Both the position numbers and the translations under genes were made by a program. 64,000 bases of DNA from Calcarisporiella thermophila CBS 279.70 (taxonomy: Eukaryota; Fungi; Calcarisporiellomycota): positions 562,952-626,951 of the forward strand of contig NW_027192209.1 in the NCBI RefSeq assembly GCF_041956535.1, written 5' to 3'. The notes under the pieces were generated by a model. It saw only the letters and a program-made list of their open reading frames with translations, did not search any database and was not told where the DNA came from. Shown one piece after another: positions 1 to 64,000 of this stretch. How positions within the stretch are numbered: the stretch's first letter is position 1; each line of letters begins with the position of its first letter.

Positions 1-635
1 TAGCGTCGGCAGTAGGTGGCGGGGTCGATGGGCGCCGCGGCCGAAGAGGTCAAGAGGGACTTGAGCAGCTCGCGGGATTCGAAGTCGATCACGCCGCGGT
101 ACCGCTCGACGGCCTTTGGGTTGAGGCTGGCGTGGGCCACGCGGCGAATCTTCTTCAGGTAGTGGTTGTAGGGGGTGGGCAGAAACCCGCGGGCTCCGGG
201 CATAATCACATCACTCCAGGTGTAGAAGCGGGCGCGAGAGCTGTATTTGGCGCCGCGTGTCTCGAGCAAGTCGTGTGCAGCCTGTGCGCTATTGACCACG
301 ATGGTGTCGGCGACGGCGGAGATGCGGGGGCCGAGTTGGACGTGGTAGACGGGGCCGAACCGGCGGGCCAGGCGGGTGAAGACCTTCTCCGGCTGGGAGG
401 GGGAGAATTCGAGGATGCTGCCGAGGAAGGGGAGGCCCCTTGGGCCCGGCAGGGCCCTACCGAGGGCGGGCTTGTTGGCGACGAGGGCGACGTTGAGGGA
501 GAAGCGAAGGAAGAGGAAGCGCAACAGGGCCACGAGGCACCCGATTGCAGAGAGGAGGGTCATGGCGACACTGAGCGTCTCGACACGATGCCCTAAGGAG
601 GAGAAGTGCTGGCCCAGCGCGGTGAAGTCGAGCAT
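1..635 (-). CDS. Cytochrome P450, 5' part (runs off the window edge)
   Basis: Manual translation from ATG at 635: MLDFTALGQHF..., an N-terminal TM segment (AMTLLSAIGCLVALLRFLFL), the Pro hinge LPGPRGLPFLGSI, then RFGPVYHVQLG...VVNSAQAAHDLLETRGAKYSSR. It is absent from the ORF track because there is no stop in the window. Confidence 0.9.
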   Translation of the reverse strand, partial: MLDFTALGQHFSSLGHRVETLSVAMTLLSAIGCLVALLRFLFLRFSLNVALVANKPALGRALPGPRGLPFLGSILEFSPSQPEKVFTRLARRFGPVYHVQLGPRISAVADTIVVNSAQAAHDLLETRGAKYSSRARFYTWSDVIMPGARGFLPTPYNHYLKKIRRVAHASLNPKAVERYRGVIDFESRELLKSLLTSSAAAPIDPATYCRR

Positions 636-2209
636 TTTTGTTGCGGCCGTGTTTTGGTTGGTGTGGCTTGATTGGGAACAAGTATTGGGTGGAGAGCAGT
701 GGCGGGATTGGAAAGCAGGCCTTTGTCGTTATTATTGGGGAACGGCGGGACACCCTGCGGAAAAGAGCGCTAAAGAGCAGCGGAGAATGGAACAAGCAAG
801 TTTTGGATTTTTTTTTTTCCCGCAAGGTGGAGCTCATTTTTATAGCCATTGGTGATATTTAAAGAGCGGCTCAGGCCGGAGCGGTGGGGAGGAAGTAGAA
901 GGGAACAAAATCACCCGCACGGACTGATGAATTAACGCTTCTTTAGGAAAGAATAAAACAGTCCGTATATTACTCATGGAAGGGGGGATTTCTCTTAGAA
1001 TTTATTAAACCTAGTTTGATCTTTTTCCCAGTGAGGGCAAAAAGAGTTGACAGTGTGGTTGCGACTTGTAGGCTCCGCTTTTGGCATGACCTTGAGACCC
1101 GGCACTCTCCCTTTCCGGTTAGAGGCTCTGCATGGGAGCGCAGAGGAGCCATGCGTGCATGGGGTGTGGCCTGTGAGCGCAATGTGGCTGCCATGTTTAT
1201 ATTTTCGTTAGCGCCGAATAGCTCGGGGAGGTTTGGTCAGCGACGGCGGCTAAAAAAAAAGACAAAAAACTCGTTTTCCTTTTCGCCGCCAGCTCTCAGT
1301 CCGCCAGGAGTCACGCTGAAGCTAAATCGCCTTTAGGTTGCAGGCCTGTTCACATATAACGCTACAACCATCGCCAAATCGTGTCATTGTTGCGCAAGCT
1401 TAGGGGCGCGGAGAAATGAGCCGCGGCGGCGGCGCTGCCTTGCGAGTGTCATGGGTCTTGCCTGTGGGCCTCCCATGCCCACTCACGATCTGCCGCCTCT
1501 GGCGCTGCATCGGGGATCGAGCGGATCGCACTCGAAACACTAGGGGCCCGAGGGCGGCCCCGTCCGCTCCGTCCCCCATTTGTAGGAGGAGGGTGCATCG
1601 CCTTGCCTGCCGCCCATTGCCCTCGGTCGCTTGAGGGGCAGCGGACACTAGCGGTTTAGGCATGAGCAACTTTGATCCGCATAGACGCAATGTTGTCAGT
1701 TGATATATGCGTTCGGAACTGACACCAGCGGAGGTGAATGGGCGGAAGGGCAGCAGCCGCGCAAACACAAAAAAGGCATTGGCCAAGGAGCGCGAGGATG
1801 AGAACTCTCTTTTTTTCGATCTGGGCCGGTTGCATCTGGAAGCAAATGGGAAGAATGGGAAAATGCAAGTGTGAAGGCCGTTTCCTTTCCAACCCGGGCT
1901 GCAGCTGCAGCTTTGGGACCAAGGCTGCGCCACGGAGTATCAGACCGGTGTGAAGCACACCGATGGCGTCACCCCCGTGTGATGTCTCCCGCCTCCGTCA
2001 TGGAGGGCCGAGGCGTGAGCTACCACTTGACTAAGTTTCTTGGTTTTTTCCTTTCTTTCGTTTCCTGCATCTACCCCCTTTCCTCCCGTTTTTCCATCAC
2101 TTTCTCGCTCTAATTCCAACCCCTACCCACGCCAAGTCTCATTTTCCCCAAGAAAACTTGAAAGAAGCGGAGGATCTCGATAGAGCGCGCGTCAAACCAA
2201 GAATTAAGC

Positions 2210-5200
2210 ATGGCGTTCCCCTCGCATCATCATCCTTCGCGACCGGTGGATCGCGAGAAGGCTGAAACCGAGCTGGCCCTCAATGTCAAGAAGGCGACGA
2301 GTCCTGATGAGACTGCGCCGAAGCAAAAGCATGTCCGGAGTAAGCCCATTGCTAGAATTAGCTGAGATTTGCGCGTCCACGCATCCATTAACCTTGTCTT
2401 TCAAACCCGTGCCCCCATTAAAGGCTGCATCGTATACACATGGGACTACCACACCTCCCAATCGATCTGGACGCTTCTCAAGATGCAGCCCATCTTGTCA
2501 GATGAGGTGCAAACCTTCAAAGCCCTCATCACCGTGCACAAGCTCCTATGCGATGGCCATCCCAATGTATGCTTTATCAAGCACTAATCTAATCTCGCGC
2601 CCCCATCCTAGGCTAACCCTCATCGTATTCCCATTTCTGTTACAGATTCTCAGAGAGGCACAGGCGGAGCTGCCATGGGTCCAATCTTGTTCGAGATCGG
2701 TCATGGGCGATGGCTCGCGCGGGTATGGCACGCTCATTCGAGCCTATGTTGAATTTTTGCTCGCTAAGCTGAATTACCATCGCGTGCATCCGGACTTCAC
2801 CGGCAATTTCGACTACAAGGAGTACGTCAGCTTGAAGGGAATTGATGACCCCAACGAAGGGTAAGCCATTTTTGCTCGTCTCTGTTGTCAGCCCATCTCT
2901 CTCCAAACGACTTCTAACCTGTGCTCTTTGCCCCTCCTCCTTCCATTTCCCTTCCATCTTAGCTACGAAACAATCAGCGATCTCATGAATCTTCAAGACC
3001 AGATAGACGCATTCCAAAAGCTGATTTTCTCACAATTCCGCCCATCCACTAACAACGAATGCCGAATTGCCGCCCTGGTTCCCTTGGTGGAGGAGAGCTA
3101 CGGTATCTACAAGTTCGTAACAAACATGCTCCGTGCGATGCACAGGCGTACCGATGCAATCGACGCTTTGGAGCCGCTTCGGACTCGCTTCAATGCCCAA
3201 CACTACCGGCTTCTGAAGTTCTACTACGAATGCTCGAATCTCAAGTATTTGACTAGTTTGACGAGCGTGCCAAAGCTTCCACAGGTATAGCCCAATGCCT
3301 CTTTGCGTTCTCATTGAAATAAAAGAATACGGACTAATCAGTGGACGCTCTAGGATCCCCCCTCCCTCATGGATACATCTGGCCCGCCCTCACTTCCTAA
3401 GCGCCAAGCCACTGTACGCGATCCCACCCCTACTCCACCACCCCCCCAACCCGACCCCGAACCTATCATCGATTTTTGGTCAGAAACACAAGCGCAGCAG
3501 CAGCGCGAATATGAAATGCAGCAACAGTTGCTCGCGCAACAACACCAGGCGGAGCTCGAGCGCCAGCGCCAACTGCAGCTGCAACAGCAACGTGAATTTG
3601 AGGAGCTGCAGCGCATCCAAGCAGAGCGCGAACGGCAGCAGAGAGAACAGCTGATGCGCGAGCAGATGCAGCGGCAGACTGAAGGTCGTGTGTTGGAGCT
3701 GGAGAGGGAACTTCTAGGGCTGAGAGGACAATTTGAGAGGGACCAACTCTCCCTGCAGCAATATGACCAGGTGAGTAGTAGTCGCACGGATGTGGATCGC
3801 CTGGGATAGGAATATTTATGTGTGTCCTTTATTCATCTATAGCGAGTGAAAGCCCTTGAAAATGAACTGAGCCAGTTGAATTTGAATGCCCAACAGCGCG
3901 ACGCCTCTAAAGACGAGCTAATCAAGTCGCTTCAGGGTGAGTTGTCTCATTTATTTTCCCGTGTTTTTTACTTTTTTAAATACAAACACTGATCTGTGTT
4001 AATGTTTTCCATTTTTTCCTTTTTGTCTAGATCAAATTGCTATGTGGAAGAATAAGTACGAAGCCCTTGCTAAACTCTACTCGCAGCTACGTCAGGAGCA
4101 TCTGGAGCTTCTGAACAAGACAAAGCAATTGCAGCTCAAGGCAAACTCGGCACAGGAGGCAATCGAGCGCATGGAGCGGTTGCAAGGCGATATGAAAGCA
4201 AAGAACATGGAGCTTGCGGATATGATCCGGGAGAGGGATCGGGCAAGAAATGAACTTGAGCGATTGAAATCGGTATTTTTCAGATCCATTTTGAACCCAG
4301 CACCCATATTGATTCATCTTACCCCCCACCCTCCCTCCCCCTTTGTAGAGCCATTTGGACGAACTGAACCGGCTTCGTCGCGAGCTCTCGGATGCGAATA
4401 CCCGCGTGGAAGAGCTCGGTCGCACGAAAGGCGCTGAGGTGGAGCGCTTGCTCTCCAAATTCAACCGGGAGAAGAGTGAGTTGGAGTCGGTAGCTCGCGA
4501 CAAACAGCACACGATTGACGATCTGCTGAGGCAGTTGGAGGAGCGCCGTGCGGAGGTGGAGCGTATTCAACAGGAGAAGGACGAAGAGATTGCGATCATG
4601 CAAGCGGGAATGGACCAAAGCTTGCTGGCGCTGGCGGATCTGCAGCGGAATTCGGGCGATAAGGAGTCTACCCTGCAAACCCAGCTCGATTCCTTGACAC
4701 GGCAGCACATCGCGAAGCTGGCCCAAATCCTCGACAGCATCCTGGCCTCCTGCATCCAGAAGGTGGCCGATGGCGTCTATGACCTCGAGGTGGGCGGGCC
4801 TGGAAACCAGAACGCCACCCCGGAGTTTGCGCTCTCGCTGATTGAGATGGCGACGGCCTCGTCGAACGAGTTCTCCACCGCATTCAGCATCTACCTGCAG
4901 GGGGGGAAGAAGGGGGGCGATCCCACCGACGTGATCTCCGCCGCGACCAACTTGGCGCAGGCCATCGTCGACGTGATGGCCAACCTGAAGGGGGTGACAC
5001 GCCTGGCGCAGAACGACGAAAAGGTGGAGGAGCTGATCACGTCAGGGAAGAGCGCGGGCGAGCGGGCCATCTCCTTCTTCTCCAGCGTCACGTCGAAGAA
5101 GATAGACGCGCTGTCGGCGGTCCAGCGGCCCGAGGTGGTCCTCAAGAGGAACATGGAGCTGCAGCAGGCGTTGCAGCACGCGTCGCAGCTCACGGAGAAG

Positions 5201-5959
5201 CTCGTGGGCAGGCAGGCGGGCGTTTCGTCGATGGCGGACTCGGAGCTGGGCGACCTGGTCGAGCGGGAGATGTTGAGCGCGGCGCGCGCGGTCGAGGAGG
5301 CCACCGCCAAGATCCAGGCCCTGATGCAGGCGCCGCGCCCCGAGGTGTCGAGCACGGAGTTGCAGGTGCACTCGGCCATCCTGGACTCGGTGATGGCCAT
5401 CACCAACGCCATCGCGCACCTGATCCGGTGCGCCACCGACGCGCAGCAGGAGATTGTGGCGCAGGGGCGCGGCACCAGCTCGGCGCAGGCCTTCTACAAG
5501 AAGAACAACCGGTGGACGGAGGGACTGATTTCGGCGGCGAAGGCGGTGGCGGTGGCGACTAACATCCTGGTGCAGGCGGCGGACGGGGTCATCCACGACA
5601 CACACTCGCTGGAGCAGCTCATTGTCGCGTCCAACGAGGTGGCGGCGGCCACCGCGCAGCTCGTGGCGGCCTCGCGCGTCAAGGCGACCTTCATGTCGCG
5701 CACGCAGGAGCGGCTCGAGGCGGCCGCGCGCGCCGTCACCGACGCGGCCTCCGCCTTGGTCAAGGCGGTCAAGACGATTGCGCAGCAGCGCGCCGAATCC
5801 AAGAGTCGCACGGACTATGCACGCATGGCGGCCCACGAGTTCAAGGTCAAGGAGATGGAGCAACAGGTGCTGATCCTGCGGCTCGAGCAGGAGCTCACCA
5901 ATGCCCGCAGGGAGCTCGCGGAAATGCGCAAGGTGTCCTACCACCAAGACGAAGACTAA
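2210..5959 (+). CDS. SLA2: Sla2/End4/HIP1R endocytic actin adaptor (ANTH, coiled coil, talin-like I/LWEQ); multi-exon
   Basis: KKATSPDETAPKQKHVR / CIVYTWDY / QTFKALITVHK ANTH motifs; WKNKYEALAKLYSQLRQEH; C-terminal FYKKNNRWTEGLISAAKAVA...EMEQQV; several GT-AG introns. Confidence 0.97.
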
Positions 5960-6940
5960 ACCGCTTCCTCCCTTCCCCCCTCTCCCCCCTCTTCCCCCTC
6001 TTCCCCCTCCTCCTCCCCCTCTCTTTCCAGCCCTACCGTGCTTGGGGTGACCGACCCATCTTCGGCCATGAGCGCGGAGTGCATCTCTTTTCTTTTTCTG
6101 CTTTTGCATGATTTTACGCTTGATAACGCCTCCCTATTTCTCTATCTCTATCACTTCCCCTTATATATATATATGTTTTGGCCTTTCCTCTTTTTTATCC
6201 CTTTCGGAGTGTATGATTTTTTTATAACCTTTTTTTTTTTCTCCCTAAAAGACGTCTTTTTCCTAAGAAAGCAATTGGGAGAGGGTGCTCCATTCGCTCT
6301 GTCGATGTATACTTTGACGAAGATCGAGTGGAAAAAGAAACAACTTTTCCTTCCATTTTCCATGAGGAGGAGAGGAGAGAAGGGAGGAAAGGCAATGAAC
6401 AATGGGAATGGGGTAAAAAAGATAATAACACACTATTACTATTTCAGATGGAGAATAAAAAAACATAGAACCAGGTATGCTTCAGAATCATCATTATAGA
6501 TAAACGAGAAGAGGAAGAATAAGAAGACTATAGATATACACAAAACGACAAAACAAAAACTCTAAAAAGCTAATAATATGATATTATGATAGGAGGATAT
6601 AAGAGAAAAAAAAAAGGAGAAAAAACTATAGCTAGCATTATATAATGAACTCTTTTTTTTAGGGGGGGGGAGAGAAAAAAATATAAAAGGCAGTCGGAAT
6701 AGATAGTAAGCTGAAATAAAATATATATATATATAGAAATGTATATAAAAGAAAAAAAAAGAAAAGATATACAATATGGAAGCCTCGCCCTTCTAAATCC
6801 AACATGGAGAGATAAAAATAAACTAGAAATAGAATGATAGCACTGAAGGGGAAAAAAAAAAGAAGAGACATGCACACAACATGGATGACGAGTCATAAGA
6901 GAATAGAAAAGCTCAGAGTGCAAATGAAAAAGCGGCGAAT

Positions 6941-8822
6941 TCAGCTCTCCACATGCCCGTTTATCGGCTTCATCCCAGGCTGGTTCGTCACCAACGAAGG
7001 GAACATACAGCCTCCACCCGGCGGAGGCATTGGGATGGACACCTGCATCGCGACAGCAGGGGCCAAGCCCTCCTGTATGGCCGAGGCGGAGGAGTAGTAG
7101 TGGTGTTGCTGAAACGGGGGTTGCTGCTGCTGCTGCTGCTGGAGGTGATACGGAATCCCAGGCTGCGGCGAATAGGACAATGGAGGTGCTGGTTGCGGAT
7201 AAGACCGCGCTGAAAGCGAGGCGTTACGCTGTGGGGGCATGATGGAGGGGGTAGCCTGTGCATCCACCGCTGCGCCGGGCTTCTCCTCCTCCGAGCCGGA
7301 GCTGGTGTCTGCTTTTGGTCCACTGGCGGATTCCGTAGCACGGAACTTTTGGTCGGCCGACGCAATCGTTGGGGGCGGCGTCAGGATGGACGCGGGTGGG
7401 TGCGCAGGGATCTCAGGGGGGGCAACCGACCCATTTCTTGGCAGTCCACCTCTCAATCCATCACAATGCAACGGCTCAGCCGGGGCGTGGCAAATGGCCG
7501 GATGTGTGTATGCCGAGTGATACACCTCTGTTGGCGTGGGCGGAGGGAGATGTGGCCGGTAGTGGGGGGGATGCACGGGCGGAGGAGGCGGGCGCACCAT
7601 GGGGACGTAGATGGAGGGCTGTTCGACCTGGCTTACCAGATTCACAGCTGGGAGGGGCGGGTGCGGGGGAGGGTTGGAATAGAGCTGCGATCGCTGTTGC
7701 AACTGTTCAGGGCTGTCAATGACGACGATGACCTCCGGGGTCCTTGCAGTCGTGATGCCGAACTGAGAATGAAGCGGCTGCGGCTGAGAGCGAGGGGAAG
7801 TGTAATGGGGGGGAGTACGCATCATAGGAGGACTAGGGGTTGTGCGATCGGCAGAGGGCGAGTGATGGGAGGGCTGTAACTGCTGATGAGGCATCATCGC
7901 CTTGTGTTCTCCTCTAGCTCTGTAATGCGGGGACACTCCATTCTTTCCTCCATTCGCTGATTCCGCCGCATTCCCACCCGCATTCCCACTCCAGCTTCCC
8001 CCCGCTCCATTATTAGCTTGCTTTGACCGCGTTGGGGATACCGGCGCTTGCTTTCCTGGCGACCCTGAGCGCTCAGAGGGGGGTGTGGCAAGCAGTTCTC
8101 CAGGATAGTTGGAGAGGTGATTGCGGCGATGTTCCTCCTCTGCCAGCCAGTGACGCAGCAACTGATCACCATAATTCTGCAGCTCCTCAATAGGCACTGC
8201 AAGATGGAATTCGCACAGGACCAGAAATTCTCGCTCCAGGATATTGAGCTCGTGTACAGGGAGGCCTCCAACCTAATGGGTAGGAATCATCCATGATTAA
8301 TTCCCGTCATGGTTAGAAAGAAAGAGAGGAGAGAGGGGGGCGGAGAGGGAATACCTTTGCGTAGCGTGAGTTGGTGTAAAATACATCTGAAAAATACTTT
8401 GATGCAATCACCACCCCCGAGATAATTAGCCGGTGAATGTTGTATGAATTGATGGTAAATGGATGGCCAGTTTTTTGGACCGTGTATCGAGCCATACGGT
8501 CAAAATAGACCAGCAGCGACAGGAAACATTCATTGGGGCAAGGGCAATATTTGAGAATGCGTACCAGATACGCGTGGATGTCGATGGCGGGCAGTGAACG
8601 CGCGTGGAAGCGAGTGTAATTTGGGTGCACCCAAGATTCGTCACCCTCACGCGTTGATAGAGCGCGAGTGGGGCTTTCTGGAGCACCAGAGCCGGCCACA
8701 GCGGTAGAAGAGCTCAGCGGCTTGAGCAGCTGATCATTCGCTTTTGTGATGCGCTCAAGGCAGCACGCAAGCATGCGCAACATTTCAAGGGTTGGGAAAT
8801 TGGCAAGATTGAGGTGGTGCAT
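6941..8822 (-). CDS. Pho85-type cyclin (Pcl6/Pcl7-like) with long Pro/Ser/Gln-rich C-terminal tail
   Basis: FHARSLPAIDIHAYLVRILKYCP...NSYNIHRLIISGVVIASKYFSDVFYTNSRYAK | intron ~8273-8354 | VGGLPVHELNILEREFL...EELQNYGDQLL. Confidence 0.92.
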
Positions 8823-11391
8823 TTTATGATTAATGGGAATGTTGAATTAGAACTAAAATCGAGAGAGGAAAGGGGGTAGGAGGGGGGACGGCAAGCAGGA
8901 AAGGAGGGAAGACAACAGGAAGCAAGTGGTGATATTTCAACTAACAAAGATTATCACGAAACACCCCTTCACAGACCAATCTTTCTCTATGATACAATGG
9001 GCTCTTCATTCGCGTACACGAACATAAAATGGAAAAGAGGCAAGAGAAGAGCAGAGAGAGGGGGGGGGGGAGGGCGGAGAAGATGGAGAGTGGAAACTGG
9101 ATATTTTGTCCCCCAAAATATGAGATGTTCCTAGGAGTGAGATGGACTCAAGATGAAACTAGTTTTTGATTGATTTCTTTCGCATAGAAAAAAATTTTTT
9201 AAAGGTATCAAACGAACTTTAGCAGAAACATAAGAGGGGGGGAGGGGGGGCGAGAACGTCACAATGTATTACGTCATGCGGGGGAGGCCTATAACTGTGG
9301 GCGATAGAGCCGAGGCTCTTAAGCCATCTGGAAAACAAAAGCTTAATTAAAAAATGCATTGAGGATGGATGTGCTGTCCCCCTTTTAGACTTAGGTTGGA
9401 TCCGGCAGCTGTAATGGCACTCATTGATGCGATAACTTGTTAGTTGCAGGACCCCTTCAAGAACCGGTCTTCGGTCGAGGAAGGTTTCCTCGAGGGTTAG
9501 GTAGCCGAAGGAGAGGCGGCTCGTTTCCAAAGGGACGCGGGCGGCTAGGACTTGTGCTCCCCGTTTGAAGTCAGATTGCAAACTAAAGTAGGAAGAAAAT
9601 AGATCCAGAGCCCGGCTAGGAACAAAAATGTCGGGTTGGGCTTAAATTCTGAAATAACCTTCATATGCAGCAGAGCGCCGAAACATTACGACCAATCCCT
9701 AGCTTCCCCTTTCATCTCGGCTCCCTCCCCTCTCCCCACCCGCGGTCCCATTATCGCCAGCGCTGGCCGCACGCGCAAGGATAAGGAAAACCCCTCTTTC
9801 CCTGGCCTCCTATGGTGCCAAAACGCTTTGACACAGCATAAGCAACCTCCATACAGTAGTCCTCGTCGCGATGGCAAGACGGGGTTACTGGTTAGCTGAC
9901 AATCCAGCCTTTTGCAGCGCTAATGCAGCGTTATACAGTTTAGATATGGAAAGCATCTGTGGAATTAATTATGGGAGCAGGGTGTGGTTGCCGAGCGCGT
10001 CAGGACTTGTTTAGCTGTGCATTGCCCGAATTAAAATCCGGTCTGTTCTGGTCGGGTAGGCTTCCCATCTTTAATTGCTTGCGCCTATAGAGAATAGGTA
10101 GGGATCCTCAGCACACGCACCTATAAGCCATGCATTCCGCCCTCGACTCCTACACCACGGCTCAGATTGGAAGCATGTGCGTGTAGGGGGGGGGGGGCGG
10201 TTCGGATCGATGCAATAGGCCCTCCGAGGGATGGGGCTGCTATTTAGAATTTCAAAGCCGTGTTCTCCAAGTGTCAGCTGTACAAAGGAAGGTGATACCC
10301 CCGCTTTTCATTGTTTGGGCTGAAATAATAGAATTCTATCCTTCGTGATATCCAGCATGTTAACATAGGGAGACGAGGGAGAGCCGGACTGGCCAGGGAA
10401 GCCCATAAATTCACACATGGAGCTTCCTTTCATACTTGCAAATCCTCTACATCGACGCCAGCAATAGGGCAGCGCCCCTCTTATCGCATTTGGGCGACAA
10501 GCTGGATGGCGGCTGGCATTTGCATTATAAATTAAGAAAGACTCCATTGCATTGGTTTAACACGGTTTGCATAAGCTTTCTTCCTCTAGTCCATTATCGG
10601 ACCTTCACAGCTGACAAGTGTGAACACGGTCTGAATATACCAAAGGAATGGAGGAGCCTGCCTAATCACGCGGATTCGTACTCTATTTGAGGAATGGAAT
10701 CGCGGTGGGCGAACAGGAGGACAGAATTAGAAGGGGCGCCACCGAATGTACAAGAAAATTTTTGTGTCCATTTAGCCAGAATGAAATCCGAGGCGACGTT
10801 TCTGGCTCGCATTGGATAATGCTCAAAGAGCAACAGCAAAATTTATGTTGCAATTAAGAAATTTAATGCCCATTACAAATATGAACCCGCCGGCTCATAT
10901 AATTCGAGAAGATATGGAGAGGAATCCAGAGCACGCTCCACCATGGATGCAAATTGAACTGCCATGCCAGTTTCTTGACGTGAAGCTGGCACAATGAAGG
11001 CCTTTGAGCATCACCATCCTCGACACACTTTGTATTGGTCCAAGCTCGTTTTTTTTTTTCCAGAGTGTGCGATCAATATTTTTCTTAACCCTTGTTTCGA
11101 ACGGAAAGATTTATTAAAATCGATTGGAAATGAGGCAAGCCTCGATACCATTCGTTATGAGGCGAAAACTTCATAAAAAGAAACAACCGCTCTCTCAAAT
11201 ACTCGCCAGCCAAAAAAAAAAAGCTTTCGCGAAGTTTCCCCCTCTGCAGGTTTTTTTTTTTGCTCCCTCGCGCCAGCCTTCATTTCGCCTCTTGTTCTAT
11301 TTATTATGTAAATTCTACCCCCATCATATAGCGTGTCTAGTTGAATTGTAATTATAGCCCTGCTGTTGTATTTCAATATTTATAATCCACC

Positions 11392-12349
11392 ATGGCAGAA
11401 ATATCTCATCATGACCTATCCATGGTAAGTCCTGTACTTGGCTGTATATTTTCCCCACGGGCGGACTCGCAATCATGGATCTTGACATCCTCTCCCCCTC
11501 ACTTGCTATATATAGACGCTGCGGCGGCTGCGCACCCGCCTGGTGTTCGCCAGGCTCAAGGCCCAGAAGGGCTGGGAGCACCTTGATATCGGGACGCTCG
11601 AGAGGAAGTATCTCAAGGACACAACCAAGTCCAGCCTGAGGAACTGGCACCACTCGCCACGGTTCCCGCTGAGCCCCGAGCCGCCCTCATCGGGCGTTCG
11701 GCAGTACCGGCAGCCGCAGGAGCTGGAGAGCGTGAGGAGCACGCCCCCGCCGCCCGCCCGCTCGCATCCCCCCCGCACCCCCTCCCCCGCAAGATCGACC
11801 AAGGACGAAGAGGATGCCGCCCACATGATGCTGCTCCTCTACCACTCGCCCAGCCCCCGCCCCGCCACCACTCCCCCGATCTCGTCGGGCAACCCCGGGC
11901 ATCGAGACTACTTCCCGGCGCTGCCGTCGGCCGCCTCCGCCTCCTCCGCCTCCAACGTCTACCTCCCCGCCAAGCGCTCGCGAACCCTGACCGAGCCGGC
12001 CGGCGGAAGCGGCAGTCCGCTCCGGTTCAGCCGCACCGCTGGCGACGAGCATGACGACGCCGAGGAGACTAGCCCGACTCTAAGGCTCGCCACCCTGCCC
12101 ACCTACGAGTCCAAGTCCGACACCGAGGAGCGCTTGGAGGGCGGGCGGCTGGGCAATGCGGCGGCGCACCGGCAGTTCTTCACGCCGCCGCCCTACACCG
12201 AGTACCTGGAGTTCTTCCACAAACGGCCGCTGGAGCATAGAAAACACCTGGACGCGGCGGTGGAGGGCCAAGGCGAGACGAGGTCCGACCCCGAGAGCGC
12301 TCGCCAGCAGGTCCTCGCCCCCATGGCCATCAGCAATCTGATCATGTAG
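11392..12349 (+). CDS. Whi5/Nrm1-like G1/S transcriptional repressor (GTB motif)
   Basis: Exon 1 MAEISHHDLSM, intron ~11425-11515, then TLRRLRTRLVFARLKAQKGWEHLDIGTLERKY, which matches the Whi5 LRTRL..A..K...GW GTB motif. Many SP/TP CDK sites; EDAAHMMLLLYHSPS motif. Confidence 0.8.
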
Positions 12350-13121
12350 ATTTAAATAGTGTTAGCCACTGTGTTGTATTTTTTATTTGATTGAGTCTTG
12401 TGTACAGATTTATCTCATTTCGTTATCCTCCTCCTCCTCCTCCTCCTCCTCCTCCTCCACGCTTGGACCCCAAGCCCCCTTTTTTATTGCTTTGAGCTTT
12501 CGCCTAGATAGAGTCGCTCTGCTAATTTCCCCATCTCCGTGTTCGTTTCGCCTTTTCTGCTGTTTTCTGACGTTACATCTCCCCTCTCTCCTTATCCCAT
12601 TCTGTCGTCGCTGTTTCCATTCTTGCTCTGCTTTGTTCTGTGTTTTATTGAATGCCGTCCTATGAACAGATCCTCTGCCTACTTGTACTTTCTGGAAGAC
12701 ATTGGGTCATATAACGTAAACTCGTACAATCCAGCCATTTTCAAATTCCGGCGCTGGGCCTCATTGTCAAATAAACCATAAACGTGGTCCTCCCCCAAAG
12801 TCGACCGATTTCTTTTGTTGAGCAGGCGTACAAGCCGCCGGCCAAACGGGAGCCCGCACAAGCACAATGCTTCGCATCCCAAGACACATGGCCACTTCCC
12901 CACTAGGCAACGTGCGAGGAACCACCCACCCCCCTCGCCGCGAAGGTTTTCCTCTTTCGAGAATCCCGAGCCGGAACCCGCTTATGCACTCTGCCTATAT
13001 AAATAGGGGCCTAAGCGTTGCCCATGATCGCCTCATCCCTCCCCAAGTCTTTTCGACTCTCGCCTTTGCCATCCTCCCCCTCTTTCTCTGTTTCACCCTC
13101 CCCTCCTTAGACAATCGTACA

Positions 13122-14229
13122 ATGAAGCTGTATCTGATCACCGTGCTTGGCCTGCTTGGCCTGGCCTCCTCCGCCTCTGCCGGCCCAAAGCCAACCCGGC
13201 GCGGTGCTAAGCATGTGCACCGAGCAGACCTCGCGGCCTCTGCGAAGAAGCATAGCGCGAATAGCGTGAGGGGGAAGATGCTGGGCGCGGCCGGCGACGA
13301 AGACGTGAAGATTCTATCGCACAACGTGTTCCTGTTCTACAAGAACATCTATCCCCGCTGGGGACAGGACCACCGGGCTCGGGAAATCGCCAAGGCCAAC
13401 TTCATCGACGGGCACGACGTCGTGATTTTCCAGGAGATGTTCGAAAAGTAAGGCCTCCCTCGCCAACGGCCTGGCCTGTTTCCTTTCCATCTAAACCACT
13501 TTTTGGTGTAGGAGCGCAACGAACATCCTCCAGAAGGATCTCAAGGTCAAATATCCCTACCAAACCGCCGTGACCGGTCGCTCCAAGGGCGACTGGGACG
13601 CCACGTCGGGCAACTGGTGCAAGCTCTGCCCCGCCTCCGGCGGTGTCGCGGTGGCCTCCAAGCACAAGATCGTGGAACGCCGCCAGCACGTCTTCAATCA
13701 GGGATGCGGGTGGGACTACTACGCCAACAAAGGGTTTGCCTACGTGAAGATCGAGCGGAACGGCCGATTCATGCATGTGATTGCGACGCACACCCAGGCC
13801 GACGACGACCGGTGTTCGGGCAACAAGGCGCGCGACGTGCGCACCACGCAGTTCGAGGAGATCCGCGACTACGTCAAGAACCTCAAGATCCCCAAGGAGG
13901 AGCCCATTTTCATCGGCGGCGACATGAATGTGGATAAAAGCAGCGGCGAGTACGCGTCGATGCTCCGCATCCTGAACGCACAGCCCGCCGACAGCTACAA
14001 GGGCTGGCCCTCCACCTACGATCCCGCGACGAACTCGATCGTGAAGAACCGCGATCCAAAGTCGGCGCCCCACTACTTCGACTTTGTCCTCGTGGACAAG
14101 GATCACGCCGTCCCCAAGTCGGCCGTCCAGGACGCCCTCAAGGTCAAACCGGCGCCCTATACGCTGGCCGGGGAGCAGTACGATGACTACTCTGACCACT
14201 ATCCAGTGGCATGGACCGGGGCCTTCTAG
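13122..14229 (+). CDS. Secreted neutral sphingomyelinase C of bacterial type (beta-hemolysin/SMase family, DNase I-like fold)
   Basis: Signal peptide MKLYLITVLGLLGLASSASA. Motifs KILSHNV..YPRWGQ..RA, DVVIFQEMF, YPYQTAVTGRS, GGVAVASK, GCG.DY.ANKGF, THTQA, GGDMNV, DYSDHYPV. One intron 13448-13511 restores the frame. Confidence 0.93.
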
Positions 14230-14858
14230 CGGTCTGCCAAGCTTTACAAATTAATCCAAAGGCATCTTTATTACCCCTCTTCCCGTGTATTTCTATTAAT
14301 GCTACTCTTCCGCCTGTTTTTCGGCGTTGAATAAACCGCCAATTTGCAATTTCATTTTCCTCATTCTAGAAATCCCTTTTTCTCTCCAAGCGGATGGAAA
14401 TTCCGAGCCCCAATGGCAAGCGAACCAGCCAAATTGGGGGATTCGCCGGGTAAACCTTTGCCTATGGACGGCTTCCCCCTCTCTATTTAGACTTAAGCTT
14501 TTGAGTACATTGTACAGTCCCCCACTTGTGTTAAGGTCCGCTTTCCATCACATGGGGATAGAACCACAAGGAAGCAAGCTTGAAATCTCCAAAAAAAAAG
14601 AAACTATATATAGATATATTTTATGTTCTTTACACACCCAATGGGGATAAAGCATGTCCATAGGCTTTGAAAAACTAGCCCACCTAGGCCGTATGGATCC
14701 CGGGCCATAGGAGGGGGGTCTTCGAGTTGACTATATTGAAGCGGGCGTGCTTGGACCAGTTAGAGCCCCGGGCAGGCTCGGATGATATAGATCCACCGTC
14801 ACTGTATCTGGTATCTGCAAGGTGATTTGCCTGAAATAGATAAGGGAAGCAAGCAAAT

Positions 14859-16735
14859 CTAATGCTCATCCACCTCCATCAGCTTGCGATACTTGTACTG
14901 GTCTTCGAGCATCGCCTTGAACACTTTGTATTTGCCCTCATACAAGCGGAGCTTCTCCTGGTCGCTGGTGGGGTGTACAACCCCGCCCGCGTTCCCCATC
15001 CGCCTCATCACCTCCCAGAGGCCCATGCCTCGGCGGTTGGGTCCAAAGGGCTGCTCTTGGACGGGCGCCGCCGGACAATGGGTGGAGGTCGGGAACCGTT
15101 GCGTCTGGCTCAGCTCTTCGGCAGCGCAGGCGCCGAGGATGGCGGCGCCAAGCACCACGGCCCCCTCCTCGTACTTGGGCAGCACCACACGACATCGAGT
15201 GATGTTGGAGTGTAGCGTCACAAAAACCGGATTTTGACAGAGCCCCCCCGACAAGAACAGGGTATCGATGGCGTGGCCCGCCGCGTTCAATGTCTCGATA
15301 ATGTGCCTGGCCTGGCACGCAATCGCCTGCAGAGTCGCGTAGTAGAGCAAGGCCAGGTCGTCTAGCGAGTTGTCGAGCGAAAGGCCGACGATCGCGCCCC
15401 GTAGATTTGGGTCCGCGACCGGGGAGCGATTGCCGTGGAAATCGGGATAGACGTGATAGTGTTGGGTGAGTCTCTCCATGTGGCCGACCTTGCGAGAATC
15501 GACCAACTCAAGCAAATATTCGTTCAGAAACTGGTAGATAGAGAGGTCTTTTTCGGCAGCCTTTTCTCTGGCCTGCCGCGCGCACGGATGGTTGGAAACA
15601 AGGTGGTCGATGAGCTGGCCTACCGCGGATTGGCCTGGTACTGTCACCCACATCCCAGGGATCATAATGGAGTGGAAGGGCCCCCAAATCCCCTTTACAA
15701 ACACAGGCTCCGGCGACAGGGCAATGTGCACACTCGAGGTCCCACAAATGATGGCGAGACGGTTTGGGGCGGGGGTTTCGAGGGATGTTCCGGGCGACCG
15801 TGGGCCGGGATCTTGCTGCGGTAGGTCCACGCCAATGGTCGCGATCGCCCCCGCAAAAGCGTCAATGACCGCGGCCCCAACAGGGAGGCCGAGAGGTAGA
15901 TTCATTGCTTCCGCCGCCTCCTGAGAGAGAACTCCAACAGCTTCGCCCGCGTAGCCAATCTTGGTGTGCCTCCCTCCATACCGGCGGAAGTCCTCGCGGG
16001 CAAGTTCGCCAAGCCCAATCTGCTCCATGAAGTCGTCGTTCCACCCCGTGGACCATTCTATCTCCCTCGGTACGTACACGCACTTGCACACGAGGGAGCA
16101 CTGTGCTCGTGATTGGGAACCCGTCGCGCGGAAAGTGAGAAAGTCGGGGAGATTAAACACATAGGCGACACGATCCCACGTGGAGGCTGGCATGTTTTCT
16201 TTGAGCCAGAGGACCTTCGGCAGCTCCATCTCATGACCAATTTTGCCCCCGACATATTGCAAGACGGGATGTCCGGTGGCGGTGATCCGCCTCGCTTGGT
16301 TCTCAGCACGGTGGTCCATCCAGAGTATAACGTTGCGATGGTCTAGTGTGAAATCGGAGAGCGGGTCAACCGACACTCCGCCGCCATCGGCATCCAAGAT
16401 GGCAAGAGAAGAGGTGGCGTCGAAGCCAATTCCTTTTATCTGGTTCCCTGTCACGGTAGGGACTTGGGCCATAACATCCCGCACAGAGAGGCATAATTGA
16501 TCCCAAATGTCGGTTGTGGATTGTTCATAGTAGCCATCACGGGGATGGAATATGGCGAGGGGTTTGGATGCAAGGGCAATAATATTGCCCCCCGAGTCTA
16601 CAACACCTGCTCGCACCGAGCTGTTTGAGAGGGCCAATATTCAGTTAGAGTCCACGATTTAACCAGGATATTGCTTCATTCGCACCTTGTTCCTACATCC
16701 ACACCAATATAATACGATTCTCCTTCCGATGACAT
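14859..16735 (-). CDS. FGGY-family carbohydrate kinase (D-ribulokinase YDR109C-like)
   Basis: MSSEGESYYIGVDVGTS | SVRAGVVD; GIGFDATSSL; VILWMDHRA; EMELPKVLWLK; PDFHGNRSP.AD; LSGGLCQN. Confidence 0.93.
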
Positions 16736-17680
16736 TATTTCGTCCGATATAGCAGAGGCAAGATGTTTGGACAGCAAGAGATGGAAAGAAGAGCGACCAC
16801 GGCCAAAATTTCAGCACCCGAATCAAGCCGTTTAAGAATTCTTCAGTAAAAGGTATCTAGACAGGGTGGAGCGGGAGTAGCTCTAGCGTGCACGATAGGG
16901 CTTTGGTCGAGATAGATCGATGGATAATGATATAACCCATATTAAGGAGATCTAGAAGGCTGGGCCATCGTTCCACAAGGATCAAAGCTTAAAATGAGGA
17001 GTTGAGCAACCTTGTATTCTTGGAAGTTACAGCCCCTCTGTACTTGGCCTTTCTAGGAAAATGGCCATGGACGGCACGAGGCGGTGAGGAAATCACACCA
17101 TGGAAGCCTCGCATGCTGTGCAGCATAAGCTGCGGTTTGAGCGGCCTTTGCGGATCTGGTGTGTAAAGTTTGTAAGTAGCGAATAGGCTCCCCAATGGAG
17201 CTGGAGGTCGAGTGTTATGATTCTGGAAGGGTCTGTACTCTAGGCTAGATAAGCTGAAAATAAGGAGAGGCAACGCAAGAGGTGCTGCGCTACGTGAGGG
17301 ATTGCTGAACGTGGCTGTGTTCGCAGTGAGTACAATTTGGCATATATGAAGGCTTCTCTCGTTTGATGAGGCTGAACACTGGAGGCTGGGCTATCCCGTT
17401 GAGACGCCTATGCTCCCCCTGCATTTTGACTTGAAAAAAAAAAAAAAAAAAAAAAAACAAAGGAACGCAGATGCCTATTGAGACGTTGGTCGCAATAGGT
17501 GAAATAGTTGAAGGGATAATTCCCTGATAAATTAGGCACACCAATGGAAGACCCGGTGTCAACTGATTCGATAATCCTAAATACAGAAAACCTTCTTTGA
17601 ATCAGAAACTTTTGAGACGTTAAATTAAACAGCACCCAATACACGGCCATATACAACAAGTTTACCTATACCCCCCTCGA

Positions 17681-19092
17681 ATGCATTACCTACACTTATA
17701 CCCTCTCTTTCTCCTGTGTCTATTACCATTAGCATTAGACGTTGCCACTGGTGCTGCTGTGCCGAGTAGCTTTCCTGTGAAATCTCCAGACCCATCCGTA
17801 GGCGCCCGCTTGATCTCTTTAGAGTAATTTTTATCATTTATTATAAACTAAAGTCCAATGTTTGAAAATGCATTAAACAGTAATGATGCGCCGGCGGTGT
17901 GGATGTCATCCGACGAAGTACAAGCACTTGCGCGGCAGAGAAGAAGCTTTTTCGATGTCACTGATTTTCAAGTGGGTTTCTCTGAATCGACACGCCCAAA
18001 TTAACCCATTCTTATTCCTATAATCGCTTGGAACCTCACGGTAAACTAGGAGGCCAATCCCGTCAGTCCCCAACCGACGCGCCCCGTGATTCCCAAATTG
18101 GCTACAAAGCAAACACTAGTCAATCCCCTTCTCGCCAAGCTCTCTATCGATCGGATGAAGGCTGACCTGGAAGCATTCACTTCGTTCCCCAACCGCTACT
18201 ATCAAAGTGCGGAAGGGGTGAAGTCAGCAACCTGGCTGCTCGATCAGATCTCTCAGATTTTCAATACCACCCAGGGTGTGAATGCAACTCTCAAAGTGTT
18301 TCAGCACGCGTTCCCCCAGTTCTCTCTTGTGGTGCGCCTGGAGGGCAGTAACCCGCAGCATGCCGATGAAATCGTGGTGCTAGGAGCCCACCAAGACACC
18401 ATCAATCTTCAAGATACCCTGGGCAGAGCGCCTGGGGCAGACGACGACGGCACTGGATCGGTCACTTTGCTCGAGATTCTGCGCGTGCTCACCTCGTCCA
18501 AATTTACCCCCGAACGATCCCTCGAATTCCACTGGTATGCTGCCGAGGAGGTTGGCTTGCTTGGCTCACAACAGATTGCCTACAGCTATCGTAACGCCTC
18601 CAAAAAGATTGCCGGCCAGCTGCAAATCGATATGACCGGCTATGTTGCCCCGGGCCAACCGGAGGCTTTTGGAGTGGTCACCGATTATGTGGACGCGGAG
18701 TTGTCGGCCTTCTTGCGGAAAGTGGTGGGGGCGTATTCATCCGTGCCCTACAAAGATACCCTGTGTGGATACGGATGCTCTGATTTTGCGAGTTGGACGA
18801 AGTCGGGGTATCCGTCTGCCTTTTTGTAAGTACATGGGGTGGAGGCATTGGAAGCGCCGTGGTTTTTCAAACGAATTCTCGTGGGCCCGGTTCGCCTCAT
18901 GGTCCTAACGTGCCTCTATTTTGCAATAGGTTCGAGTCCGTGCCCGACGTCTCAAACCCATTCATACACTCAGCTGAGGATACCATAGCCCTCATTGATT
19001 GGAAGCATGCGGGCGAGTATGCCAAGGTAGCCCTGGGATTTGCGGTTGAGCTGAGCTTCGGCCCTAATATGGCCAGCCATCACGGCAAATAA
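17681..19092 (+). CDS. Secreted leucine aminopeptidase (M28, Lap1-type), multi-exon
   Basis: Signal peptide from ATG 17681; propeptide RLISLD..AVWMSSDE...FFDVTD; GAHQDT, APGADDDGTG, WYAAEEVGLLGS, CGYGCSD, NPFIHSAED. Confidence 0.92.
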
Positions 19093-19490
19093 GTGTCCTT
19101 TTGATATACCTGTTGTTCAATACCACTAGGGATGCATATACATATGGGTGGATGGCTATTTAATATTTATTGTCTTCTATACTACTACCTCTCTATCTTT
19201 ATTCGTGTATACATGACCCATTCCATATTATTTCAATGAACTATAAAGGATTTTAATTGTACCCCGGTACCCACACTACGCTCGCGCCTCGAGAGGCCTT
19301 CCAATTCCCACCCTAGCATGCATCCCCTTTGGATGGACTCGGTGGTCCTGGATATCGAGGTGGAGATAGGAGAAAAATATACTTTATTGGTAGAGAGAAG
19401 AAAAAAATGTGGTGTGATAAAATAAAACAGGTTTAACCCTGAAGCCCCCTCCCATGCTTACTAGGGCGTGGTTAGAGGGTGTCTATCAGG

Positions 19491-21468
19491 CTATTCTTCC
19501 TGCGGCTGCGAATGACCCTCTCCGCCCGCGCCCTCTGTCTCCCCCTCCGCGCGGCGACCCTTCCCCTTGCGCTCGCGATGGTAGTACTCCTGCAGAACCT
19601 TTTGGGGAATACGATTAAGCATCTCCTTGGGGAAGATGCGCAGCAAGGACCATGCTAGGTCAAGGGATTCGAAAATGGTGCGGGATTCGTAGGGACCTGT
19701 CACGCAACATGCGTTTGGTTAGTGACCTTCATCCTCAATGCCTGCGCGGCAAACCACTCATTCACTCAATCTCAATACCTTGTGCAATGAATGTCCGCTC
19801 GAACTTGTCTAAAAATTCGAGGGCCAGTTTATCTTCTTGACTGAGGGCCTCCTCTCCCACCACGGCCTTCATCGCCGCAGCATCCTTTCCAATTGCGTAT
19901 TTAGCATACAACTGATTGGACACATCGCCGTGGTCCTTGCGGGTCATACCCTCCCCGATGGCCGATTTCATGAGACGAGAAAGCGACGGGAGCACGTTAA
20001 TGGGCGGGTAAATCTGCCGGTTGTGTAGCTGGCGATCAATGAAGATCTGGCCCTCTGTGATGTATCCCGTTAAGTCAGGGATCGGGTGGGTGATATCTAG
20101 CATCGATGAGGACAGTTGGGTGAGAGGCAGAATGATTAGGAGACACCCGGCATAGACTTACCGTCGTTGGGCATGGTTAAAATCGGGATTTGTGTGATGG
20201 AGCCGTTGCGTCCCTCAACACGCCCGGCACGTTCATAAATGGTGGACAAATCCGTGTACATGTAACCCGGATAACCACGACGACCAGGAACTTCTTCTCG
20301 TGCGGCAGAAATCTAAGGTGGAAGAATAAGCTCGGGAGCTCAAGGGATAAAGGGTGGGCCATGGAATATATCTGGTGATTTACCTCACGAAGAGCGTCCG
20401 CATAGGAGGTCATGTCTGTCAAAATCACAAGCACGTGCTTCTCCAGCTGGTAGGCGTAATATTCTGCCGTTGTCAGGGCAAGACGCGGGGTGATAATACG
20501 CTCGATAGTGGGGTCATTTGCCAAATTGAGGAAGAGAGTGACACGCTCGAGCGAGCCGTTCTCTTCGAAATCTTGCTTGAAGAAGCGAGCAGTCTCCATG
20601 TTGACACCCATGGCAGCGAACACGATCGAGAAGTTGTCTTCGTGCCCATCGTGCACGTCCTTCGTGGGACGAACCAGGCCAGCTTGACGACAAATTTGAG
20701 CAGCAATCTAGCACCCCCATTAAGTAAATTCAGCCAAAAAAACGAGGAAGGGAAGGGTTCGCAAAGGGCAGTCTCACCTCATTATGGGGTAAACTACTCG
20801 CCGAGAAGATTGGAATTTTTTGGCCACGGGCAATGGAATTCATCACGTCAATGGCCGAAATTCCAGTCTGGATCATTTCTTGAGGATATAGACGCGAGGA
20901 AGGATTAATGGGCGAGCCGTTAATGTCCAAGAAGTCCTCTGCAAACACCTTGGGGCCTTTGTCAATGGGTTTCCCGGAGCCGTTGAAAATACGGCCAAGC
21001 ATATCTTCCGACACAGGCGTCTTAAGCGTTTCTCCCGTAAATTCAATGTGTGTTCGTTTTACATCGATTCCAGGAGTGCCCTCAAACACCTGGACAATGG
21101 CCTTTTTGCCTTGAACTTCGAGCACTTGCCCCGCACGTTTTGTGCCATCTCCCAGCGTGAGCTCAACAATTTCATTGAATTGCGCAAACTGAATGGTAAA
21201 TGGTAAGATGAAACATCACAAGATGGGCCAGGCCTCGGAGAGGGAACAATCTACGTTACCTTAACATTATCGAGGATGACAAGGGGACCATTGACACCGG
21301 AGACAGTGCGATAATCTAAATAAAAAACAATAGATTCGCCAATCGAGCTTCTCCTTTTATTTTCGTTCTTGATGTTTTACCAATGCGTGGGTCAGCGATG
21401 TAGTCTCGTGTCACCGCCGCCGCGTTAATAGCAAGGGCTTCCCTAGCACTAATGCGCGGATCTGCCAT
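19491..21468 (-). CDS. VMA2: V-type proton ATPase subunit B, multi-exon
   Basis: [72 protein letters not shown]. Confidence 0.98.
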
Positions 21469-21717
21469 ATTTTGTTTTTGAAATTCTAAAGCTGGAGGGA
21501 TAAATTGCTATTCAAAAAAATAAGCCAGATGCAAATGGAGGGGCGCGCTCAGAGGAATGAATAGCAAGCGCTTCTCTAAGTTCTCCCGGGGAACGTCATT
21601 GGGTGGCTTATCAGACCATGATCTTTACCCGACCTCTTTCAATTCCATTTTATTTTCTTGCTATTTTTTTGCAAGATCACGGTCAATTTTTTTGATTAGG
21701 GGTCGTACGCTTACAAG

Positions 21718-22274
21718 ATGCTTATCAAGGTCAAGGTAAGCAAGCGTTTGTTGTCTATTCGGCGTATGATTAAGCGATCTGTTGATTCATGTTTAATTTA
21801 ACGCGTTCAATTCTTTCAATGACTTGATTCTTCTACAGACGCTCACAGGCAAAGAGGTAAAAGAAGGGAAAAAAAAAGCATTCGATTTGATTGTTAGATT
21901 GAAAAGTATTCAATTTTGATACAACTAGATCGAAATCGATATTGAGCCCCATGATAAGGTTGGGCAGAGAGGCCTCTTCATTTTCTAACATGAGATTTCC
22001 CGACTAACACAAAGGATTCGCATGACAGATCAGTAGAATCAAGGAGCGAGTAGAGGAAAAAGAGGGTATCCCGCCACCACAGCAGCGGTTGATTTTCGGT
22101 GGCAAGCAAATGTAGGTGTATTTCGCTCTATGCTGGATACTTTTACAATGACTAATTGGGGGGCGGAAATGGAAATGGGGGTGATCTAGGGCGGATGAAA
22201 AGACGGCGAATGATTATCACATTGAGGGGGGATCAGTGCTGCATCTGGTTCTAGCTTTGCGCGGGGGATGTTAA
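21718..22274 (+). CDS. RUB1: Ubiquitin-like protein NEDD8/Rub1, 5 exons (not in ORF track)
   Basis: Spliced by hand: MLIKVK|TLTGKE|IEIDIEPHDK|ISRIKERVEEKEGIPPPQQRLIFGGKQM|ADEKTANDYHIEGGSVLHLVLALRGGC*. Confidence 0.96.
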
Positions 22275-22596
22275 CGATGAATGGATGAGAATGAATGCAT
22301 GTTAAAATAATAAATATCACGGCTATAGAAGACAATTTAAGCAGCAATTATCGTTGAAACACAGCGTCCCGGTTGGAAGTCTCAGCCGGGATTTGCGATA
22401 AAACAAATTAAAATTGTGAAATGCGAAGGTTCTCGATATCACTCCCTATCTTCTGAGTCCTTTTTGGCTTCCTTTATTCTATTTTGTGTTTGTTTTTCCA
22501 CTATCTCTTGTTCCCTTATTTTAACTCCCCTTTTCAACCCCTTCCCCCTTTCACCCTCTTTTCTCCTGATACGCCTCTGCAACACTTTCAGAGATT

Positions 22597-23706
22597 ATGA
22601 AAGCGTCGCATCACGTCGACTACCTTGCCCATTCCTGGACTCTGCCTCAGCTCTATCGTTGCCACCGTGCAATCAAATCCGATTTTCGCCGCACGAAACA
22701 GCAGCTTCAACGGCATGAAGAGGAGGAGGCCGAATGGAATGGGCTCACCCCGGAGGACGAATGCAAGGAATGGGATGATATATGCTGCATTATGCGCTAT
22801 CGAGCTCTACTTCTAGAATACCACCACAACATAAGACTTCAGAATGCGGTGTGGCGACAATGGGCGCGGCTTGCGAGTGGCCAAAATTTGGTCGATCCTA
22901 GGTCTCTCAACTGGTAAGGTCCCCATGGGTTTGTGAGCCATGCGAGCCGCCCTGCTGACTCTTCTTCTGATAATAGGGCCAAGGATTATGACATCACATG
23001 GTGATTATTGCTCTTCATTGGTATTCTTTCATTTCAATGGCTGAGCCTGCTCTACCCCCTCCTCTCTTTCCCACTTAGGCTTCTGGGGCCGCTCTACTTT
23101 TCAGAAGACAAAGACATCGATTTTCTCGATGATGAACCAACAAGTATACCCACCACACCCGTCCACTCAGCCCCTTCTACCCCCGGCACATTGAAGCCAG
23201 TCCTCAAGCGGCGCACCCGCGCGCAAGAATTGGACGACCTAAGGGAGAGTGCGCTCCTATTGAACTCGAAGGGAGTAAGCAGATTTGAGGGCCCCGGGAA
23301 GTGTCAGGGGACGAAGAAATCATTGCGCTTTGATCTGCGGGAGAGGGAGCGTCGGTGGTCGATGCCGACGTTCGAGCCCTCCTCCTCACGCTTTGGAATA
23401 GGGCTGCATCGCTGGGATGCCTACCGTGCGCTCGAGGAGGTGACTGAAGAGAAGGAGGAAGAGGAGGAGGGGGAGACGGTGATCGGGGATGAGGATGGGA
23501 GAGACATTGTGCTTGAGCAGCTCAGCAGTGGCAAGTGGACCCAGAGCGAGTGGAATCGAGTCAGCCTGTGTTTGGACAAGTTGCCGCCGGCCCACTACCT
23601 TCCACACCGCGGGGGAGCGGACGCAGAAAAACCGACCCTTCTGTCGAACCTAAAAGACCTCGCTGATTTTTGCGTCGCCGTGATCTTCTACAGCAATATA
23701 TTCTAA
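22597..23706 (+). CDS. Reg1-like DUF1752 protein (putative PP1 regulatory subunit)
   Basis: HVDYLAHSW...RLQNAVWRQW...VDPRSLNW|AKDYDITW|LLGPLY (24-nt middle exon ~22977-23000); LKPVLKRRT; KKSLRF RVxF-like motif. Confidence 0.75.
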
Positions 23707-24146
23707 TTTATTTCATCAATTTGCCAATTTTGTGTGTTTGTACTGTGTTACTATGGCGAGAATGTCAAAATATCTATTATCATCATATTTTTTTTTCTTG
23801 TGTATATGTTTTTTTTAATTTTTTTCCTTGGGTGTAACTATTATTGAATTGCTTTTCCATTTCTCTAGCCGGCCTTTCTCCCCCTCAACTTCCTCTCCCC
23901 CTGCCGCCTCTCCCGCTCGTCTCATCTCCCCCCCCCCTCTTTTACCACCGAAGCCCACCGTGCTTAATACATAGTGTTTCGGTTAAAATAGGTAGAGAAA
24001 AACAATTTGGATCATGAAATTTCCCTTGAAGCTTGTGACACAATTCCGCGGATTTAACACTCCACGTGAAAATCTATTCTGGGTATTAACAGAGACTACT
24101 ATAGTGAAGCCCTTTTTATTATAGGGACTTAGTTCAGCTAATCGCA

Positions 24147-25280
24147 ATGCAGACACTCCAGCGTCCGGACGGCATGAAGCTAGCGTACTGCTTGCTGGGC
24201 GAGAACACGGGAAGAATCCCATTGATAATGGTTAGAATTTCGATACTCGCTCAACCATGATCCCATATTAACCTATGCGTGTGTTATGGACAGATCTGTG
24301 GAATGTAGAATATCCTTGATGCTCTGAAGACTTGCGCCTCTCTAACCCATGTATTTATGATCCATTCAAGGTCGATGGCGATGGGAGATTGGCATCCATT
24401 CTGCGATGGTATTCAATGTCTCTGTATTATTCTAGAATCCTAGGTTCATAACCATGAGTTATGCGTTAGAATTGGCAAAGCATCGACAGGTTTTAATCTT
24501 CGACAATCGTGGGATCGGTAAATCGTTTCCGATGGCAAAGACACCCCTAACTATTGAGGTTATGGTGGAGGATATTATTGCGCTTGCCAACCATGTGGGC
24601 TGGAGAGATGTGAGCCTCCTCGGATTTTCAATGGGCGGAATGCTTGCCCAGCACTTGGCAATGCGGGAGAATAGTGGGCTGCGTGTGCATAGGCTAATTC
24701 TCACCGGAACGTGAGTTGGTTTCCGGTTTATCTTTGCGTATACTCATGCCCTAGCGGCTCCACTCTGCTAATACTTTTATGTTCCTTGCACCATATTTTC
24801 AATCGCTCTAGGGCTCCATGTATGCCGGAGTCGCCTAAGCTCTATGCAACCATGATGAGTGCAGTCGAGCAGACGAGCTCCGGCACATTCGACAAGGCCG
24901 CGAAAGCACGGTATTTCTATGACTTTGTGGCGCTTAACTACACTCCCGAGTGGATCCAAAACCGTCCCGGCGACTTCCGCAGGCGCCTGGAAGATCTCGC
25001 TACACGGAAGCGTTCGCAGGCAGTGTTGTTTGCTCAAGCAGAGGCATTGACGGCGCATGATTTAAGGGAGGAGCTGCCAAAGCTTCGCCTTCCCACGCTG
25101 ATTGTTCATGGAGATGGAGATGAATTGATCGATGTTGAGGTGGCCAAGGAGACCCACCGATTGATTCCCAATTCTCGGCTGCACATTCTACCGGGGGTGG
25201 GCCATATGTATTTTGACATGAAACCAGAAATTGCCGGCGTGATTGAGCAGTTTTTGCGAGAAGGGGAGCCTAAACTGTAA
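24147..25280 (+). CDS. Alpha/beta-fold hydrolase (enol-lactonase/RutD-like), multi-exon
   Basis: MQTLQRPDGMKLAY...LIM|ICGM|SMAMGDWHPFCD|ELAKHRQVLIFDNRGIG; nucleophile GFSMGG; VHGDGDELI; GVGHM. Confidence 0.85.
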
Positions 25281-26467
25281 AGGTTAGGCGCATTGTTGTT
25301 TCCATGCTCCTCCTGCCGATTCTTTGGCTACTTGTCGACTAGTTTCCCTTCCATCAATGCATATTTTTTAAGTTTCAGGAAGTATAGGCCATTCTGATTA
25401 ATATGGGAGAAATTGGCCCTCGTGCAAGTAAGATCAGTGCATCACAAACAAAATGATTTAGGCGTATCGAGAAGCCTAATTTTAAGACCCTTTATTGACT
25501 CGATCTTATGAGAGATCTAAACCAAATTGTACATGGAACGAACGAAAAAAAAAATAAATCCATGGGATTTCCAAGTCCTCTTCTGAATCAAGCCACTACA
25601 AGCTCCGTGGAACTTCATGGATTTTTATTTTGATACAGTAGGGAAATTAATATGAACAAGCTGACCGACCATGGATTGAACATATTCACGGAAACGAAAA
25701 AGCCACTGGCTATCCAGGGTGGACTCCTTTGGTGGTTGGGAATTGAAGTAGATTAGCCATGACTCACACGATATGTGAAGCTTTGGCCTCAACTCTTTTT
25801 CATGGAATACTCAAACTTTCATTCTAAAGTGGCGAGAGCTAGTCGGGAGGGGCAGCAAACTGACCTAAAACCAGAGCCATTTGCGAGATTGGGTGCCTTG
25901 AGATCCCTTCATTTGAGACTGCCAAGAAGATAGCTTTATTCAATTAGATTTATCATGCCCATTGTATGGCTATTTCCAATCCAATGACACTATTGCTTCC
26001 CTGGAAATCTTGACCCTAAATTTTGTCATCCCAAGAAATAGTGTCACCCAAGTATAATTTGACATCGAATTGAAAGGAGCAGGCTTAACCAACTTCCTCT
26101 GGAGAGCCGTATGTGACTCCCTCGACAGAACACTAGCCATTTTGATCCGCCCATTCAATCTCGCTTCTTTGCTAAGCATAATATCATGGCGGGTCATTCT
26201 CCCTTTTTCAATGGGAGCGAAGCTCTCTTTGATATGAAGGACCTTGATTTTGAGTTGATCCACCTCCAACCGCTATCTCTCGCTCTATGTCACACCGTGA
26301 CTTGGAGCCATTGAGGCACTTGAATGGGATTTTGACGCGGCGAATAAAGTAGATGGGCATTAAAGGATATATTTATTTTGGGAATTTTATTCAGTTGTGA
26401 GGGTTGGGCGCAACTTAATAAATTAGGGGGTTTAATACAAAAGCAAAAAATTCTCGGTTGGAGCCGA

Positions 26468-26908
26468 TTAGAACTCAGCGGTGCCGGTCAAGCAGGCGAT
26501 GGGTCGCTTGTCCTTGGTGGCGATCTTGCCGGTGAGGGTGTAGGTGCCCGAGGGGATGTCGTTAGGAAGCTGGGTGCTGACGATGAGCTCCTGGGGACCC
26601 TTGGCAAGGGGACAGGTCTTGTTGGCCTTCTTAAGCTCCTCGCAGAAGTCATTCTTCAAGCGCTTGACCACGATGGGGCCGTACTTGATTTCGACCTCGA
26701 TGGTAGCGCCGACCTCGACTTGCTCGCTGAGGGTTCCCTTGGTCTTCAGGGTGACCTCCTCGCCCTCACGCGGGGGATTGGGGGTGATGGATGCGGACTC
26801 GAACTTGAAGATGTCTCCGGAGCGGCCACAGTTCTTGACCACGACGGGTTTCTGAGCGACGGCAACGGCGGCCAAAGCGGCGAGCACGAAGAAGGAGGAG
26901 AGCTTCAT
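26468..26908 (-). CDS. Secreted ML/NPC2-domain lipid-binding protein (PG/PI transfer protein-like)
   Basis: Signal peptide; 4 Cys; ITPNPP..G, DFCEE...CPLAKG, PNDIPSGTY, IACL; upstream TATA-like element (minus strand) near 26975. Confidence 0.9.
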   Translation of the reverse strand: MKLSSFFVLAALAAVAVAQKPVVVKNCGRSGDIFKFESASITPNPPREGEEVTLKTKGTLSEQVEVGATIEVEIKYGPIVVKRLKNDFCEELKKANKTCPLAKGPQELIVSTQLPNDIPSGTYTLTGKIATKDKRPIACLTGTAEF

Positions 26909-29124
26909 GATGGAGAAGTTTAGAGGAGGAAAGAAGGATGAGTGAGGTTGCTGGCAAGAAGGAGAGGATGGGGATTTATATACTCCAGTGTCTCGTCTCG
27001 ATCAGATAAATTGTACGAGACAGAGAACGTATCGAACCCTATCATCCGTCCGTATTGACTCACCCACAGGCTGTGAAGAGCCTTTGCAACCCTGGTAAGG
27101 TTGCAATTTACATAATCAGGCTCACCCTCTTTTTTTTTTCTCATGCTCTGGAGAGTTTGAACTTGAGGGAGATTTTAATAGTTTGATTTGATCTTCAATC
27201 GGATCCTCAAAAGAAAAGCAACCGGCAATAAATTTTGTGCCCTCCTCTCTCCACGCCGGCCAAGGTGCTAGTGAAGAAGGTTGCCCTGGGCTTACGGGTT
27301 TTGGTAATAGCGTACCAGTTACGTTTGTGCTAGATTACAAAAACCTTGTCGTTCTTCCTCTTACTTTAGACTCCTCAGTCAGTTCGCTCTTAGCATGTGC
27401 AATAAACCTTGTGCGCCCCTGTGCCCTTTGTGATCTCCGCACATTTTAAGCATATTAATATCTGGCTTAAAATGGCTGTGTGGTGACTTCCTTCACGATT
27501 AGCGTTCATTATCTCCGTTTTCATCGCGGCCTGCCGCAGCAGTGTGGCGGAGTTTTCAAAGGGGGGGAGAGGGGAATGCGCCAGTTTACCGATGCTATTG
27601 GTTAATAGGAGAGGAGAAAAGTGTGGGACGGATCTGAGAAAATAAACTGCATCAAGTCCTCTCGATTCCGGGCCGCCGTTGTCACCTTGTCAGCGCCTGC
27701 CATCCCGCCCGGCTGCGCTCTCCGGTAACTTCTGCGCAGAAGCTGCTCATCTTCCAGAGTTCCAATTAAGTTTAAGTGAATTTTAATCTAATTTAACTTC
27801 ATGGCCCCCCATCCCCCCTCTGCCCAACTTCCGTTTAGTTCCCTCCTCCCCTCCCCTCCCCCCACCAGCCCGCAATATCATGCTAGAAATCCTGCTCGGT
27901 AAGCAGATATATGCCCCGGATCGAGCGTGAGCAGTGCGGGAGCAAGTATGGAATATACACGACTAATACGGCGGGAGAGGGCCGGCGAGGTTTCAGAGCA
28001 AGTATGAAGTACACCTTCACGTGCATTCAAGTCCATTACACAAGCTAGCTCGGAAGGGGGGTGGGGGCGGTAAATATTTAGAGTGAGGGAAATAGAATAA
28101 GCGGGTTTATTACTTCATTATTGCTGTACTCAAGCGAAGCTTCATATGATGTAAACAGGGGGGGAAGGGAGGGTAGTTAAGATTCATTCAGAGGGGGTTG
28201 GCGTCCAGCCGCTAAGTCCTTTTGGTCACGGTGGTTACCCCACTTGATATCACCTGCAAACCGTAAAATGAATGCGATGGCGAGCTTGACCGTATTTGAG
28301 CAAGAGTCGCCTTGGGGGTGGGAATCCTCTGCAGTCTCCATGGGAGCCCTTTGCGGCCACCTGGGACGACGCGCAGCTTAGGGGATCCATCCGCAGACGC
28401 TCACGCACTGTGATCCTATTTGCAAATAGGCTTAGCGTCGCGTGGTTAGTAGCTTGGACTCCATCTGGCGTGAACTAAAATGCATGATACTTCAAAAGGT
28501 TGTTTTGCATGGAGGGTTGTTAACATGGACTGAAAATAAAGCTAAAGCGTTTTCGCTTTGCATCGCTTATCAATCCCACGCTTTCAACACTAATCTTGGT
28601 TGTATTGCATCTTCTATTTCGAAACCACCCTTTCTACCTATGCCATAAAGAATCGTCCTGATCCCATCCTCGGAGGATGGACTCGAACTCTTTGTAACCA
28701 AGGCGAATAGCCCGGAACGCTCTGTACCTGTTGAAGCCGTCAATGCCGTGCGCCATCCAGAGTCCAATCCCTATCTCAAAACTGTTTGGCCGCCCTGAAC
28801 GCGAGATGCTAAGCCTTGGCTTTCTGAAGTATTCTACTGATTCACACAAGCGATGTTTTATTATTGTGCATAGGGGATGGGTTGTTATTTTACTCCTAAG
28901 CCAATCGAAGGCCACCACTGAGACTAAGTAGAGTCAAAAGCCAAGAGCGCACACGTTCTTATTTTAGAAGAAGGCATTGCCTAACGCACTATCTGAGGGC
29001 GTATTGTTTTGTCGCACTTTGCCGCTAAATCTGGAAGATGCGAGACTCTCAATTCCAATCGGATCTCTTCGACCCTATACTCCGTTGTGTATCGCAGCGT
29101 GAATCGTAGGGGCAAGAGCGTATT

Positions 29125-29403
29125 CCATTGCATACGGTTACCGGCATCAACCTAATTCCGAGAAATGGCGGCTTGCAATGGATGGCCCACGTGGCCAGGA
29201 TAGTGGGATCCCTTGTAGACGAGCACGAAGAGGCAGAATATATTCGGAAAATTCCTACCTTCCACCCTGCGCTCTATCTCCCGTACCACTTGTGGGCCAT
29301 AGCTGATGGAAATCTTCAAAATATTTTCCCACCCTGATGCCGATGGTGGCAGGGTGCTGTGTTTCACAACACCGCATCTGGATGATTCCAGTTTGGACGC
29401 CAA
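29125..29403. repeat. Dispersed repeat, copy A (paralogous to ~34725-34983)
   Basis: ttgcatacggttac(c/a)ggcatcaacctaattcc...atattttcccaccctgat...ggcagggtgctgtgtt shared by both loci. Confidence 0.85.
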
Positions 29404-30683
29404 TCTCCCCTGCCCGCTTCGAACCACCAGTGCCTTTCTACAGCCGAGTCCTACTTCTCTTGTAGCTAAGCTGGTTTCAATGTTAGGCCCTGGTTGAAAG
29501 GTACTGCCTGTAGTGTTGCTGACATTCATCTCTTACATTAGGGTGGCAACCGAAGGTGAAGTATTTGTATGCGAATTTGATTGCTTCAGGTTATAGAATA
29601 CCTTCAACAATAGTGCAAAACAAGCGGTCTGCTATTCAAGTTTCTAAGGCTTTCACTCGACTTTTAAACTCACCAAAGGATTAGAAATCTAGTACCCATG
29701 CTTATCTAAACTAGGACGATATGCTGTACTAACTCTCGGATAACTCCTGCATTAGTATCTTATTTTCTGCTCAATGCAATCGAGGCTGACATATGGGAAT
29801 CAAGCACATTAAGTTACTCGTAAAACTGTATTGTAAATCACCACGTGTTTCCAAGGGCATTACCATCCATGCGCGCAGTTTTAGCCGAGGCTGACGAGTG
29901 CATCGATGCCAGGTAGTTAAGGGTATTAAAAAGGAGTGGGAGGAGTGAGGGGGATGAGACGCAATAAAAAATCTTGGAGATTCTGAAAGCTGTGGAATGG
30001 AATTTCATTGAGAGGACTGTGGATGTGCCGTATTTTCCGTGGTTGCTTGTATTCGAGACGTTAGCTTTCTCCAGAAAAGAGGATGTGCTGGGAACACTCT
30101 TTATCGTTATAGCATCCGTGATACTAGCCTCCTAATCAATGCCGCTCTCTCTTTTAAGAGGGGAGAAGCCGTCAATTGCTCTTCTTCTGGTTCAGAGCAA
30201 GCAGCCATAGGGCTCGGGGACCAATTACGCATGATTAGCAATAGTCCGATGGACCCTATGGCTCAACCACATGACTCTCTCCCGGAAACCATCCCACGGG
30301 CGGAAGAGAGGCGCTGACAGAGCCATTTGCCATGTCATCTAGAGATCATTTTCTGGAGCACCTTTGCTTCGAGCCCCCAAGCATCGATCATCCTTGTGCT
30401 CATATGAATAACTGATTGGTGTCTTATTTGGCATAAATGTGTAATAAGTTAAAAAAATTTACTGAAATTGGCCGCAATATAAGAGGCTGTGTCTTTTTTA
30501 ACGCAGTTAAAATAAAGATCAAAACCTAGCGAAGAGTTTTTAACCACTCAAAGTGTTTCCTGAACGAAGTGCGCAATACGCGTGGAATATTCTCTTATTC
30601 TCCGCCTAAACCATCCCCTTCTTGGGGCTTATAATGCTTGAGTCGCCGTTGCATATATAACTGGCTAATCGGAACCAATCATC

Positions 30684-33600
30684 ATGACCGTTAACTCCCG
30701 ATCGCGCTTTATAGAACACATAGATCATATGTACACCCCGGAGAATCCGCAGGATCTATCTGTCGCACCAGGGCCATCGCAACCCATTTTATCCGTTGCC
30801 ACCACAGAACAAGAAGAGGAGACTGCACTGCGGGAAGACAATGCAGCTGCAGTTTCACAAACACATGGGGGAGGTTCTGTAAACGCTAATATGGATGAGG
30901 CTGTCGCAGCCACTCCAAGTTATGGCAATGTCGATGAACAAAGTGGCGATGGAGGTGGATTCACCACGGAACATAGGAATGTCCCTGAGCAAGCAGAGAG
31001 TTCCAATGCAGGAGACCATACACCTGTTGTAGGGGCATTCAATCCACTTGCTGAAAATCATTATCCCGATTCCCATTCAAACCCTCGCGGAATGGACTAC
31101 AAGGACAGCAACGGGGCATCCGATCCAAAATATTACCAGCATATTAGTCGCATCTCTCGCCTCACCCCACCATTCAGACTTCAAACCACCACCTCCGTCC
31201 CATATTGTCTGTTGACCTATCTCATCGTCCTCGTTTTTTTCGCTTGTACCATGTGTCTCTCCTGGTTCATGGTGGACTCACTTCCTCCCGCTCTCTCTAC
31301 CGATGCATCTACACAAGGCCTCTTTTCCGCCCAGAATGCATGGGATCACCTCAGTATTATTTCTAATTCTACTCGCCCGGTGAACTCCCAACGCAATGTT
31401 GAGGTTCGCAATTATATCGTCGATTATCTAAATCAAATGCGCCAGCTAGCTATCCAGTATAACCGAGGGGTGGACGTGGTAGTGGATGACCATAATGTGA
31501 CGGGAACCATATTAAACGGAACAGACAAAACATTTTACTATTATGGATCCTCGAATGTCATGGCACGTGTAGTGGGGACAGCCAATACTAGTGATGCTAT
31601 CTTATTATCTGCTCACTATGGTATGTAGAAGAACCTGCTTCTGTGTGAGGTCTCATTGGTTAACGCTCTCCTCCTCACACCCTTTTTTTTATGTTTGCTT
31701 TTAGATAGCGTCGATGGGAGTTATGGGGCAACAGACGATGGTATTGGCATCGTGGTCATGATGGAGGTCAGAACACACTCATCCATGCGCTTATATATCC
31801 AATCCAACCTCACCGTGTACTGAATTTTTTTCCCTATTTTAGATCTTAAAAAGTCTCATCCATAATCCGGTACCGGCAAACGTTATATTCAATTTTAATA
31901 ACGGAGAAGAGGATCTGCTCTACGGTGCATTGGCCTTTGTTAAGAGACCGGATTTTTACAATGAATGCCGCGCATTTATTAATTTGGGTAAGCCATAAAA
32001 TTTTATAAGTAGTTTGATTCAAGATCTGAACATGTTGATTCGATATATGATTTTGTAGAGGGGGCGGGTGCTGGTGGACCATCGATGCTCTTTCAAGCGT
32101 CGACACCTGCGATTTTGGACGCCTATCGCCATGTTCCTTATGCTCACTTGAACTCCATTGCTGCAGACCTATATACTTCCGGCCAAGTTCAATCGTGAGT
32201 ATCCAGCCGTATAACTGCATGAGCGGATGCACTTCTTTTATAATATTCTTATTCCAAAATAACTTTGACTATGCTTTCGTTTTCCTTCTCTAGGGATACG
32301 GATTATTCTATCTACACAAATCGGTACAATACCGGCTCGACCTGGATTCCTGGAGCGGATATAGCCCTTTATCAGCGCCGAGGCCTCTATCACTCGCCCT
32401 CCGATAATCTAATCCACCTCACTCCCGGCTCTTTACAGCAAATGGGGTCAAATGCTCTCGAAATGGTGAGGTCCCTTGCATCCAACCCCGAACGGTTGCG
32501 GAGTGAGGAATTCACCCACCAGGATCGATTGGTATTTTTTGATATCTTGGGCCGAAAAGCAGTTATATATCGGCTTAGCACCCACATCATCATGAACGTT
32601 GTGGCAGTGGCAGTAGTGCCTATTGCTTTCGTGCTAGGCATCGTGGGGAAAAAATGCAGGAGAAACCGCCAGGGTGAAGACGTTACAGTATTGGTGATGG
32701 TGTTGGTGGTGCTTAGAGCGTTTTTGTTTGCAGTTTTGAGCATCCTCGTGGCAGTTGCATTGATGGTCGGCTTCAGTTATGCCATAGTGGCTCTAGATCC
32801 ATTTGTAAGAAATACCTTGGTTAGATGCTAAGAACGAGCTCCTCTAACCCTATCCATTCCGTGATATGATAGGCCATATACGGCTTTCCCTTATTGACGT
32901 TTTTTCACTTTATTTTCCTTGCGCTTGCTGGATTGGCATTTGGCCAATTCCTATGGACTTTACTTGAGCGCCGCTTGTTTGCTCAATCCGCTTGGTATAA
33001 CAATGGGACCGGCACCACGCTTGTCGTGCGTACTTCCTCGTATCGCCTCGGCAACCCCCTTGTTCGTGAGCGTGCACTCACCTATGCCATGGTGTGGTTG
33101 TGGTGGCTTGTCGTGATAATAGCACTAGTCTTTGCCATCCAACTCTCAATTGGGAGTGGGTATTTTGCCGTGTATTGCTTAGTGTGTGCCTCTGGTGCAG
33201 CACTGATAAGCTATCTGTTCGAGGGGAATAAAGAAGAACGGTGCTTTGTTGGGTGGTGGCTGGCGAGATTGGTAGTCGGCTGCTTCTTCCCGCTAATCCT
33301 TATAGTAGGCATAGGGTACTTGACTGTATTTGGGGTCCCGCCATTGATCATGGATGGCTCAACTCAATTGCTTCCCTATGGTGAGTAGGACGTGTCTCGG
33401 AAATTCCTGGATGGACAGAACTGACCTTGGATATCGTTTCTCTCTCTCACTCTCCCCTTTTATTCACAGTGTTTTTCATACTGGTGACAATCAGTAAGTG
33501 TTTGCAGGATCGGTTCTCATGAACTATCTCTTTGACTAATCAAGGAATTTGCCTCCTCATTCAAGTCGGGACAGCGCTTGTCTTGCCATTTATGCAACGC

Positions 33601-34413
33601 TCAGGACGCGAGGGCATCACTGCCGTTGTTTGTTTAGTGGTGGCTTTAGCACTCTTCATTCCTCTCGTTCGCTTGTTCCCTTTCAATGACACCTCCGCGA
33701 CGAAACGCGTTTTCTTCCTCCACACCTACGAGCCACTCACTGGGAAGTCTAAAGTCAACGTCCTTTCCTTGGGATCCTTGGGTGACATCATTGATTCAGC
33801 AGCGAATGCGGGTGCCAATATTACGAACCCGATATGTAATGAGACGTCTTATAGCCCAATGGTGAAATGCACGTATGACGTCCCACCACCGCCAGGATTT
33901 TCCAACACAAGTGCCGCGTCAGCACCTGCCGTCGTGGTGACGCCCATTAGTAACCCTGAGAACCCGGCGATCGCACAATATACAGTGGAACTGAATGGAA
34001 CCGCATCATGTCTTCTTCATCTCACCGACATGGATGCCAGAGTTGCCCGTTTCTGGGTGGACGATATGGACCGTGACTTGTGGGCCAATTCCGGTAAACC
34101 AAGAAGGATTGAGGTGCAGCTTCGCAACGACAACCTAGCACCCAAGTTCCAGATCAACATCGAGCGGCGGGCCCCACCAGTTGGGCCATCAGCCGGTCCC
34201 AATATTATTCCGGTGCAGGAGAGCGAATTCTGGGATATAAGCTCGAGCAAACTCACAAGTCTTTTCGTGGATTGTCGCTTCTCCTCGAGCGGGCGAAATG
34301 GAACCAAATACTCTCTCGCCGTGGATGATTTCCTCGCCCACGTTGGAGATTGGGTGATCACCTCCCCTTATGATCTATATTATTTAAGGGCGATAACCTT
34401 GATTTCCCTTTGA
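30684..34413 (+). CDS. Membrane M28 metallopeptidase (Pff1/ERMP1-like), multi-exon
   Basis: ILLSAHY|DSV...GATDDGIG, FNNGEEDLLYGA, NL|EGAGAGG, DTDYSIY, YHSPSD, followed by many TM helices. Confidence 0.9.
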
Positions 34414-34630
34414 TTCATATCTATCAATATACGTTGTATTTACCCCTTTCCCTCTCTCCCCTACCATCGTATGATATTTAGTTATTGTAGTATATTGCAA
34501 AATAAATATTGTTATCTTCATTTGCTTTTTTGTGATATATTCACCTTCACCTTCTTTGTCTCTTCTGAATGGATACTTCATTTTTACCCCCATTTCATAA
34601 CCCTTCTTCCCCTTAGTCTTGCCCATTGTA
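34386..34630. repeat. M28 gene end / 3'UTR, duplicated at ~34990-35235
   Basis: ggcgataaccttgattt...atatctatcaata...gtgatatatt.accttcaccttc...cttagtcttgcc in both copies. Confidence 0.85.
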
Positions 34631-34724
34631 ATTTAAACCTTGGAATTTCTGAAGTATTCAATTGATTCACACAAATGATGTCTTATTATTGTGTACGGAA
34701 GAGAAAACGAGAAAATTATACTCG

Positions 34725-35235
34725 ATTGCATACGGTTACAGGCATCAACCTAATTCCCATAAATGATGGCTTGCAATGAACGACCCACGTGACCTTTGGA
34801 AGATGGGTAAGAAGAGGCAGAGTGTATTCAGAAAATTTCCATCTTCCACCCTGCACTCTATCTTCCATATCATTTGTGGGCCGTAGCTGATGTGAAATAA
34901 ATATTTTCCCACCCTGATACTGATGATGGCAGGGTGCTGTGTTGCACGACAGCGCGTCTGGATGGTTCAAGTTTAGACGCCAATGCAATAAAGGCGATAA
35001 CCTTGATTTTTCTTTGAATCCATATCTATCAATACACGTCGTATCTACCCTTTTCTCCTTTTTCCCTGCCATCGAGTGATATCTAGCTACTTTACAATAT
35101 TGCAAAAAAAAAATCTTCATTTTCTTTTTTGTGATATATTTACCTTCACCTTCATTGACGTCTCTTCTGAATGGATACCAGGTTTTTAAATTTACTCCAT
35201 TTCATAATCCCCCTTTCCCTTAGTCTTGCCTATTG
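34725..35235. repeat. Composite duplicate: copy B of the 29.1-kb repeat fused to a second copy of the M28 3' end
   Basis: Direct sequence similarity to 29125-29403 and 34386-34630. Confidence 0.8.
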
Positions 35236-35825
35236 TATTTATATTCCCTTACGTCTTGGAATTATTAAATTAGTAAGCTGTATATTTCACCACCCATCTA
35301 TGAATATAGAAACCCCTACTTATAAAGGGCATTTTACCAATTAAGCACTTAGAGATGAGTAGTTTGCTTTTCAAACATGTAATTATGAGCCGTGTCATCT
35401 ACCCTGAAAAATCACTGCATTTATAATGTAAAATTTTGACCGGATATGAGAAAACATTACAAAGGATACTTCAACATGAGATTGAGATCCAATTTTAATA
35501 ACCACACTAGACTCGTTTTAGGCTAGTTTCAGTTTACTTTAAGAAATATTAGGGGGAAATAGGTCATTTCAAATAGAGAATAATTCCTCCAATCAGGCAA
35601 ATCCTAGAAGGGAAGATTTTACTAGAGTTGGAAGGATCCACCCCCCTGGACTGGGAACCCTGAAAATTATCCTTAACAGAATTAATAAAGTACTTTAGCT
35701 AGATTTTCTCGGGAGAATAATAAATGAAAAATAAAATTAATGCGTAGAAGCCATCCGTCCTTCACGTTCATTATCCCTTTCCATCCTAAAGTCCAGAGAT
35801 CGTGAATAATAATACGCTCCAAGCG

Positions 35826-37301
35826 ATGTATAAACGCGTGCACTTCAAGTACCTTTTACTGGCCCTCCTCAATCTCATAGGACTGCACTATCTGTTTTCA
35901 TTCTACTTCTCCGGACGGAGGCTCATCCACTCTCCAGAGATGGTTGATATATCCACGGATAATACTGCCAGGGTTCAACCCGCCCTCACTGAAACTATCG
36001 TCAGCAACAAGCGCCGTGCTCGCGCGGCACTTGTCGTCCTGGCACGCAACACGGATGTATATGAAATGCGGAAGTCGATGCAGCAGATGGAGGACATGTT
36101 CAACCGAGATTATGCCTATCCCTGGGTCTTTCTAAATGAGGAGGATTTTAGCGATGACTTCAAAGAAATGACAAGCGCCATGACCAATGCACCCACTTAT
36201 TACGGTGAGTCCCATGCCGGTGTGAGCTATTTCCATTCCTTCTAAGAGCTCCTTTGGCTTTTAAAGGTAAAATTTCACAAGAATATTGGAGCATCCCTCC
36301 TTGGATTGACCAAGAGAAAGCACGCCTTGCGCGCGAAGAAATGGCAAGGAATAAAGTCATTTATGGGGGAAGTTTGCCCTATAGGCACATGTGCAGGTTT
36401 GTTCTTGTTCAGTTAGGCTTCCATATCGCTCACAGTTGAATGGGCATCTTATCATCCCCAGATTCGAGTCGGGCTTTTTCTATCGCCACCCGCTTCTCCA
36501 GGACTTCGACTACTACTGGCGCGTTGAGCCGGGTGTAGAGTACTTCTGTCCTGTGGACTATGACCCCTTCCTATTCATGCAAGATAATGGCAAGAAATAT
36601 GGTTAGTATTTTCGCCTATTCGTTCAGTTAACCTTTTTGCGAACCCTTCCTTTCATGCGCTCTGATATGTTGCTACTGGAATAGGATTCGTAATTACTTT
36701 GCACGAGGTGGTCGAAACCGTTCCCACGCTGTGGGAGACGACGAAGCGCTTTATGAAAGAATATCCACATCTTATTGCAAAGAATAACTCGCTTGAGTTT
36801 GCTTCCGATGACAATGGTAAAACGTGGAACTTGTGTCATTTCTGGTCCAATTTTGAGATCGGCGACCTTCGACTGTGGCGCTCCGAGGCATACACCAAGT
36901 ATTTCGAGTATTTAGACAAGGAGGGTGGATTCTTCTATGAAAGATGGGGGGATGCCTCGGTGCACACACTAGCCGCGTTGATGTTTCTGAACAAGGATGA
37001 AATTCATTTCTTCAACGGAATGGGGTATAAACACCCTCCAAACACGTTAGTATCTAGCTGTCATTTATTGGGAGATACACCCGAAAGGCTAATTTGTCTA
37101 ATTTCTTGAAGATATTGCCCGTCGACGAGGAAACTTACTATTAATTGCCATTGCAACCCCTTCCACAGCGTTGGTAAGTACTCACAATCCGAAGTCTCAA
37201 TGCCACTTCCACTTCGATACCCTAACTACTCTTTGTATTCAATAGACTTGTACGGTATTACGTGCAACCCTAGATGGAAAAATATCACTGGAATGAGCTG
37301 A
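35826..37301 (+). CDS. GT15 alpha-1,2-mannosyltransferase (Kre2/Ktr family), multi-exon
   Basis: Type II TM; ARAALVVLARN, YPWVFLNEEDF, YRHMCR|FESGFF, YYWRVEP, CHFWSNFEIGDL, GGFFYERWGDA. Confidence 0.95.
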
Positions 37302-38150
37302 TTTTTCTATTTGTATATTCAACCCCACATCCTATTGCCTTATTTTTTTTCCGGTTTTCTATGTATTTCTTCTCAACCTTAATATATATATGTTTATTGC
37401 AATGACGAGCTCGAGCATAACAATTCCATCCTATAATCCATATCGCTACGCTCATTGCACCAAACCATCCATCTAATGAAATAACATGTCCCTTTGTTTA
37501 TAGCTCAATTGACCATCTGGAGTGCCCCATGGCCCTGTTAATTAAGTGTCGCTTTACTTTTGTAAGGGAGTTAAATATTTATTTGAAAAATAGGCATCCT
37601 CTGTGATCAATCCAAGCTAACTATTTTGCTTTGGGTGAGGTTCCGAGTTATCTTACTGGATGCCACCTACTTATTCAAAGCAACCTTTGGCCATGTAGTA
37701 GGTCGATCTTAGGTTATAAGTCGAATAAGCTCTATTTCTAGATTAAAACCATACGTGTACGACGGATTGAGCAAAACCAATGCATAAGCAGTCTTGACTT
37801 CATTCTCTTCTACTCTTTGCCTGTAGTCTTTTGTCTTTTGTCTACGCATCTCCCTTAATGGTGAGATGCTTTCTTCGAGAAGAATCCAATGATTGGGTGT
37901 TTGATGGCCCCACCTTCACGAGGTATGCACTATTGCTAAAATTTTCATTCCGTAATGCTAAATTGTATTTTATTGCTCTTTTTGGTAATTCCAGGCTTAA
38001 TGTTGTAATAAAAATAAAGCAAATCTCGTAGTAAATAAATGCACTAACTTGGATCCTTGGATTATGCTATTTTATTTTGGTAAATGCCACGTTTTGCACC
38101 TTCTCTCTTGGCAAAGTTGAGGTGTAATTGCCAGAGTCAACGAAACTGAA

Positions 38151-38199
38151 ATTACCATTTTGGGACAGAGATTTGTAATCTTTGTCCCAAAATGGTAAT
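38151..38199. repeat. Near-perfect inverted repeat (hairpin)
   Basis: attaccattttgggaca-gagatt-tgt-aatctt-tgtcccaaaatggtaat. Confidence 0.85.
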
Positions 38200-38708
38200 A
38201 TGAATTTCCTAATATGGTAATAAGAATTCCCTAAGGGAACCATTTTGCCACAAGAACGTCGGAGAAAGATTAAAAATTATCTATTGCCTTTGTTTAGGAA
38301 AAAAAAAAAGGGTACGTTAACTCTACACGTAAGCCAGCTAGTCCAATTTAATTAAATTCTTTAATGGGGAATTGAGCATTCAGCATTCGAGAAAGGTGAG
38401 TCTAGCTATTGCTTTGCTTGCCAAAAAATAACTTTGAAGGCATCCTATTTGTTATTGATTTCAACGATATTACTAATTCCGATGAAAAAAATTAGTTGTT
38501 TAGAAAATGGCATAACTGAATATTTGAGAGAAAGTACGCAATTTATTACTCATTTCAATATTACTAATACCAGTCACAAAATGAAGAGCATTGGCCAACG
38601 CATATAAATTGGACGAATTTTGAAGCCTTTAAAGAATGTGAATCGGGAAGCATATTAAGCCTTGCTATTGACTCGTTATTTCTATCAAGCAATTGTTGAC
38701 TACACCTT

Positions 38709-39638
38709 ATGTTGAGCAAAAGAACGCTTAAATTGAACACAGGTCAGGAAATCCCGGCTATTGGCCTTGGAACTTACGAAAGTAAAACGGAAAAAGAAAC
38801 GAAGATCGCGGTACTCAAGGCACTGGAAGTCGGATACACTCATATAGACTGTGCATGGGTCTACGGCAACGAACGAGAAATAGGAGAAGCCTTAAGAGAG
38901 GCCAAGGTTCCACGCTCCAACCTATTCTTGGTGTCCAAGCTCTGGAACACCCATCATAGACCAGAGTTAGTGGAAAAGGCACTCGACCAGACATTATCCG
39001 ACTTAGGGGTCTCATATCTCGACCTGTATCTGATGCACAGCCCTCTTGCTTTTATTCCTTCCGAAAAGGCCATCCCCAAGGACGAGAGTGGGGTCGCCAT
39101 TCTAGACGATGTCGACTTTGTGGACACGTGGATCGCCATGGAAAAGCTCTTGAAAACAGGCAAGGTGAAAGCCATTGGAGTCTCGAATTTTAACTTGCCT
39201 CGGTTAAAGAGATTGCTTGAACACTCGTCCATCGTCCCAGCGGTCAATCAAATAGAGGCACATCCGTTGTTGCTGCAAGAAGAGGTCTTTGAGTTTTGCA
39301 AAGAACAGGGAATCCACATAACTGCGTTTTCACCGCTAGGTGGACAATTTCAAAATAAGAGCACCATTTCTCGTGTCATAGACGAACCTCTGGTAATTGA
39401 CATTGCTCAAAAACTGAACAAATCACCAGCACAGGTCCTGATCTCATAGGGTATCCAGCGGGGTCAGTCCGTAATACCGAAATCTAGTCATCTCAAGAGA
39501 ATCGAGGAGAATTTCCAGTTGGACGAGCTTCCAGAAGAGGATTTCCATGCGCTATCCCGTTTGGGCAGCAAGAGAACCAAACGTTTTGTTGGATTCCGTG
39601 AGTTCTTTGGCCATGGCCTATTTGAGGATGATAATTAG
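38709..39638 (+). pseudogene. Aldo-keto reductase (Gcy1/Ypr1-like) with one in-frame TAG at 39447-39449
   Basis: IGLGTY, HIDCAWVYGNE, SKLWN, KAIGVSNF, NQIEAHP. The frame continues past the TAG as GIQRGQSVIPKSS..RIEENF to a stop at 39638; the TAG falls at the conserved W of AQVLISW. Confidence 0.8.
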
Positions 39639-40605
39639 GGCATAATTTTTTTATAAAGTTTTGTCTTGTTATGTTGAATTTAGGAAATGTGGAGAAATAG
39701 CACCGAAAATCTCAAACTCGATAGGAACTTGTTATTAATTAGAATAAAAATGCTAAGCCTTATATAAGAACAAGAAAACAGATAGATGGAAATAGTAGAA
39801 TAGATAGAATGGTATAACAAGAGAAACATTTCACATATCACGTAATATTGAAGAGATTAGATTTAAAATAAAAGATTAGGTCTTCTGTTAGCTGGACAAT
39901 GGGTTAAATTCACCACGGTCCATAACAGTCTACATTTTGTATTAATATTTTAGCTTTGTGGCAAAATAACAAAATTTCAATTTCGTCCAACTACAGCATG
40001 TTTTCAAAAAAACGTCGCCAGCCAATCATTGCAACTGATATTGAGGGTTTATAGCGTGGGTTCCCGGAACGGAATAGTTGACAACCTCTACAGTATCTTA
40101 AGGATCAATTGAATTTAGAAGAAGCTTTAGTGCCGGGAGACTTGTCGAGTTATCCTGTCGTCAAATAGAGCTTGGCAATTTCTCAGACTATTTGGGAGAG
40201 CAAGAGGCAAGAATACAACTCCGGGTTAAATGTATTGTTTTGAGGCTTATTGTCGTATAGTATCCACACAGTAACATGGTGACCGCTCCTGGCCGAAGCT
40301 TTGTGGCGAGGCCTTAACGCAGAAGCGAAATGGGTATGCCAATCGATTTGTGGCGGATCTGAATTCTCAGTAATTTCTCAGGGATTAGATTTGAGAATTT
40401 TATTCCCTCACTACGAAGAAATATGTGGCTTAATGCTCACTAATGTCTCATTTGAGTCATAACACATTCTCATTTATATTATTAGGCAACTGCTCTCGCC
40501 CATTTAATCTTTTGCTGCATTTCTGACCTAAAGGGCGCCCTTCTTCCCTTAATTTACTGTTCCATTGCGGTCCCTAGATAGAGTTTTATATTTGACTATA
40601 CCGAG

Positions 40606-41772
40606 ATGTCGCATGAAGGGACGCCGCTACTTAATTCGGGGAAGGGGCATATTTCTCCTGTCCATGTCAACAAGCGAGAAACCCTAGGCTATTTGCTTAT
40701 GGCTTGCAGCGCAATCTGCTTCTCAGCAATGACGTTACTAGTGAAGCTCTCTTCTCAAAACTTCAGCTCGATGGAGATAGTGTTCTTCCGGTCCCTGGCG
40801 CAAATGTTGTTGGGCTTTCTGGGATGTAGTTGCTTCAAACTGCATCCTTTTGGAAAGAAAAGATTAAGGAATCTGATATTTTTCCGGGCGTTGGCGGGGA
40901 GTGTTGCGCTAGCTCTCTTCTTTTACACGATATCTACTTTACCCGTTTCTGTTGCTACAGGTAAAATTGCTTATGTCCTTTGAAGGATCCTTTGGAGGAA
41001 GTAGTTGATTCATTGATATTCTTCGCATACAGTTATCTATTTCCTGTGTCCTATCTTTACCTCCATACTTGCCCGCGTTGTTTTGGGCGAGGAATTTTCT
41101 TTTTTCAACATTTGTGCAGCACTTCTTGCTTTCACCGGAGTTGTTCTAATCTCTTATGCACGGTCATCTGCAAAGGATAATGATCTCTCGCCTATGCAAA
41201 TGTTCCCCGTGATATGCGGCCTCCTCGGCGCTATGTTAGCTTCTGTTGCTTCCGTCATTGTTCGAAAGGCTGGAACCGACGTGCACTTTTTGGTTCATGT
41301 GTCCAACTTTGGAATCATTAGCACGATATTTTCCTTTGTTGGGATGCTCTTATCTGGCTTCGTTATGCCTAGGGGCAGCGATTGGTTTTTGCTGGCGTCG
41401 GTCGGACTGCTTGCATTCCTCGGCCAATGCCAATGGAATTACGGATTGCAGTTGGCGCCCGCTGGCCCCGCAACCGTCTTTGGGGTTACTCAGGTGGTGT
41501 ACGCTTTCATGATTGATATATTCTTCTTTAAAGAAATACCCACCTTCCTCAGTCTGTGCGGTGCGGTCTTGATTGTTTTCAGCACTGTCGGGATTGCCGC
41601 GCGACATTGGAAAAAAAAAAGATTGACGCGATGCTGGATGCCGCTAGGATTCAATTGTTTTGATTCCAAAAATATAGAGATCGATTTATGTGTGTATATT
41701 CTATCACGAACCTATTTTACTACTTATATAAACCTAATAAAGTATCCTATTTATTATGATTCATTATGCTAA
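40606..41772 (+). CDS. EamA/DMT-family (SLC35G-like) transporter, one intron; C-terminus uncertain (A-run near 41611)
   Basis: Two EamA halves with ~10 hydrophobic helices: IVFFRS, RALAG, GLQLAPAGPA, EIPTFLSLCGAVLI. Confidence 0.85.
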
Positions 41773-42348
41773 TGGAATTTAATTCATAAGATGTCATATT
41801 GAAATCGTTCATGAATGGGATAGCTCAGGTCGCCAAAGTGTTTTTGACCGAACCTTGTATGTTTTTCGAACGAAGCTTCGTTTTACACGATAATGATAGC
41901 AAAGTTTAGAGCTTTCACTTTGATTTTGTCTCTATTTAATATTATTTGCAATCACTTCTATCTGAACACGATATCGAAAGAAGCTCTCCTCTTGAGTAAA
42001 TTTGGATTGCAAATCAAGAGCAAAATGAAATTTAATCCTTGAAGTCTTTCAATTGGGTAACCTTTTTTCCACAACTTCTTAGATTTCAATTTATTATCCC
42101 AATATCCCAATATCCCAATAACGCCAGATTGTTAACTTTATCTTAGCATTATTGTTCCATGACTTGTATCTTAGGGTGGTGACTTGGAGAAAAGTAGTCA
42201 TCGTTGTGGCATGAAAGTTAATAGTATCTTGCAAATACGATATATCGATGAGATGATATTTCACCACAAAAACAAACCTGGCAACCTAACCTAATTTTTC
42301 CCTATATATACATATTTTGACATTATCACTCACCATTGATCCAGCGTT

Positions 42349-45300
42349 ATGCAAGTCATATTAGAGGAACTTGGAAGTTCATTTGTATATAACGTATTAC
42401 TAGAGACACTGCAAGCCGGAAATGTTGTTAACAGTAAAATACAACTTGGCAAACGGCAGGTTGATGATCCTGGTGAACCCCCGAGAAAACGAACCATGAT
42501 CGAAGGCCGAAAACAGGACCCGGGAATTCCTTCGCAGCTGGAACGATCTGAGCTTCTTTGTGAAATCATTCGTGTCAATTTTTGTAATATCGAGCAAGCT
42601 GAGAATAGCGTGTGGTCAGATCTCTGCGCCTATTTGATACAGCTAGATCTCGAGACTATATGTCTACCAGTACAGTCGAGTTATGATTCCGATGAGCAGC
42701 AAGCAGTTGTAACGGTCAAAAATCTAGAAGGAGAAACACTGGCGGAAAGGATAGCTCAAATAGCAGTAGATTCCACCTGGATCAGCTTACAAAACAAATA
42801 TTTAGGAAAGCGAGTTAAAGGGCGAAGTGGACATTTGTGTGAAGCAATTGGAAAATTACAAGAGAATGGGATTTGTCGATTAAACAATTGGCTAATCTTC
42901 AACGTTAATAAAATCAGTAGCGAGATCAGCATGCATTTGGAGTCAGAAGTGTATATCGATGGAGGTGTAGTAAGCTCAAGTGTCATGTCAGATATTGCTA
43001 CATTTCGAATGCAGGATCTCTTCTATTTCCTTTTTCCATATGATATTCACCCTACTACCTATGCTAACGAGATCGAAGGTGCTGCGATAAGGAGTTTGTA
43101 TGATGCACTTCAACCCAAACGTTTCCACGATGTATCGTCGACATTTGAACTACCACACTTCAATACAACATTGATGCCATTTCAACACGATAGTGTACTA
43201 TGGATGCTTCGACGTGAGGGCGCCAGTATCAGCAAGAATAGCAAATTTTGCAAAGGGAATAACGGAAATTGGCTCTCAGAGGAGAGGCTTCCCCCTTGTT
43301 GGGAGAGGATAGGCTCGTCTCCAGAGCCCTTACTGGTAAATCGATTAACTGGCGCAGTGTGCAGAGATATTCCAAGTGCTTACGAAATGTATCAGCCCGT
43401 CAGAGGAGGTACGATTCAATTCCTTTAACTTAAAATGAGTTGTTAAAAACTTATCAATAATTTACACAGGTATTTTGGCAGAGGAAGTGGGACTGGGCAA
43501 AACAGTTGAAATTCTGGCACTCACTCTCCTTCATCCTCCTGACAAGCGGACTAAAGACGCACATCCTATTGGCGGTACCCTTATCATCTGTCCTCCTAAT
43601 CTGGTTTGGCAATGGATTTCAGAAATTGGCAAGCATGCTCCAACTCTGCGCACTTTTGTATATTCTCGTGAAAACTCGAAGGACATAACTCCACAAAGTT
43701 TGTGCGAATATGATATCGTCTTAACTACATACGCAACCCTCCAAAAAGAGTTTCATTACCGCGAGAAAAAAGAGCGTCCTCGTCGGCATGCGGAAAAATA
43801 TGAATGGAAGTTGAGTCCACTGCTATCGGTGAAATGGTGGAGGACCTGTCTAGACGAAGTATGTAGAGTTATATGTTTTCTGATAAGTTAATTAGAGCCA
43901 GGTTTCTAAACAAAAAATGTTATAGGCACAAATGGTTGACCGAACTACAGCACAAACTGCACAGCTCGCCCATATGATTCCACGATTCCACGCGTGGTGT
44001 GTTACTGGAACTCCTTGCAAGCAATCACTCGATGATTTGCACGGATTGTTTTATTTTTTGGACATATACCCACTCAATAACGTACAGGCTTGGAATAGTT
44101 TGGCTTTGCCTGTAAACCGCCACATTCTTGTACAATGTCTCCGGCCAATTTTTAACCGGAACACAAAGGCTATGGTACGGGATCAACTCTTCATACCACC
44201 CCAACACCATGACACTCTATGGCTTAAGTTAACTAAAATTGAGAGGCGCTATTACGACGATCTTTGCGAGTTGTTCAACCGTGAGGTGGATATCGATGGC
44301 CTGGACAATTGTGATTGGAGAGTATCCGGAAATGGGGTTGATCAGACTGAAAGTGAGTGGTTAAACTCGTCAAAAGCCAAATTGCGCAGCTGGCTACGGC
44401 GCTTAAGACAGGCCTGCTGTCATCCGCAAATTGGAGTCGAAAGCCGGAATATCCTCGGTACTGGATACGACTTACAGACGCTTGATAAAGTACTCAAAGC
44501 AATGTATCGTCAGACCATGAGCCAACTCTATGCACTTGAGAGATCGCTTTATTATACCAAGTGGAAGCGCGGCTTTGCTTTCGAAAAGTCCGAGCAATTT
44601 CAAGAAGCGTAAGTCGACCGGCTATTCTTCGCCTTCCCCATTATCCTTCTACGTATCGCTAATTGAGATGGAATAATATATACTGTAGACTTGCCATCTA
44701 TCTGTCGATTCTAGTTCCTATTCATCAGCGAATTACTGAATTAACGGAGCAAAAGGACACGCAGCCCAACACTCCTAACACCCCCAGCGTCAACGCAGAG
44801 CCCGACCAAGGCACACCCTCAGCAGAGAGTGCAGCCATGGAGGTGGATGCCATGCGTCTACACGACTGGTTGCTTTTGGAACATCAAGTGACATTTTTCG
44901 CCGCCAATGTTAACCATCAATTGAAGAATGAAGAGGAGGAAACTAAATATTACGATAAGGCGGAAGAAATTCGTAGAACTATCTTGCGAGCAGCTGAACA
45001 ACGAGCCAACCAATTTATCGGCAAGATCAACCCGGAGTTTGACCATGATATTACTGCATCCTTTGCTGAACATGCCGCCGGTCTTCTGTCGTGGGATATA
45101 ATTGAACGTGCGGATGATCTGTCGGAGTTGTTGAATTCTCAGGCCATAATTCTTCAAGATTGGCGCTCCCACATTATCGATGGGTTGGGATCGAGGCTAG
45201 TCGAGAGAGAGGGTGACGCGACTGGGGAGGAATACCAAAAATCTCTCGAGATACAGGAAGAGCTGGAAATATACCTGGATGTGTACAGCAAAGCATTGGC

Positions 45301-46765
45301 CGATCGAAGGCGACTCATTGAGGGTTATGCTAGTTATATTGTTCGTGAAGAACCCGTTTCAACTCGGGCGAGGCAATTCTTGACGGAGCCCGAGTTGGCT
45401 CTCAATGAGAAAAAGAAGGAGCTCAACAACGAGCGTCTCAAATTTGTGAAATCAATCTCGTTTTCCACTTTGTTAGCACAACTCGCTGTCCAGAAAACAA
45501 AAGCACTACGTCTCGAAGAGGAGGAAATAATTCGTATTGAGGAACAGCGACTCAGACGGGAAATGAAGAACCAAAAGGCAATATTGGCCAAGCTTGAAAA
45601 GTAAAGCATTCTTTTACTATCCCTCCCCCCAAAAATAGTTGCAATAAATTTATGAAGCATTTGCTCAATTAACCCTTTTTTTTTTCATAGGGAGAGTACC
45701 AATTTTGGAAACATTTTTAATGCGCGAGTCGCCTATTATCGGCAATTGCAAGATATTTCTGACACAGTTACAAATCCAGAATTCAAGGACCCGTTAGAAG
45801 CACAACAGAAGCTGCTTTCTGAAGAAATCAAGATCGAAAAGGAAGTACACCAACTCATACCTAGGCGGCGGTATCTCGAATCTCTTATGGAAGAAGAGGC
45901 TAAGGATAAATCACTCACCTGTATCATTTGTCGGTGTGAATACTCTTCTGGATATATGACCGCCTGTGGTCATCGCTATTGCGAAGATTGCACTGAGCGC
46001 TGGCTTTTTGTTCGCAAAAGATGTGCCATGTGTGCCAAAATGGTTGGACGCAAAGACGTGTGGAAAATAGCATGTCGTGAATATACCCCCACTCACCGTG
46101 AACCTCCAGCCAGCGAGCTATCGTCCCAGCAGTTACTTGCAAGCCTCAGTGTTATCGAGATCAATGGTGGATATGGGACCAAAATCGATACCCTGGTGCG
46201 GCATCTTAAATATATTCAACAGCAAGATCCGGGTGCGAAATCACTAGTGTTTTCGCAATGGTCACGGCTCCTGAGTTATATTTGCATCGCGCTTGGAAAC
46301 AACAACATCCAATACGTATTATTGGAGCGTCAACAAAACCGCCATGCTTCTGCGGTGGAAAAATTCATGAGCGACCCTAACACCCACGTGATGTGCTTAC
46401 ATTCCATGAGCCAGTCCAGTGGCCTTACATTGATAGATGCGCGCTACATCATATTTTTTGAGCCCTTGGTGAATATGGGTTTGGAGCAGCAGGCCATCGG
46501 TCGAGTGCATCGAATTGGTCAGACTAAAGAGACTTTTGTTTGGTGGTACGTAGTTGAAGACAGTATTGAGGATCGCGTATACCGCTTGCACCAATGGAAG
46601 AAGAACAAGGCGCTGAACAAAATCGAGGGGACACAGCTAACCGAACCTGAAGAAGAAGAAGTGCCTCAGACTACTGTCGCAAGGGTAGAGAAGAATGGCC
46701 TAGGGGAGCTGGTGTTGGATGAGGATTTGAGATTTTGCTTCTCTCGAAAACTAGAAGTAAAATGA
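42349..46765 (+). CDS. SNF2 helicase-RING E3 ligase (SHPRH/Irc20-like), multi-exon; start uncertain
   Basis: LMPFQ..SVLWML.RE; GG|ILAEEVGLGKT; WWRTCLDE|AQMV; WCVTGTP; LRQACCHPQ; C3HC4 RING CIIC...CGHRYCEDC...CAMC; SLVFSQW; QAIGRVHRIGQ. Confidence 0.92.
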
Positions 46766-47586
46766 GTGTGGTTAAATCATTGGCCATAACCAAAGTAGAG
46801 TGAACTTCGAGCAGGGATTTTCCCCTCTTTATTGCAGTTTATGATTCTTCTAATTATAGCATGGTCCTTTGCATATCGAAAATTTGCCTTTGTATATTTT
46901 GTGGTTTAGAGATCGATCAACGAACTTAAATGTATATTTGATTCTTATTAGCCAATGTAATATGACGATGATGTAACTAACTAGCATAAAGTGTGAGGAA
47001 AAAGAGTCATCTATAGAGATTGCACGCGATACGAAAATCTCCATCTCGATATGTTTGCCTTCAGGGAACAGGAAATGGAGAGAGGTTTTGTATGATGCTC
47101 CTATTAAGCTCTAAACGAATATCAATAAATTGGCCATTTGGAATATTAATTAAACCAGAAATACACATATCAAACTCCCGATTATAAAAGGATTTGTGTT
47201 TTAGAGGAAATACATAATGAAAGTCAAGTTATTTTGGACAAAAAAATTCAACACTGCCACCAGCATTCACTACATCAGCACCCGTTGGGAATTTCACTTT
47301 AAAGTTTGATATATTTCTATTTTGTAACTGAAAATAGAGCACGTATTAGCTTATCTTCATTGATTAAGCTTGTTATTCGATGTTAGTCCTATTAATAACT
47401 TTCGCTATATTTGAGAGGATTCTGGTTACAAGTACTCTTATTGACCAAAAATAAGAGATTATACAATTGCACACTGAGGGGGGATTGTTAATAAAAACTC
47501 ACACTTTTCCAAAACATTTTTACAAATTAATATTGGTTGATGATATTCTTTCGTGTATAAAAATCTATGGTAAGTGCTGATCCATC

Positions 47587-49781
47587 CTAGGCACGCTTTT
47601 CAAATTGTATTAAAAGATCTTTCAGACGTAGTATGCCGAGCATGCCATTAATTTGTAATCCATTTGCATGGGGCGAGTTGGCAGACAGCCTCCAGCTATA
47701 GTTGCGCACTAGTATTTTGAAATACAAGATTAAGCCGATAGTGTATTATATTAAGGATTGAATGGTACTCACATAGCATGGAGAGCACTACACGCTGTTC
47801 CGTTAGCGAAAATTGCATGCCGATCTGTTTATCAACAAGAATGAAAAAAATGCCATTTTTCCTTGAGCTGAATATATGAGTCTATTGCAAACATACACAA
47901 ATACGCGAGCCTCCCCCAAATGGCATCCATGCCTCTCGCGGCGGGTTGTTTTCAGGGTAGAATCTCTCAGGCCAGAATTTTTGGGGATCTTTCCAGTATT
48001 TAGTGGAGTGGTGAAGGGCATATATGTCGGCAAAGAGTTGGGTTCCCTTGGGCATAGTAACTCCATCAATGTCAATTGGTTCTTCCACAACCCTAGGCCC
48101 CGCGCTGGCAGCGGGAGGATGAATACGAAGCGTCTTTGGATGAAAAAGCTTAAGGATCTCAGCTACAATGAAGGAATACAAGAAGAAATACACACCTCCT
48201 TGATAATGCAATCAATATACTTCATATTCCGGCAGTCCTCAATGCTGGGAATTTTCATGGGATTCGAGCCGCCAAGGATGCGATCGACCTCTTGCCGGGC
48301 GAGCTCTTGTATTTCGGGAAAGATAGCAAGGTAATAGATAGCGACAGAAAGCGACCTGATCAAAGGCCATAGTTAATGATTAGCTTCAACCTTGGTGATA
48401 TTTCTATATACCCTTGAGTTGTGTCATGACCAGCAAGGAAGAAGACCATCAGATTGTTCTGTAAGTCAATATTAATAGTTGAGCACATTTATAGCTATCA
48501 CTTGGTACTTGGACGTTGTGATACTAGGGTAGGAGATTACCTTGATATCTTCCGTAGTCCATCCACTCTCACTGTCAGTGGATATTGCCTCTATCATCAG
48601 CGTCAGCATGTCCTTGTGTTGATCTTTTTCTTCTTTGTAGAGGCCGTTTTGGATCTCTTTCCTTCTACTCTCGATAATACCCAGAATTAGCTAATTAGAA
48701 ACGATACACTAATTATTTAACGAGGTCAAATCGATTGAAAAGCAGATCCATTTTACCTTATTAAAGCCTGCAAGTGATTGAATGGCATCCCTGTCGAATA
48801 GAGAAATAATTGGCTCGGCCTTAGGAAATAAAGCGCGAAATGGATTTGATAAACCATCAACGGTACGGTGATAGAATTTGCAGTAATCATTGTCCGGGTT
48901 TTTCAGAGCGTTGAAGTTGAATCTGAAAAGTACTCTCCCCAGGGCATCCAGAGTGAGTCTTCGCATGAGTGCAGGGATGTCGACAGCATCTGCACGAGAG
49001 TTAGCGGAATCGATATACTCAAAAAGTTCGTGCACACATTCTCCGAATATTTGTGTAGGTATTGTATGCCGGAAAGCGGGATTAAGTACCTATAGCGAAC
49101 ATGGACGAAGGTTAGATAATTCTGGTTCGATGTGAAAAAGTAAGAAGGTTGCAAAATGCCTTTCTGTGGCGTTTCCATTCCTAAATTATGTAAAACTATC
49201 AAATAATCTGAATAAATTGATAACAGAAAAAGATGAAGGTGTACCTCTCCGTTGCTCACGGCAATATTCTCCGCGCCAAAGAAATCGGTAACATATTTAC
49301 CCTGGGTCGAGGTCTTGACCTTAGGAATAATATCTAGCGAAGAACTTTGTTGATGTATAATTTGAATATTAAATAGCTTTGGGATGAAAACATACCTGTG
49401 CGGGACATGAATATCTTGATGTATGCTGGATCACTAAGGAATACACTCCATTTTCCAATGATCCATAGCTATAACAAAGAATAGGCCCTTCGTTATTATT
49501 TTTGTTTTTATTTTTGTTGAAATTGAAAAAGACAGTCAACTCACCGAGGCCATGCCTCTTTTTTCAAGAGCAGGTATCATATATTTCTTACTGATCGACT
49601 CAATGGACTCCGAGCGAAACAGCGAGTTTAAGAATGGCAGCGTAGGTACTTTTGGAATACTACGTAAGGGACGGGGCGCGACTAGCAAACCCACAATTGC
49701 ATGAATCCCAGCAATGCCAAGAATCACTGCGACGCTGAGTGCGCCTTTCCACAAAAAATCGAGGGGAATATTGGTGAGCAT
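47587..49781 (-). CDS. Cytochrome P450, many short exons
   Basis: N-terminal TM; AGHDTT I-helix; IIKE|TLRIHP (ExxR); FWPERF; heme motif PFGGGSRIC|IG; stop TAG at 47587. Confidence 0.92.
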
Positions 49782-49961
49782 GTCTCTGGATAAAGTAGTG
49801 AACCTTCTGAGCAATTGACTGCCTTTTAATATATTCCACTCATCCGGGAACGACCCCGACTAGCAAAAAGAATCTCAGCCAATCAGAGAGTAGAGACCAG
49901 CTATAAGTTGCGGCACTGACTCGTAGCGGAAAGTAGTTTTGGGTGCAATGTTTGTCGAATT
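49643..49961. repeat. Direct duplication, copy 1 (P450 5' coding end plus proximal promoter)
   Basis: Identical by eye to 53233-53512 over ~280 bp, then ~40 bp diverged. Confidence 0.92.
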
Positions 49962-52787
49962 AGCCTTCACAGGCTCGGCCAATGCCCTTTAGGCATCGAG
50001 CCCAAGGTTCTCTCTCCGGATATCTGCTCCTTCGGAGCCCAAAAAGAGCTTTATTCATTGTAATGGAAAAATAATAAAATATCAAAATATAAACTTTAAG
50101 TCTAAACTGGTTAAATATTTGTATAACCAAAAATAACTCGAAAAAAAAATAATATAAAGATGGCGTCAGCTATTCTTGTTCTCTAGCTTTGAGAGGCCTT
50201 CGAAACGATCTTTGACAGACTGGACCAACTAGAGCAACGATATGAACGTAGATAAAACAGGAATGCTCAGCAGTACGAGGACAAAATAGAAAACTCACTC
50301 TGACAATGATCCAGAAGAGGAAGCAGAAGCAGAAAAGTTGGTTTCCGCCATTGAAGCACGCGAGGCTGGAGTATACGATTTAAAAGAAAGTGCCAGACAC
50401 CTCTTTCCAGAAGACTCCACCTTCTCACTCTTATCAAGCAGATTAGCAAAGCGCCTCATCCATAAGAAACCACCCCCAAGGGGGAGGCTACCTCCAAAGT
50501 CCAAAGCTGGAGAACTTCTGGTAACATCATATCTCAAAAGTAGTGCTACTACTGGACGTCTACCTTGCAGAAATTCAAAAAGACATCCTGGGACTCGCAA
50601 GACCGTTATTACTCTTTCTCAATAGAATGGACTCGGACCAAGGAAAATCGACCCTAAAGACCTCGCAGTCACCCTTGTAGATACAATCTACCTCATCCTA
50701 CATATGGCCGCAAAGATTAAAGTGGAGCGTCGATCTAGGATCGCAAAAGAGACCAAACTCTTGCATGGCATCGCCCGGGGTGCAAAATTTACGTACGGTC
50801 GAGCTCAGGAGCCGACCTTTTTGGAGAGGGTTTTATTAGCGAGGTTATTGAACAGTAAAGAGCGGCAATACTCTTCGACCAAGCACACAGATCAAGAACC
50901 TCAGAGCAGATCCAACTACAAAGGCAGAAGACAGTGTAACAGTGGAACACAGGGAATAGGTTCACAGGGGCTGAGGAACCCCAGAAACCAGCGTTATGAC
51001 AACAACTCCATTACCAACTACAACAATACACCGAGCAATCCAACAAACACGAGCTCGACTCAAACGATCCCCGGGAATTAGGGGTAAGCATCCCTCCGGT
51101 TGGAAGAACACAGCACTTCGCCTAAAAATGGAAGAAACTCATTGGTAAGAGCTGGAGCACAATGTCTATTCAAGAGGGGGTAAGAATACAATTTGAAAAA
51201 TTACCACCCGAAGAACCAGTAAGTCAATTCCACCTATCCAACAACGACCTACAGGCATTAGATAAAGTAGTGAAAGAATTCATAAAAGACGACGTAATAG
51301 AAGGTGTGTCAAAAAGCAACCGGCTTTCTGTCCAGCCACTTCCTAAACGAGAAAAAAACAAAAATCCTGGCACTCCTGGATCTTCGACGGATCAATCAAT
51401 ACGTGCAATACCAACCTTTCAAAATGGAGGGGCTGCCGACCATACAGGACATGATCCAACCGAGGGATTATCTAATCATTGTCGACCTGAGCAATGCTTA
51501 CCTAACACAACCGATCCACCCTAAGAGCAGGCCATACCCCTCGTTCAAATATCAAGGGGAGACATGCTCATACGAAGCAATGCTGTTCGGTCTAGCTTCA
51601 GCCCCACGAATTTTCTCAAAGCCAATGTAAGACTTGTTAGAGCTATTAAGGAAACAAGGATTTCGCCTAACATATTATCTCGACGACACAACCATGGATA
51701 GCACAAGCTCTGAATCTAACAATCAAACCACCAGTGATCCTCGATCTACAACACCTGAAATCCCCAAAGGCGCTCCCACGACAGTCAGCACAAGTGATCG
51801 CATGGAAATTGTCAGGCATGCACTCAAAGCAAAAGGAGTTCCTGAGAAGGCAAGTGAACTCACCTCCAAGGCAGAAAGGGCAACTACTGGAAAACATTAC
51901 ACTTCAGCGTAGAAAAAATTCTCATCATGGCGCAAAACGAACGATAGAGATCCGTGCAGGTGCGACTTACCTAAGGCCGCAATGTTCTTTGCGGAAATAA
52001 GTGAGAAATACAAGTCTACCGATCAGCGATCTCTAGAACGTGGCAGATGCCCCACTCAGAAACAGCACCCATGACAGATCAATCAATGATCAAGGCAATA
52101 ATCAAAGGAGCAAAAGAAGTGGCGCCCCGATCAGGGAGAAATCAGCCATTTTGGAACGTCCAGAGGGTAGTAGAAAAAATAGCAACGATTTCAACTAATC
52201 GTGAGACTCCATTGGCACGCCTAGGACTAAAAACAGCTATTCTATTAGCACTAACAACTATCTGGAGATCAAGGTCTGACCTCGCGAGAATACCACCGAA
52301 GAGAGTGCAATTCATTATCAAGGATGATGGCACACCAACATCAAAGCAAATTACCACCATAAAACCCAAGGAAGTAATGGAAAAGATCATAAAACTCCAT
52401 GCATTCATAGAAGTTGCAGAGCTATGTCCCGCGCCAGAGAGATTTCACTCAGATACGATAGCTACCCGACTTTCTTCATCACAGCTCGCAAACCTCCAGC
52501 TCCTGCAACTGGGGATACTGTAACATGATGCATCACAGATATGCTTTCCGAATGTGGTATCCTAACAACAGCCCACTCAACCACAAGCACCTCATCATCC
52601 TATGCCTTTATGCCTTAGCGCAGGGCACGCCGCTAGAATCTATACTGAAAGCAGCTAACTGGACCTCAGCAACAACATTCGGACGCTTCTATTACAGAGC
52701 TGAGGGATAACCTACCGACGAAACATCATCCAGGGAGAGAATCTTGGGCTTGATGCCTAAAGGGCATTGGCCAAGCCTGTGAAGGCT
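49962..52787 (+). mobile_element. Degenerate DIRS-type (tyrosine recombinase) retrotransposon
   Basis: Inverted terminal ~55-bp repeats at 49962-50017 and 52732-52787. RT fragments LDLRRINQYV..FKMEG..VDLSNAY..FGLASAPRIFSK..YYLDD. YR fragments KTAILLALTTIWRSRSDLARI and ALAQGTPLESILKAANWTSATTFGRFY. Frameshifts and stops throughout. Confidence 0.9.
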
Positions 52788-52830
52788 CCTAAGGCAAATT
52801 CCCCTTGGGCGAGAACCCAAAGGGAATTCG

Positions 52831-53230
52831 CCTTAATGGCTCTAACACGTCTTTCATTATTTTTGAGAAAATTCGTGGGGCTGAAGCTAGACCGAACGGC
52901 ATCGCTTTGTATGAGTATGTCTCCCCTCGATATTTGAACGAGGGGTATGGCCTGCTATTAGGGTGGATCGGTTGTGTTAGATAAGCTGGATGCCCACCCA
53001 CCACGACACCAGATATTGCACGGATTCGCAGGATTTCTCAAAGCTAGAGAACAAGAATAGCTGACGCCAAACTTATATAATTTATTTTTTTTTCGAATTA
53101 TTTTTAGTTATACAAAAATCTAACCAATATAGACTTAAGTTTATATTTTTAATATTTTATAATTATTCCATGACTATGAATAAAGCACGTTTTGGGCTCC
53201 GAAGGAGCAGACACCATCCAGAGAGAGAAG
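52831..53230 (-). mobile_element. Second, heavily deleted DIRS copy in inverted orientation (5' end joined to an RT piece)
   Basis: 53035-53230 is the diverged reverse complement of ~50010-50200. 52831-52985 encodes AYLTQPIHP..MPFGLASAPRIFSKIMK on the minus strand. Confidence 0.85.
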
Positions 53231-53232
53231 GT

Positions 53233-53551
53233 TAGGTACTTTTGGAATACTACGTAAGGGACGGGGCGCGACTAGCAAACCCACAATTGCATGAATCCCA
53301 GCAATGCCAAGAATCACTGCGACGCTGAGTGCGCCTTTCCACAAAAAATCGAGGGGAATATTGGTGAGCATGTCTCTGGATAAAGTAGTGAACCTTCTGA
53401 GCAATTGACTGCCTTTTAATATATTCCACTCATCCGGGAACGACCCCGACTAGCAAAAAGAATCTCAGCCAATCAGAGAGTAGAGACCAGCTATAAGTTG
53501 CGGCACTGACTCATAGTGCCAAGTAGATTTAGGTACAATGTAAGTCGAATT
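53233..53551 (-). pseudogene. Truncated duplicate of the P450 5' end (first ~46 codons) with promoter
   Basis: MLTNIPLDFLWKGAL...SIPKVP is identical to the P450 at 49781 and then runs into DIRS sequence. Confidence 0.88.
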
Positions 53552-53907
53552 TCTTGGGTGGCTTTTACGTTAGATTTGAAAGAATTGGAATTACGTCATA
53601 GTGGGATTTCGAAGACATATTTTCCACGCAATTTCTACCGTAGTTAATAAAATTCAGTACACATTGGATTATACATATTTATGCTTAGAAGCGCTCCAAA
53701 ACGAAAAAATTCAAAAGCTGAGTATGAGCACTTGATATCTAGCGACAATTATTTTGTCTGTAATATGCTCAATGCAGTCCTATATTTATTGACACCATAT
53801 GTCTTGTGAACTGAAGCAGAAATAAGTGTTTACATACATATACAATATGTGTATACATTTTAATTTTTAAAATATTAATTGTGATTATCTCATAGTTATA
53901 TCTCAAG

Positions 53908-54777
53908 CTACAATTTTCCTTGCCCAGGATTTGGAAGAGCTTTAGTCAAACTTTGCTGAAGTAATTTAAGCAATTGAACTAACGGGCCTTGAGCTTGATT
54001 GTTCATATCTGTTTGCTGCATAGAAGGCATCTGGGTAGCCTGAGAGGATTGAGATGCACTCTGAGTAGCGGAAGCTTGAGAAGAGGATTGTGCTGGACCT
54101 GAAGACTGGGAAGCTTGAGTAGGAGCCCCAGATTGCGAGGAGGATTGAGTTTGTTGTCCCATTTGACCAGAAGATTGAGTAGCTTGAGCAGAAGCCCCAG
54201 ATTGCGAGGAGGCTTGAGTTTGTTGTCCCATTTGACCAGAAGATTGAGTAGCTTGAGCAGAAGCCCCAGATTGCGAGGAGGATTGAGTTTGTTGTCCCAT
54301 TTGACCAGAAGATTGAGTAGCTTGAGCAGAAGCTCCAGACTGCGAGGAGGATTGAGTTTGTTGTCCCATTTGACCAGAAGATTGAGTAGCTTGCGCAGAA
54401 GTTCCAGGCTGTGGCTGTGATGCAGATGAGGTTTGAGCAGAAGATTCAGTTGGACTAGTTGATGGAGATTGAGCGGCGGAACCTGCCTGGGCAAAAGGCA
54501 TTGCTTGATCGGAAGGAGAGGATTGAGGAGCAGACGAAGCCTGGCTGGGAGAGGACGCCTGGTTTTGAGACTGATTCTGGGGAGAAGATGATGGGCTTTG
54601 ACTAGAAGAAGCCTGTGAGGGAGATGCAGATTGAGAAGAAGAATCTGTCTGACTGGGGGACGAGGCCTGAGAGAGCCCTTGATTTAAAGGGGACCCAAAG
54701 AAAAATGGGGACGCGTCGGATAGAGTGTAGATGCAGAAAATAAAAACGAGATAAATTAAGCCAAAAGCGCACTTCAT
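53908..54777 (-). CDS. Secreted Ser/Gln-rich protein with 4 tandem 23-aa (69-bp) repeats
   Basis: Hydrophobic signal peptide (…TLSDA/SPFFFG); repeat SAQATQSSGQMGQQTQSSSQSGA at ~54110-54400; short amphipathic C-terminal helix; intronless. Confidence 0.85.
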   Translation of the reverse strand: MKCAFGLIYLVFIFCIYTLSDASPFFFGSPLNQGLSQASSPSQTDSSSQSASPSQASSSQSPSSSPQNQSQNQASSPSQASSAPQSSPSDQAMPFAQAGSAAQSPSTSPTESSAQTSSASQPQPGTSAQATQSSGQMGQQTQSSSQSGASAQATQSSGQMGQQTQSSSQSGASAQATQSSGQMGQQTQASSQSGASAQATQSSGQMGQQTQSSSQSGAPTQASQSSGPAQSSSQASATQSASQSSQATQMPSMQQTDMNNQAQGPLVQLLKLLQQSLTKALPNPGQGKL

Positions 54778-55962
54778 GTCGGTTATTCAAAGTTTATGTA
54801 TGTATGTATGTAATGTTTATACTACAAATACGCGCTAAAGGAATGTCCCCTTTAAATATTGATCTTGTATGGCAAATCCTACTCCCTCCTGATTCCTGCT
54901 TTAGTCTAGGCATTTTGTGATAATCGTTAAATCTCGAACTATTTTTTGATACAACCACACCAAAACCTCCAGGGATTCGAATTTCTATTATGTCAATCGC
55001 ATGTCGTAGCCGCCATTAAAAGTCCTCGAGATGATGTAGAATATCCAACCAAATACTAGTATATTCATTCAAGATAGTGATTTAAATCGATAACGTTTTT
55101 CAATAGTGAAAATAAATTCAAATTTCAATAATAGTTGTAATGTAATCAGCATTCTCAATATAGCCCTGTTTCTGGATTTCGGTTTGGAATACTTCCAAAT
55201 CAGGTAGAGGAGGCTTAAGAAAATCCTGGAATATCCCTGATTAAATTATGACATCGTTGAATTTCACCTACTTTGAATCAATGTTATCTACGTCAAACAT
55301 TTCATCCATACTTAATCTTTCCTCTCCAAGGAGCTACTGTAAATTCTTGCAAAAAAATATATCAAGAAGTATTCCTAACACACTCGCGTCCTTGAAAAAT
55401 GATTGATCTTCAATCGAGACCCATATTGAGGAAGTGAAGACCCTTCATTAGGACTGAAGAGGAAATGGATGCGGCGTTGAATTTAAACCAAGATCTGCTT
55501 TAGCTGGCATGAATTATTTAGCCACGACTTGAAAAGCTATGAGCAAAGTCATTTTGCGAATTTTCCATTGCATAGTTTGGATAACTTTCTCGATTAGAAT
55601 TTAGTAGATCTGACATCAAATATCATTTATATATTAATAAATTTTTCTACCAATATATACCTGGTAAAACTAACTTGTGAAAAATATCAATAAGTAGCAG
55701 TCGCTTTGATTGTGCTATGCTGATTAAAGAGAATATAGTGAATGAGGTATTATATTCATATAATTTTATCAGAAATTCGACGATGAACTAAATATATGAG
55801 CCATAATTCTACCAACTTCTTACTTAAAACTATTGGCACTCAAATATACAAGTGAAATTAAGAGCTAGTCTATCCTAACCATCCAGCAAAATTTGTAATA
55901 AAGTTATATATTAGAATATATTTGGGCTCATTTACATATACTCATATACACATAGATATTAT

Positions 55963-57257
55963 CTAGAATTTGCACTCCTGCATTAGGACTTTATCCATGC
56001 TTCCTTGCTTTATCCTCACGATACCCTCCTGCACTATACTCGCAACTAGGGTTCCATCCTGTCTGTAAATTCGGCCAAGTACATATCCACGAGCGTTTTT
56101 TAGCTTTACAGCCTCTAGCTCTAATAATAACCACTCATCTGCTCTAAATTCTTCGTGAAAATAAAGGGTGTGGTCTAGACTAGTAAGCATTGAGATGTGG
56201 GGATCTGTAACAAATGCTACCCCGAGCGGAAGACCTGCTGTAAAAAGGCATTCTTCATCTGAAGCAAATGCTAAAGCACAATGATGCTCTCTGGTGTCAT
56301 CCGTAAGTTTTTTTCGGGAGCGGAGCCAAAAATATCTATGAGATGCTTTAATTGGAGGAGTTATTAAACCCTCATCCGTGTTAGAGACAATGGCGCGGAA
56401 TTCAAAGGGCTTAATTTGCTAGAGTACAAAGAGAAATTTAGGTTTAATATACATATGAAGATACTTCTATAAAAGTGATACTCTACGTTTCTAAATCTAT
56501 CTTTAAGTAAATAACGATGAAACGGAGGACATTTAGCTTGTTCCGAGGTCAGTTTAAATCTCTCTTCTTCACTGCCATCAGATGAAAATGAATGTATCCA
56601 TTATTCCTTATGTTTTACATAGGAATGTATAAGAGAAATTATTTACCATATAAATGTGTCTGGAGAGGGAACTGATGGCATTGTGTGCTAAAAAATAAAA
56701 AAAAGCAAATAAATACATTATTTTAATTAAAAGCTTTCAATTGAATCGATTCATGATGAGTAAATATACTTGGTGATTGAACTCGCTCTTTTCTATCTTA
56801 GTAAAGCTACACATTAGTGTAAATACACTACGGCCATTTTGACGTGCATATACTACGCGAGCAGCATAAGTTTTCCCATCGCGTTCCCGATAAACTTCAT
56901 AGAGGATAGGAATCTCAGAAAGAGCCGGAAGTAGGAAATAGGCATGGAGGCTCTTTAAAGAAGAGTGAAAGCGTCAGTGAAAAATGCGAAAGTCAAAGTG
57001 AAAAGCTATTTACATGGGCCTTAAACTCTTTCGTCACAGTTTTATAGGCTGCATTTAGTGATTGAGCAACTATTTGACCACCTGAGGCATCCCGTAATGA
57101 TAAGAATTCTAAAACCTAATATTTCATATTCTATTTTACCAAAAACTCCCGGTCGAAGTACTTGTGGGTGCGACAAAAGATTTCGGCTTTGGAAGAGATT
57201 TTCGCCAGCTTCTTCCAAGTCTATAATATCTAAAATATTCAGCTCTTCAATTTTCAT
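55963..57257 (-). CDS. TES1: Acyl-CoA thioesterase II (Tes1/TesB/ACOT8), multi-exon
   Basis: GVFG|GQIVAQ, SLHAYFL, IPILYEVYRERDGKTYAAR, HHCALAFASD, TSLDHTLYFH..FRADEWLL, GRIYRQDGTLVASIVQEG; C-terminal CKF (PTS1-like). Confidence 0.9.
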
Positions 57258-57899
57258 TAAATTTTTTCGAAGAAACGTTAATTCTGTCAATAGTATAAAA
57301 AAAGTATAGTAATAGTTTATTTAGTTCTATTCCGATATTTATGTTTTATTTATATGAAATACGTTGATAGACTCCGGTAAAAAGTGTATATTAGGCAAAT
57401 GTGGTTTCGGAAAATTATAATTTCAAAAACTACGGCTCTCGTTATTCGAAAAATAATCACTAATTTAATTCCGAAGGCTATTTAATGTCGTCATTGCATA
57501 TCAAAAATTTACCATTTCTAATATTCAAATAGTCCACAAACTTTGTTAACAAATACACGTTTCACGATGTTGAGGCCGATAACACGCGTCGAAATCTCCC
57601 CTCCCTCCCAGGAACCTAAGTGCTTTTCAGGCAAATCACAGTTTAGAGGTAAGGAACCTATTGTTCGATATATCTGGGTAGATAAACCAAATAAAGCACA
57701 CTAAAACCTACCTAATAATAAATCCAAGCATCCAAGCTCTAGCTTATGGGGAAAAAGGGGTTTAGTTCCTCATTGACGAGGATAGGCTACCAGATGACCC
57801 GATCAAATTAAATTGCTAAGAGAGCGCTCACGTCCGAGAAGAAAATGAGCGCCCAGTAGGGAAACTGAGTAGCAGGAAGTCTTCCTAAAGAAAGCACAC

Positions 57900-58750
57900 G
57901 AGATTCACTACGCACGCGAAACATTATTCCAAAAAAAAAGACTCGGAGAAGGCGGGTGGAACGAATCAGCTCTCCCATTTCGATTGGTAGGAAGAAGTAA
58001 GAGCTCTCCGACAGATCAGGTATTACATAGGGGGATGACTGCTAAGGTTCAAAAACGAGTGGCGCGATATATATATTCCCCAAGGTGAATACGAGATAAT
58101 ATAAAGCGATTATTAGATAGAATTCATGCTTCTCTGAGACAATTTCGCATATGTATCCCAAGACAAATACCTATGGATCCCGAAGAGCATTGACCGAAGA
58201 GATAAGCTTTTTAATAGAAAAAGGAGTGATAGAACGATTTAAATTACATCAGATTTTCCCGGTGTTGTATAAAACCACTTTGTAATTCCAAAACGGTCTG
58301 AGCAGTTGAAACCAGTCGTAGACCTTCGACAGTTAGATCTATCGGCGAAAAGTTCTATATGAAGATCCTTCAGTCGACTATATTGATTCAGAGAATCGCC
58401 CCATTCAGCCATCCAAGGGAAATATTTTGAATAGCTAGAGTGGCGGGCAGAAAAACTCAAAAAGCAGAGCAGGAATTCGTTTCTTTCTCTGGCACCATCT
58501 GAGACCACTACAATTGATGTGTCGGACAGTGGATGGGGCGCAATATTCGTATCACTTATCATAGGAGGTCCGTGATCAGAAACAGAGAGCCAATATCACA
58601 TCAACTGCAAGGAGCTCAAGGCAATATAGCTGTGTTTACGCCCCTTTCCAGCCCTCAAAAACACTACTCTCTTGATTCGGACCGAAAAAAATACAGCACT
58701 TCCAAAAATACATGAACAAGGTCATGGGGAAGAGGCCTCCCCATGCAACC
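57900..58750 (+). mobile_element. Highly decayed DIRS-like RT/RNase H relic (limits approximate)
   Basis: Fragments FVIPKRSEQLKPVVDLRQL (RT), IDVSDSGWG and HINCKELKAI (DIRS RNase H motifs), in broken frames. Confidence 0.7.
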
Positions 58751-60469
58751 TCATTTTGACGTGTTTTTAGTTTGGTTTTCTTAGATCGATAAGCCCTAAA
58801 GGTTCCTGGGAGGAAGTTCTACGCATATTATTCACGGGTGGAAACTTAGGAGTATTGCATTCTGCAACTCCTTTTCTGAATCTCTCTGACTCCCTTTGCA
58901 ATATTTCAAGGGGGGAATCCATTTAAACGGAAGTAACCAGCTCAGAACGGCCAAGGAGACATCTTCGAGAGACCCTATTTATAGCTGAAATCAAATTCTA
59001 ATTAACGTATTTTTCTATAATATAGAAAAATAAATATTATTTATTTTTATTTCTTTGTGTCAGCTCATTTTATCTAATAAATTGGCCACGTTATCATGGA
59101 ACTTGGATTTTGTCGGCAATCCACGGTCTATACTTATTTAAACCTAGCGTACTTAACGGCTTACGGGAAATGAACAATACTTTATCTTGAAAGCGTTCTT
59201 CTAGCTTGTTAAACATCCATTCAACGAAAGCATTTATTTTTTCAACTTTATATTTTATTTTCTTTGAGCCAGTTCTTTATATTCAATAAATCGGTCTCTC
59301 CTTCATGGTGAAGTGTGGACTGACAAAGTCCACAGTCAATTTGGATTATTGTCGACGTGTTGTAAATGAATTGACCAGCACAATAGCTTCTGCTTTGGTC
59401 ACGGCAACCCAACAAAGAGTAATGTGGTCGGTAATAAATTGAAGCTTAACACTATAAAGATAAAACTAAAGTATGATTAAAGATTTTACTACGAATAAAC
59501 ACATTAAATAAGAGAAATAATAAATCCTCCAATGCGACATTGGTTTTTCAGAAAGAATAGCTAAGCACTTGAAAAAGATACACATGGACCTAAGAATAAA
59601 GCATTTAGAAACAAAAATTGGCGCATTCTGCGTTCAATGTGTTTTGAGTGAAATCGGATTGTGTCGGAGAGTTGATCAGAAACGGTATCGGTACAATCGG
59701 TTGATTTCTACCCTAGTTATAACTCTATAATACCCTTGAGGAAAACCAATTAGGACACTGGAAACTACATGAAAGAAAAATTTAACCAAAATTTGGTTGA
59801 AACTAAAAAGATTGAAGTAATAATCTCTAAGTCAGCCAGTAAATATTAAATTTAAGTTATGAAAACATGAGTTCTAATTGCGATCACGTATTTAATATTT
59901 GACAATGAAACGAAAGAATTCGCATTTATTCCTATTAATAGTTGTTTACATAGACTGGTTAATAAAATAGACTCTAGACGCATTGCCGCTTTTTTTTTTC
60001 TAATGAGTTTATGTCTAGCTATGATCCAATTATAAATAATTGTTGCTGATCACTCGCGCTGATTTTTGATTATCTTTCAAATATTCCCATAAGACAGTAT
60101 GAATTATTATGAGTTAATTTGTTCTGGTGAAATAAACTCTATGGCAATGTTACTAAAATTAAGTAATCAATTGATATCTACCATGTATAACTAATATAAA
60201 TTATACATATTAAACCACAATAAAATTATTGTATAAAGCATTAAATTAATATACGCGGGTTCTTTAAAATTATTGTAGAGCAATGTTTATTTCTTCACAA
60301 AAGCAGCCAGGGTTAACTTAGGCGTATATATAAGTCAGCTTAGGCACAAATAAAATGAATACAAGTGAAAAATATGTGGCAAAACTGGAAAGCTCGGTAA
60401 CAAGGGTAAAAGAAAATAATAAGATGCGAAAGAAGAATGGCGCATGAGAGAAGAGTGAAATTGTATTAC

Positions 60470-60488
60470 TATAAAAACATTATAAATA
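60470..60488 (+). promoter_or_regulatory. Candidate TATA boxes upstream of the repeat-peptide precursor
   Basis: tataaaa and tataaata ~50-65 nt before ATG 60537 (AT-rich background lowers specificity). Confidence 0.4.
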
Positions 60489-60536
60489 ACCCCAATTGTA
60501 GTGGACGAGAGCACTATCTGTTACCAAAACAACATT

Positions 60537-62232
60537 ATGAAGGGAATTAAAAGCGCCTTTATCTTTCTTCTTATTTCCGCTCTATGTCTTAGTCAGACGA
60601 GTGCATTACCTGCACCAAAATATGAGGAGCCTGCCAAAAGAGACATCAAGGGCATGTTGCAAAACTTTAGACAGTTCCAGGAGATGCTATCGAATGCTAT
60701 GACATTAGGCAACATGTTTATGGAGCAGGCCATTAAAGAAGAAAAAGCAGGACAAGCTCAAGGTGCGCCAGTCCAGAGTCAGGGAACGAAGCCGCCAGCT
60801 AAAAGAGACATCAAGGGCATGTTGCAAAACTTCAGGCAATTTCAAGAGTTTTTATCGAATGCTATGACGTTAGGCAATATGATGATGAGTGAGGCCATCA
60901 AAGAAGAAAAAGAAAAACAAGCGTCAGGTGCGCCAGTCCAGAGCCAGGGAAAGAAGCCGCCAGCTAAAAGAGACATCAAGGNNNNNNNNNNNNNNNNNNN
61001 NNNNNNNNNNNNNNNNNNNNNNNNNNNNNNNNNNNNNNNNNNNNNNNNNNNNNNNNNNNNNNNNNNNNNNNNNNNNNNNNNNNNNNNNNNNNNNNNNNNN
61101 NNNNNNNNNNNNNNNNNNNNNNNNNNNNNNNNNNNNNNNNNNNNNNNNNNNNNNNNNNNNNNNNNNNNNNNNNNNNNNNNNNNNNNNNNNNNNNNNNNNN
61201 NNNNNNNNNNNNNNNNNNNNNNNNNNNNNNNNNNNNNNNNNNNNNNNNNNNNNNNNNNNNNNNNNNNNNNNNNNNNNNNNNNNNNNNNNNNNNNNNNNNN
61301 NNNNNNNNNNNNNNNNNNNNNNNNNNNNNNNNNNNNNNNNNNNNNNNNNNNNNNNNNNNNNNNNNNNNNNNNNNNNNNNNNNNNNNNNNNNNNNNNNNNN
61401 NNNNNNNNNNNNNNNNNNNNNNNNNNNNNNNNNNNNNNNNNNNNNNNNNNNNNNNNNNNNNNNNNNNNNNNNNNNNNNNNNNNNNNNNNNNNNNNNNNNN
61501 NNNNNNNNNNNNNNNNNNNNNNNNNNNNNNNNNNNNNNNNNNNNNNNNNNNNNNNNNNNNNNNNNNNNNNNNNNNNNNNNNNNNNNNNNNNNNNNNNNNN
61601 NNNNNNNNNNNNNNNNNNNNNNNNNNNNNNNNNNNNNNNNNNNNNNNNNNNNNNNNNNNNNNNNNNNNNNNNNNNNNNNNNNNNNNNNNNNNNNNNNNNN
61701 NNNNNNNNNNNNNNNNNNNNNNNNNNNNNNNNNNNNNNNNNNNNNNNNNNNNNNNNNNNNNNNNNNNNNNNNNNNNNNNNNNNNNNNNNNNNNNNNNNNN
61801 NNNNNNNNNNNNNNNNNNNNNNNNNNNNNNNNNTAAAGAGAAAAAGCAGGACAAGCTCAAGGTGCGCCAGTCCAGAGTCAGGGAACGAAGCCGCCAGCTA
61901 AAAGAGACATCAAGGGCATGTTGCAAAACTTTAGACAGTTCCAGGAGATGCTATCGAATGCTATGACATTAGGCAATATGATGATGAGCGAGGCCATCAA
62001 AGAAGAAAAAGCAGGACAAGCCCAAGGTGCGCCAGTCCAGAGTCAGGGAAAGAAGCCGCCAGCTAAAAGAGACACCAAGGCCATGTTGCAAAACTTTAGG
62101 CAATTCCAGGAGATGCTATCGAATGCTATGACGTTAGGCAACATGTTTATGGAGCAGGCCATCAAAGAAGAAAAAGCAGGACAAGCTCAAGGTGCACCTG
62201 TCCAAGGACAGAGCGCGAAACCACCTGCTTGA
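60537..62232 (+). CDS. Kex2-processed repeat protein (KEP): secreted polypeptide precursor with ~9-10 x 55-aa units; spans an assembly gap
   Basis: Signal peptide MKGIKSAFIFLLISALCLSQTSA, pro-piece LPAPKYEEPAKR, then 165-bp units starting at 60642, 60807, 60972 ... 61906, 62071. Each full unit ends PPAKR; the last ends KPPA*. Confidence 0.88.
60982..61833. other. Assembly gap (N run) inside the tandem repeat
   Basis: Run of n; the same repeat flanks both sides. Confidence 0.99.
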
Positions 62233-64000
62233 TTGAACGAAATAATGTGAATATGTCAAGCGAATCTCTAATGAAAGAAAATGTTTCAGCAATATAACAA
62301 TTATATATTGTATAAAGGTTTTATATTGTAAATTCTAGCAATTTATATACAATAGTTTTTTTTTTTTAAAAAAAAAATCTAATTGATTTTAGATGGAATT
62401 TGGCAGTGGTCCTAAAAAAAGTCACTACATAAAGTGTTCCTTTTTTTTTAACAAAGGACCTTTATTGAAAAGTATTCTATCCTGTTAAAAAGGTAGAGTA
62501 GCTTCTACGTCAAATCACCCAGGCAATGCTCCTGGTCTACCTTGCAGAATCTGGAAGCTAGAAGGAAAAACTAAGAAAGAGATAAAGAAAAAGATATAAG
62601 TGTAAGTGGAAGAGAGAAAAGGTGATGAGGAAAGAGCTAGGAAAGTATGGAAACAGAAATTAGCTTAATAAAGAAGGGGAAAGGAAAAAAATGTGAGAGA
62701 TAGAAATAAAAAGTTGTGTGCAACGGTATTAAGATAGGTTGCTTATGTACATGAAATAGTGAAGAGAAGGGAAAGATTGAAAAGGTAAGGGAAAGATTGA
62801 AAAGGTAAAGGAAAGAAGATAAAAAAAAGGAAAGATATGGAAAACGATAGAGGGAGTGGTATTAATATACAGCGGTGAAGGGTTGTGTGCAGTTCTCAGG
62901 CCGGATTTGGGACTGGGATTTTGTTGGATCTTATTAAGAGTATATTAATAAAAGGAAAGAAGATAGATAGAAGGGATAACACAAAAATAACACACACTAC
63001 AGAGAATTCAAAAGAGAGAAAGCACATCCTATATATATGATAGAATGGGAGATGATGACTAATAATGATGATAAGATACTTGCTTATACATATTTGTATA
63101 AGTATGAAATAACCATCGTAACCCAACAACTATTCAGACTTAGATCATGCCTGGTCGTTCTCCAACAGATTTGATCTTCAGAGGTGTCCTGGGTGAAAAT
63201 CACAGAATCATACATAAAGTATTCCTAACCAACCTAACACTTTTGCAAACTCGTTTTATAGCAAACATTGACCTCTTTTAATATAATATTAATTTATCTT
63301 ATATAAGGTTTGTTTTCTTTTATATAATTCTTGTTTATGCGCTATTTCAATATTACATTTGCATCTGTATGTTTATTCTTTCGAGTATTCCGCTTGATAA
63401 TTTTCAATTTCTGTTTTGTTGTTCCTCAACTTTCCCATTTTTTAGTATGGATATTATTATCTACCTGCTGAACCGTTACATTTCCGTTCATAGAGCAGAG
63501 TATGGAATCCGCTTAAGGACTGGGATTCAACATAAGAGGCTATCTGGTGAAGAATTTACTATATTGAAATTCTATTCATAGCTTACATATATTTTTCAGG
63601 ATTGCCATGTGTTTAGTGATTTTTTATATCATAGATTCACAGCACAATATATGTGAAGCCATTGTATTATCTTTTCCAATTTTTTTTTTCTATATTTTTC
63701 ATTTCAAAGCAAAAACACAAAGTTTATCAGGGTAATTATTTTATAGTTCAGTTAGGATATTTGATTAAACAAAATAAAAAGGCAATTGTTACATATCTGC
63801 TTGAGTAAAGGAGATAATTTTTTAATCTACTGTATTTATATGACTATCCTTAACAAAAACATTATATTTTTCAACTAAATTTAAAGATCTAAAAATCTGC
63901 AATAGTGCAATTCATTGTTTCCACGCAGGCAAACACCGAATTATAAGACAGCGTATAGGTTCTGAAACGTAGTCTGAAAAATGTAGCATGAGATGTAGAT

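Follow-up and report, generated by a model that had tools for sequence, protein, structure and literature searches.

What does the tandem repeat at positions 60537-62232 of a 64,000-nucleotide stretch of DNA (the window) from the thermophilic fungus Calcarisporiella thermophila encode, and what is the origin of the repeated peptide? A first-pass annotation had read the locus as a secreted polyprotein from which Kex2-type cleavage would release about ten copies of a Met-rich amphipathic peptide, and had placed the host among the early-diverging fungi. The all-protein match agreed on the host (C. thermophila, Mucoromycota). Our overall account is that the locus is a gene for a Kex2-processed repeat protein (KEP) whose peptide would have moved between kingdoms, most likely from a prokaryote-type single-unit gene. 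We put the probability of this account at about 0.6.

Results

A Gene for a Tandem-Repeat Precursor

The features of the locus, with coordinates in the window, strand and basis, are as follows.

60470..60488, +, two TATA-like motifs (TATAAAA, TATAAATA), 50-67 bp upstream of the ATG; sequence reading
60537, +, ATG start; read from sequence
60537..60605, +, signal peptide, 23 aa, predicted cut after ...TSA; sequence inspection
60606..60641, +, pro-piece LPAPKYEEPAKR, 12 aa, ending in the first KR site; sequence
60642..60806, +, unit 1, 53-aa peptide plus KR; Tandem Repeats Finder (TRF), profile A1 (E 4.5e-38)
60807..60971, +, unit 2, 53-aa peptide plus KR; carries F15, MMSE and EKQASG
60972..60981, +, first 10 bases (DIK) of a third unit, interrupted by the gap; sequence
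60982..61833, no strand, assembly gap, 852 N, the length being an estimate; out of frame and out of repeat phase as written
61834..61905, +, unit tail (...EKAGQAQG...PPAKR); profile A1 (E 1.1e-7, profile positions 33-55)
61906..62070, +, penultimate unit, 53-aa peptide plus KR; unit alignment and profile A1
62071..62232, +, last unit, ending ...PPA and then the TGA stop, without KR; sequence, unit alignment and profile A1

The signal peptide carries K2 and K5 in its n-region, a 12-residue h-region (AFIFLLISALCL) with a mean Kyte-Doolittle value of 2.9, and small residues at -1 and -3, with the predicted cut lying between TSA and LP. On either side of the gap, TRF returned a repeat period of 165 (86-92% matches). 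Before the gap, the visible units start at 60642, 60807 and 60972, and after it at 61906 and 62071; four are complete (85-93% identity), and two further partial units lie at the gap. Each visible unit start is preceded by KR (5/5 junctions), and the final unit closes with ...PPA immediately ahead of the KR position; the stop codon lies at 62230-62232. The sole other dibasic pair is a KK followed by Pro-Pro, which would be a poor kexin site. The signal peptide, the short pro-piece ending in KR and the 165-bp KR-ended units described in the first-pass annotation were therefore all seen in the sequence, with four units complete.

The minus strand of the locus holds just short open reading frames (ORFs; 40-59 aa), the gene is not flanked by direct or inverted repeats, and the TATA-like motifs at 60470..60488 are a possible core promoter. 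One intron-free C. thermophila gene is the best explanation of the locus. The public model (XP_069248942.1 / KAL1917670.1, VTP21DRAFT_4063, "uncharacterized protein") has 120 aa, and in the all-protein search the first 118 residues of the polyprotein were identical to it. The model ends at 1.6 units because of the assembly gap, and would therefore fail KEP pipelines that require three repeats; catalogues built from public annotation would miss the gene.

No ORF of at least 150 aa is present between 54778 and 60500 or after 62232. Along the window the GC content drops steadily; it is about 58-61% at the left end and 31-37% in the surroundings of the polyprotein gene. A neighbor at 53908-54777 (-) encodes a secreted Ser/Gln-rich repeat protein of 289 aa; a relationship to the Met-rich unit through a QAQG..VQ motif was rejected as not significant (BLASTP E 0.55).

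The Assembly Gap and the Number of Units

As written, the two sides of the gap do not join. With 852 N, the frame to the left (60537, 0 mod 3) differs from that to the right (61918, 1 mod 3), so that read-through meets a stop at 61901. The unit starts across the gap are 934 bp apart, which is 5.66 units and no whole number. The first bases after the gap (61834-61845) have one A fewer than the unit consensus, creating an apparent in-frame TAA; the missing A is probably a contig-edge error. Because the flanks share the unit, the strand and the orientation, and the right flank has neither a start nor a signal peptide of its own, a single array broken by an unresolved repeat is the simplest reading. 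No units were found on any other contig of the C. thermophila genome.

The unit count is firmly at least five, and would be 9-10 given a roughly correct gap estimate. The earlier figure of about ten copies thus holds as far as five or more units, but neither ten copies nor a continuous array follows from the assembly, in which frames and repeat phase mismatch at 852 N. The gap may conceal stops or frameshifts.

The Architecture Is That of a Kex2-Processed Repeat Protein

KEPs are a published class (PMC6339444, Le Marquer et al., 2019; PMC7329392, Umemura, 2020) recognized by a signal peptide, at least three repeats, and KR, RR or KK between the repeats (PMC6339444). They are common in Mucoromycota (9.15 per strain), where their units are often long (PMC6339444, PMC7329392). 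At the locus, inspection revealed a signal peptide and no further membrane segment, the remainder being amphipathic or hydrophilic. The near-identical repeats number at least three (four complete units), KR lies between them at all five visible junctions, and the genome encodes kexin. At least six kexin P-domain (PF01483) loci score above the cut-off in the C. thermophila genome (76-104 bits), including the following.

G000:C5:1110032-1112179, kexin P-domain locus (PF01483)
G000:C7:757755-759762, kexin P-domain locus (PF01483)
G000:C17:258385-258645, kexin P-domain locus (PF01483)
G000:C19:558104-558436, kexin P-domain locus (PF01483)

Kex2 is encoded by a single copy in most fungi. Two of the P-domain loci are arranged as inverted pairs, and one lies ~5 kb before the start of the window. 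An ORF of 64 aa that encodes a signal peptide and two RR sites (L028:1645-1839, -, corresponding to G000:C19:554644-554838) lies ~1.6 kb upstream of a kexin gene and is divergent from it; it is unrelated to the Met-rich unit.

Judged by its architecture, the predicted Met-rich polyprotein is a KEP. The earlier reading as a Kex2-type polyprotein is upheld by the architecture, the published KEP definition and the kexin loci in the genome. Its companion statement, that the locus fits no KR-separated class well, has to be corrected in so far as the published KEP class fits and the format is not new (PMC6339444, PMC7329392).

In the proposed pathway, signal peptidase would cut the precursor after Ala23, kexin in the Golgi would cut after every KR, and a Kex1-type carboxypeptidase would then trim the KR. 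Many copies of a neutral 53-aa peptide of 5.8 kDa would leave the cell.

The Unit Is a Neutral, Predicted Amphipathic Helix under Purifying Selection

The released unit is predicted to have 53 aa, a mass of 5.83 kDa, a pI of 6.3 and five Met residues. Cys, Tyr, Trp and His are all absent, and the GRAVY value is -0.62. The computed pI and the composition agree with the earlier description of a near-neutral unit that lacks these four residues. AlphaFold, run with a small alignment, returned a single helix of roughly 38 residues over residues 2-40 (pLDDT 81-88 over residues 1-30; pTM 0.38) and a disordered tail after residue 40. The hydrophobic moment of residues 1-34 is 0.39 at 100 degrees, a value reached by 0.3% of shuffles (p about 0.003). 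In one heptad register, 8 of the 10 a/d positions are hydrophobic, with extra Met and Leu at e and g. The moment, the helix and the disordered tail bear out the amphipathic helix followed by a flexible Gln/Gly/Pro tail that had been proposed.

A two-unit AlphaFold model, whose helix packing is a prediction without an alignment, contains two helices (pLDDT 89-94; pTM 0.59). Foldseek of this model against the PDB returned generic helical hairpins only (E > 0.3). The model fits self-association of the predicted helices and is neutral as to function.

Variation between the units is concentrated in blocks (M/F at 15, FMEQ/MMSE at 26-29, AGQAQG/EKQASG at 36-41 and T/K at 49) that combine differently from unit to unit. 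Over the whole length, dS between units is 0.11-0.67 and dN 0.05-0.17; for the helix part, example comparisons gave dS 0.81 with dN 0.023, and dS 1.03 with dN 0.094. Divergence at silent sites far exceeds that at replacement sites, and the unit copies are therefore old and their peptide sequence is held by purifying selection, which speaks against a dead repeat.

One Relative, on a Streptomyces Island

A phmmer search of 1.84 billion representative proteins returned three matches: the public model of the gene itself, WP_365982679.1, and an 894-aa metagenomic repeat protein. Profile comparison by hhalign (probability 1.3%) led us to discard the last of these (E 3e-5) as spurious. WP_365982679.1, a 75-aa hypothetical protein of Streptomyces sp. 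NPDC049585, scored E 1e-11 against the 1.84e9 proteins and 2e-24 with the profile. It consists of an actinomycete-type Sec signal peptide ending in ANA and then one unit, and is 67-70% identical to the fungal units; the alignment has 28 invariant columns, and in the core 22 of 23 positions are identical. Its mature part runs from 3 residues before the fungal unit start to about unit position 47, and beyond this part the fungal unit has in essence just a short linker that ends in KR. Because the predicted fungal product corresponds nearly end to end to the bacterial mature protein, the predicted cut sites gain independent support. The helix pattern is the same as in the fungal unit (hydrophobic moment 0.35), three Met residues (15, 20 and 25) are conserved between the fungal units and the Streptomyces protein, and the residue before the unit is Arg in both (AKR-D in the fungus, APR-D in Streptomyces). 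The EKQASG block of unit 2 resembles the Streptomyces sequence.

The Streptomyces gene lies on a 311-kb contig amid ordinary Streptomyces genes, and is therefore not fungal contamination. It resides in an island of ~6 kb (L004:5442-11642; JBFAPE010000006.1) with a GC3 of 0.65-0.85, vs. 0.92-0.97 in the flanking core genes; the lowest values belong to the WP_365982679.1 gene (0.70) and to a neighbor encoding 294 aa (0.65). A large serine integrase (phrog_95, E 6e-81) occupies the end of the island, which also carries an HNH fragment and an uncalled 105-aa HNH ORF (7448-7765, -). A DUF6879 plus HTH_31/DUF5753 pair is found there as well. Judged by composition and context, the WP_365982679.1 gene is foreign in its Streptomyces host and a recent arrival. 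The 294-aa neighbor has no relative in 5.8 billion proteins, in the species genomes or in C. thermophila, so that synteny led to no further carrier.

Further searches for the unit pointed to the same pair of carriers. A profile search of an index of 5.8e9 proteins found WP_365982679.1 as the only relative. No relative emerged when 185,579 species genomes, along with metagenome and viral contigs, were scanned for the pattern; tblastn of phage and plasmid sequences was likewise negative. The profile was also run in six frames over species genomes of 401 Streptomyces and 401 Actinomycetes, again without a relative; the few matches in these 802 genomes (E 0.008-0.08, inside long ORFs) are at chance level. 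Across the whole C. thermophila genome, profile A1 at E<=10 matched the polyprotein locus only.

The first-pass annotation had proposed comparing one unit with protein collections, and no characterized family was matched. The best Pfam match (E 0.007) was under the cut-offs, no NCBIfam or PHROGs family matched the unit, PDB sequences gave E > 0.7, and the ESM Atlas scores (0.76 and 0.82) were under the lead level. Judged from these comparisons, the Met-rich peptide is a new, unnamed family with exactly one known relative, in another kingdom. The earlier suggestion of a new peptide family stands in so far as no curated family matches it; the family is, however, not private to the fungus, given the single-unit relative in Streptomyces.

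Uncut Protein or Decaying Locus

Could the precursor be secreted uncut, as a wall or matrix repeat in which helical modules on Gln/Gly/Pro linkers pack together and KR is simply part of the linker? The two-unit model is more confident than the single-unit model (pLDDT 89-94 vs. 81-88; pTM 0.59 vs. 0.38), so neighboring helices of a single chain may pack together. The KR pair, however, is invariant at the five visible junctions although nearby linker residues vary (T/K, S/G), it also stands before the first unit, and the last unit stops exactly one residue ahead of the KR position. In Streptomyces the relative occurs as a single free unit, its mature N-terminus falling 3 residues ahead of the predicted start of the Kex2 product, and the C. 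thermophila genome holds several kexins. We consider an uncut protein improbable. A decaying or misassembled repeat, whose gap would separate two unconnected frames and which would yield no functional polyprotein, is less probable still and in our judgment very unlikely. It would account for the differing frames, the repeat phase that is off, the base missing at 61834-61845 with its in-frame TAA, and the position of the locus in AT-rich DNA (31-35% GC) without a nearby ORF of at least 150 aa. Nevertheless, the gap length is just an estimate, the missing base falls within 12 bases of a contig edge, and both flanks are open throughout in the unit frame. Start codon, signal peptide and stop are intact, as are the KR sites, and the units are under strong purifying selection.

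Origin of the Peptide and Direction of the Proposed Transfer

With the KEP reading preferred, the shared unit points to a peptide family that would have moved between kingdoms. The fungal and Streptomyces units are ~70% identical in DNA, with pS 0.77-0.86 (silent sites saturated) and a core pN of 0.06. The DNA identity and the saturated silent sites speak against contamination and against a recent event; together with the low core pN they indicate that the split is old or fully ameliorated, and that the core is strongly constrained in both hosts. With only two known carriers, the direction of transfer cannot be read from a tree. In composition the fungal gene is native (GC3 0.48-0.49, like its neighbors).

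In the scenario that we regard as most likely, the fungal lineage would long ago have acquired a single-unit prokaryote-type gene from a donor or mobile element as yet unsampled, and the gene would then have been multiplied in the fungus with a short KKPPAKR-type linker. A prokaryote-type ancestor is favored by the bacterial protein being one clean unit without partial neighbors, and by the bacterial gene riding a mobile element, a plausible vehicle. Transfer from bacterium to fungus is commoner, and that from eukaryote to bacterium rarer. We give the direction from prokaryote-type gene to fungus about an even chance. The Streptomyces copy is itself newly arrived and its 294-aa neighbor is an orphan, which rules out Streptomyces sp. 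NPDC049585 as the source; read most cautiously, both hosts would have drawn on an unsampled reservoir.

The reverse course would have the repeat arise in the Calcarisporiella lineage, an actinomycete mobile element later capturing one unit behind a bacterial signal peptide. Such an origin would suit a fungal gene that is native in composition and old (dS between units in the helix part up to about 1), and a bacterial copy that is a low-GC3 newcomer in one Streptomyces strain and absent from 401 other Streptomyces species and 401 other Actinomycetes genomes. The Arg before the unit in both proteins (AKR-D vs. APR-D) is likewise in line with it. Yet the bacterial mature protein is almost exactly one unit, which a random piece of the array would rarely give, the 294-aa island neighbor has no counterpart in the fungus, and eukaryote to bacterium is the rarer direction as a matter of general knowledge. 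We hold this reverse transfer to be unlikely.

Entry of a prokaryote-type gene into the fungus could also be one case of a broader habit, by which C. thermophila would repeatedly acquire small secreted peptides of actinomycete mobile elements and mass-produce them via Kex2 polyproteins, its expanded set of kexins helping. The wide hydrophobic a/d/e/g face of the Met-rich peptide would then build multi-helix bundles or barrels at surfaces or against competitors in hot compost-like habitats. This extension is doubtful. Our literature search on KEPs of bacterial origin found no relevant paper, and the word "horizontal" occurs 0 times in the KEP surveys (PMC6339444, PMC7329392).

Discussion

Possible Roles of the Released Peptide

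The predicted helices, once released, would probably self-associate, forming bundles through a wide Met/Phe/Leu face, or would be active at an interface; candidates are the cell wall, a foreign membrane and the air-water boundary. A self-associating or interface-active role is our best guess, and a tentative one; it derives from the high copy number, the neutral charge, the wide Met/Phe/Leu face and the hydrophilic tail. Antagonism of competitors through their membranes appears unlikely, and a signaling role more unlikely again. The unit is neutral rather than cationic, and is therefore no classical antimicrobial peptide. Metal or ligand binding was considered because three Met residues are conserved across kingdoms.

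A coat role argued from the absence of hydrophobins was dropped, as the genome has hydrophobin-like loci. Three matches to class-I hydrophobins (PF01185) were found (best 80 bits, E 4e-21), including the two below; to our knowledge, hydrophobins are usually held to be restricted to Dikarya.

G000:C25:89122-89352, +, hydrophobin-like match (PF01185)
G000:C18:373349-375051, -, hydrophobin-like match (PF01185)

Comparison with Known Systems

KEPs are numerous, and almost all are of unknown origin and function. The Met-rich polyprotein shares with them the signal peptide, at least three near-identical repeats and the KR between repeats; its unit also has a bacterial single-unit relative.

Among KR-processed precursors, the alpha-factor of Saccharomyces has units of 13 aa with EA/DA spacers. 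Both alpha-factor and Ece1 undergo the Kex2 and Kex1 processing of a secreted Golgi precursor that we propose for the Met-rich polyprotein. Candidalysin, from Candida Ece1, is amphipathic and helical, as the Met-rich unit is predicted to be, but it is cationic whereas the unit is neutral; the Ece1 peptides are non-identical, and neither alpha-factor nor Ece1 is homologous to the polyprotein. Precursors of the alpha-factor type have units of 9-24 aa with XA/XP (STE13) dipeptides after KR (PMC6339444). At our locus, the unit length is 53 aa, and DIKG or DTKA comes after KR. The long units and the missing STE13 dipeptide confirm that alpha-factor precursors do not fit, as first suggested.

The same holds for the dikaritin or ustiloxin type, in which short cores contain Tyr/Trp and a UstYa gene is nearby. 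The unit has neither Tyr nor Trp, and the whole C. thermophila genome gave no match to UstYa/DUF3328 (PF11807), although the control genomes lacked PF11807 matches too, which leaves that search unvalidated; the earlier view that dikaritin precursors do not fit is in keeping with both results. Hydrophobins have eight conserved Cys residues and most chaplins two. The Met-rich unit has no Cys and no Pfam match, and so resembles neither.

The nearest analogs in peptide size and copy number are the Rep1 repellents, and the STE13 signature is absent from both. Rep1 peptides act at the hyphal surface and form amyloid-like fibrils, whereas the Met-rich unit is predicted to form a long alpha-helix. The all-protein phmmer search (1.84 billion proteins) detected no similarity between Rep1 and the unit. 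Rep1 of Ustilago maydis is, according to PMC6339444, a KR-processed polyprotein that yields peptides of about 37 aa.

The closest comparison is with WP_365982679.1 itself, which is homologous over almost the whole unit and, like the fungal precursor, has a signal peptide for secretion. In contrast to the fungal polyprotein, it consists of one unit behind a bacterial Sec signal, lacks a KR linker and is encoded in an integrase island. The protein is uncharacterized and falls outside any named family. These comparisons suggest that (i) the core of a KEP can share ancestry with a prokaryotic peptide, a point not discussed in PMC6339444 or PMC7329392; (ii) one peptide exists in two natural forms, single and multiplied; and (iii) the pair may point to a route by which fungi could gain and amplify extracellular peptides.
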